Origin: Saccostrea cucullata
Taxonomy: Eukaryota
Assembly: GCF_032062105.1 (NCBI RefSeq)
Contig: NW_026937790.1
Coordinates: 1 to 64,000, forward strand
Length of the DNA: 64,000 nt
Reading direction: 5' to 3'
Both the position numbers and the translations under genes were made by a program. Numbering within the stretch: position 1 is the first letter of the stretch; the number at the start of each line of letters is the position of its first letter. This document shows positions 1 to 64,000 of this stretch, piece after piece. A model generated the notes under the pieces. The model did no database searches and was not told where the DNA came from. It saw only the letters and a list, made by a program, of their open reading frames with translations.

Positions 1-317
1 CCGCCAAGCGGGGCCCTAATTAGCAATTGTACTTTTCTTTTTCGCAAGCGTATATACATAATCCCCTTTTCCTGGTCATTACCGTCTTCCTTGGAAGACG
101 GTATTGTATAGTTGAAGTTTCTGACAGTCTTCGGACTATGCACTTCCTCTCTTTTGTGATTTGTAGAAAATGCATGATGAGAAAATTTTCAATTATTTCA
201 TTGGTTGAAATGCTGTTCAAGGCAAGGGAGATAATTTTCTGATGATCTAATTTTCGTACGACTTAACAATTTTGCAAGATTTTCAATCTTAAAAAAATGA
301 CAAAACGAACAACAAAA

Positions 318-854
318 TCAAAGTACTCAGAAGTACAGAGAGCCGGGCTCATTTACAGAGTAGAATGGATTTCTTACATGAATCACGTTTATATTCCGAT
401 GAAAAAAATTATTTTAAAACTATCAATATAAATGATAAGACACTGACAGTGAGTTTTTCAATCCTAATACCACGGTCCGATTTTGTCAGAATCAGAATTA
501 ATCTGGTACCGCAGCTGAATGTAAACAAACAGGCCAGTCTGGTTCCCTCTCCTGCTTTACCTCGTATGTGTAGAGAACTACGGTAACACCGATTATCAAA
601 AATCCTTACGCTAATGAACTATGTTCTTACTTATTAAGTTTTCAAAGTCATTACTACTAATGTTTATTTTATATAGATAAAACTTCGTTTTATTTTTGTT
701 GCTTTATTTAGCGTTTGTATTATCTCAAAAGCGGTTGAGAGTATGAACTATATTTTTGCACGTAACTTTAAAATGGCGACTATGGGGTCAACATCCTGCC
801 TTGAACAGGATCACATAAGCCGGCAATTGCTCTTTGAGCAATAAGCCCGGCTAA
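318..854 (+). mobile_element. Non-autonomous Helitron-like element, 5' part (copy 1)
   Basis: Begins A|TCAAAGTACTCAGAAGTACAGAGAGCC (Helitron-type A|TC start). Near-identical inverted copy at 41647-42183; similarity stops at CCGGCTAA. Confidence 0.6.
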
Positions 855-1188
855 TCAGCAGTAATTAATTCCTAATAACATGTTTTTTTGTATAGCAATA
901 AATAAAAAGATCTCTTTAATTTCATTATAAATAAAATTTGATTTTAATTGCTTGCAAGCTTCATTTGTTATCATTCTTTTCTCCTTTCTTGTTTGAAGAA
1001 GGGAATGGAATCAGCCGAGGTTTGCCGAAAGCTCTCGGCCGTTTACGGAGATGACCGAGCGACAACCGTGGTAGGGCTAATGCCAGTAAAAAACTAATGT
1101 AGAAATACAAAATCAAGAAATTCAAAAGAATTATACGGCCTGATAGGTGTAGATCAGTTTACTGTTTAAGATTGGCTAAAGACGGCAA

Positions 1189-1928
1189 CAGACCTGCCTA
1201 TCCTTTTCGTTGCGAGGGTGTAATTTCAGTACATTTTTGGTGGAATTTCAGAGGTAAAAGCGTAATCAATAATGTTTTCCTATTTTGTTTTCACTATAAA
1301 TAATACTTTATTTTCTTTCAAAAAAAAAACGAAATTGTACATGACTAAAACGACTGGCATAACCTTTTCTTTTTCGAATCATTTATTGGCAAAAAAGTGT
1401 GGTAAATACCAGTATCGTATAACAAACTAAATTCAACCGTACACCCTTAATGAAGCATTTTGTCAATTTGTATCAGATCACTTAATTGAAGGCTAGCGTT
1501 TGCATGTTTACACAAATCTTATATCATAACATTGTACTTGATCTTTTTAACACTCACATTTCTCTATCTTGTTCTAAGCAATGTGAAAGTAAACTAAATT
1601 GAGCATAGAAATGGCTGTACTAATCGCAATTTCATTTAATAGTTAATGTATGTAGTGCCTTCTCGTCTTCTTTCGAATCTTCGCCATACCAGTTTACATG
1701 TAACTACTACGTATATTACGTACAATACGAACCGGTCCTCTATTAATTACTTTTATATAAGCTTCATTTCAATTCAGAAGGTCGTACTTTAACTGTAAAT
1801 TTAGTCGTTCATAGCGGATTTTAAACCAAAATATCAAAAGCGTAAAATTAATATAAGTGGCGTAATAGCGTAATTATGTGGTAAAAAGCGAAAGAATTAC
1901 GCCAAAAGCGGAAGGGTAGGCAGGTCTG
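1189..1928. mobile_element. hAT-like MITE with 6-bp TSD
   Basis: TIRs CAGACCTGCCTA...TAGGCAGGTCTG. CGGCAA is duplicated at 1183-1188 and 1929-1934. Subterminal GCGTAA repeats. Confidence 0.8.
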
Positions 1929-2648
1929 CGGCAAGCTTTTTTAAAAAGCTCTACTTGTTGAACTATATACTTACAGTAGCCTACTGATGACACCGTCAAA
2001 TGAATAAGATTTTTATTAATTTTTTAATATTTTTGAAACGTATCTGAAATTATTAGACACCTAATAACACTTCCATTTCATAAGACTGAGTAATTGGAAA
2101 TAATTTAATTGGATATCTACCACGTATAACCGATACACAGAGGAATGGAGGAAATTCGGATTGGAAAAAAAGACGATCGTTTTAAAGATTTCACAAATCA
2201 TGTAGTACTGGTAAATGGATTAGATGAAGGATATTTATGAACAAAAGGACCATGTTTCTTTAATTTATTTAATTGATTGGAATTTTTAAAGCAAAAAACA
2301 TGGGGTAAGCGTCTGTTTTTAGTTAGGGGACTGGAATGGTCCTGCAGATTTTTAGCCTACTTCGCCACGTTGGCGAAAAAGTCATAAATTTTATGAGCCC
2401 ACAGCAAAATTTACTCATGGTTCCTGTAAGCACTTCTTCTTCGTGTTAGTTGGCTAGTATCAGAAGCAAACGTCATTTCCTTTCATTAGGAAGAAATAAA
2501 TTCTAAACTAGAAATGGATAATATTCTGGAATGTACTTTATTAGAAGTATGTTTCCGATGATCGATTATGAAAAAATATAATCGATCATCGGGATCGGTA
2601 GCATTTTTTCGTGGACAATCGATGTTTTCTGATTATCGGTACAACACT

Positions 2649-4110
2649 ACTTGCCGTGGCCTTCAACTTGACATTTAGATATATCGATGACGTATTGTCA
2701 ATTAACAATGGTAATTTCAATTCCTACATGTAGGTCGATACGATTTATCCTGGTGAGTTTGAGATAAAAGATACCACCGAGTCTGACACATCTGTTTTAC
2801 GAGGGGTTATCAAAAAGTTCGTGGACTGAGGCTATAAAATTAGTACTATGTAGTCTGTGCTTTCAAAATTTATACGGAACATAAAACAACACAAAATAGA
2901 GAAATGTTGAAAAATTTAGCCTGATACGTTCATTATTTGCCAAATTATTATAAAATGAAAACAACATTATATGATCACCCGGCGCTATCGTCGTTTATTC
3001 TCATGACGTCCGATAACGTCATTGTTTTTTCAATGTCATCTTATTCTACCTCACACATTTTTTGATGAGATTCCCTGGAGATGAGTTAGGACTTAAACCC
3101 GCCTTGTTTTTATGCCTTTACAATGTCATTAACAGTGGCCTTTAATGAATATAATATTCCAGATGGACTAATACATTGGGAGAGATCCGCGCTTGATTGT
3201 GCCGACATATTTTGCTTTTGGGAGTTCAATATCTACAAGACATGATCAACGTCATTTTTGACGGGATTGATTTTTCACACCTTGACTGCAAATCGACATT
3301 AACTGTGTATCCCTTTACTCTCTGAATCCTTTTTGACATTAAAAGACAAGTACTCTGGATGCATATTATTTCTCTGTAGCCAGTTTCAACATATTTTAGG
3401 TCTATACTATTTTTTACAGGGGCAAAACTTTATATAATGTTGGAAACGGAAACCCCTCCCCCCTTTTGACGTCATTTTCAAGGCCTCATTTGTTTAGACA
3501 TTCCGTGTAAAATTTAGGATAAAATTTCATAGAACTTCCAGAATGAAGTGAAAATTTCATATTTTCTAGAACAATTATGTCTCGACACATACCTGAATTA
3601 ACGGGATTTTTGGATAACAAATATTCATATCAATTGAGTTTTTCTCAGATACACATAGGTCGAAAAAACGTTGTTTTCGAGGTTGCGCCGCTTTGACATA
3701 CCATTGCTTACAAAAATATTACTAACTTATAAAAAAATAAAATTCATGACTTGTGGTTTATTCTTTGGATAGAAAAGATGATGCTTACTAGATATTTCAA
3801 AATTCATTGATGTACCTTGAGCGGTTTTAATTTTATGGCGCTAGTCCACGAACTTTTTGATAACCCCTCGTATACTTGGATATTTTACTTGAAAAAGACA
3901 TTAATGGTAATCTAACAACCAAGCTCTATGATAAACGTTTCTATCGTCAACTTCCCTTATTATGCAGCAATATACTTTCATCACCTGCATACGAAGATTA
4001 TATATCTCAGTTGATTCGATACGCGAGAGCATGCTCTACGTATGAACAATTTCTAAAACAAGGTAGATCTATATTATTGATAAACAAGTTGATAAAACAA
4101 GAATATTTCG
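2649..4110 (+). pseudogene. Penelope-like retroelement RT fragment, interrupted by a MITE
   Basis: Translates LAVAFNLTFRYIDDVLSINN...EIKDTTESDTSVL|YLDILLEKDINGNLTTKLYDKR...YISQLIRYARACSTY once 2800-3870 is removed. YIDD RT motif; frameshifted. Confidence 0.8.
2800..3870. mobile_element. Tc1/mariner-type MITE
   Basis: 28-bp TIR CGAGGGGTTATCAAAAAGTTCGTGGACT with TA on both sides (2798-99, 3871-72). Removing it restores the PLE reading frame. Confidence 0.9.
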
Positions 4111-6068
4111 GGAACCTGTGTTGCGTTCTTGATGTCATGAAGGACGGCCTCCACTGCTTCAAATGAATAGGGATTTTTTTTTATTGATGATTTTGAAGAA
4201 AAATCCCCGGTCTTCTGTTTCTTTCTACTGTCTGTAAGAAGAGAATCGATGTGATCTTTGGAGCCTTCATCTCCAGAAACATTTTGCTAACAACAGCAGA
4301 AATTCTGTCGTCAATAAATTCTCTGTATTTTCTAAAAAGAGGGAATAACTGGACCAAGAAGATGTTATAGAATGAAGAGGAAGTAAATCCTCGGTGTAGA
4401 GCCACTGTCTTGGAGACAAGCAGGGAATTTCTTACAGTCGTACAAGAAATAGAAAAGAAGTGAACGACAGTAGTAATTGTGCAAAGTATACCTTTGCATC
4501 GAAATGAATTGTTGTCAAAAAAACGTGATGTCATTGAATGATGGTACAGTACCCTCTTCCTTGGAATGGTCAGAGCGTGCACCATGTTGGCGTTTGCCAT
4601 AGAGAATACATGTATATACTTTGATAAAAAAAATCTTGTTCTTCCATTTTCTTTTGCAAAGAACCTTCTGACATATTATTATCTATGCTAAAACAAATAC
4701 GTTTGTAGTTTAAATTCCTCATGTGTTCCAGTAGGTTCTTATTACACCATTCTAAACTGAATTGACAGAGGAAATATCTGAAATGTCACAATTTGGTATA
4801 GACAGTAAAAACGTAAGCACAAGACTGTTTCTTCTGGTAACCCAGTCCCAAATGTTAACTGATGTTAAGACATTTTCTTTCTTATAGTGTTTGAATATCT
4901 GAACAATCCGTATAAATATTGGAAATTTCACACTCGACAACTGCTTTCAACAACTTTTGTAAATCGATTTTGACACTTTGATGCTTTTTATCATTTGTAT
5001 CATTTCGGATCCTCAACTTTTTCATTAGCTGGCTGTTCGGCGTGGTTTGCACAGCCAGTGCACAAGTGAACAGCTCTATCATACAGATTACCAGCTGACT
5101 GAAGTGCTTCCACAACACATTTTTAAAATTTGTTTACTGCAAATTTTGTACACTTTTATTTTAACGTTAATATTGATATCATCATGTATTTTGCAACCGC
5201 ACACTGGTGCATGGCATTTTCTGCAAGAGGTCGCAATTTTCACATATTCAATCTTCTATATACAAAATTACCAATATAACGGGAAAGGGTGCGTATTCTT
5301 TTATTTTGCTAAAACATTGAAGCAAGCATTTTTAAATATGTACTTTAACACCAATTTAAAAACGATTATATGAAGTATATAGTATTACGCAATTCTAATT
5401 ATCTGATTAAACTTAATTTTTTGACATTCTTTAAAGTACATAAATGTACCTGTATTCAGACAGAATATTTATAATCATACCTTTGAGTAACTGCAAAAAA
5501 GGCCATCGACTTTTTTAAATACACATTGAGTACCAATACACTTGGTTACATGTAATATATTCAAATTTTCAACAATATTTTCATTTAAATTATTCATAAA
5601 TTTCTTGTAGCGCCATATGAAAGGTACACATCTCGAAAATTATATTAATACGACAGACAGATCAGGTGCATTATTTCTTTTAAAGGATTCAAATAATCAT
5701 ATAAAAAACTCATGTAACAATCTTTAGTGAATGGAGTAAATCATTGAAGCATTTAGTACATTTTAAATTAGTCTCATTAAATCTCGCATTATTTGATTGG
5801 TCGCATCGAAAAGAACATTCAAATTTATTTTGATTTTTTTTATGAATTCATCCTTCCCTCATAATCTCTCTCTGTCAAAACAAGTATTTGTGTTTAAAAT
5901 GTAACAAAATATATTGCAGGTTCTAGTGATATTCCCCAAATCAAGATGGACATTCAAATATTTGTATCCACAAGAAATATAATGTGAAAAAAGAGGAAAG
6001 GACGGTCATATTTTAGTATATTTTAATTTTCTATAAAATCCTGTATACATGAAACTGTGACGTGAAAA

Positions 6069-6266
6069 TGATTGATTGATTGTATACTGCTTAACGTCCC
6101 TCTCCAGAATATTTCACTGATATGGAGACGTCACCATTGCCGGTGAAGGGCTGCAAATTTGGGCCTATGATCGGCACTCAGGGCCATTGAACAGGGAGGG
6201 ATCTTTATGGTGCCACACCTGCTGTGACACGGGGCCTCGGTTTATACGGTCTCATCCGAAGGACCA
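6069..6266 (-). mobile_element. Meta-domain-type SINE, 3' part
   Basis: Reverse complement of the 63025-63287 copy: CCGAGGCCCCGTGTC..GGCAC..TAAAGAT core, GGGACGTTAA and (CAAT)n tail. Confidence 0.7.
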
Positions 6267-7063
6267 TGAAAATGATGTATTTTCTATTAATCCTAGTACC
6301 AGTAAAGGTCCTATTCTGCAGCTCCAACCGGAAAATTGTGGCGACTCCATTTTAGTGAAAAAAATAATTGAACAAATTAAAGTTAAACAACAAGCAAAAA
6401 CGAACCATTTTAGGTTAGACGGTATTGCGCTTACTCCGTAATCCCTTTCTTCATTTTAGATCTCTATGATACATGTATATTTAAACCGAGTCTTTTATGA
6501 CGGCATGCATAATTAGGATTAAGGAAATGATTACTGGGGAAAATTCAACATAAGAAGTCCTCGACAGGGACATTGAGGTCTCTGAGTGAGAAATTTTTGA
6601 AACAACTTAACATAAAATGTAATAAATTCGGTCATATTGAAAATGTGTCAATTTTTATGTCAGTTTTTGATTAACATACATGTATGCGCAGAAAAATCAG
6701 TGAATGAAGTTCGTTTCTATATAGGACCTGCATGACATGTATATGACGTCAATTTCAATTGCAAGAATTTTTTTCAATATCAATTAATTCGGTCGCATTT
6801 AAAATTATTGTCATATTTTGTTTTTATTTTAGATAATGTGTAAACACTGAATAGAATTCAGATTTCTCTATATGTTGTAGAACTTGACACGTATAATTGT
6901 ACTCAAATTTTATTCAAAGACTTTCTTTAAATAACAAACAATCCATTCATTCACATTTAAAAAAAACCCATCATAAAACATTTCTTGCATTGCATATTCT
7001 TAGATATGGTCAGTATAATTATTTAAAAAAAAACTCCACTATGCATGTAAAACTCAATTTTAA

Positions 7064-7108
7064 TTATTTATTTATTTATTTATTTAATTTATTTATTTAA
7101 TTTATTTA
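7064..7108. repeat. (TTTA)n microsatellite just downstream of the lectin stop codon
   Basis: Imperfect TTTA run read directly. Confidence 0.8.
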
Positions 7109-7117
7109 ATCTATTAG

Positions 7118-10100
7118 TCAACTATTGCTTTGAGCATGTTCACACACGTAAGCATGCGCCTCCCCACATTTTCTGTCGTACCACAATCCGTCGTTCTGCT
7201 TTTGTATGGCACAGTTAAGAGTTCCTTTTGAATCATTTGGCTCCCCTGCAGCCCAGTAGGTAACGGCCCACGGGCTGTTGTTGTGAATCCATGTCCACCT
7301 TCCTTCGGTCACGTGATCTGTACCTCCAAGCCAGATATCGTTTGCTGAAAAAAAAAGACACAACAGACCTATAATATGTACAAACAACGTCTCATTTACA
7401 CCTTGGCATATCCTTCCTAGTCTACCGTTAAGCAGGAAGTCCCTCTGTGTCTTTCAACAATTTTCAAAACGTTTCTCCTCCTAGCGTTTTGATCCGAAAA
7501 TTATATGCATTGATGTCGGATTTTCCCGTTATTTCTTGATCATTGCAATGAGCACACAGCAACCCGTCGGCAGGGGGTGCTCATTCCTCCATGAAACCTG
7601 ATCCCACATCAATTTTAGAAGTCCGTGTTTGCTCTTCTCTTAATTTGTATACTTTAGCTTTTTAATACCAATTGTTACGCAATCATATACACTCTTGCAC
7701 CTAAAAACTTTGTTTTTAGCAGTTCGTGTTTGATCTGTTTCAGATTGTATTGCTTTAAATACTGTCCGATTTTTCCAATATTTTATAAGAACACAAGAAG
7801 ACTTTACTTAGATATATACTTATGTATCGATTTTTCCTCTTTTTGTTTGTAGACTATAGATAAAACATAATTTCTATTCAGTGTTTTTTTTATCTCAAGA
7901 AACAGATTACTTACTCTGGATATCAATTAAGTTGGTTTTTACCCATTCGTATTCAGCAATTGTTTCTAACGCCAGGAGATAGGAATTCTGTTCCTGACAT
8001 TTGATCTGGAATATTGGAAGGAAAAACACTTTTTTTTGGTCTATAATCGTTTAACAATGACAAGCTTGCACGTAACAACGATCTCAATGTAAGCAGTAAA
8101 AGGGTGGTTGACTCAAAAAAGTCTTGACAACTAGGGCTACTTCAAGAAACTTTATTGTAGCATATACCTAACTCAGAAAAAGGTAAGGGGGAGGCTCTGC
8201 ATTTAAAATGTGTGATATATTAACTAGAGTAACGAAAACAAGAAAAACCGGTAGAGGAAAACGTAAATTCTGCAAAATAACTGAATATGTATCTCTTTCT
8301 ATATTGAGATTATGCTATATTTTCAGTCATAGTTTTGTAGATTTTAATAGACAGCGTTTGCCGTCGAAGCCGAAGTCATGGCGGGTTTTAATAAACGGTC
8401 AATAAATGGCAAAAACATTATACATGTATTAGGTCATCCGTAAAAGTTCAATTATATCATATTGTAAACTAATAAATACACTCACCTTTGATTCTTGAAA
8501 TGTCAATTTTGTTGGGAATAATTTATAAAAGTGGTTCCCATACCTTAACCAACCTACAGATAATTAAATTTTATGAAATTGAACTCGCAAGTCGAGCGTT
8601 TTTAGTATGAATTTTTAACTTCAATCATGTATTACCTCTAATAATTTACAAAATATTCAAATTCATATACAATAAAACCTTGTTGTCTAACTTAAAAATT
8701 GAATAACCCAGGCTTTCAGATTATGAGGTTAAAATACCTACATGTATTTGATAACTTGAATTAAACTTTGTTGTTGACTAAATGTATACCACAGTCTAAG
8801 TCTGATTTCCATTGACCATTATACTGACAGATCAATTGACCGGTTCCTGATTGGCTGCCGGTCTCCAAACACTGCGCAGACATTCTTCTCTGGAAACCAA
8901 TGGCGTCCCATCGCTTAAGGCTATTTATATCTGCACCAGGTATATTGGGAAATCCACAATCTGTTGAGTAATCAATATTGTAATTAACTTGCAACAAACA
9001 TACTCTTATTTTAGGATCGGTAAATGGGGTATATTTTTTAAAACAATTTATGTTCTATGATAAATACCAAGGATTTTGAGAATGTCTGTTTGCTTTCCTT
9101 AATTTTAAACTTGATAAATAAATACGTTTTTGTGTTCAGGAAAATTTATTTTTGATAATCATTAAATCTCTATAAAAGTTGAGTTCCATTAAAATAGAAA
9201 TTGCATTTTGTTCGGCTTGATTACTGAAGTGTACGCTTAAGATGACTGATTTCAGATAAGAACCAGTTTGTATATCGAACAGTATGACGAATATGCATTT
9301 AAAAATTAAATCAATAACAATTTATTTCTTCTAAGAATTTAAAATACAATTTTTTCACCTTTTCTAAAGTTTTATTTTTGATAATACATGAACATGTATT
9401 TATGAGGTCGAAAAAAAACCTGATCATTGTAATTTATTTATTTTTTTTTTTTAGTTATTTTTTTTTGGGGGGGGGATTTGTTTTCTTTTTTTTACGCCGG
9501 ATCGGCAATACAGTGTATATCAGCTATATTTCGGCGGGACATTGTAGTTTAAATACAGATTGAAATGTATATAAAAGGAAGATATTTGTATACTTAAAAA
9601 AATTCATGTTTAAATATGAACCTTTCCACACGAACCTCTTCAACGGACTAAATTTTAAAATGTAAAAATTAATATTTACCTGACAATATACAGACAGTTA
9701 TCACGGTAAAAATGGATGTGCATTTCTGATTGATCTCACAGTTAGACGCAGAACAATGTCCATCGGGTTCCTAAAACACATAAACATGTATGTACATTTA
9801 TATAACTTGAAGATCAGTTTTTATATTTGCTGAGTGGCTATTTCATTTTTGAATGGGGTGGAGTGATGGTAAGAAATTTGTATTCCTCCTGGTTATGTAT
9901 AAAAAGAGATCGGTCAGCATCCGGAGCCTTTTGGATATTTGCGATTTCTTTATTAATTGTAGCAACATTTCTATATTGGTCAGTTTTCCGTTAAAAGAGT
10001 TATTTGATTGAATATACCGTAAATCTGAAAATTTTTGCTGTAGATAAATTTTTAGCAAATTTGCGAGTTCTTTGTATTCGCAAAAATATTTTTCTTAAAA

Positions 10101-10595
10101 ATAAAATACCAATTAGAAAATGTAAACAAAGCAGTGGTAATTTGCAAAATTTTGAAACGTAAAAATTAATCAACTCTATTTTGACCTGAATTCGCAAAAT
10201 AAAATCGACGGAAAAATTTCCAGATTTACAGTAATTACATGTATTGAGAGATTTATTTTACACTGCATTACCTGATTCCAGTTCTCCTCCCTGTCACTAT
10301 AGATCCACCCAATACTCCGAATGAATTTATCTGGAGCAGTAACTCTGTTTTCAAAATTTATTTCGCAATAATTACCTCCCCTGTAATAACCGACAGATTT
10401 ACATCTTTTTGTTCTTGCACATTCGTCCATACAATCCCAAATACTGTAACCAGTAAAGGAATCTATCATGGTCCTATCCAACCTGTAGCCATGTTGAACT
10501 TTTTCTAACCATATCTTAACATTGGCGGTGCACAGTATGTTGAATTCGGTTAAAACATACATTAATTTAAAAAGATTTGGAATAAATCTTGCCAT
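7118..10595 (-). CDS. Multidomain lectin, probably secreted: PAN/Apple + Cys-rich + sushi/CCP + C-type lectin domain (~323 aa, 6 exons)
   Basis: Exons 10272-10595, 9680-9770, 8790-8960, 8486-8553, 7915-8005, 7118-7344. All GT-AG and phase-compatible (972 nt). PAN-like DCMDECARTKRCKSVGY..CEIN; sushi-like CGFP..C..C..GQW...C; CTLD WLGGTD, EPN, WYD..C...YVCE. Confidence 0.85.
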
Positions 10596-10635
10596 TACGT
10601 ATACAATGCACTGAAATGTGTGTTGATGCGTGTAC

Positions 10636-10668
<33 letters not shown>

Positions 10669-12675
10669 CAATCAAAGTAGTAAAAGTTTGTGCTAATGTG
10701 GAAAACAATTCATGAATTATGAATATTTTAATTATGTTTTTAAATAAAAAAAGTTTGAAGAAAGAGCATTTTAAAAGTCACTTCGGATTATGCGCATTTA
10801 GATCAATACTTTTACATTGTAACCACAACGACGTGTAAACTTCTAACAAATGTTCGACCACCGTGCAATGTTTATTCAGCTTGAACCGAATACTTGTCTT
10901 TAAAGAAATAGAGGATTTTTAAAATAGATTATAGATTTTTTGCTACCTATTATACGTAAATATAGAGTTAAGTCATGTATTTTATTAATAAATTATATTT
11001 TTTGTTGTTTTTATTAAAAACGTTTATTTATTTATTTTAATACATTCATCAAAGATCTAAAGTTCGCAGACTTCCTGGCCTTCCACTGGAAATATCGTTT
11101 ACTCGCCGAAGTTAGAGAAAAACAGTGTTAAGAAAATGTTAAATACTAAAACTGATCAAGCCTAGGCTTTTCAGTAGAAAATTTTATAGATTTTGCAAAT
11201 ATGACCTACTTCAATGTCAGACATGTAAAGTCCCAAGAACAATCGAACTTTTGAGAAAGGTGGAAATCTGTGATATTTTACACAAATTCTTAGACAGAAA
11301 GATTTGTTGGCGAAACAAAAAGTATTTGGGGGGAAGGCCTATAAGAAGTCACACAAATCTATACATATAGGCATTAACATAACGAAAAATTGTGTACGAA
11401 AAGTCCATGATTCCTAGATATTTTCAATTATAAAAAATAGAAAATAAAATCCGCCAACCCGCCCTAAATTTTTTAGCAAATTGGGATGAGAATCTAAAGA
11501 TTAATTCTATCTGGCCTTACTGCAACAGGTTTAATAACAAGGAAAAACATTGTTGAACAAAACAGTTCAATAACATACACAAAGCACCGCGTTTTCGCAA
11601 TCCGATAAAAATTAGAAAAATCAAATTGAGACAGATCATAACGAAAAGCAACTGCTTAAATCCTAATAAACGGATTCCCGATTTCATAATAGCAAAACGT
11701 GAGACGTATTTTGGAATCGGCATCCGTACAAAATACGGCGAATAAGTAAGAGTAAACAGGTCTGCACTTGGAGCATTTCGGATTGTTCGTACCTCGCACA
11801 CTAACCTCTATCTTTGCTAGTAAATGGTTTCTGATACGTTGCTCCCCCCATACACCTCTACACATTCAATACATGTAACAGTAACGAAACCATGATTTAG
11901 ATTTTTTGGATTATTGAAGTCGACTTTGTTTAAATATAGTGATCACTTTGACACAATAATGAATAATGGTATTTGACCTGGCTTTGACTTAGTACTAAAG
12001 CAAAAGCTATGATATTTTGATGTGCTATAGTTAAATTAAGAAGTTAACAATTATTCTTTTTTGTATCTTTTTAATGTGTATTATTTTTTCTGAGAAAAAA
12101 AATGATATGGACATATCAGCTTGAAAAAATGACATCAACAAAATAGATAAATTTAAACAAAACTGTTCCCAATTAACTGATTTTTTAAAGAATATTTAAT
12201 ATGTTAAAGTTAAGGAGACATATTTATTCCAATATGTCTGAGTAAACATATTTTTAACGTCAAAATAATGTCTTAGTACAGTGTATATGAGACATATAGA
12301 AATGAACATTAGTCACTAAATCTGAACTCGGTAAATATGCTACCAAATCTTCTTTCTTTAACATAAGAAATCCAATGAAGTTTTAATCTTATTTTTAATG
12401 TTGTTGAACAATGTTTATTCTCACATTCTCAGACTGTTATATAAACTTATTACAAAACATTTTAAAAAAGAAGAAAATAGTATCGTGAAAGACTTTTCCA
12501 ATTTAATTTAAAGAAAATTTTTAAAACATACTTACATAAACTTAATACCTTATTATGAACAACAACAAGAATTCATCATACATGTACTTTATTTTAGACC
12601 CTGTTTGTCAATTGTTTGTGTTCAATATTTCTACAGTATTGATACATGTATATACATTTTTTTTTAATTTATAGT

Positions 12676-14869
12676 TCACTGATTAGAGTAGATTGTGTCT
12701 TCAGTCTCTTCTTCGTGTGTTTCAATATATTCCATTACAGCAGCATGGATCATCTTGTACTCTGTCTGTAAAGAATATTTATTTTTAAATAATGAACGAA
12801 AACCATACACCATATAGTTTTGTTTTTAACCTTTTCAATTTTAAAGGAGTTTTCCATTTTTTCTTCTTCGCATAATGATGTAATATTAAACCAACATCGA
12901 TAATTGGATTTAAAAAGAGATCAAATAAAAAAAAACAATATTTTTTTGAGTAAAAAGAGATTATTTCTTACAACAATTTCTTTGGGATATACATTGGTGC
13001 GGTATATCTTTGCAGCTTTCCACCAGGAAGTGCTGGGGTCTCCATACGAGTAAAAAAATCACGAGAGGAACGTTAAACAACATACAAACAGAACAATATA
13101 TTTACCCAAGTAGAGCACAACTCAGGACGCCTTATTTGTAACTGGCGAACAGTGGAGAATATATCGATTTCTTCATCAATTGACAACTGTTGCAGGACAT
13201 TATATACAGCACATAACACTCCACACATTGCTGCACCGTCGCTGAATGAGATGATATTTTATCATGTCATTACAAACGTTCAATATATATCGGCATTGGA
13301 TTGTCATCTGCCTCAATATTTTACTTTTGAATTTTTTATTGCTATTTTCTCTAAATTTACAAATATATTTATGTTGACATGCAGTACACGTATTATTCCA
13401 TAAAATTAATTCTCATTTTTCAAAAGATTTGAAAAAGTATATTGTACGAAAAAGGATTATTAAATCAGAAATCAAGTAATAAACAAAGTACATATACTAT
13501 CCAAACCCCTAAATAATATAATCAAATATGACAAGAGTTTTGTTAAAATATTGCGAAAGCTATACTTGTCCCCTACATGCAAGCTTAAGTGTTATCTACT
13601 TGACCAATAACTAATCAAAGTCACACACCAAAACATGAACTCCACATAAGCAAACTTTAAGGGGGAGGAGGTTGCGAAAAACCCTTAAAAAATTAAAAAG
13701 GTCTTAATTTGTTTATAAATCATTGAACACAAACGCAGGTTTAATCTGTAACTCACCTGATACACTCACATACCAATCGGACAGACTGACGCAAAAGAAA
13801 CCCTAAAACCACCTCTGGTTTCAATGGTAGGGGAATAATTATTACTTTATTAACAATAAATCACTAAAAAACCCCACTGTGAATACTGTATCCCTTACAT
13901 TTTCAGAGTTTACATAACTTTGTTTACCCCCAACTGTTAATGAAAGGCCCAGGGGCCACATCGCTCATCTCAGCAACTTCCTAGCTAAAAGCTAAAAATC
14001 AGTTCAGTATTGAAAAGTTTAAAAATATTATAAAAGTTGGCTCGAGGGAGAGGGGGGGGGGGGGGGGAACAAACTTAAATCTACCCTTCTTAGAATGATT
14101 TTGACATAATGGCTCTGTTGTTTATTGTAATGATCCATTTTAATGATGCTTTTAAATTATTGATCAATTATTGCTTGATTAAGAATTGTAAAGATTTTTC
14201 ACATGTATTCCTATGTAAAACTCTGATACCCCATTTTGGACCCACTCTACGCCAGGGGGTCATGATTTGAACAAACTTGAATCTACACTACCCCGAGGAT
14301 GCTTCCATATAACTATGAGCAATCACAACTTTGCTGTTCTCAAGAAAAGATTTCGAAAGATTTTTTCTACGTAATCCTACTTTGATTACCCATAATGGCC
14401 CCACCCTTGACCCAGGGGTCATAATTTGAACAGACTTGTATCTTCACTACCTTGGGATGCTTCCATATTACTATGACCGATCACGGCTCTGCTGCCTTTG
14501 AGAACAAGATTATTTAAGATTTGATACTATTGTGGCCCCACTCTACCTCCGGGGGGGGGGGGGGGGTTATGATTTGAACAGACTTCAATCTTCACCACCA
14601 AAGGATGCTTTTACATGAGATTTTAAAAGATTTTTTCCATGTATTAACCATGTATTCCTATGTTAAAATTTAAAATTTGATACCCCACTGTGGCCCCATC
14701 CTTGTCCGGGGGTCATGATTTGAATAAACATGAATCCTCACTACCAGAGAACGCTTCCACATAAGTTTCTATTCTCCTTGCCCACTGGTTCTTTGAGAAG
14801 AAGATTTTTAAAAATACCATTAATTAATCAGTAATTCATAATAATCTCCCTTTGGAAGAGGGCGCGGCA

Positions 14870-14905
<36 letters not shown>

Positions 14906-14983
14906 AATACTTTGTGGTAAGTTTGGTTGAAATTGGCCAACAAATTGAGAAAATGAAAATGTTAAAAGTTTATGACAACGACA

Positions 14984-15045
<62 letters not shown>

Positions 15046-18000
15046 GTCTAAGATAAAGGGGGAGGGGAAAATCAGGTTTTGAACATTACCTGCTCATCAC
15101 TGTGACAGGACCCTCTTTTCCATTTCCTAAGATGATTGAGACCATTTCAAGCAGTTGTTTGACACATTGTCCTTCGTTGGACTGAAAGCTGCAGGTAGGC
15201 TCAACCACCTCAACAGCGTGATATTTTTCTTGCTGAAGTGGGAAAAAGGAACCGAAGAACGTCAATTATTTATAATACTACAAGACTTCTTTAAAAGTTT
15301 CAAAATGATATTTGCTTTTTTGGTAGATCGAACTGGTAAACATTCTAATTGTATTTACAGAAAGTAGCCCCTATAAAAATTGTACAACAGAGAAGCGCAT
15401 TTATGGCAATTGGAAAATCAAAAAAAAAATATAGAAACCTATCCATCAAAAATCAGTTTTGTATAATTATAAATTGTGTCATATAGATATAGAAAAAAGA
15501 GCATCTCTGTCCATCTTTTTAAAATATCTCACTATATACTCACTTCCTTTGTCAAAATATGAATAGTGAAACACTTTATGAGATTTGTCAAGTTTCCTTG
15601 TTGATACTGAACGGTGAATGGCCCTATACATTTAGATCCAGCGGAGTCGGGCAACCATGCTTCGCTCTGAAAACATGTTAAGATTAAACATCAAGCATTC
15701 TGAGAGAAGTGCAGAAACAATATATGTCTTCTATCGGGATCTCTTTCTCTTAAGGATGTCATTCATAAGATTTGTTATATGAAAATGTGCCCCCAAACTA
15801 CGGACATTTCGGTATTAATCTTTGGTTACAGTGTATAAATTAAATGTCATGGAAGAGATTGAACCATAATATTTTTCTAAGGATAAAAACCAATTCATAT
15901 CTTATCAGATAGGTAACAAATTCATGCTTTGTAAATTTTAAATGTATGTACATACTGATTTAACACCACTCAGAGGGTTCATGGAAATCACAGTATCAGA
16001 TTCATGATCGATGAGCAGACGAACAAGGTCAACAGTGTCATCTAGTGGTGGATAATGCGTAACAATAAACTTGTGTCTCTGGGTGTATGACTGAAGATAA
16101 ACATTAAGCATAACATCAGAAATATTTCCAGTTTTTTCAGATATACATAATTTTCTTTTTTTTAAAACTATATTCAAAGGAATTAAATTACAATTCGCAG
16201 TATCATACTAAGCCTATACACACGGGAAGAGAAATTGCGTTTATGTAGTTTCCACGCCTTCGCACGCTGGATGGCAAAAATAAACTGTACTTGTCCACTA
16301 AAATAAATATAAAAAAACATATCAAGACTTTTTTTTAACAAAACGCCTATCTTAATTATGTGGAATCTAAAAGTGATGTACACGTATATGACCACTGATC
16401 TAAAAATAATACAATTCTGTGAACAAGGGCATAAAACACCTTTAAATTCCGGTTGTAAGGTGGGATTATGGGTCTAGGAAAACAAAGTTACTAAAAGAAG
16501 GGTACTAACGTGGAAGAATCCGAACATCTCCTCTGTTGAATTGCCTGCTGAGTTTATAATCATCCTCTGTATACGATGGACGAACTTTTAAAAGATTCTG
16601 AAAATAAAAGGGGGGATGCAATATATTTGTGTAGATTTCACCGCATGAGACATGTTGCATAATTATAGGGTGTATATTACCTGAAACTCTTTTCTTAATT
16701 GACTGTGGTTTTCCGGTTTATTTTTCTTCATTTCGTCATTCTTTCCCAAGAATTCAGTTTTCTTCATAACTTCTGGTGCGGCTTTAAAGGCATGCTCCAG
16801 TACCAGGTATATAGTCATGTATTGCTCCTAGATAGATATTTACATTGGTATTTTTTTAATTAGCAACGTAGTAATATATAATAAGAATTGATATTCTCGA
16901 TTATATGATTAATTTTATATGCATAGAGAAATCACTCGTATACATATATACATTGAAATCGATAAGGACTGAAAGCAAGCTGAACAAGCATTCTCAGAGT
17001 ATTGCATTGGTAATACTAGTGAAAAATGATTGATTGTTGGTGTTTTACGCCGAGTCGGCAATATTTCAGCCATATTTCGAAGTCTATCAGCAAGATAAAC
17101 TGGTTCTCGTTCGAAACTCAATATGCCAAAATTTAGTTGAAAATCATTGAACATTGCAAAAGATAACTTGATCTATAATTCCTCAGGATATAACCACTTA
17201 CTAAAATTCAGCTTAATATCTGCATGCGTTCAGGGGGAAAATGCGGAAAACCAAGTCGGAACAGACAGTCGGATGGAGCGACGCAGAGGAAACTTAATAG
17301 TCCCGTCCGATTTCACCGTATAGCCCCCCCCCCCCTCAAATAACAAAGTAAGCCTACATCAGTATTGTTAGGAAATACTGTATGTGTACATACATTGTAA
17401 GTTGGCGTTTTAAAAATTTAGCGCAATCAATGGATATGGAGCTGTTGGCGTTATCACGAATTAGCGCTACACATGTTTGTGCCGTATATTCTACACATTA
17501 AATTTTCTTAGCTGTATTCATGAATTGTTGTTTGCGCCAAAGCCGCCAAAATATGAAGCCCGCTATTTTAATTGCACATACGTACAGTATATCCTAGAGG
17601 ACTTTTGCGAGAAACACTGACTTTTGCCAACAGTTGACGGTTTACTTGGGCATTTAAACTTGTATCATGTATGGAGGTACAGAATTGATATTAGGAATTC
17701 GCGGCTATGTTAAGGAAGCATATAAGTCATTTTTCGGTAAATTTAGACTTTTTAAAGAAAATTAAGTTTGATAATTTAGCAAAACCGCTGAAGAACGTAA
17801 ACTATTATTTTCTAATGCATGAAGATAAAAGAGTGTACAAAAGCAATGACGTGCACCACCACCACGGCATCACGTGACGTCTATTAATAGCGAAATTTTC
17901 CTCAATAAAAAAACTAACAGAACAACAATACTCCGGAGTTTGATAAATTCTTTGAGTAAATAATGTTGTTGAAAAACATCTATTTAGCCTAAAAAGTGCT

Positions 18001-21000
18001 GCTAGAATCCAACTGTCTCGTCAGTAAAATAATTATTTTACACATTCGCACGAAACCTTACCCGATGTTTTGAATTTTTTACATATAAACCCTGATTTTT
18101 CATAAAACCATGCTTAACTCGGGATTCTAGCAGCACTTTCCAACTATTTTAAGAGGCAAACTTTCCATATGTACAAATCTTATGTTTTGAAATATTCAGT
18201 TTATTGTTGTTCTGTTGCATTATTTCTGTCACAAATGGCAAATGAAAGGCCGACCGTTATACGTATATAGCTGACTGTCTTTGAAAGAGAATCAAATCGT
18301 TGAAAATAAATTAGCATACCTGTTTTATTAACTGAACTCCATATGAATATCACAAAATATTAACAATATTTGCTGTTAAACTCCATTTTACGTATTTTTG
18401 TAAATGCCGTACTAGCCAAATTCTCTTTACACGGCATGATCGATTCCCAAGTTACTTGATGTACATAAATGACGTCATCGGTAGTAGATTTAAATAAAAA
18501 TGACAGAATACAGCATTTCAAAATGAGAGCGTTTTATTTTTGTTAATGTTTACATGTTTCTTTTCATTTTCTAGAGTTAAATTACATCTCTAAATACCAA
18601 TATTACGAAAACGTGTGTTTTAAAATTGACGTCATCTCGCCTACTATGACGTCATAATGTAGCACTGATTTAAGCAAGGTAGAATATTTTGTATGCTTCC
18701 TTATTCCCCCTGCAAAAGCCTTTTTCGTGGTCATAAGTATGCTGTTAAGGGCACTAACATGTGAAGACCGGAAGTTGAGGGTAGAGTGGTTGTCGTTTTC
18801 TTCAAGGACAACTTGTATATGCTTTGAAATAACCAGTTATTTTCGTTGAATTGAGTGTTGAGCTAAATATTTATATCGTAAAAGAGCTCCCGTAAACTGT
18901 CTATTAGTAAAAACAAGCCGTCAACTGTAAAAAAAAGCAATCTTAGCAAAAGTCAACTTGGCTAATGTTTTTCCATACCATTTTTAGGCTTTTGTTTTTA
19001 TAAACCTAAATTGACCACATGATCAATAAAAATGGACTCAAGCGGGTGTAATCAGTCAAAAGGGCAGCTTATTCTTCACAGGCTCCTTATCCCACCTCTG
19101 GAATTTGTAGTGATCTGTGTAAAGTGCCCTCTACAGTCAACTCCATTATTTATGGAATTTTTTTTTTTAGATAAATCACTGTTTGATATATTCTTCTTTT
19201 ACATCGGCAAAAGATGGAGTCAGCAACCACAGTATTGCTTAATTAATTTTACGAGTTTTAAAATCATTTTACGATTTTTTATATCATTTTTAAACCATCT
19301 TTCTTTACTGAATCAAAACTTATTTTCGGAAGTAAGTTGCTACATGTCTGGTGTTTAAAAAACCTTTTTTTACTTTTTACCATGCAGGTAAATTGTTGAG
19401 CTCGTGTGTGAACACCAAAACAGAAAACTATCCAGCAGCAAACTGACACCATTCAAGAGCAAGCGGAATTCATTCATCACAGGAAAGTTACGTTGAATAA
19501 GCTATAAATAAGGCTAACAAGAGGAAATATATAGAATGAAAAAAAGCTTTCCAACAGAAGAGAAGTGCCGTAATTTTTAATGTCCATTTATTTTTGTGAA
19601 TATTGGTCAAAAAATTTACGAACTGTCATTAGCGCTATTTTTGAGGGTTAACGTTAACGCAATATGAAGTGCATTCTTTAATCTCGACAGTAATTTTTAA
19701 ATAAGTAGTCACTGCTGAAGTGCACAAAGGTATACACAAAAAAACATGACGTCACACTAAAATTTTAATTGTACTCACATACGTCTGAACCATATTCATT
19801 CGATTTTCTCTTATACTCTTCACGAATTCCGGAATGTTGATTGTCCTGTCCTTTAGTCCAGCCTTATAGAGGGCATCAATAGAAATATAAGTCCCCGACC
19901 GACCGATTCCAGCGCTAGAAATGAAACGTGTTCTGTACAGAGAACAGACCAACAACACTGCATTCACAAGTCTTATACATCAATAGATATTCCTAGCTCA
20001 AAAGTCCATAAAACAATATAAAATAGGAGCAGAGCAGACCTCAAAAACAACGGTAGTGGGATCAGGTACGATGGAGGATTAAAGAGAAAATAGACCATAG
20101 GTCCTATACATACGACTGGGAAAACAAAGTGCCATAAAGAAATCAGCAGGAAATAAATCTTGCTGAGAAATATTTTATTTTGCCGAGTTCTACTGAATCT
20201 TCGTAAAATAATTAGTTTTCACTTGACCTAAATTAAGCAAAAGTTACCTCCCGTTGGCAGCCATACTGGAGGTCCAAATGCTCATATTGCTTCATTGTTC
20301 AACCAATTTGAAATTTTTTATATTTTGAATTAGGAATCATTAATTTTCTGAAGTATATAAATTTTTGGAACCCTCCTTTATTTAAAAAAAAAATATTTAA
20401 TAAAGATTTTCCACCAAATATTTCTGCTGTATTTTCTTAAACTTGGTAAGACGATGGAAGAGAGAAAATAGGCCATCAGCCTATACATCGACCTGGGAAA
20501 AATATGGCGACCATAAAGAAATCAGCAGGAAATAAATCTTGCTAAAATTAGGTTAATCGAAAACTATCTATAACAGATTGAGAAAATTTATTCACTGGAC
20601 AATGAAGAAATATTTAAGTTATATGGACACTCAAATAGTCCGTCGTTGCCTGGTGTGGATCCGCAAATTGCCTTTCAAAATGCTTTAGTCAATTCATGTT
20701 GAATTCCTTATATAACGATAAACATTCAAAGACTATTCCACAATTAAAACCAGACGATCAGATTGTCTCAATAGAGCCGCGAAGTAAAGAGTGTATCCTT
20801 ACGTCAGGTGGGTTCGAATCCACCTTTAAAGACCGGTTCTTCGGAAGAGACCATATAAATCGAGGTCCCGTGTTGCAGTAGGTGCTGGTACGAATTAAAT
20901 CCCTCAATGTTCAACAGCTCTATATGTGACGCATAAAGTATTATTCTGCTGCCTACCTCCAAGTCATTTTTCAGAAATAAACATATTTGAATATTTTTGC

Positions 21001-24000
21001 CCATACATATAGATGTTCATGTAATTTTTTACAAAACATAATTTGTGATTTAGCAAAACACATTATTTGGAAAAATAAAGATTGTTTATGTTTATGGGCC
21101 AAATTTTTGTTCGTTCAGAAATAAATACCGATTTGTTGGGATTTACTTTTGTGAATGACAGATTTTTTCTAGTTTCTGTGTTCAATGAAATTTTACATTT
21201 AAAGGAAACAAAGATTAATTCGTTTGTTTCCTTTTACAAAGAGAAGGAAGGAAATTTATCACTAAAGAAAAAGGTGATTTCAGACTGGAAAAACAATTTT
21301 ATGGACTTTGACGGTTTTTGGCACACTACTAGCACGTTTTTTTCCTTAAAGAATCTTGCCTCTTTTTCTAAGAAACTTCTATTAGGTTTTCTTCACTTTT
21401 TTTGGTGATAAATATTCGATTTTGTAAAAAAAAAAAAAGGTAATAGAAGTCCGATTATTGTTTTGAATACCTGCAATGTACCAGAGTAGGACCTCTAGCT
21501 TTACTACTTTTTGCTCTTTCCACGTGATTATGAAATACAACCAGACAGAATGAATCTGGGATTCCGTGATCCAACCAGGCAGTGAAGTGATACTGCTGTA
21601 CAACAGTCATCTCTTTCAACTGAAAATTAATTAAATTGACTTTCACTCTACATGATGTGAGATATTGAAATGCATCACCGTTTAAGTGAGTAAGTATATC
21701 TTTCAGGCTATACTCCATTATATATATTCCAAGATGAGCATTAATATATTTTATTTTTTAAGCATTATCATTACATATCAGTTGGTCAAATAAATGAATT
21801 TTACTGTTGTTTGTTATTAAAAATATTACCTTTTTATGAATGAGCCTTACAGTCCTGATAACATAGAATGCATAATGTTTCTCGTCGACTGTATGTAGAG
21901 AGAATCCGCCTACAGTGATTGTCACCCCTACATCAGGCCAGTACTGATGACATTTTGCCTTAAAAAATAATTAATTTTTTCTGTATTTAGTGTTTAAGGA
22001 TATTGCATATCTCAATACATTATACAGAAACTCTAGCCGACTCATGTGAATAATCTCGCAACCATCTTAAATTGTGATAAAAAAGCAACAACAAATTGGT
22101 GACCGATATTAAACGATAATGTCTCCCACGTTGGAAACAAAGATGTGCATTAATTAAAAAATGACCTAGTATACATCAAAACCAAAATTCACCTTGTTTC
22201 CTTCTTTTAGGTTGGTCAACATAACAATCTGTGTGACTCTTTCCTGCCAAACCATGGCCCAAAAATCAGACATAGTATTTTGCTTCGGGCCTTTGCAAAA
22301 AGATAAGTCACAAGTTTACGTTTATGTTCTTCTGAATAGTTATTTTAAAAAGACATACCTTTTCAAGTTAAATGGTTTACGAAAAATAATCGTACCTTCA
22401 GCTGCTATATATGCATTTTCCTCCTCTAAACCCTATTTTAATGTTAAAATATTTTAAAAAGAATAAAATAGGCGGGGTAAAAGATATGCATATCCGATAA
22501 ACTTTAAAATAAAACCGTTTGAAATTTATTTGGAAACTTGATTCAACAATAAAATAACTTACATTGATATAATTGGCATTGATATAGTCTGACTCCCCAT
22601 TTTTTAATTTGACGCGTGTGTGGTCATCTGTGAACAAACACAGAAAAAAAAATCATGATAACTTCCAGCATTTGAGAAAATGAAAAGTACATTGAAATTG
22701 ATAAAAAAACAAAAAAAAAAAAAAAAAACCCAAACAAAACGATCACTCAACTATTTCAGATTTAAAACAAGATGTGCTTGTTAAACACTATGGGCCCGGC
22801 AGTAACCAATTTGAAAAGCTATTTTAGGAAATATAGGTCACAGTCAAAAGTCACAAGGTCATTGACCTTCGTGTCGTTTGAAAAAATTAATTAGTGGAGT
22901 ACGCAAACCAAATATGAAGTCTCTATCTCCTATGGTATATAAGTTATGGCAATAGTTCGAAAAGCTATTTTTAGCACATAAGTCATAGCCAAAGTCCCAG
23001 TGTCATTGACCTTGGTGTCATTTGAAAGCTTTCGAAGTATGCATACCAATCTATCTCTAACGGTTCAAAAGTAAGACAATAGACAGACAGACAGACAAGA
23101 TAAAAACAATTATATAAGCCCCCGATCTATTGATCAAGGTGCATAATAAACCAATTCCTTGAAACACATGTAACTTCTATCATAAGTAGTGTGTGTTAAA
23201 AAAATATAATCAATATACAGTTCAACCTCATTATCTCGAACTCCAGGGGACCGATCAAAATCGAGCTTTCTAAGTTTATTAATTATTATAATTATTAATT
23301 ATTAGGTAAATTGACGTGATCAATTCAAATGATTAGCAATTTCGTCATAGATTCTTGCAACTAGCACATTTGTGATGTTAACAAACATTTTTTTCGGACC
23401 CAGAATAAGGCAGAATCATTGTACATCTGTTTATTACTTACTGTATTTTAAATATTAAAGATGTCAACTGTTATTATGATGTGGAATTATAAGCAAACAA
23501 ACGTGTCAAGTCTTAGAAAGAGATGTATTTGGTTTTCTACGAATGTTATCAAATATTCCCGTTTAACATTCAACAAAGATCCTCAAACAGTAATCATTTT
23601 ATGTACGCGGAAGAAAAAGATATTTTTAAACGCTCTTATTGATCTCGTTGCTTCTTATTTTGCTTTATGCCTTCATTCATTTAGTTGTCTGTTATCTCAA
23701 GAATTTTTCATTGATGAAGACTCCACCACTTGCTGGTCGAGAATTACAGATTTCGACCCATGTTCGCCACTCTGGCTCATTCCACAGTTAAGGATCTTTT
23801 TCGTGCCAGCAGCTACTGCGACACGGGACCTCTGTTTATACGGTCTTTTATGAAGGACCGATCTCCACGTCCCAGTGTTAATCATACCTTCGATGCAATA
23901 GCAAAATCTGATACATGTTTTGGACTCAACATCCAAAAAAAATACTGCGAAATCGTAATAGTAAACAGGTCTGATATATCGTTCCGGCACTGCAAATTCA

Positions 24001-27000
24001 AGCGTCTATTATTAATAAAATGCTTTTAAGGAAATTAATTCTCTTATATACATAACTTTAAAAAAAAGCAATGAATTTGTTTTCTGATTAATTCGGAACT
24101 TTTCCTTCCTCAATAAAACTTACAAGGTAGTGAGGTCTGATAGCGGTTCTTTGCTACGTTTCCTGGCAGACTTCCGGCATCGCATGTGTATTTCTTTCCA
24201 TACGGAAGTGCCTGTTACAAACCATTGTAAATACATAAAAAAGGAAACTATTATTAGTATCTATATGCTATCGTAAATCATATAACATAAATATTTCCGC
24301 AATTTAATTTGAAAAAGCTTTTTTTTCTTACAGCATATTCTCGTTTAAACCCGTCATTATCCTCCTTGCGTTTTTCCACTATTATTTCCTCGAGTTTTTC
24401 TACTGAAATATCAGGAAGGGTGTCCACATTGTAGTACATGTCTTCATACGGATTATCGTCATGCATTCTTCCCTCGTCGTCAGTATCATTGTCCGTATCA
24501 TCGTGCTTGCTTTCTCTGTCTGGTTTTGTTCTTGAAGATAGAGTTCCATTTACATGTTCCTTTTCCACATTTTGATCTATTGTATTCTTTTTAATAGTTT
24601 CTGCATTAACTAAAATAATTAAGAAGTATGAAAAAATATGTTATAAGGAAATTTATTTACTTTATGTTATTTGTTTTCAAATGTAAGATATTAATAATGA
24701 TGCATGGGTTTTTTGGCTCAAACTGAACTTAATTAAATTTAAATATTTTGCATACTTCTGTATGAAAAAAATAGTTTGCAATGAAAGGGGAAAACTGTAA
24801 CATACGTGATTGATTTGAATTCAGGTTCATATTTTGTTTGCTTCGATCGGAAAATCTGAAATTGTCAATTACATTATGTAGAAATAAAAAGGTTCTAATA
24901 TACACACAATTCAACGAAAAATAACTTATTATTTCAAACATCTATCATTTTTTTATTTAAAAATTGTCTTAATTTTACTATATTGTGTAAAAAAAAATCT
25001 TATAAAACTTTTATAAAAATTTTCACTTTAAGTGTATCTACCTTGGGACCCAAATATATACTGCTATTGTAATGGCGATGGAAAATACTGGAGCTAGAAT
25101 TCCACCTGCGATGGCGAGTGCAGTATAAATTATATTGTCTTCAGCCTAAATGCGAATGTAAAAGTATATAGACAAATTAATTATTAATACTTTTTCTACA
25201 CCAATAACAAAATACACAGCACATTGAATTTTATTGTTTTTATACTGAATTTAAAAAAAATGCAAATCGAAGTTTTTAGCCCTACAAGTCCAAGACAAGA
25301 AGAGCTTATGCGGTAGTAATGCGTCCGTCGTCCGTCCGTCTGTCTGTCTGTACACAATTTTTCAATATTCTACTCCTCCTACAGTTTTCGTCTGATTTCA
25401 ATATAACTTGACATATAAGTAAACTACACTAGGATACATAATTCTGTATATCGGTTTTTGATTTCGAAGAACGGTGTTGCAGTGGTTACTAGAAATAAAT
25501 ATTTCTCGGAAATACATTCAAAACGCTACTCCTCCTACAGTTTTGGTTTGATTTCAATATAACTTGGCACACAAGTAGACTGCACTTAGATACATGATTC
25601 CATATATCGGTTTTTGATTTCGATGAACGGTGTCGCCATGATTACAAACAAACTGATATTTCTGGGAAATGCATTCAAAACGCCACTCCTTCTACAGTTT
25701 TGGTTTGATTTTAGTATAACTTGGCATACAAGTATACTAAGTTACATAATTCTGTATATCGGTTTTTGATTTCGATAAACTGTGATGCTTTGGTTACTAA
25801 AGATAGAAATTTCTATGAAATACTTTCAAAATGCTACTCACAATACATTTCTAGTCTGATTTTAATATAATTTGGCATGCATCTAACTAAATTGAGATAC
25901 AAAGTTATCAGTTTTGTGTTTTTGATTTTGATGATTGATGTTGCCGTAGTAAATGAAATTGAAAATTCTGTGAAGTTTTATTAAAAGTTATTTTTACAAA
26001 TGTAGTCTTATTGCAATCTTGCCCCAAAAAGAGACTTGATCAAGGATCATTATTCTATTGGTTGCTTTTGTAAAGTTTTAAGTCCCAACTGCATGCTACT
26101 TTTCTCTTCCTTTTTTTTTTTTATAAGTAAAAACCAGTAGAGCTACAGTCTCGACAGAGACTTCTGGTTTAATCTGTTTTATGATTTTTTTTAATTTATG
26201 GAGATGAACACTATTCAAGCTCAAAAGTCAATTAAAACAATACAAATTTAAGAGGAAAAATGGGCCTCGAAAATGTCAGAGGTGCAGAATCAGGTTCCAA
26301 GGGGTGGTGAGCATCCCTGCTGAATTATTTATGGAATAAATATAAAAAAAAGTAATTCGTGCATAAAAAAATCCTTAGTAGTGATAACGTTATAGGTTAT
26401 TTTACATACTTTAGATGTGTAACACTCTCCCGTATCATGGTAGCACGTCTGATTTACACAGTCCGTACTGCAATTTTCTTTACAGTTTACTCCCCAAAAG
26501 GTTTCCTCACATTCTACAACAATTGAAATGTACTAAGTCGTACGCATAGTTTCGACAACAATTTCTAAAATGAATGACTACTTGTATATCTCAGCAAGTA
26601 TCAAAACACATTACTCTCTACGCATGACGACCCCTGGTACCCAGATGAACACCCAGCGATACAAGTTCCGTTCACGTGATGGCATTGTCGATTACCGAAG
26701 CAATGTCCACATCTCTCTGTACAATTGACACCAAATGTCCTACCGTCACATTCTACAAAGATTATAATGTATGTATATTATAACGGTGCCTGTTTTGAAG
26801 GGAAACGGTAGAAATGACGCGTCAGCAGAGGTTAACAATGGTTTTCTTAGGGGTGTCAATTTCACTACTTGTAAATACATTAAAAATAGTCATCGTATAT
26901 TGTTTTATTTATTTAGGCTGTCATCATAAAAAAAAGTTTGGGTTTTTTAACATTTCAATCTCCAAGCTTTTGTTCTTCTCAAAAGAAACTTTTTTTTTAA

Positions 27001-30000
27001 TCCATCAACCTCCTTATTGTTTTTTTTGAAAATCAAAGTCCCTTTTCATTGAAAGTTTCGATTGTACTTGCAAGCACTTTTCGTCTTTTGCTTGTTCTTT
27101 TTACTGCTTTAGGAACATAGGACGCAAGCTTCAATTGACGTCAAGCGTATTAGATTTACTTCAAATACACAAGTATTTAGAAATGCCCGGTGAACCGTAT
27201 GCACATACAGTAGTAGTGATTTATAAATATGTGACACTATTCACCTGATACCTATTTTCAAATGCGTTGATTATTATGAATCCTTATCAATGTGATGTTC
27301 GTATTCAATAAAGAGACGTAGAAAAAAAGCGGAAGTGAAAACTCTTAAACCTTTTAAACGAGACGTAGACGCAGCTCGTCGGAGATTTTTGTCTGTTCAT
27401 GGTTTGCTTCCCTTCGATTCCTTGTAAGTTAATTTCCACAAATATAAGAAATGTTATAGCAAAGCAATACTTTGGAACGCGATAAGGCTCTATCTGTCTG
27501 AACAAACAACATCCTTGTTTGCAGGGATTTAAGGTGTTCATAGATTTTTTTTAAAAATTAGAACCTGTGTGTTTTCATGTGAAAGACGTGCAAGTTGCGT
27601 GTATTCATAATTACCATGGTTACAGTTAGGAGGATTCCATCCTGGTTTACAACTACATTCCCCGTTGAATCTATTACACTCGTTGTCAGGAACACAGTTT
27701 TCGCTGCATCTTCTCCCGCAATTTTCTCCGTAATATCCATCTTGACATGCTGTTTATTCAATAGAAAAATAAATTTTGTAAAACAGAACGATTTTTATTT
27801 TATTTATAAAATATCTGGTACATGTATAGCGAGATAACGACCAGTATTCAAGCTCAAAAGTAATTTGGGAGCAGAGTAAAATGGACCTCTTAAACATTAT
27901 AGGTGCATGGGATTAGGTGTCATATTGGAATGAATAAGATTATTAACATTAGTCGCAAATGGAAGAACATTTACCCTGCTCGCACGTCGTGCCTTGAAAT
28001 CCTTCTCCACAACCGTTTAAACATGTGCCATTGACATGATGACATGTCTCTCCTTTTCTACAGTTACCACATGATGAAGAACACCGAGATCCATAATTTC
28101 CGGTACTGCATACTTATGATGAAAAATAATACATGTATATAGTTGTACTTGATAAAACATATGGATATGACATACAGTAACCAATCTCAAAAGTCCATTA
28201 AACAATACAATATAGGAGCAGAGTAAACACATATTCTTGGAACTACATGCTGTTTAAATAAAATCAGTACTGTTTCAGACATGAATGGATAAAGGAGAAT
28301 ATTGGGGGAAAATCTTGTGATTGGATTGAGAGGTCATGAGGCTTTGCATGTAACAATCCCTCCAAGGTGGCTAATTGTTTAGGCCATCTTAAAAAAAATT
28401 TTTGCAGACCCTCTACTGAGAAAGAGTAAAATAATTGGAATGTAGGTAGGTGGGAAAATTTTTTCTAAGACAATTTCAGCATATTTGTGGACAAAATAAG
28501 AAGAATACACAGAATAAAAAAAATCGTTTCCTGGAATGTAAAAGCTTTGAGTCGGACCATTCTAGTCAGTCGGTCGGTAGAGAGTAATCAAACAATTTTT
28601 TTAGGATGGCTAAATATTTACTTTGTTCACAGCGAGGTCCCTGGTATCCAGGTACACAACCGTAACACTCCCCTGTGTGTATGTGACATAGGCCATTCTG
28701 ACAGGTATTAGGGCAAGGAAGGTTACAAGTCTCTCCATAAAATCCTGCACTTTCACAGCCTAGAATATTTTTTTTTTCACGCAGAATTAAGTAATAACTT
28801 TGTATTTGGTTTCATAAACATTATTTCATTTTAAACTTACGCTTCTCGTGCTTACTTACCGAATACTTGTAGTTCACATAGCTCATTAAAAGCATATCTG
28901 GAATAGTATTTAGGATATTCAACACCAGATTTTCTTTCGTTGTAGAATATGACATAGCGCCCATGCACAGGGCATTTTATTGTTTGGTTTTCTGAAGGTG
29001 TTCCGTTCACTTTTTGTATCTCATGGAAACAAAGATGGCTGCCCTCTCGTGAGGAAGTGTTGGAAACATAAAGGAAGAACCCAGCCAGTCGGGGAACATA
29101 GGGACTGGGGTCTGTAACAAATATAAATTCCAGATAAATTCAATATTTCTTAGTTTCCACAATTCTGAAAGAGTCGAAACTTAAAAGATGGTATGAATAA
29201 TGAAAAAAATAGCGGCAATAAATGGGTATGATGCATTGTATAGTTTTTTTTCATAATGAATAGTTTTTGGAAGAATTTGGGAATAGAGAATTATGCATCT
29301 TGGAAAAGTAAATTGTGTTTCAAATTGAACTGAAATCAGACAAAAACTTAGAGGTGAAGCTTCTATTAATAGTATTTTTTAACAGACAGATAGTAAGACT
29401 GACAGTTTACTGTCGCAGAGGCATTTTAGATCTCTGATTGGTAGAGCTTGAAATACACATACGAGGTAAGTTATCTGTCCTGTAGATAATATTTATGTGG
29501 CTGATACTGTTAACTCCTCCTAGGTTGACCCACCATGTCGCTGTTGTTTGGCCATTGGCAGAGATTACACATTGTCCCGCATTTGAAGTGAGACTGTCAT
29601 ATTTACCGTCAACTGCTTTATCTGCTCCCCATTGATTACTAAAGTAAGGATGATCTTGATGAGCAGGTTTATTAAGAGCTAAATTTTCTGAAAAAAAAGC
29701 ATAAAAAATTACTCAGATTAAAAACTATGTGCGTTTTGCTAAAGATGGTGAATTATGTTCCTAATAAATATACATCATTATCGAGATTAGTCACCAGTTG
29801 CTATGTATGGAATACTTGTTTTTTCAAGCTACATGCCACTTTGCACACCTATTTTACTTTTTGATGCGACAAATATTTTCGGTTTCCTATAGTCAACCCT
29901 GGACATTGCTATTCTCTCTATGACAAGGCACGGATCCAGGAACTGAAATAAAAGTGGGCCCTTCAAGTAGGCAGGGGGTCTTGGGGCTGCCTCGCGGGGG

Positions 30001-31201
30001 TCCAGAAGCGAAGCTCCTGGATTCTACAGATTTTGTAGGGTAAAAATGAGGTCTACCGAGTAAATTTTTTTTTTTTAACATTTTCTCGACGAAACTATGA
30101 TTTACGCTACTTTGACAATTTTAAGGGGAGGGGTGCCCCCCCCCCCCTACTTAAATCGCCACTGATGACATTAAAAACATCTTCGCCCTATATCACTGTA
30201 TAAAATTAAATGTAACTTCCACAGATTCTTCATCATATTTGGCACCTCCTATTTCATTTTTTAATCCGACTCTTATCTCGGGTTTCCTAGATCAAAACAT
30301 TGACTTGACCCTTATAATCATATGGAAGGCGGAGGTATCCTTTTAGAGAGCTCGGAGCTCACAATACCTCCACTCGTTAGAGCGTCTGCTCTAGACTCGC
30401 GAAGAAAGGAGTTAATCCTAAAATCGCGGGTGGGATGTGGAGACCGGTCCTTCGGATGAGAACGCGTAAATTGAGGTCCCGTGTCGCAGTTGGTGCTGGA
30501 AGGAAAAAGATATCTCTCACTGCTCGATGGCCGTACATGTAAGTCAAGGCTCAAGGTAAGTAGTGGAGTCTAAATACGGGTAAAAAAATTCCGGAGCGGG
30601 ACGTTAAACACCAAACAAATCTCTGTGGTAACCTGAATGAAATATCAGCTAAGTATATATAAAGATACATAAAGATGAAAATACTGTTGTAAACCAACAA
30701 GTAAAGGAACCCGCATATTTATGATGTTTGTATAGAAAATTCATTTTGGAAATTAATTGCAGAAGTCAAACTTACTTTTAATTCATTTTTTTTTCATACA
30801 GTAACATAAAAATAACACGGAAATACATAAAAGTTAAAAATCGCAGTAACTTTGAAGCGAAACAATTTATATATAATAACAATTACACATTGCTGTTGTG
30901 TCGGAATTAATAAATACATATCTATGAATACACTGTACTAACCTTTGTTACTTCGATCAAAATAATACAATACCCAGTATATGTACCTAAACTCGATAAC
31001 GTTTGAAAATATAAATCAGTCCTCAGGTGGAGTAACTATATACTAGTAACTATCCGTACAATAATAAACATATTTTCACAGTGACTCTACATATTCTAAA
31101 AAAAAAAAATCATGAAGAATCTGTGCATATAACGAGTGTTTCTTACCGTAAGCCAAAGAAAAATCCCTTAATAAACTTATAAAGCAAAGGTAGACAAACA
31201 T
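12676..31201 (-). CDS. Receptor-type protein tyrosine phosphatase: signal peptide, F-type-lectin-like domain, 4-5 laminin/MEGF-type EGF repeats, TM, tandem PTP D1/D2 (~1084 aa, 26 exons)
   Basis: Exons 31147-31201, 29463-29687, 28860-29111, 28622-28759, 27975-28112, 27615-27749, 26615-26752, 26410-26513, 25042-25145 (TM), 24806-24855, 24332-24609, 24124-24211 (KNRY), 22563-22627 (DYINAN), 22396-22432, 22193-22290 (DFWAMVWQE), 21830-21958 (KCHQYWP), 21471-21619, 19779-19914 (HC|SAGIGRSG), 16681-16827, 16510-16597, 16224-16297, 15956-16090, 15544-15666, 15090-15232, 13106-13241, 12676-12765. All GT-AG; total 3255 nt in frame. Confidence 0.9.
13943..15045 (-). mobile_element. HINE/pearl-like element carrying ~150-165-bp Cg170-like tandem repeats
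   Basis: About 4-5 repeats of GGGGTCATGATTTGAACAAACTTGAATCT..CACTACC, a GACA-like microsatellite, and terminal palindrome AGCTCACTTGAGCCTTCGGCTCAGGTGAGCT. Confidence 0.75.
17714..18700. mobile_element. TTAA-type non-autonomous DNA element (Kolobok- or CryptonA-like)
   Basis: TTAA|GGAAGCATA ... TATGCTTCC|TTAT. Internal inverted pair AAAAGTGCTGCTAGAATCC / GGATTCTAGCAGCACTTT. Confidence 0.6.
20775..20915 (+). mobile_element. Degenerate Meta-type SINE fragment
   Basis: GGGTTCGAATCC B-box followed by GAGGTCCCGTGT..GGTACG..TAAATCCCTC core. Confidence 0.55.
22766..23148 (-). mobile_element. HINE/pearl-like element (second family)
   Basis: AACAAGATGTG terminus, two related internal repeats (GTCATTGACCTT.GTGTC.TTTGAAA), (GACA)n microsatellite and imperfect terminal palindrome. 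Confidence 0.55.
23756..23870 (-). mobile_element. Meta-type SINE fragment
   Basis: GGATCTTTTTCGTGCCAGC..GCGACACGGGACCTC..TACGGTC..GAAGGACCG, homologous to the other copies. Explains ORFs 23697-23990 and 23730-24029. Confidence 0.55.
25273..26170 (+). mobile_element. HINE-like element with ~156-bp tandem repeats (same family as 52226-63010)
   Basis: Start TTTTTAGCCCTAC..GAAGAGCTTATG, then (GTCC/GTCT)n, ~4 monomers CTACTCCTCCTACAGTTTT..GATTTCAATATAACTTGGCA, and end AACCAGTAGAGCTACAGTCTCGACAGAGACTTCTGGTT. Confidence 0.8.
30362..30620 (+). mobile_element. Meta-type SINE with degenerate tRNA-like head
   Basis: GTTAGAGCGT A-box-like head, GAGGTCCCGTGTCGCAGTTGGTG core, GGGACGTTAAAC and CAAA tail. 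Confidence 0.6.
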
Positions 31202-32945
31202 TGTTCTGTAATGTTCCTTTAACCATTAAAGAAATCGGGACAGGAAACTTTTACACTTGAACAATGGTTATTATTGGAAATTGGCAGTGAGGAAATAAAT
31301 ATATAACTTCCTTATCTTAAAAAAAGAGATTGTAGAACATGCCACTTTTTGTTAAAAAGCATAAACGGATATGTATAGTAATAGTTCGATTTATATCAAC
31401 ACCATGCGGAAGTTTTTCTTGTGAAAATATTTCTGGACTTTCAATATTCCTTACATACCCTTTTTTATACGGAAGTCTGTACTCGATATCTTTTTTCGAA
31501 TCTTAAAACAACACATTCTGTATCTAAGGACTTAGGACTTCGCTGAATCAGGTTTGATCCACCAAGCTAGTATTGCTGTTAACAATTCTTAAACATTATT
31601 TCAACAAATGATTTAAAATCAAAATACGTCTTTTAAGATAATCACCTGGAAACCATGCTTTTACACGTACGAATTTATTAATTTTCTAGTCTAAGAAATA
31701 AGCTTAGAGATGTAGACAAGATATATGTACAGAGTATGATAGATAAGTTATACCGGTATGTACAATGTACACATACTCATACAAGTAAGAGCCTCGATTA
31801 ACGTCCCTACGCTCCTTACATACCCGGACTCTTGCATCCAAAGGCCGTTTTCTAACGTGCTCGTTCCGCCTGAGATTTGAACTGAACATATGTTGCATGA
31901 AAAAAACTGTAAACAAGTAACTTTCAGGTACCTACGGGTTTGCATAGGGTATAAAAGTCACAAGAAATACAAAAATAGAATGCATTCAGTTTGCATCATA
32001 GTTCTAAATCGTAATTATTCGTCAACAGAACTTCTTTCGATCCGCATTTTTGCGGATGATTGCTAGTCAGAAAACTAGGATTCTAGAAAACTAAGGGACA
32101 CACGGCGGGTGAGAACGGTCGGCAGGGGATGCTTACTACTCCATGGCACCTGATCCTATCTCCAATGGAGGTCCGTGTTTGCTCTGCTCCCATTTTGTGT
32201 TGTTTGATTGACTTTTGATCTTGAATACTGTTCGGTATCTCCACATATTTCGTGTTTTTAAAACTTTGATCGTTTATAGTAGCGCCACCATATCCCTGGG
32301 TCATCTAATTAAAAGAGCTAAGTTCACGAAGTGCAAAAATCCGCCTAGTCACCAAAGTAAATAAAACTTTCCCACATAATACTAGAGGATTTGTAGGTCA
32401 TAAAACAATTTATTTTTTGATAACATCTTTTCTAGTTTTCCTTTTACAGTCATTTAAATATCGTATTGTTTTTTTCCAAATGAGTATTGTAACGTCATGA
32501 CGTTGACGTTACATACAGGACAACTTCATCATGATATTACGAAGTTTATCCAAAAGTAATATTATAATCCCTACAAAATCTTAAATAATCAAAGTTTATT
32601 ACTCTTATTTATTTTGAATTTTGTTTTAAAATTGCATTTGATTTTATTTGATGATTATATTATCATAAGCACAAAAAAATTGTCTATAGTCGTACCACAA
32701 GAATGTACTAAAGGCGTATAATATATATTGAAGATTCGATTACAGAAAGGTCTTGTAACGAATAGTAGTAATAAAATAATTTCAACTTTATGCAAAAATT
32801 CTCTATATGCATTCCGTTTTGCTTAATTCTTATGTGGCATCAGATTTTTAAAAAGTGTATATTTTAGAGAAACGTCATGACCATGTTATAAAATGTGACT
32901 TTGAAAGAAAAAGTAAAAAAGCAAAAAGTGACACTGGAAATGCTT

Positions 32946-35900
32946 TTATTCTTCAATTATACTGTCATCGCTATCGGATGTATCTATCGTTTCTGGAAGG
33001 CTGGCTGCATCTTTCACGTAAGCGGACCAATTCTTTATACCGACGTTGTCTGTATCCTGTATGTACCTGGCATATCCAAGGTACCAGAGAATGGATGCAA
33101 CGTGTGCACACACACCGACCACTCGTGCACCAGTCTTGCAAAGACAATACCATGCTGTTACCTGAATATAAAATTGAACAATTTTGTTGACAGAATGATC
33201 AGTCTATAGTTTAACTGATTGAACAGGTCATTTTTTCATTTGCAATACAAATAAACTACAAATACCTCAGCTGCATTGTAAGAGATCCACAAGACATGAG
33301 ACTTGGATGATACATGGCGACTTTGCATTTTCACCTTTAGTAAGTGGGGGTCCTCTCTGTGGACAAGGATGTCCTGATTTCCCTCTAGGTGCTCCTGGAT
33401 GTAGAATCTTGATAGTTTGAGTTGATAGGTCCCACATGTTATTTCACGAAGCTGTTCCTCTGAGAGCTGCGGAAAATCCTGAATAGATGACGCATTTGTC
33501 CACATCGTTGTTTTTCTGCTGTTAAGATTTTCTCTCTCGACACGTTCTTTCAATGTGTTCACTTGACGGCTGAGGTGCAACATTTTTGCTGCCATCGCAA
33601 CCTCATCCTCATGAGCTGAAATCAACAATATATTTGAAAAATGAGCACTTGCAGTGTATATTTTTTGATAGACAAAAAATGTACAACAGAATACATGTAG
33701 TATTACATGACACGGTTTATAATGTATACCTGATGATAGTGGAGGAAGGAACTTGTTTGAAATGGCGCAAATGATTCTGATATAATCTCCAATATGAGGC
33801 ACTTGATTCGTTGGGAGAACCTTGTCTAAGTACTTCCACCTCTTTATACGGGCGTTAGCCGATTCCACTACCCAGCGGACCTTTCAGACAAAAATTATAA
33901 TTACATGTAATTAATGAATAGTTTTACGTTTCAATTATGTATACATTTCTAAATAATTTTATGATTATAAATATATATACCGGGAACATGTATATTTATA
34001 TATCAGGGGCATAGAGATTGACAACAAATATTCCCCAACTTAAAAGTATAGGAAATATAATTGAAAACCTGTTAGATAACCTAGTGAAACCGAAAATGTA
34101 TTATTAATGAATTGGTACTTATATATTTGACAAGAAATAGGAAAAATCGAAATAATTTTCAAGTTTTGCAACATCCCCCCCCCCCTATTTTGAGTTTCAA
34201 TTTTTCAGGTAAGTAAAAAAAAATATTCAAACTTTTCAAAAAATGCTATCACTGTATATATATATATATTTTTTTTTTAAGATAACAAAAGAATTGCAAC
34301 TTGTAAATCTGAAATTAAAACGTTAATCTGCAAAATCTGGGTTTGTTTTCTTTGAAAACACAATCATTTCAATTGATAACATATTCAGTATATATTTTAT
34401 TAGATAACAGAAACCAAGTATTTTTTTGTGTACCTTAAGATTATATAGTAGAACTTGTGTCAAACCTTTGAATATATACCTGTTTAGAAATAGATTATAC
34501 AGAATAATAATGTATAAAACATGCATTGCCATATACCGGGTATATCGGTAGTAGAGTACCCTTAAAAATTTGAAATGATCATTTTATCAAGATCTTGTGT
34601 AATTTAGTTTTCTATTTTTAAATGCTTAGTGGGGGGGTTATCCCCCCACTTTTTTTGCAAAGATAGATATAATATAGGCATTGAAAATTAGGGGTTACTT
34701 TTTTTGGTGATTTAGCCCCCCCCCCCCTATATTCAATTACCACCCACTTTCAATTTGCTTCCGACGCTTATGTGCCTACTTCCCTGACCCTTTAAGCTTT
34801 GCTGATATAGTTTATACCCAGTAATGTGAACAAAAATGGCCAATGAACCTTTTTATACCTTCGTAATCAAACGGCTAGCATTAGCATCCTCTGTAGACAG
34901 TTGTTTACTTCCTTGTTTCATGAAGCTCGGGATTTCAGCTTTGATTCCAAGATCCTCCAAGAAACAGATAGCATCCCTAAAGCCTCGGTCGACAACAAAT
35001 ATGTCATTCTCATGAACCCAGTGTTTAATATCCTCAACATTTGACTTTAGCATGTGAGTAAGAATGTTTGCATCGTTATTTTTAATGTCTGCTAAATAGG
35101 GTCCAACAGCTGTCACATAATATCCAGTGGTTGTCACCACAACCATTGCCTTCACTAGTGGTCTCCCTTTGTGAAAACTGAAAGACCGTCTTTGAAAATG
35201 AAAATTGTTGCTCTTATGAATGTAAATATAGGTACCATCCAACACCAAAATCACTTGAGAATTGCCAGTTTCTCCGAATAGGGTCTGCGCAAGAGGTCTG
35301 GTATGTCTTTCAATAACTTCCTCTCGTGAAATATGTTGAAGGCCCAAGTTTTGTGGAACAAAGGATGCAGTGAGAGACTGTCTTACAGAAGCTATGGCTC
35401 GGCGCAAACTGGATTTAGAGATGTTAAAAATGGTAGAAAGTACTTTGTTGGAAAGTCCGGATTTCATCTTAAATAAAAAGATTCCCAAGGATGTGCGGGT
35501 GGAGCGAACAGGGGTGTTTCTAACATCTTTCAAAGACTCACACAATTCATCAAATGCATCTCTGCTTATTCCTGTCAGTGTCAAGTAATCATTATCTGTT
35601 AGATTGGAGGAATTGTCGAAATCGATTCTGCAATTTTTGTTATGCTGCGCTGTAGCACGCAATCGTTTAATGAGGTCAGTAATAGCAGTCCTGCTAAGAA
35701 ACGACTCACTGGTTGCTTTTATGCGTGGCAAAACATCAGACTTAAAATCGCCATCTTCCAAGTGATTGGGACAACATCGACTGCCAGCAGGTACAATTAC
35801 CTCACAGTTCAGAAAGACATTAAACCTTGCATTTGATGGTACAACCATGAGCTTTGGCCCTGCACGCTTGCACAAAAAGCATTGTGCATGGCTTTTAGGG

Positions 35901-36208
35901 GTGGACGGTATTGAAAGAGATACAGATGGGGGACTTGAGACAGCATTGGGTTTTCGACACTTTGGTATTGGACAATAATCGTCACTTTCTCCATTAGATT
36001 TCGGGACCTCATGAACTTTTTGTTTTTCGGAAGCGTAATACTTATGTCTGCATTTGCTGCAAAGTGTGCCATGTTTATCACAGACAGTGATTAAAAAGTT
36101 TTTCTGAAGGAAGCGATTTTCCGCTTTTGTTATCTTTCTTCTTTCATATGGTTTTGTCCGTTTGTTGCATAATAAACAGGGGAAATTTTTTGGCCCATCA
36201 CCAGGCAT
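32946..36208 (-). CDS. Spy transposase (~688 aa): N-terminal Cys-rich Zn fingers, HTH region, DDE core, C-terminal SWIM finger
   Basis: Exons 34859-36208, 33730-33880, 33266-33615, 32946-33161 join in frame (2067 nt). Catalytic VLDGT / VVDRGF / VVESAN; SWIM WYCLCKTGARVVGVCAHVASILWYL. Confidence 0.85.
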
Positions 36209-36329
36209 TCTGAAATAGAAATTTTTGAAATCTTGGTTCTAGACTACTGCTTTAATTCTTCCAATTCGAAACTAATCAGACATAAAAATTTTGACAGAAA
36301 TGGACTGTTTACTTTATTATCTCAAACAA

Positions 36330-36798
36330 CAATGTCTAAGGTTTTAAGCCCACCTAAGTTGAAAGTATTCTCGGATAGTGCAGATTATAAATTATTCATA
36401 TTATGACCCCCGGGGGTAGGTTAAAGCCACAATGGGGGTCAAAGTTTTACAAAGGAATATTTAGGGGAAAAAATATTTCAATAACATAAAAGTTATGTTT
36501 AGTCATATTAACATGTAAGCATCTTCATGTCGTGTAAATTTAATTTTGTTCGAATCATGACCACTCCCCCACCCCCAACTCCAAACCCAACCCCACCCTC
36601 CCGGATAGAGGATTTTTTTTTTACAAAGCAATGTTAAGGTAATTTGGTTATTTGCTCTATTGATATATATGTAGGCATCCTTAATTAGTTTAAAAATTCC
36701 CCCTCCCCAGCCAAGTAAACTTTTCAATGCTGAACCGATTTGTGCTTTTTCTTAGCCGATGTGCTCAGGTGAGCGATGTGGCCCATGTTCCTCTTGTT
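36330..36798 (+). repeat. Cg170/HINE remnant inside the Spy 5' intron
   Basis: GACCCCCGGGGGTAGG repeat and terminal GCTCAGGTGAGCGATGTGGCCCATG..CCTCTTGTT, matching the 13943-15045 family end. Confidence 0.55.
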
Positions 36799-37349
36799 TG
36801 GTCATACCCAATTGCTCTTGGATGAAATCATAAAGTGTTCTGATTTTTTTGGGAGGGCACTGTTAACATTAGGAATGACATTTGATTACTATATATACAA
36901 TATATTATGCACTGGCCAAAGGATCCAGGGAAGGGGGTATACACAGTATGAACGTAATGCATGTATAACATAGGATAACATTTATATTTTTATTTGTTTA
37001 TCTGCTTGTCAGGGAAGTTTGCTAAATTGAGTTGATGCCTCCCTAAAATGAAAATGATTAATTATGGCCTTTTACTAGATTAAAGATAACATTATCTAAA
37101 GTTTATAAATGCACATATACAGTAGAACTATGTAAAAATGCGATTTTGTGTGTGTGTGTTTCTTTTAAATTTTATTTTTAAATATCCCTATCAAAGCAAT
37201 AATGAACATCATCTTATTTGTTCGATGTTACAAGTACTATTTTGTAATAGTTAAAACATTGGCTGAAAAAAAGCTGATTAAAAAATATTATATAAAACTG
37301 GACTTCTCTAGTATTCTGTCTTTAATGGACTTACATTTAAAGAGTGGTT

Positions 37350-37350
37350 A

Positions 37351-37389
<39 letters not shown>
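37350..37389. repeat. (CT)n microsatellite
   Basis: Read directly. Confidence 0.9.
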
Positions 37390-39314
37390 GTTATAAGAAA
37401 GAGAAGTAACTCATTGAGAAAAGAAAATTCAAGTAGGCTCCCTTTGTGTTTTTGTTTTATTCGAGCAAACTAAGCAGTTACTGGACTAAGCCATCCACGC
37501 CATGTAAAATTCATGTTACTGCTGTCGGATTGTCTAACTATATAGTAAGTTTTTCATTTATGCTTACCTTTGCTTCAATTTACTATAACAAAACGTGCGA
37601 TAGCACTTGTAACATCGATATTCAGTTTAATATTGATTTGTTATTTCGAATTTCCTATGTTGAATGCGTGTGACAAGATTTTTAGTGCCTACTGCCTAGT
37701 ATCAAGATTTTTTTTATAAATAATCATTTGTTTCTTTTTAAACACCAATGGCAATTTTATAAAAAAGGGACTATTTAAGGGATTGTTAAAACGTCGAGCA
37801 ACTGTTTGAAGTTAAAGGTACATTCATTAAATTGGAATTTTTATGAATCCGAAGGACTGGAAATTTTTCATGAATGTGATGTTTGTTGATGCAGACGTCA
37901 TTTGACATCGATGTACGATATCGGATATGTTTATAATGTGGATAAACAATCTCAATTCAAATTGATACACACCTTCTGGTAGTTGCATCCGTTGTAATAT
38001 GAATCTTCTAGGTCATTTGATCACTCAGGATTGAATTATCAAAAACTTTTACCGAATTCAATAAAATGTTCGATCATCATGTTTTTTTCGAGTTGTTCCC
38101 CTTTGATTACATAGTGACCATGGCGACAACGAGATCGATATCAAAACACACAAACAAACACACCCTACTCACACACATAATGATACCTCATAATTTATAA
38201 AGCTTTTATTTATAAACATTTCATAATTATTGCAGTTAATTAGGTCAGGACCGAATATTCAAATACAGTACCAAACTGAAAGTCGGTATAAGTTGTAGAC
38301 CTGTAACACGTTTCAAATGACAGTACTGCATACTGTCAAATTTAATGACAGATTTTCGTGTTTATTTGAAATAATATCCTATAAAATATATTATTAGGAA
38401 TGGTATTCGGATTTATAAACTTAAAAAAAAAATTCATAAGCAATATAAATCAGCTTCTTGTGGATAAACCACATAGTTCCCTTATGGTGGTCGGCACTGC
38501 GAGGCTTGACGCTTAAGAAAAAGTAATATTTTCGATGTGGCCACACCTCTTGAACAAAATAAAAATATGCTTTAAGAATTCCTCTTTTTATTCTTTATTT
38601 AATGGCATAAATTTTATTTTGTTCAAAGGGTGTGGCCACAGCAAAAAATTAAAAAGAAGACGGAAAAACGATGCATTTTGATCAGAAAAGAGCAAAGTGC
38701 ACGTGTTTCGACGTTTCCTGTACAAATATGACGTCATAATATATAAAAATCGACATACACTTTTTAAGTTCGATACCTAGGGGTAATATTTTTATTATAA
38801 TTTTCCCTCTTAAATTCAGTTCAATTTTCCTGAAAAAATAGGCCGATATATGCACTTCGTGAATTAAGCTCTTTGATGTTAGATCCTCTCGCATATTTAC
38901 TACGCTAACAGGTAACAACATCCAATAGAGGGTCACGTTAGAGGTCATATTCGGAACAACTCTTGACTAATTGTCTTCAACAAATATATGATTTTGTACG
39001 CGAAGACTTTATTGTTTGATAGAATTTGACCTCTGACGTGACCCTAGAGATCTATGGAATGTTGTAAGATGTTAGTTTAGCGAGTAAGCGAGCAAATCTA
39101 ACATCTTACTATCCCCTCGCACAATTAATTGCGAAGGGGATATAGCATATCGAATGTGCGTATGTGTTAGTGTGTCCGTTACAGCTTGTGGGCAAGGTTT
39201 ACATTTACATTACATTTGCATTAAACACTCTCAGCCTTTACGTACTTGTGTGGCATTATAAAAGAACAAAGCCTTTTCATTTTCAAATTAATCGACGGAA
39301 TACTTCATAAAATA

Positions 39315-39827
39315 CAATGAAGCGCATTGAAGTGGTAAAATTTTCCGTTCGAATGGAACGTTTTGAGCTATCTTTAGAACGTTTATGACACGCCCATTTC
39401 TTTAGAAATGGAAAAAACGGTCAATTTGTTTATTCGAATACCTGTAGAACAGGTTTTCCATAAATATAATAGCCAATGAAATTGACACCCTAAATAAATA
39501 CCGAGTAAACACGTGTTCGACCAAACCATGTGTTGTGGTAACTTCAATAGACATGATAAGTTCAAAAATATGTACATATTTGTTGCATTTTGTGTTTTAC
39601 AGAAGCGGGGAGTCTCTAATTCTCTCTTCTTATTTTTTCAAAGCTCCATTTCAGTGTAACTAATATTGCTTGTCGCGAAGATTGGGGTGTTCTAAAACAT
39701 TACGACGAATATTTCATTTTCGTTTCTAAAAATATGGGCGTGTCATTATGTTGTAATTGACGTTCAAAACATGACTCAGAACGTTTCGTCCAAACGGAAA
39801 ATTTTACCACTTCGATGCGCTTCATTG
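39315..39827. mobile_element. TA-flanked MITE (Tc1/mariner/pogo-like)
   Basis: Imperfect ~50-bp TIR CAATGAAGCGCAT(T/C)GAAGTGGTAAAATTTTCCGTT with TA on both sides. Confidence 0.8.
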
Positions 39828-39982
39828 TATAGCGTTTTACTAATTGTACCTTCTAACCCTGAATTTTTGTGTACGCGACTTGACAATGCTCACTTCTGCT
39901 TATTCGTGTTGCTTCAATAAACCGAAGTTTTATGTACGACTTGACAAATACCACTTGTGCTTAATCAACCTGGTAATTCGGG

Positions 39983-41260
39983 TTCTTCTTCCTATCAAGT
40001 GCAAAACCATTTAAGTATTATCACTCTTTGCGTGAAGGTGTGAGTGTCTATATACAGTGCTCACAAAATTAAAAGTTTAAAAGAGTAAAAGCGCAGAGAA
40101 GTGACATCTAGTGGCTGGTCTTGAAGCTGTCCAGGGTCTAAGCCTCCACCATTCCCCCTGCTAAGGAATTCCACAGGCGGATGGCTTGAGGGAAGGAGGA
40201 GGTTTTTTACACTTTTGTCCTTGTGTGTGGTACCAGGAATCGCAGGGTGTAGCCTCGGGTCCTCGACGATTCTGGGTGTAAGTAGCTCTCAGCCAGGATG
40301 TCCACAAGATGATAACATATCCTATACACCATGATAACTTTGGCCCTTTCCCGACGGATCTGAAGTGACTGCCATTGGAGTTGCTGTAGCATGGATGTTA
40401 CACTGCTTGTGCGCTGGTATTCTCCAATGGCGAAACCCTTCGTTGGACTGCCTCAATCTTCTTGATATTATCTACCCTAGCTGGGCTCCACACACTGGAG
40501 GCATACTCGATCCTGGGTCGTACCAGTGTGGAATAACACTGTGCCTTGATGTTAGGTGGACACCGGCTGATGTTTCTGCCAAGGAAGGCCAGGGTGAAAT
40601 TGGCCTTCTTAGTAATTTTTTCAGGCCACATGAACAGCATATTCAGCTGACGTCAGAAGGAGCGTTGTATTGGTACATCTGACTTGGCATACCTAGGCAT
40701 CCTACGTGGTACCATTGGTCACAGTTATCACATGCAATAGCACGCTGACCCCATCTGCAGGCCTTGTGACAAATCTGGCATGGGTACTTGGGTGAGCGAG
40801 GGCCAGGGTTAAGCTCACAGTCAGCTGATCTAAGCAGTAGTAGAATGCTTATGTATAGCAAATGGTCGTTCTTGCTGCGCTTCATGAGTGATTAAGCGCC
40901 ATACATGGAGGATTTTGAGATGAAATAATGAGACATAACTGATGTTATGTTAACAGAGGGCTGGGTAACAATTTTATCACTATAAGTAGCTACAAACAAC
41001 CAAGAGAATCGTTGACAAGGTCAGTACGAGTGTCGTGGTTTATATTTTGCAAAACCGGAATTTACCGGTGAACTGTTTTAAGTTTATGTTCAAAAAAAGT
41101 ATTCTTAGAATTTACTGAGTAGATATTCTTATCTGGATTGCTTGGTAGGTTGTTTGAGTCAGGAATCTGTTTCAGAGAGATGTATCTTTTACTAGTTGTT
41201 GGACTTGTCAACAAAAACCTAAAAAATTCATGAGCTCAGTACACCGACACCCGTCACCTC
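39983..41260 (-). mobile_element. Internally deleted APE-type (CR1/L2-group) LINE: 5' UTR + 2A-like/PHD N-terminus joined to ORF2 C-terminus and 3' tail
   Basis: LLLLRSADCELNPGP + PHD (CQIC..CDNC..HVGC..*ICCSC) joined at ~40622 to ITKKANFTLAFLGRNI..YSTLVRPRIEYASSVWSP..IEAVQRR..FPQAIRLWNSL. (GAA)n-like tail. 5' limit approximate. Confidence 0.8.
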
Positions 41261-41287
41261 ACGCATGCGCACCGAGTGAGGATGACG

Positions 41288-42183
41288 ATAGACTCGCTCA
41301 GCAAGTATTACTTCGTACATGTATTTGTGCATTGTCATATAATTATGCGTATTTTGAGACAGTCTGTTTGAGTTAAAATGCCATCTCGAATGCAAAGTAA
41401 TTGAAATAAATTGATGAATGTCGCGGTTTCATCAGATGCAACGTCAGGAATTGCTAATCAACGTTGTATAACGTCAAACGACGTCAATATGAATTTTTAA
41501 CATGCAGTGTTTTAAAATGTTTTTATAGAATTACATGTAATCCAACGGAAGTAATTATTAATAGTTTTTTTTGGACAGAACCTTGGTTAATATACTATTT
41601 TCGATAAAGCAGATCATTAAAACAAACTTAGTTGTATTTTTAATTTTTAGCCGGGTTATTGCTCAAAGAGCAATTGCCGGCTTATGTGATCCTGTTCAAG
41701 GCAGGATGTTAACCCAATAGTTGCCATTTTAAAGTTACGTGCAAAAATATAGCTCTTACTCTCAACCGCTTTTGAGATAATACAAACGCTAAATAAAGCA
41801 AAAAAAATAAAACAAAGTTTTATCTATATAAAATAAACATTTGTAGTAATGAATTTGAAAACTTCATAAGTCAAAGAACATAGTTCATTAGCGTAAGGAT
41901 TTTTGATAATCAATGTTACCGTAGTTCTCTACACATACGAGGTAAAGCAGGAGAGGGAACCAGACTGGCCTGTTTGTTTAAATTCAGCTGCGGTACCAGA
42001 TTAATTCTGACAAAATCGGACCGTGGTATTAGGATTGAAAAACTCACTGTCAGTGTCTTATCATTTACTACTATATTGATAGTTTTAAAATAATTTTTTC
42101 ATCAGAATATAAACGTGATTCATGTAAGAATTCCATTCTACTCTGTAAATGAGCCGGGCTCTCTGTACTTCTGAGTACTTTGA
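41288..42183 (-). mobile_element. Non-autonomous Helitron-like element (copy 2, more complete)
   Basis: A|TC start at 42183. Inverted homolog of 318-854. Ends in hairpin-like ..CTTGCTGAGCGAGTCTA. Confidence 0.6.
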
Positions 42184-42216
42184 TTACATTCATTATTGTA
42201 TTGATTTATTTTACAG

Positions 42217-43195
42217 GTACAGCACTGAACTTACTCAGCACCAATTGTCATGGGCAACAGTTAACCATGGATGCGCTGATTTGAACAACATATTAGGGTT
42301 GATTGACCTGGTGCTCTCACTGCCTGCTACATCAGTGAGGAATGAATGCCTTTTCTCCACTATGAAATTGGTGAGGGGGAAGAGGAGAGGTAGACTGGCC
42401 AATTCTACCCTAGATGACTTGCTACTCATAGCAGTTCAATCACCCCCAATCAGTGATTTTGATCCAGATGATGCCATCTTTCATTGGATGGTATGTACCT
42501 GTATAATTCCAATTTTTAAAGGAAATACTGGACATTCAAACTTAAAAAAAGAACTTTATTACATAAATGGTCTACTGCTTTTAAAAGTGTATTTAAATTT
42601 AATATAAAATAATTATTCCAATCCAAGTTATTGAATTGTTATATTACAATGTTTTCAGAGCACACCGGGTTCTAGACGCTTTAATTATACTAGACAGAAG
42701 AAGGATACCAAAGTGAGGGAAAGATCTGAATCAGTGGTCATTGTGGATGAAATATTTACTGTGGCTACAACTGAAAATGTGGATGAGGTTCCAGTCAACA
42801 GCATTGAATCAACAGATGAGATCAATGATGAAACTGGACTTGACAATGTCCCATTCAGGGATGAAGATGAAGACTCAGATGGAGATATTGAAGAATCGGA
42901 TGAATCTGATAATGAGCAATCAATTTATGAAAACACTTCTTTGATAACCAAATACAGGGAGATGGAAATGGAATTAGAATATGATCTATAGTATAATGAA
43001 TGAATTATTGAATGAAATGAAAGTGTGTGAAATGAAAAAAATTACTTGAAAGAAAAAAGTGTGTGAAATGAATTTAAACAGTGTAGAAAATTCATTGGTT
43101 TATGTATGTCTAGTAAAATTTTCTTTGGGCTAGTAAAATTCTTGGCTTTACTAGCCCTACTGGCTAGTGGCCTCAAAAAGTTTTCGTGAAGACTG
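42217..43195 (+). pseudogene. 3' remnant of a hAT (ZNF862-like) transposon
   Basis: Exon 42217-42490 LIDLVLSLPATSVRNECLFSTMKLVR..RGRLANSTLDDLLLI (hAT dimerisation-like). Acidic last exon ~42659-42991, CTAGT-type subterminal repeats and terminal ..GAAGACTG (rc CAGTCTTC). Confidence 0.7.
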
Positions 43196-44052
43196 CAATG
43201 GCAATATGTAATAAAGATTCTGTGAAAGTTTCATTAAATTTCACTCAGTAGTATAAGAGGAGTTGCGGATAAGAGAAAAAGCGTAACAGACGGATAGCCG
43301 GAAGGACGGAAATCCCGATTACTATATACCCTCCCACTACTAGTCACTTACTGTCATGTTCACAAAACACAGTCACAGAGTTTAAATAGGGATACAAAGC
43401 TTCTCCAACACAAGCAAAATTAACAAGCACTATAATTCATTCACATAAGTTATGGTCACAAAACACAGAGTTCAAAACGGGCTGTACAGGCGTCCAAGCT
43501 TCTTCCAAGATGTGGAGATGTCCCCCATGGCATAGGTGCTCCACAGCTGGAAAATCCTGGCCTGAACCTAATATGAAAAATAAGACAGGTAAGATCCTTC
43601 ATCAAGTAATAAAATAATTCAAAAGTTATACAGACAATTAGGTAAGATTCTTCATCAACTAATAAAATAATAAAAATGAAAGTTGCATAAAAATAAATTT
43701 TACACTCTATTTGAGTACTTTAATTGTTCATTCTTATAATAAATATCAATTTTTAATTGAAATTCATGTTACCTTTCTGGTGGACTTCCTCTGCAGCCTC
43801 TGCAGTTTCCCCTTACTGACCAGACGTCTCTGCAGTGGGATGAGGTTGGCTTCCTCCTTCAGGTCTAGGGGGACGTACAATGGAAGGTTGTTTGAGCCTT
43901 GGGCCCTCTGCAGATTCATCCACGTGTGCCAGCCTTCAACCTGAAAAAGTGAGTTTCAAATTATTATAACCACAGTATATATTTATATATTTTCAGTACA
44001 TTGTATCGAAGTTAAGTAAATTTTACAATATTAACTAGTAAAAAAGGTTTAA

Positions 44053-47000
44053 AGACGATTTCTATAATTTTTTTTCCGAATTTATTATTTTTCTTTTTTA
44101 CATATTTCCTTCCTTAGAGTATGCTTTATGCAAATATAAAAAGAAAAGGTATGGTTATCAGATTAGTTTTTTTGTTGTGAAGAATTTTTAAAACTGACCG
44201 TTAATCAATTATTGAGTGAAATTCTGACCATTTTTCAATTACACACTATCTTAAAAATATACTACTTTTTATATATTTATCAGAGTTCTAACTTTTTCAT
44301 TTTATCATACAAGTCAGTATACACTACAAACAAGATGTTGAATTCAGATATTGATTGAATATAAGAAAAAACACAAACAGAATATCATTTTTCAAATTAT
44401 CATTTATCTAACCAAATGTACATTGTTTTCGCATAATTTATACAATTTACGCATTAAAAAGTCAATAAAAAAAGTTTGACGAATTTATTTTTTTTTAAAT
44501 TCATACATATTGTACATTTAAGTATACTGATAATAATGATATAAAGAAAAATGGGGGTCATCATATTCATTTAGTAAATAAAACAACATTTGCTAGCACG
44601 ATGTTAGACGTTTTTCAATGTCAGAGGTTGTAAAATATGCATCAACATAAGAAAAACATACATTTTTTCTTAGATTTTGATTTCAATTACAAAAAAACCC
44701 CAATGCAACATATTACATCTGAAATTCCTCTTTAAGGGGTCCTGACCCTCTCCTCTAAATTTCACTATGGAAATTTTAAATTTCTAATATTGATTTTCAT
44801 GAACACAACAATGACTTTAAAACCAAATACAAAACCTTATACAACGTGGTATAATGCAGGTTACATACAGGGTTTTGTTTTTCTTATTTACAAATTTACA
44901 TTAGATCTATGATGAATTTGTGAAAAATTTAAAAAAGAAGTTATCCTTCTTAGCAGAGGGATAATGTCCCTTAAATGCTGAAATTAAAAAACTACAGAAA
45001 TATTATTTACTTTTCTAATTGGTATGGCCATATATACATTCAAATGTTTACAGCTATACAGAGCTTGTAAAACTAAGATGCAAAAAAACTATACATGTAC
45101 AAATACAGCCAATTAAACGTCTAATGTCTATTGTTACATTCAGCTAAAATTTGTTTTGCCTTACTGTTTGTCTTCAAAATACTTATTTACTTTTTCAAGT
45201 AAACATTTTTTTGATGTTACTCGAGGTTTCCCATCGAATTTTTCAGACAAGAGTGTTTTTAAACCACCTCTGGTGTGAGCAAGTTTTAGATGACCTAAGT
45301 TTAATCCACTTTCAGCAATCTTTTTACACATTTGCTTTGAAAGTATCTTATCATTGCATAAAACTAACAAGGTGTTTAAGTTTTTATCTACAATTTTGTC
45401 AAAAAGGTACTTCTCAACCAAGGTATGCATACTTGAACTGTGGCGTACAAGAACTTCAGTGCACGGTTTTACATGTTGAACAAGTTTTTGAAGAACAAGA
45501 ACATCATCCTCAGCATTGTGAGCTGCATAGTTTTCATTTAAAAAATATGTAACAAGAAACTCTTGTGAATATTTTTCCAGACCAGGATAAACTTCTCTAA
45601 ACAGAAGTAGTGTGTCTACTACACCTAATACAACTGGTTCTAAAGCATGAAGAAAATGACAAATTTCAAAATTTCGTAAGACCCTAGGTAAATCAAACCT
45701 CAAGAAATTATGTCCTACAAAAATACAAGGCTTTTGATCATCTAACCATGCCAGAAATGATGCCAATGCAAGTTGCAATGAAACGGATGTTACAGGAGTA
45801 CCATTCAAATGCAAAACATTTCCATGAACAGTCAGTCCAGTGACTTGAGAAGCTGCTGTTGAAATTCGTTGACTAGGTAAGATGTATTTCGAAAACTTGC
45901 CATTTTCTGAAACAGCCGCAATCTGAATGATATCACACATTTTATTAAGAGATGTTGTTTCGATGTCACAATACACAAAGGTATATTTCTTTGGTAATAT
46001 ACATGGAGTGACAGTTGGTACAATGCTTGGAGCAGGTATTTCTTTGACAAACTCGCCGTCAGATTGTGTCAAATCAACAGATGACTGATAAGTTACTCCT
46101 TCCCGAATTTGAGAAGCGGAATTCATGGTACTGTTTTTTAATTTTCTTTCAAGTTTTCTTTTTTTGAATTCTCTTGTATTTTCATACGCGAGTCTGCGTT
46201 TGCGCGTTTTGTCTTTTTTTTCTGCAAGTTTTTGAAAAACTCGTCCAGGCGAAACACCCACCAGTTCGTTAACTTTGTTGACGTATGTTGAGCCCATGTT
46301 TTTCTCTGCTACTGCACAACTAACTCTATTTTGCAAACTAGATGATGAAGAATAGTGCAGTCTTTTGGGGGCTTTTGCAGCAATTGAATTATTGAATGAT
46401 TCAACATCTCTAGTAGATGCAGCAGGGGAAATCTTGTGAGCATTATTGATAAATGTTTCAAATATAATGTTCAGGTCATTTTTTAATTCATCACCCTGTA
46501 GATCTTTTCCAGATGGAAGGGACTTGTGGCGGAACTCTTCAGGATTAGTTTTATAAGTACACCATTTTGAGTCACACTGGTCATGCTCTCCAAAAGCATG
46601 TGGCACTATTTGCTTTAGGTTTTTCTTTAATGCTTCTGTATCATTTTTATTTTGTACAATAGCGTAAGAGAAGCATTTTTGAAAATACTTGACACAATTG
46701 TTGTTGAAATTCTTGTGTTTCTTTTGTAGTTGGTATAAACTGTTACCAAGATGCTTTTTAGTGTGACTAATGTCACTCCATTTGATCACCGGATGAGGAA
46801 TTTCTTCATTGATTCGTGCCATTGTTGTGCAGTCGTCATCCATAACTAACACTGATACTTCAACATTTTCTTTTTCAATTTTGTTCACTAATTCAACTGC
46901 AACGTTACTCTCCATTGCTTTTGACGAGCCCTCCCAATTTTTACAGCACTTATGTTCTGGAGGAGTTTTCCCCATATTTGTATGAAAGGAACATTTGCGA

Positions 47001-49555
47001 CAATCCTTTGATCGAACACCAAAGCCACATATTTTCCCGGACTTGTTGCCGATTAATGTTCCCACTCCAGATTTACTGTTATAGGCCCTTCCTGACCCAC
47101 GCTTCTGCCATCCCATGTCGTACTTAAACTCCCCAGAGCTGCGAGCCTGCTGACCGTCATTGGATTCATTTACACTGGAAACAAGAAAACTCATTTTAAG
47201 ACTCGTAAGAAATAATGTATACCGGTATATATTTTATAGCAAAAGTATAAGAGTGAGTCATCAATTATTCATAACAGCACTTCCTTTTTTTTTATAAATT
47301 GTGCTTATCCTAGCTCACTTTAGCATGTAATCAAATCTGGCCTAAGGGTTATATATAAACCAGCCCCAATTTGGACCTATCAGTGTGAAGTTGATCTTTG
47401 ACCTACAGAACTTGAAACAGTATGGAAACCTGTCATTTCAGTGTGTTATAGAGGATGGAGATGATGGACACTTTGGCATAACATGATCTTTTGGGTATAT
47501 AAAAACCATATAGCATGTACCTTCTTGCTGATACATTGCCCTGTATTTCCTCCAATAAGGCCTCACTGCATGACTGCTGGGCAACAGATTGGATATGTGG
47601 CTCCACTTCACACTCACGGGCTTTCATAGTTCTATGGTGCATACCCTCTATCTCTATGGAAGACATAAAGTTGGTGACCTGTGTGTGCCCGGATCCACTA
47701 TGAAGCATACCTGTATAATAATTTAAGGTCACTTTATATATATCTAATCGTATGTCAGTCTAATAACAAAACATATGAAGAATGTTAAAAAATCAAAAAC
47801 AACAAATTACTGGTAGAAATTATGGCTGATAATGATATAAAGGAATATTAAAGTTTTCTTATGATAGGAAAGCAATTACATATTTTCAAATCAAACAATT
47901 AAATTCAATATAGCTTTTAAATAATTGTTTCTATCAAAGCTACATTTTTAAAAGTGATAAAAGAGTCATTATTCTAATCTAGTAGGCAAGCTGTTAGAAA
48001 TATATCAATGAAATATAGGTTTTACATGTAGCACAGAAGGAGTGCAAAGGGTTACAAAATTGTTAGTACCAAGCACCACAAAAGGAGGGTATAAAGCGTG
48101 ACATTCTTGTCTAAGTAGCTATTACCCAGTATACCGGTAATTTTACAACAGATAGATGTATGGTTAGCACTACTATAAATAGTGGTAGAACTACTACAAG
48201 CTTACGGTTTTACTTACTTCAGCTGCAATAAGGTACATACAAGAAAAAGGTAAAACAGAATAATAAATAAACGAGTAAATTCTTCTTAGCAAGATAAAGT
48301 TTGCCCATATTTTCAGTTGCTAATCATGACAGTGCCCCACCCTCTACTATAATGATCAATTGTTGCTAAATGTCTGTCAATCAACGTATTCAATTTTATC
48401 ACATAAAATTTTTATTGTTATTTTTATATTTAAATATTGACTATAATGGTATATAAACTATCAATACCTAAAGCTGCCTTTGTGTTTATGTCAAACACAG
48501 CAGGTCCGCGTTTATTAACTCTGTGTGACTTGCCAGTTGTTACTTCATTCAGAACACCGCACTCACAGGTAATAGTCAGGTTTGAAGCAAACCCTTGACG
48601 CCTTTCATTTACGATGTTATTTAAAGTCAGTGTGTGCCCACAATCCCAACAGTTCATTTGTTTCGCCATATGATCCAACTCAACGATTCGCCTCCCTTTT
48701 CTCCATGATTCATCATTCGATTCACATGTGTGCCCTTCTGTTTGTGCAACATTTTGAGTCCTGAAAGTAAACAACAACCTAGTCTTAGTAATAAAATTTA
48801 TAAATTTATAAATCAATATTTGTATAAATACCCAAGTTGTGTTTTGTTTACTGCTGAATATCAAAAACATAAGCTTTATATTTAGTCTGCAAGTTCGACC
48901 CAGATGCAAATTTTGAACCAGGTCTGCGAATTACTGTGATTAGTAATCTAATTCACATACTGTCAAATGTCAATAGCTACTCAATAGCCTCATTTTGTAA
49001 GACAAAAGATCAAATGCATCACTGTTGCTGATAAAAACGCTGATAAAGTAATCGATATGAAAGGACAAAAAATGTGTAATTATTATATCAATGTATACTT
49101 ACACAGTAGCCTCACGTATCTTCATCATGTTTAATCTTCTATTCATTGTACCCTTTTTCACAAATCTCCCCCCAACTCGATCGCGATCAGTCATTTTCAA
49201 CATGTTTCGACCGCTTGACAGACGATGTCAGATCTCTACGGCGCCATCTTTGTGTGTCCTGGTAAAATGAGGCACCTTTTTACAACCGGGCACATTTTAT
49301 TTTTTTTCAAATTTCTTACAAAATACCTATATAATTGAACTGAAATTTTCAGATAAATTAAAATTTTATTATCTTATTCTTTTTTTATAAAAACAAAGAA
49401 AATGATATGCCTTTCATAAATTATAATTGTCCTTTGGCCCGGCCAGCATTTGCCACCTGATTTTACCAACATTCCTTCCCATTTTACCAGACTCCTTCGA
49501 TTGAAGAGCTTGGATTGCGCAGAAAGATGCGCACAAAAAAATCCCGCAAACGTCT
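44053..49555 (-). mobile_element. Kolobok-like DNA transposon
   Basis: TTAA|AGACG ... CGTCT|TTAA (44049-52, 49556-59) bracket a transposase gene inside a MULE intron. TIR is very short, so the ends are moderately certain. Confidence 0.65.
45161..49194 (-). CDS. DDE transposase (Mutator-like/Kolobok type) fused to a DEDDh 3'-5' exonuclease with PML-C-like tail (~862 aa, 4 exons)
   Basis: Exons 49103-49194, 48468-48760, 47521-47710, 45161-47174 join in frame (2589 nt). CxxC..CxC finger; KYDMGWQKRG, HKCCKNWEGSSKAME, VMDDDCTT, DVESFN; exonuclease CDIETT, GHNFLRFD, DTL, HNAEDD. Confidence 0.85.
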
Positions 49556-52500
49556 TTAATATAACTGGAATATTTGAAAATTTATGATATATCTAAACTT
49601 CATTAAAATATTACCTTATTGTTTGTCCGGATTGACTGGACAAAGGTGCACCAGGATGACACAGGCCAGGTGCGGTTGATTATCCATATCCGATGGACAT
49701 AGTCGACAACATCCCTCAAGGGTCCTCCCCCCAGGAGTTGCTGATCCTCTGGAAGGCTAGAAAGATGTGTTCCTCAGGGATGAGAGAGAGAGAGAGCCAT
49801 CAACTTCTGCACACACTTGTTGACGTCATCTCTCTCTCTGTATGCGACCTGTATAAAATAAATGCAAATTCAATGATTTGAAATTGAAATTTTATACATT
49901 CTTTTTAAATAACCTATCTTTATTTTTTTTAATATTTTTAAACACTTTTTAGTTGTATCAATATTTTTTTCACACCTTACCTGTGGCCCATTCTCCTGAA
50001 CCTTGGTATAGACTGCCTTGGACCAGTGGAACACACACCCATGGATCCTGGCCTGGGAGAAGACCTCCTGCCACGCTAAAAGTCAGCCGTAAACAATGTC
50101 ATTGCAAGGGAATGGGGGGGGGGGGTGGGGGGTTGGAAGGATATTCACAAAGCACTGGAATACCTGAAATAAATAAATGACATTAAAAGTGTGTCTTAAA
50201 CGTCATTAAAAAGTATAAGAATCTTATCTTAAGAATTTTTAAATAATAAAGGATATTTATTTGATTGTTAAATTGTACAAAAAAAAAACAATGGGACGAA
50301 TTGTGAAAAATACCTTTCCGAAGTCCTTCCCATGTTTTCCTGACATCAGAGCAAAAGCAAGTGGCACCTGCTTCAGGGCATCCCCCTCTGGATGTACCGG
50401 TAGGCATGGATGGAGAACAGCTGCATAAAGGGCTTTCTCACTAGCGTGCCATCCAAGAATCACTGTTTCGTTGAGGCGAGGACCTCCAGTTGCTGGTCGG
50501 TGGCAAAGATGACGTGCCTCCGGTCCTTCACTCGGATGTCCGCCCTGAAAGAACTCGGTTCGATGAAGTCCTCGACGAATTACAAAATGAAAGATTTAAA
50601 ATTATTCATTTTACAGATTCTTTAAAATGTTTTTAAATACTTTTATAAAAACGTTAAAATGTATGTAAAATGTATTAAATTTTCTTGTCTTCAAAAAGTT
50701 TTTATGAAAATTCACATGTACGTTACCATTAAACTGTATTTAAAATGTTCTAAAGTATTTGCTAAATTAATAATTAATTTATTGACTTGTATTTTTCATT
50801 ATACTATTTCCTGTGTAAGAAAAAATGCTTAAATAATGAAAATTTAGACGCCACCGAGTAGCACGGCAGTGTGAGATGTACGTCTACACCCCTAGGACCT
50901 CTACAGCGAAATACATTTAACCGTTAAGAGATCTCCCCCTTGTAGGCCCCTATAGGGATTGTAGGGGATAGCGTCGATGAACGGGTAGTAGCCGAAATAT
51001 TGTGTATCTCCCTCCACATGTACTCCAGAAGGATGGTCATAGTTAGCAACTGTTATCCTTGACGAACAATTTCTAACCTGAATATTAAGTTATTAAACCA
51101 GTGAAACGTTAATATTGTTTATGTCACTGTTAATAGCAAAACTGTAAGCTAATATGAAAACATACCTGTACCATGTTTCTTGTTACAATTATAAGAGCTC
51201 GCCTTGGATGAAGACCATGCACTCGGGGCGATGCTCGGGGCAGAGTGTCGGGATCACCGAGTACATGTACACTTCTCTTATCTTCTCTCTCTGTCGGATG
51301 CATTACATAGACTCTGTCTGAGGAACAGCTACTAAGAGAAGATCTCAGTTGCGGAAAAGGGGAAAGGGTTGCTGACAAGGACCGAATCCGCATCAGCGGC
51401 TTCACAGGCTTCTCGGGGGAAAAAAAGGGGACCATCTCCAACTCCAACAAGGTATCCCCCCTGCAACCCCACAATTCCACCTCAAGCTCCAACACTCCCG
51501 TCTGCACCGCCTGAAGCTCATCGTTCACCAGTAGAAGCAAAACTTCCTCATGTATGTCATCTGTAGTAGCCGAAATATTGTGTACCTCCCTCCACATATA
51601 CTCAAGAAGGATGGTCATATTCATAGACGATTCGGCATCCCCCATCTCTTATGAACAACTGCATCTTACGTCCGGCACTACTCGGGCTTTTGAAGTCTTC
51701 CATACTGAGTAGTGGTACATTGCTGGTCAGAGTTCGCTCGCCATATCAGGTTGGGGCCAATGTCTGCTCATTGTGGATTAAGTAAAGCTATATCTTAATG
51801 CACTGATTTAATTGCAGGTTTTCAGGGGTATCTTGAAGAAACATGGCCGAGTTTGCAAATAAATTACTTTTTAAATAAACTGAAATACTCCTACATCAGA
51901 AGTGAGAAGAATATCCGACATATTTAGATGCTGACTTCAACTTTATGGCGTCGAGCCCGATGCTAGAAGAACCAAAAGTCTCTGTCGAGACTGTACCTCT
52001 ATTGGTTAATACTTATAATAAAGTAAGAGAAAAGTTGGGACTTAAAACTTTGAACGGAAAAATTTCACTCAAACAAACATAAATAATTTATAAAATAAAA
52101 AATAACACGTATATAGATACAGAGGCGCTGTCGTGAGTGCAGTTTAATTACACACAATAACACAAAATAATACAACTTTACTTCTCCGCAACTCTTAAAT
52201 CTACAAAACAAAAACGTATAATTAACCAGAAGTTTCTGTCGAGACTGTAGCTCTACTGGTTTATACTTATAACAAAGGATGGGAAAAGAAGCCATTGCCA
52301 TCAGACCAAAACTCTAGAAGGAGTAGCGTTTTAAAGGAATTTAACAGACATTTCTATTTTTAGTAGCAATGGCAACACTGTTCATCGAAATCAAAAACGG
52401 ATGCATTATTTTATGTATCTTAGTGCAGTCTACTTGTGTGCCATGTAATACCGAAATCAGACCAAAACTGTAGGAGGAGTAGCATTTAAATGGAATTTCA

Positions 52501-52730
52501 AAGAAAATTCTATTTTTAGTAACCATGGCAACACCGTTCATCGAAATCAAAAACCGATGCACTATTTTATGTATCGTAGTGTAGTCTACTTGTGTGCCCA
52601 GTAATATTGAAATCAGATCAAAACTGTAGGAGGAGTAGCGTTTTAAAGGAATTTCAAAGGAAATTCTATTTTTAGTATCTATGGCAACACCGTTCATCGA
52701 AATCAATAACCGATGCACTATTTTATGTAT

Positions 52731-52954
52731 TAAAGTAAACCCCAAAGTAATGTGACAACGGTTTATTAACACTTATAATACAATAAACAACTGTATGTCG
52801 AGTGGGTCCTGGCCGGGGGGAAAGACTCACCAACTTCTAGTTACGTCTTCTCTCTTGGCCATCGTCAGGGAGAAAGAGGCCCGTGCGACTGTCCCGCCAT
52901 CTGACGTCACCTTGTCAGTAGGTCGTACCACGGGACAGTCGCACAGATACTACA
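52731..52954 (-). repeat. 3' LTR
   Basis: Direct repeat of 62617-62838 (4 substitutions + one 2-bp indel by eye). Confidence 0.95.
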
Positions 52955-52970
52955 CTCCCCCCCGTTTTCT
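52955..52970 (-). promoter_or_regulatory. Polypurine tract
   Basis: AGAAAACGGGGGGGAG immediately before the 3' LTR on the minus strand. Confidence 0.85.
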
Positions 52971-53269
52971 TTAACAGGCGTAGGTCCTCACTGGGGGGAG
53001 GGTCCGGTACCATCTCCAGCGATGGGGCGCTATTAACGCCCGCCCGGGCAGGCTGCCCAGGAACAATAAGGCCGGGGCAAGCCCCAGATAATGCAAACTC
53101 AGGAAGATTCCTGAGTAAAAGGGGGTCCGGGATTGCTCCCAGTCGCACTAAAAGTCCTAGGTCCGGGATAATTCCCGGATACTAAGAAAACAGAATACAG
53201 GGTGAGTCCAGGTCTCTGACCTGCTCACCACTCCTGCACCACTGCGAGGGTCACCCTCCTAGCCCCAGG

Positions 53270-56200
53270 TCACGGCATCTCCGCGGTGATAATGCCCCCA
53301 GTGATGGTTCCAGGTGGAGGTCGGCCGGGGGCAGAGTCTTCCTCGGGACGGGGAATCTCTTCAATGGAGGAGGTCTCCTCGCTGTCGGTGTCCTCAAGAC
53401 GGCGGACCGGAACAAGGGCTCCTGAGGGGATGGGCTGACGCCACACGCATCTGTCCGATGGTCCTCCAGGAACACCGGTGGGCAAACTCATGCTGAAGCT
53501 CGTCACCCGCCGACTTCCAATCCTGCGCCCGTTGAACGCAGTAAGGTATGCCCATCGGAGCCGGGGGGACAGGCGCTGCAAGACGTGGGCGTGGACCCTC
53601 CAGTGAAGCAGCAAGGCGGGATGTAGCGGCCCTGTCATGATGTACACAGCTGGGGGGGACTCCCCAACGTGATAACATAGAGCGTCCATGGCCTGAACGA
53701 GGTCCCGAGTGGCGAGGCTGTTCCTGTCAGGAAAAACGCCTCCCCCCGAATACCATCCGCCAGAGTTTGAACGTCCCCATCCTCGCCCAGGACCTGGCGG
53801 GCTAACCATCTGAGGGCCTCCATACGAAGGGCGGAGACTTCCGGGGTAGGGGGCACCCCGCGTCGAAATACGGCGGGGAGGTGGTGCCGCAACATGTGGT
53901 CCCTCAGCTTCCTAGTCATTGCCCCACACAGAAGGGGGCAGGGAGAGGGAGGATGCTCCCTCCTAGCTCCTCTATCTCTGCTCCTACGGGAAGTAGGTTG
54001 GGGTCCGGGAATCCTGTCCGGGGCCCGGTTGGATCCATCAGTCCCTCCGGATGGTGGTGGCGATGTGTCTCTAGGATACGGCTGGAACACTGGTTTTGGA
54101 CACTCCTGGCGCTCTGGGGGTGAGGGTACCCTCCTCTCAGGGGACGACTCTGGGGGCCTCATCTCCCATTCTGGGACCCTTTTGTTGTACTGGGAGGGAG
54201 AACGCTCCCTCCTCCAGCCTCTCACAGGCGACTCTGCTTCGTCAGATGACAGGTCAGAAAACTGACCTTCCACAGGTGAACTGCAAAAGAAAGCAGACCC
54301 CACATTAGCTACCCTGGGCCCCCCCATACAATCTGGGCATATATACTGATCCAGGGAGGAAGCCTCCTGGGAAGTAACCCCCACACAAGCCCCATGAAAC
54401 CAACTGTTACACTGATCACACTGGATCATGAGTCCCCCATCATCTGGTTTACGACAGAAACAGTACAGTTCCAAGTCAGTTAGCTCCCCATCTGAGGACT
54501 TGGCGGACTCGGAGGAGGGCGACCGTACCTTGCGCGGGCGCCCCCGTTTCCTTGGTGCACGGGGAGGGCTGTCAGAGGACGAACTCGGGTAGGAAGGCCC
54601 AGGGGCCTCACTCAAGGAAGCATCCCCCTCTAGCGATGGGGCACCACTCACATCACCACCTTCCTGGGACTGGTCTCTGAACTTCTCTTGATACCGGGAC
54701 AACCACAAGGGTATATCCCGGTCTACACACTTCTTCAGGCGATCGTGGTTGACAACCATCACAGTGAGCTTGGTCTTAACTCGGTAGAGGTGGGAGTTTA
54801 ACTTCTTTAAGATTATACCTGGTCCCTTCCATGAGGGGCTCAACTTTCTGCACTTCCCCTTTACAGTGGCTGTGTCCAGGACATAAACCAGATCTCCTTC
54901 GTTATAAGAGCGAGCAGAAACCCTGAGGTCATAATCTCTCTTCATACGCTCCTCAGTGGTCTGGAGACGACGCCTGGCTGTCTCATGAGCTGACTGGATA
55001 GACCTTAAGATTGACCACATAGCCCTCAAGGTCAACAGCTGGATCCTTCTGGGGTGGGGCAAACATCAGGTCAGCAGGGATATTCACCTCCCTGCCCAAC
55101 ATGAGCTTGTTGGCCGTAAATCCGGTGTTCCTGTTAACAGCTGAGCGCAAGGCACCTGCTATCTGGGCAAGATGTTCATCCCAGCAGTTCTGAGCCTTGT
55201 CGATGTAACAGCGCACAGCATCCATCAAGGTTCTGTTATACCTTTCTACCTGGCCATTAGCCGAGGGACGAAAAGGGGTAGTACGGGCCTTATTGATCTG
55301 CAACAGGTCGCACACTGCGGTGAAGAGCTTAATCTCAAAGTTCCTACCCTGGTCCGTGAAGATCTGGAAGGGGCAGCCAAAGCGAGCGAAGAATCCGTCA
55401 ACCGCTGCGGTAGCAGTGACCTCCGCAGTCTGGGTTGGCAGGGGGATACATTCCACCCATTTGGTGAACTGGTCCACCATGACAAGGACATACTCGTTAC
55501 CCTGTTTGGTCCGGGGCAAGGGCCCCAGAAAATCAAGATGGACTCTCTCCATAGGGGAACCTGCATGGTACTTGATCATCTCTGCTCTTGCATGGCGCTG
55601 GGGGTGCTTGTTTCTACTGCATGGACCGCAAGTGCTAACAAACTGTTCAGCCTCCCTCATCATCCCATACCAGAAATATCTATCCCGCAAGCGAGCCTTG
55701 GTTCTATCAATGCCCTGGTGGCCAGCTGCTGGGACATCATGGCACAGGCGTAGCACCTCTTTCCTCAGCTCCTCGGGGACAACCAATAGTCTGTTCTTTA
55801 CATTCCCCTCCCCCACCTCCTTCCAAAGGACTTTGTCCTGGTCTAAGGTGAAGGCCGCCCTATTCAACCAATAGTTCTTCACTGCTGGGCTGGCGAGGAA
55901 GATCACTCCCTCCTCTGGACCTGCATCACCCTCTACCCAATCAAGAAACTGACTGATCTCCGAGTCCCTTAACTGGCATAAGCTCATTTCCTCTGGTGTT
56001 AGACCCACTAACGACAAAGAACCACCCGAATCCTCGGGGGGTACCCCCACCACTGCCACAAAGTGGGGATGTTTTGTGAGACGAACCTGGGTCCGGAGGG
56101 GGCCTTCCACTGACTCATCATTATCGAAGTCCACTTCTGGGGAACAAAGTGACCAATACGTCCTAGCAATCCCCCAGAAACATAACCGAAGGCCACCTCA

Positions 56201-58827
56201 CTAACAGAAGGCTGTGCTAGTCCTAGGGGAGAGGGCGAATCACTGGTGTTGCCCTCTGGGTCTAAAACTGACTCCTCTACAGCTTCCACCTCCGAACTGG
56301 GCGTATACGTCCAACTTCCGGGACTAGCTAAGGGTGCAACATTGTCCACTTCCTCGGAAAAGGCATTCCAAGATTGGTGGGCCTTAACACATTTTGGGCA
56401 TCCTCCACAAGGCAGGTCACTAGGATGTATGGTGACATCTGATCCGGCACAGAGGGCCTGAGGAGGTAACCTAGACAAGGCGTCTGCATTAACATGGCGT
56501 CGCCCAGGGCGGTGCTGTATCTCCATGTCGTACTGACTAAGTTCCTCCATCCATCTGGCAAGCTGGTCCTGCGGGTTCCTAAAGTTCAACAACCAAATAA
56601 GGCTATGATGGTCGGTCCTGACAATAAATCTCCTCCCCAGCAAGTAATGGCGGAACAGTCGAGTGAAGCGGATAACTGCTAACAGCTCCTTCCGGGTTGT
56701 GCAGTATTTGCGCTGCTCTGGGGATAGACTGAGGCTTCCATAAGATATGGGTCTCTCCTGGCCATCCTGTATCTGTGAGAGCTCTGCCCCTATGGCCTCA
56801 TTGGAAGCGTCAGTGTCAAGTAAGAACTCTCCATCGGGAATCGGCAGGGCCAAGACTGGCGGAGATGTGAGGCCCCCCTTTAAACCTTCAAAAGCTGACT
56901 GTTGATCTGGGCCCCATATGAATGGTTTCTTGCCCGTTATCCTATAGAGGGGCAGTACCCACTCCGCATAACCCGCAATGAACCCTCGATGATAGTTGGC
57001 GAACCCTAGGAACCTCTCCACCTCCTTAGTATTTCTAGGAACGGCCCAGTTCCGGACTGCGGCAATGTAGTCATCCCCCATCTCGATGCCCTCCTTGCTC
57101 ACAAGGCGCCCCACCTTGGTCTGGAAAAGCTCACACTTTTTTGGCTTAAACTTCAAATCAAACTCCCGGAAGCGCATGAACACAGCACGCAAGTTCTCAA
57201 GGTGATCCTGGAAATCTCGGCCTAAAACCAGGGCATCATCTAAGAAGGCCAGAACAATACTCCAAGTAAGGCCTCTGAGTACAAGGTTCATCGCCCTGGA
57301 GAAGGTAGCTGGGGCATTACATAGACCAAACCCCATGCGCACAAACTCAAACAGACCATACTTAGTCAAAAAGGCAGTCTTTTTCCTGTCCTGGGGGCGG
57401 ATCTTAATCTGGTGAAAGGCCGAATTGGCGTCGAGCTTGGAAAACCAAACATTCCCAGTGAGGGTGTCCAGGCACTCGTCTATCAGGGGTAAGGGGAAAA
57501 CATCCTTCCGGGTCACCTTGTTTAGGCGGCGGTAGTCCAGGCACCACCTTACCTGGCCATCTTTTTTCCGGATCAGGACGGGGGCAGAGGCCCACTCCGA
57601 CATGGAGGGCTGTATCACTCCGGCCTCCAGCATTTTCTTAAGGTGGGATTCCTCCTCACCAGCAAAGAACATAGGGGTGCGTCTCATCCGCTCCTTCACT
57701 GGGGGTGCGTCTCCAGTGTCTATCTCGTGTTCTAGTGCGGTGAAGTTCCCAAAGTCAAATTCACTGCGAGCAAAGACATCTTGAAACTCTGTCAGCAGAC
57801 TGGCCAACATAGCCCTCTCCTCTGGGCTGAGTTCTACAGAGGAGCGCTCCAACAAGTCCTGTAGGAATTCCGGCACCTCTTGGGTGGGGGCTGTCGCCCC
57901 CAGGTCCCCTACATCTTCGCCACCCACGGTCCTAACCAGATAAGGCACTGGCTGGCGAGGATCCGCTTCCACCGCCATACCTATGTGACTGCCCTCAGTC
58001 AATGTCACTCCTCGATCTGAAGCATTCACTATGCAAACTATTGCACTGTCCCCTCCCTCGTGATATGTATGGGGCATAAGGAGCACATCCGACTGCATAT
58101 CAATGCCAGGGACCACCACAAAATCCTTCAGCTTCCGATCCAGATGACTGGGGCATAAAACAACAGAGCCAGCTGGGACCCGTACCTTCCGGGCTAAGGT
58201 CACTCTCGCCTCCGGAATCTCCTCAGCTCTGCCAAAATTCATCTTAATGGCCTCTCCTCCCAAGGTCAAGGTCCCATGCTCTAAATCTAGACGGGCCTTC
58301 CTGGCGTGAAGGAACTCCATGCCCAGCAACATAGGGTCCTGCAAGGGGGCTACATAAAGGTCAACCTCGTAAGTTTGACTCCCTAAACTCAAAGTCACGG
58401 GCCCCACTATGAAACCCTTGAGCTTGGTATCTTCACCAGCCTGCGTCATAGTTACATGTCTCCGGATGGGGGGCTTCGGATCCAAGCGGTCGTACACCTT
58501 CGTCGACAGGACACTAACCTCTGCCCCCGTATCCACCACAGCATTTACCCGCAAGCCTTGCACATGTAGACTGACTGAAAAGCCTGCAGATGGGCGCAAC
58601 TGTCCTATGGGCACCGTCGGCTCGACCCCCTCATCCAATGGCGTCTCCAACTTAAGATTACCAGGGTTGGTTCGCCCAAAACCCTTTAACTTTCCTGTTC
58701 TCTCCTGGGCTGGTCCAAGAGGCTCCGACGTTGAGTGGGGGGTCACAGGTATCCCCACTTCCTCGACCTCTTCCTCCTCAGCCGAGAACAGCTCCGGTGA
58801 GGGCGGCAACTCAAAGCTGACCTTCAA
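53270..58827 (-). pseudogene. pol: Gypsy pol: aspartic protease, RT, RNase H, integrase, C-terminal AT-hook + PHD + extra domain; frameshifted
   Basis: VVDTGAEVS; RWCLDYRRLN, MGFGLCNAPATF, FLDD; DTDAS..RKELLA..TDH; integrase H..H..C..C, HLDFLGP, TDQG, GQVERYN. Frame changes near 56130, 55005 and ~53730; apparent 3-aa deletion in RT (QTKV^GRLV). Confidence 0.9.
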
Positions 58828-58925
58828 CTTGCGTCGCTTGCGTCTACGTCGAATTCACGAGGGCGGTAAACTGGCCTCCTGCTCTTGCTGTTCCGAGTCT
58901 GTCCTCTCTGGGGACTGCTCCGGGG

Positions 58926-61900
58926 TCACCAATCGAACTGCCTGGGAAGCCGCTCCCTGTGATCCGGGCTTTCCACTCCTTTGTCCCTATCCTTAGACTC
59001 GGACCTCTGAGATCCCTCACTCATGAGTCCCTTCTTCTGAGCGCCACCCCGCTGCCCATCAATGGCTACTGACTTCCCTGCAGCCAGGGTGGGGCAATTC
59101 CTACGGAAATGCCCAACCTCTCCACACTTAAAACAAACCGGGGGTTTCTGGTCGCGCTCTGCCGATCGGGGTGGCGGGGTACCAGTCCTCTCCGGCCTGG
59201 GGAGGGGGGCAGATCCTTTCTGCTTAACAGCTTGCTCCAACTTTTCCATCCTACTGCGGAGGGCTTCGCAGCACTGTTAAGGCTAGAAAAAGGGGGCGGG
59301 GCCTAATTTATACGGGAAAAGTTTACTGTGACGTCACACAAAAATATGACTTTTATGCATTCATCATATTACCCGAAAATAAAATAATTTGCAACTTTAA
59401 ACTGTATTAGCATAATAAACAACAATAAGACTTACCAATGCATTTAAAAAAGTCGCTAGTTAAATCCCATACAGCTGGTTTTAAACAAATCACTGATCTC
59501 GATGAACTTGTCAATCATGACGTCATTTTGGTAAAAATGACGTATTTCATGTACTGTGAGAGGCAGATTTGGGAATTTTTTAACAATGAAAAATGCGTTA
59601 TACTATAAAACAGAATATTATTTTTAGGTTTTTAATAGGCTTATAATACCAATGTATATCCTTCGTTAAGTGCGATTATTTATCAACTATCGAGAGAATG
59701 TTTTTAAATAATTCTGTCGTGTTTTAATGTTCAGGTTAGGTATATTTTACATCGAGGTGCCTCATAAAATCGCTTTTTCGCAAGGGCATACACTAAATAA
59801 ATCTTGACCATGTTTTGAATATAAATAAAGGATATGTTCCTTAACTTGAAAAGTGCTGCTGCTTTCTTGAAATCGAGAGCATGACTTCATAAGTACACAA
59901 AATATTTGGAAAAAGTCAGACATATTTCGACATTAGCCTATTTACTCAAAATTATAACTATTAAAACGCGATTTCTATTCAAAGCAGCAGCACTTTCCAG
60001 AAAGTACAAAGTATGCAGAAACAATTAATAGTTTGAATTTTTAATTTCAACTAGGGTATGCCCTTGCGATATTGAAATTTGTTATTGACCTACATTCCGT
60101 GTACCCACTATGCATTCACCACGTGACTGTCCATCGATGGGACTAAACTCCATACAGTACAGAGTAGGTTATTCTATGCTATTTCCATAAGTTTTTAATT
60201 CTGTGATAATAGAACAGCTGAATAAAAATTAATTCAGTTTTAAAAACAATTCCCGTTTTTGCACTTCTATTTTCCGTTGATTTCTCATAGTAAGCCTTAA
60301 CAGTGCTGCGTTCCAGCTCTTCCCCCGCAGAAGCGACACTCACTTTCTCCTGATTGTCCTGTTCGGGGACATCACCTGAGATCAATTTCCGTACCTCTTT
60401 CTTGGTCTTAGGCCTATGTAACCGGGAGTGCTGGAAATATTGCATCCTCTCTACAGCTTCCTCTACAGTCCGGAGGTGCCCATCCAGGGCATAAAGGCCT
60501 GCGTCCCTGTCCTCGGCTCCATAACACAATTTGGGGATAGCATGAGTGTGAACGTCGGGCACGCTTGGGAAGGCCCGGGTGGCCAAGGTCAGCACCCGGT
60601 CTGCCCACTGTCGAAGGGCCTCCCCAGGATTCTGGCTCGCTGACTGGAAGTTGAGTTGGTGCGTCAAATCAGGAGCAGAGGAGCCAAAACGCTTCTCAAA
60701 CCTCTGCAGAATCTCGCTTAGAGGGAGCAGTGTAGTTGTTTCTAGCAGCAAGGTGTAGTATTCACTTGCCACCCCTTCAAGGGAAAAACAGAACTGGTCA
60801 TGTTGCTCCTCCTCAGTCCACAGCTGACTGCGAGACAACCTGATAAACTTGTGCAAAAATGCCTTCCAACTGGTTTTGCCATCATACCGGAGGTCCTTGT
60901 ACCTAGGTTTGCTTCCCGAGGCCATCCTTCCTGTGTATGGCGTGGTGCTGTGGTATCCAGGTGATCCATACTGTTTCAGTGCGCTTAAGTTACGGGCTGG
61001 GTTTGCCGGGACTGTCTGATTGACAGAGTATCCCGGCCGGGCTGCAGCATACATGTTTGGCTGCACTTGCGCTATCCTCTCCCCCTCCCTTCCAAAATGG
61101 CAGGGTGGGGCGTCAGTATAGGCGGGACTACATGTCATAGATGCAGGGATACCCTGGTGATGCAAAGCACTGGGCAAAGGTATACTCGGATGTGTGGCCG
61201 GGATATTCTCACCACGGTACAGCACAGACTGGGGTGGATCGAGGATTGGGGGTTGGGCATGCCCACCCCCCTGGTTGATGTGAGCAGGTGGGGGCACTTG
61301 GTAAGGCGTGCTTGTAGAGGTTGCGTATAATGGTGCAGACTGGTGTCTGGCAGCAGACATGCCGGTATCCAAAGGCCACGAAGCTAGGTTGCTTGGCGAT
61401 TCCGACTGCATCAACCCAGGGGACACTCCCACATTTATAGGGACTGGAGCAGGCATAGTGTGAGACATGGAGGTCCGGGGTTGCAAATCATCCCCGGGGA
61501 AAAAGGGCACACTGAAGTCTGCGAGTTTAGGCTGAGTCTGTACAGGCGTAGGGTTCCAGGTGAGCTCTGTAGCACGAACAGGATCAAACTCAGAAATGAG
61601 CTGTTCAGGCCTCATAGGCCTCTGAGACTGTTGGTCGTGTTTGGAGGTAAGTGGTGTAGGCCTCATAGGCCTCTCCGTCGTCCAATCGCATTTGTAGGTG
61701 AGCGGTTCAGGCCACATGGGCCTCTCAGGCTGTCGATCCTCAAATGGTGTGTAGGGTGGAAGGGCGGGGTCAGGAGTGGGGTATACACCCCCACTTAAGC
61801 GGCTTGGTCGGAATCCCCTAGTGGCAGGACCCCCCAGGTTAGCTGTGTCTCCTACAAGGACAGGCTGGCTACTAGCCGGCCGCACATAACCTAAAGAATA

Positions 61901-62176
61901 CGGTTCAATGTCGGAAGTCCGAGGAACCTCACTGCATTCATACTTAGGTGGGGTACTACCCACAGTGCTGCCAGGTGAGCTACACCTACACAGGCTACCT
62001 AAAGAGGACTCCAGAGAATCAGTGGACATCATCCCTGGTGAGCTAAATTGGGGCTGGGAAAACCGTACCTCTTTCCGTGACACACTCTCCTCCCCCCTGG
62101 GAATGCCCGAGTTCAGACCGGGCGTAAGTACAGAGGGACCCCCCCAGGGCAACCCCCCTCCCACACGGCCTGACAT
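58926..62176 (-). pseudogene. gag: Gypsy gag with CCHC knuckle, interrupted by a MITE
   Basis: YDGKTSWKAFLHKF capsid-like region; CFKCGEVGHFRRNC. Removing 59267-60310 plus one TT restores ..GEELEALRSRMEKLEQ in frame. Confidence 0.9.
59267..60310. mobile_element. Non-autonomous DNA transposon, 18-bp TIR, 2-bp TSD
   Basis: CGCAGCACTGTTAAGGCT ... AGCCTTAACAGTGCTGCG, with TT duplicated (59265-66, 60311-12). AT-rich block within GC-rich gag. Confidence 0.9.
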
Positions 62177-62595
62177 TCACTGAGCAAATGGAGATGTGTG
62201 ACGGGATGGAAAGCTCCCGCTATATACATAAGGTGAATAACCCCCTTCCCCGGGGTATCCCCCCACCCTACCCGGGGTGTGAGGAATGACATTTGCCCGC
62301 GTGACTGCCGGGATACCTCCCAGACCTAAGGCCGACGCGGCTTCCTCCAGACATATCCATACAATGTGAAAATGCACAAAATAAATGTCAAATAAATCAC
62401 AGCAAAAATAATCACTTGCTATAAATGCAGATACAAATTAATTTCAGTTGATTCAAATCAAAATTCGATTGCAAAAAAAAAATACACAAAAATCACCCGC
62501 GCATTCTGCAACAAAAATGGCGGCTGGGGTGATGGCCAAAAAAAAACAAAAAAAAAACCTAACTTTGACAGAAGTACGGGAATCTATAGCACCGG

Positions 62596-62615
62596 GCCCC
62601 GCGAATTGGGCGCCA
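62596..62615 (-). promoter_or_regulatory. Primer binding site, tRNA-Lys(CTT)-type
   Basis: TGGCGCCCAA(TT)CGCGGGGC one base after the 5' LTR; the canonical Lys1,2 PBS is TGGCGCCCAACGTGGGGC. Confidence 0.8.
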
Positions 62616-62616
62616 G

Positions 62617-62838
62617 TAAAGTAAACCCCAAAGTAATGTGACAACGGTTTATTAACACTTATAATACAATAAACAACTGTATGTCGAGTGGGTCCTGGCC
62701 CGGGGGAAAGACTCATCAACTTCTAGTTACGTCTTCTCTCGGCCATCGTCGTGGAGAAAGAGGCCCGTGCGACTGTCCCGCCATCTGACGTCACCTTGTC
62801 AGTAGGTCGTACCACGGGACAGTCGCACAGATACTACA
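62617..62838 (-). repeat. 5' LTR
   Basis: Direct repeat of 52731-52954; adjacent to the PBS. Confidence 0.95.
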
Positions 62839-63024
62839 GTATCTTAGTGTAGATCTAGTCTACTTGTGTGCCAAGTTATATTAAAATCAGTCCAAAACTG
62901 AAGGAGGAGTAGCGTTTTGAAAAATTGTTTACAGACAGACAGACAGACGGACGGACGACTGACACCTTACTATCACATAAGCTCTTCAGGTCTCTGACCA
63001 GTAGAGCTAATAAAAACGAAGATA

Positions 63025-63217
63025 ACTGTAAATGGGTAGCAACTGTTCCTTCGCCATGCGCTCGGCACTTTGAAGTGAAAGTTGCGGGTCCTTCGAATGA
63101 CCTTAAAAACCGAGGCCCCGTGTCAGCGGCAGGCGCTGGCACGATAAAGATACCTCACTGCTCAATGGCCCTGAGTGCCGAGTAAAGGTCAAAATTTGAA
63201 GCCCTTCACCGGTATAC

Positions 63218-63251
<34 letters not shown>

Positions 63252-63287
63252 AGGGACGTTAAACAAAATACAATCAATCAATCAATC
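63025..63287 (+). mobile_element. Meta-type SINE (5'-truncated) with (CAAT)n tail
   Basis: AACCGAGGCCCCGTGTC..GCAGG..TGGCACGATAAAGAT core, GGTGACGTCTCCATATGAGTGAAAAATTCTCGAG, GGGACGTTAAAC, CAATCAATCAATC. Confidence 0.75.
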
Positions 63288-64000
63288 GAATGGCGATAAA
63301 CTGGAACAAACGGTAAAGCGTGCGTGCTTCAATAGAATACCTATAGAACAGGTATTCTATAAATACATTTACCAATCCGATCGATTATCAATTTTAAACA
63401 ACACTAGGTAAACACGTGTACGATAGATACACGTGTTGTGATACCTTCAATGAATACATCTCGCTACAACTAAGCTTTGAAAAAGAACAAAAAGTTTATT
63501 TAATGCTCAAAACAATATATAGAACATCTGGACACACACAAAGCACGCACACCTACAACACTAGCACAAATAAAAAAAAATAAACAAAAAAATAATGATA
63601 GTGTCAATGTACCGACTATAATAACGTCATACCAGACCCGACAAATGTTTCATTGCAATGTGCGAATAAATTCAAAATCGGAGACACTGACTGTCGAGAC
63701 CACAGGGGTTGACCCACGACGTTACCGTTAACTGTTCATAGAGACACAGTCGTTGGTTACTCATAGAATTACGGTTACGACACTTTCCAACAGCCGCAAG
63801 TCCCTTTAGCTTTCAGCGCACTAGTACACAGGATTTTCTCGAATGTCTCAGTATGCCATAATGTTCACCTACTACTTCAAACACGCCCATACATAGCTAG
63901 TCACCTATATTAACACATTATTTAAGGTTCTGGGTTTCCATAGTCGGTAAAAAACGTATTCATACCTGAATATGTCGGTTATATAATGTACTATACATAA

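Follow-up and report, generated by a model that had tools for sequence, protein, structure and literature searches.

A Ty3/Gypsy Clade of Molluscs Whose Integrase Ends in a Candidate Histone-Reading PHD Finger

The Element in the Window

The window, a stretch of 64,000 nucleotides of contig NW_026937790.1 from Saccostrea cucullata, belongs to an AT-rich genome of 1.17 Gb. It contains an interrupted copy of a Ty3/Gypsy LTR element on the minus strand (52731-62838), and the stretch under study is the tail of this copy. The element is about 9 kb long and has two direct LTRs, a primer-binding site, a polypurine tract, and a target-site duplication; its Pfam domain order, gag-PR-RT-RH-IN, matches that of Ty3/Gypsy. 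All features given below are on the minus strand, except where stated.

The 5' LTR (62617..62838, with TG...TA ends) aligns to the 3' LTR (52731..52954) with 218 matches, 4 mismatches, and 2 gaps. The primer-binding site (62598..62615), which we take to be tRNA-Lys-like, was located directly after the 5' LTR in 12 of the 12 copies where the pattern was found. The polypurine tract is at 52955..52972. The 4-bp target-site duplication ATAC (52727..52730, partner 62839-62842) lies within a 156-bp tandem repeat; duplications of 4 bp were also found in nine of ten other two-LTR copies.

The gag region (58929..62360) encodes a PNMA-like capsid region and a CCHC knuckle (Pfam zf-CCHC, E 6e-8; PNMA, E 4e-4, under the cut-off). 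Within it lies an AT-rich insertion of about 1046 nt (59265..60310, no strand) with TTAA at both ends, which is missing from a sister copy and from a contig of another run. The insertion is high-copy, has short inverted ends, and is likely a non-autonomous DNA transposon, presumably Kolobok- or piggyBac-like. Protease, reverse transcriptase, and RNase H follow (56011..58851; Pfam E 1e-10, 4e-26, and 3e-30, respectively), and then the zinc-binding domain and catalytic core of the integrase (54986..56197; Integrase_H2C2, E 3e-20; rve, E 1e-11). With the gag insertion and with frame breaks near 58984, 56142, 55003, and 53738, the window copy is dead. The LTRs are identical in two sister copies; therefore, the family moved recently.

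Of the 54 private substitutions in one copy (L020:789-8906), 33 change A to G, and 31 of these form a cluster across codons 831-1320. The pattern resembles RNA hyper-editing that reverse transcription then fixed, with ADAR as the putative cause.

Integrase, AT-Hook, and PHD Finger in Natural Copies

Behind the integrase core are an SH3-like (WxGP) domain (54730..54897), conserved across families and with weak Pfam matches to SH3_Tf2-1 and Integrase_p58_C that both fall under the cut-off, an AT-hook-like motif, RKRGRPRK (54529..54552), and a C4HC3 PHD finger with a Tyr/Asp/Met/Trp cage (54328..54465). The translation of 54328-54552 confirmed that the motif and the finger quoted in the sequence-only reading lie in one minus-strand frame. 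That reading also restored the frame with one shift near 55005, and we located the break near 55003; in the window copy the tail (53638-55065) does not share the frame of the integrase core (54986-56197).

The claim that integrase, AT-hook, and PHD constitute one ORF was borne out in the sister loci. A DNA search of the genome returned 18 loci, the window and 17 others (16 copies), as a lower bound. The core, the AT-hook, and the PHD are encoded in one unbroken ORF in six of the 17 (L003, L005, L006, L007, L009, and L011); therefore, the fusion is real. Locus L008 joins the core to the AT-hook, but its PHD did not fit the motif pattern. One copy has a single frame of 2706 codons from gag to tail.

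We calculated pN/pS from variants shared by at least two of the 16 copies; these copies are related, and the p values are thus indicative. The integrase core gave a ratio of 0.04 and the PHD one of 0.12 (10 synonymous, 5 non-synonymous; binomial p 1e-4); the values were 0.09 for the AT-hook (5 and 1; p 0.013), and 0.06 for the domain that follows the PHD (82 and 15; p 6e-34). By this measure, the PHD is under purifying selection.

Class and Cage of the PHD Finger

The finger matched the Pfam PHD model (PF00628) with E 7e-12 and 45.6 bits, against a cut-off of 24, and the C4HC3 zinc ligands are present. The closest solved structures are BPTF, PHF2/8, DIDO1, and CFP1 (E 5e-16 to 4e-13; profile E 1e-19). 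The top classes are at most 3 bits apart and do not single out a donor gene; for the central 27 residues, the best match was TAF3. With BPTF, PHF2, CFP1, and DIDO scoring best, the earlier assignment to the H3K4me3-reader class is upheld as a class by sequence. The representatives named for that class were CFP1, BPTF, and DIDO, which are among the top matches, and ING, which ranks far lower.

The accessible parts of PMC3241642 and PMC8246079 define H3K4me3-reader PHDs by two to four aromatic/Met cage residues, an invariant Trp, and an acidic R2 pocket; they also describe such a cage, the aspartate found in TAF3, and the requirement for the Met. The cage, the Trp, and the acidic R2 pocket are all present in the sequence of the window PHD. 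By alignment, the cage comprises Tyr (the first wall in BPTF), Asp, Met, and Trp. The PHDs of BPTF, PHF2/8, DIDO1, CFP1, and TAF3 have the same C4HC3 pattern, aromatic-Met-Trp cage, and acidic R2 site. At the fourth wall the window PHD has Asp, like TAF3, whereas BPTF and PHF2 have their second Tyr there; because the cage lacks this second tyrosine, the methyl-state preference is uncertain.

An SH3-like motif followed by a PHD was found in 109 of 215 collected proteins, at least one of which (P0193) resembles a host protein. The cage residues are conserved among the 109, with Tyr/Phe in 105, Met in 105, and Trp in 109, although the pattern admitted only W/Y/F at the Trp site. The variable fourth wall is Asp, Tyr, or Trp in 90, and the R2 site is Asp or Glu in 92.

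The AT-hook has an RGRP core with basic flanks and scored 14.2 bits against PF02178 (cut-off 17.4; E 0.04). It is conserved within the family of the window element, to which it is specific, and was found in one of the 109 proteins. The proposal that an animal Gypsy lineage captured a histone reader together with an AT-hook survives for the PHD, which is conserved and sits at the chromodomain position of an animal Gypsy element, and is weakened for the hook, which does not belong to the design of the lineage.

Distribution and Phylogeny

A protein search of the genome gave 302 candidates, 150 of which were scored. Twenty distant loci were examined: 16 are Gypsy elements of about eight families with a PHD ending Pol, two are broken Gypsy elements, and two were rejected as Gypsy because they are Mutator-like. 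At least eight other PHD-ended Gypsy families reside in the same genome. At L110:5238-7910 and L111, Mutator-like transposase frames carry at their end a protease-like region together with a different PHD; such an architecture is shown in the accessible part of PMC2836005.

Pfam PHD and element domains occurred together in 30 of 31 and 42 of 44 public protein matches. The named hosts of PHD-bearing proteins are Mytilus, Pinctada, Pecten, Saccostrea, Haliotis, and Nucella, that is, bivalves and gastropods. The oyster protein P0059 is nearly identical to a sister family, and a hemichordate model breaks off directly behind the SH3-like domain. Gene models derived from these elements carry host-gene labels in error; a protein of Mytilus, for instance, goes by the name BPTF.

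We computed a quick, midpoint-rooted integrase tree of 112 rows, the public ones gathered with a PHD-containing query. One clade (84 rows, SH-aLRT 99%) contains 77 of the 78 PHD rows, and one PHD row falls outside. Seven rows in this clade were scored as having no PHD; of the four inspected, three have visibly decayed fingers and one is truncated. Twenty genome loci, for which integrase similarity was the sole criterion of choice and which share 42-49% identity with the query, were all placed outside the PHD clade; no PHD was present in the C-termini inspected among them, most of which end in a basic motif. A single old capture of the PHD is the simplest reading of this tree. As judged from the named hosts, the clade is mollusc-wide; its integrase terminates in a PHD that is conserved, and the fusion is real throughout.

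For most of the PHD-less relatives (L115-L132), the integrase C-terminus is a short basic motif, R-x-G-R-x-x-K-x-P-x-x-L-x-D-Y, at the same position as the PHD. We take this motif to resemble nucleosome-binding motifs and possibly to serve as a nucleosome anchor. The gag of two PHD families (L096:1228-3960 and L098:6302-8290) starts with a DNA-binding helix-hairpin-helix motif (Pfam HHH_3, E 9e-8 and 2e-4). Contig G000:C7530 harbors three PHD-element matches of equal score and frame length with 7587-nt spacing, which are either a tandem array or an assembly artefact.

A Proposed Role for the PHD Finger

We lean, with modest confidence, toward a PHD that binds H3 methylated at K4 and thereby holds the integration complex on chromatin that is, or recently was, active. 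Such a tether is supported by the fusion seen in natural copies, the cage of the reader class, the purifying selection, the occurrence in one clade, and the basic motif that most PHD-less relatives have in the same place. The protease would free the integrase with its tail attached. The PHD would then engage the N-terminus of H3: K4me2/3 would sit in the Tyr/Asp/Met/Trp pocket, and R2 would meet the acidic residue that follows the third cysteine. In the window family only, the AT-hook might contribute a minor-groove DNA contact. The integrase core would then cut with a 4-bp stagger. As described in the accessible parts of the respective papers, an ING2 PHD fused to an integrase tether sent HIV-1 integration to start sites (PMC8149907), RAG2 employs a PHD on H3K4me3 (PMC3241642), and chromodomains steer integration (PMC6673714).

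Some PHDs bind non-histone proteins, according to the part of PMC3241642 available, and several copies of the element have degenerate fingers. That the PHD has a non-histone partner, or is a passively carried host fragment, nevertheless strikes us as very unlikely in view of the purifying selection, the conservation across bivalves and gastropods, and the intact cage.

A Third-Gene Domain Behind the PHD

In sister copies, a tail of 363 residues, absent from the sequence-only reading, extends past the PHD. Ten of 16 copies keep the frame open beyond the PHD; in the other six, a stop follows within about 10 residues. A splice-acceptor-like signal (54281..54308), consisting of a branch point, a pyrimidine tract, and CAG, lies inside the reading frame of the window copy and recurs in the 15 other copies displayed; its function in splicing is putative. 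The tail includes a domain (53524..53952) with a zinc-finger-like C-x3/4-C...H-x4-H pattern and a helical 'LLHW' region, which corresponds by homology to the first part of the ORF3 of sister families (tblastn E 1e-11 to 1e-4, and alignment).

A structure model of this domain reached a pLDDT of 94; a model built from 8 sequences scored poorly, at 60. Neither Pfam nor the PDB gave a sequence match to the domain, and in Atlas it matched unnamed clusters only (0.88). Foldseek returned no match at E 0.001 in the PDB and viral libraries, and the best Z was 3.1, which does not by itself prove a new fold.

In sister families, the domain is encoded as a separate ORF3 and is often fused to a TatD or metallo-beta-lactamase fold. 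Such an ORF3 is found in many related Gypsy families, whether or not they have the PHD; examples are L099:179-1882, L101:8105-9937, L123:6220-8115, L125:6226-7803, and L114:7837-9396. In these ORF3s the zinc-finger-like/LLHW domain is joined to a TatD DNase (Pfam E down to 8e-46) or to the lactamase fold, and they usually lie behind a pyrimidine tract, AG, and ATG. A literature search for TatD with Gypsy gave nothing relevant.

The post-PHD domain is the product of the clade's third gene, read through from Pol in the 10 copies with a continuous frame, and is probably also made from spliced RNA. Two oligo-dT runs covered the coding region at a depth below 1 per strand; contigs of two other runs cover it as well, and these may be DNA. 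A contig of RNA run X3 joins the leader (window 62588) to 54271, about 10 nt past the predicted acceptor, and the ends are not GT-AG in the window copy. This contig may derive from a different subfamily, as a spliced RNA, or from a DNA copy with a deletion.

The read-through in the window family, together with fusions of a PHD to an ORF3-type domain in other genomes (P0350, P0002, and P0005), would fit a PHD that acts after or apart from integration, binding the element's own LTR or host chromatin jointly with the third-gene domain so as to resist silencing or tune transcription; evasion of silencing is a role suggested in the accessible part of bioRxiv 2021.11.30.470311. However, the PHD is the very end of the integrase in eight other families, in which ORF3 is separate, and ORF3 is also found in families without a PHD; therefore, PHD and ORF3 do not form a fixed unit, and we regard this explanation as improbable.

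Insertion Context

To return to the tether to H3K4-methylated chromatin, we compared the flanks of 18 insertions of the window family, 17 of a PHD family without the hook, and 17 of a PHD-less family. The background comprised 100 blocks from 20 stretches, taken from long contigs only; four apparently internal flanks were excluded. Median CpG o/e values were 0.77, 0.83, and 0.73 for the three families, respectively, and 0.63 for the background; the corresponding flank GC values were 0.340, 0.342, 0.344, and 0.323. Between the 35 PHD-family and the 17 PHD-less flanks, neither CpG o/e (p 0.34) nor GC (p 0.85) differed, in a weak test that relied on composition proxies, old copies, and small samples. 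In the same small comparison, flanks of the hook family were no more AT-rich than those of the hook-less families. All three families are scarce in low-CpG DNA; this scarcity is therefore not PHD-specific. Within the limits of a weak test, the result speaks against any strong bias that would be easy to see, and against a preference for AT-rich targets on the 1-kb scale.

The 156-bp tandem repeat (window 52300-52730; L052/L053) houses two of the 18 window-family insertions, about 10 bp apart within the unit, and none of the 34 insertions of the other two families; this is a post hoc observation on a small sample. The repeat is not an obvious promoter.

The lack of a flank difference, measured with poor proxies on old copies filtered by selection, and the two insertions in the repeat count against the tether. 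Promoter targeting should also be harmful, as argued in section 10 of bioRxiv 2021.11.30.470311, which is accessible in part. The PHD might instead bind H3 tails and act as a general anchor on chromatin, making integration more efficient or keeping the complex on chromosomes, with little effect on the site. Flanks that do not differ from those of the PHD-less family are what such an anchor predicts, and sister clades put a short basic tail in the same slot; the methyl-lysine cage, however, is kept in more than 95% of the 109 diverse proteins, which implies mark-specific reading. We consider the general anchor rather unlikely, a little less so than a role in silencing.

Joined to the tether, which we continue to favor, the observations suggest a fuller scenario: an undescribed old clade swapped a basic integrase tail for an H3K4me2/3-reading PHD and aims at promoter-type germline chromatin, as a mirror image of chromoviruses, while carrying a spliced third gene that encodes TatD cargo and a zinc domain whose fold has no match. 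We offer this whole only tentatively and think it doubtful that every part will hold. Known reader-guided Gypsy elements go to heterochromatin, and a natural reader of an active mark on an integrase would, if true, reverse this strategy and probably give rise to regulatory mutations in farmed molluscs. With related PHD and PHD-less families in the same genome, a comparison is at hand between the reader domain and later selection as determinants of retrotransposon location.

Comparison with Known Systems

Our literature search, which excluded Repbase, GyDB, and most subscription journals, found no paper on the clade described here. The accessible text of PMC6238403 (mollusc clades MolGy1-16) and PMC13524379 (term search) has no mention of a PHD, nor does the main text of PMC5890265 contain 'PHD'; in the accessible text of PMC5408684 and bioRxiv 2026.05.21.726589, the term appears only in a reference and an acknowledgement. 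Retrotransposon PHDs are termed widespread in the available part of PMC6673714. Section 10 of bioRxiv 2021.11.30.470311, as far as accessible, describes 823 chromatin-transposon fusion models, with retrotransposon PHDs of cnidarians among them, and its Supplementary Table 6 could include the elements described here.

The sequence-only reading named a PHD in lycophyte Selgy elements as a precedent. We did not find this precedent: 'PHD' is absent from the main text and five supplements of PMC6317226, in which a table gives Selgy no extra domain. Selgy, a non-chromovirus clade of lycophytes, consists of short elements that use a tRNA-Ala primer and have neither an additional domain nor an additional ORF (PMC6317226 supplementary file 3). 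The window element, at about 9 kb and with a PHD and an ORF3-type domain, lies outside the Selgy definition.

Other transposable elements with a PHD are compared here from the accessible parts of their descriptions. Gypsy-7a_cRei of Chlamydomonas (bioRxiv 2022.06.16.496473) is likewise a Gypsy polyprotein with a PHD suspected of steering insertion; it is from a green alga, its legend puts the PHD before INT, and the comparison is by description only. Ginger1-9_HM of Hydra (PMC2836005) shares a Gypsy-like integrase with a C-terminal PHD but is a DNA transposon in which Ulp1 precedes the PHD. The CR1-like ORF1 (cited in PMC6673714) and the cnidarian PYGO-like retrotransposon fusions (bioRxiv 2021.11.30.470311 section 10) also have transposon-borne PHDs, in a different element class or position; no PYGO chain was among the structure and profile matches listed for the window PHD. 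The ORF3 cargo of bdelloid LTR elements (PMC5408684, accessible part) is similar in being an accessory, often nuclease-like gene after pol. It differs from the zinc-finger-like/LLHW domain found here; a TatD or metallo-beta-lactamase fold is found in sister families, and neither is present in the window family.

The element further resembles the chromoviruses (e.g., MAGGY), as portrayed in the accessible parts of PMC6673714 and bioRxiv 2021.11.30.470311, which share the Gypsy order with a histone reader behind the SH3-like domain of the integrase. A search of the entire 2706-aa frame gave no Chromo match, even with E as high as 1. The PHD occupies the chromodomain position and is fused to the integrase, as first proposed; it replaces the chromodomain, its predicted target is H3K4me rather than heterochromatin, and a third ORF is added, whereas targeting has been shown for chromoviruses only. 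As read from its domain architecture, the element is a new variant of the chromovirus design and, by the defining domain, is not a chromovirus.
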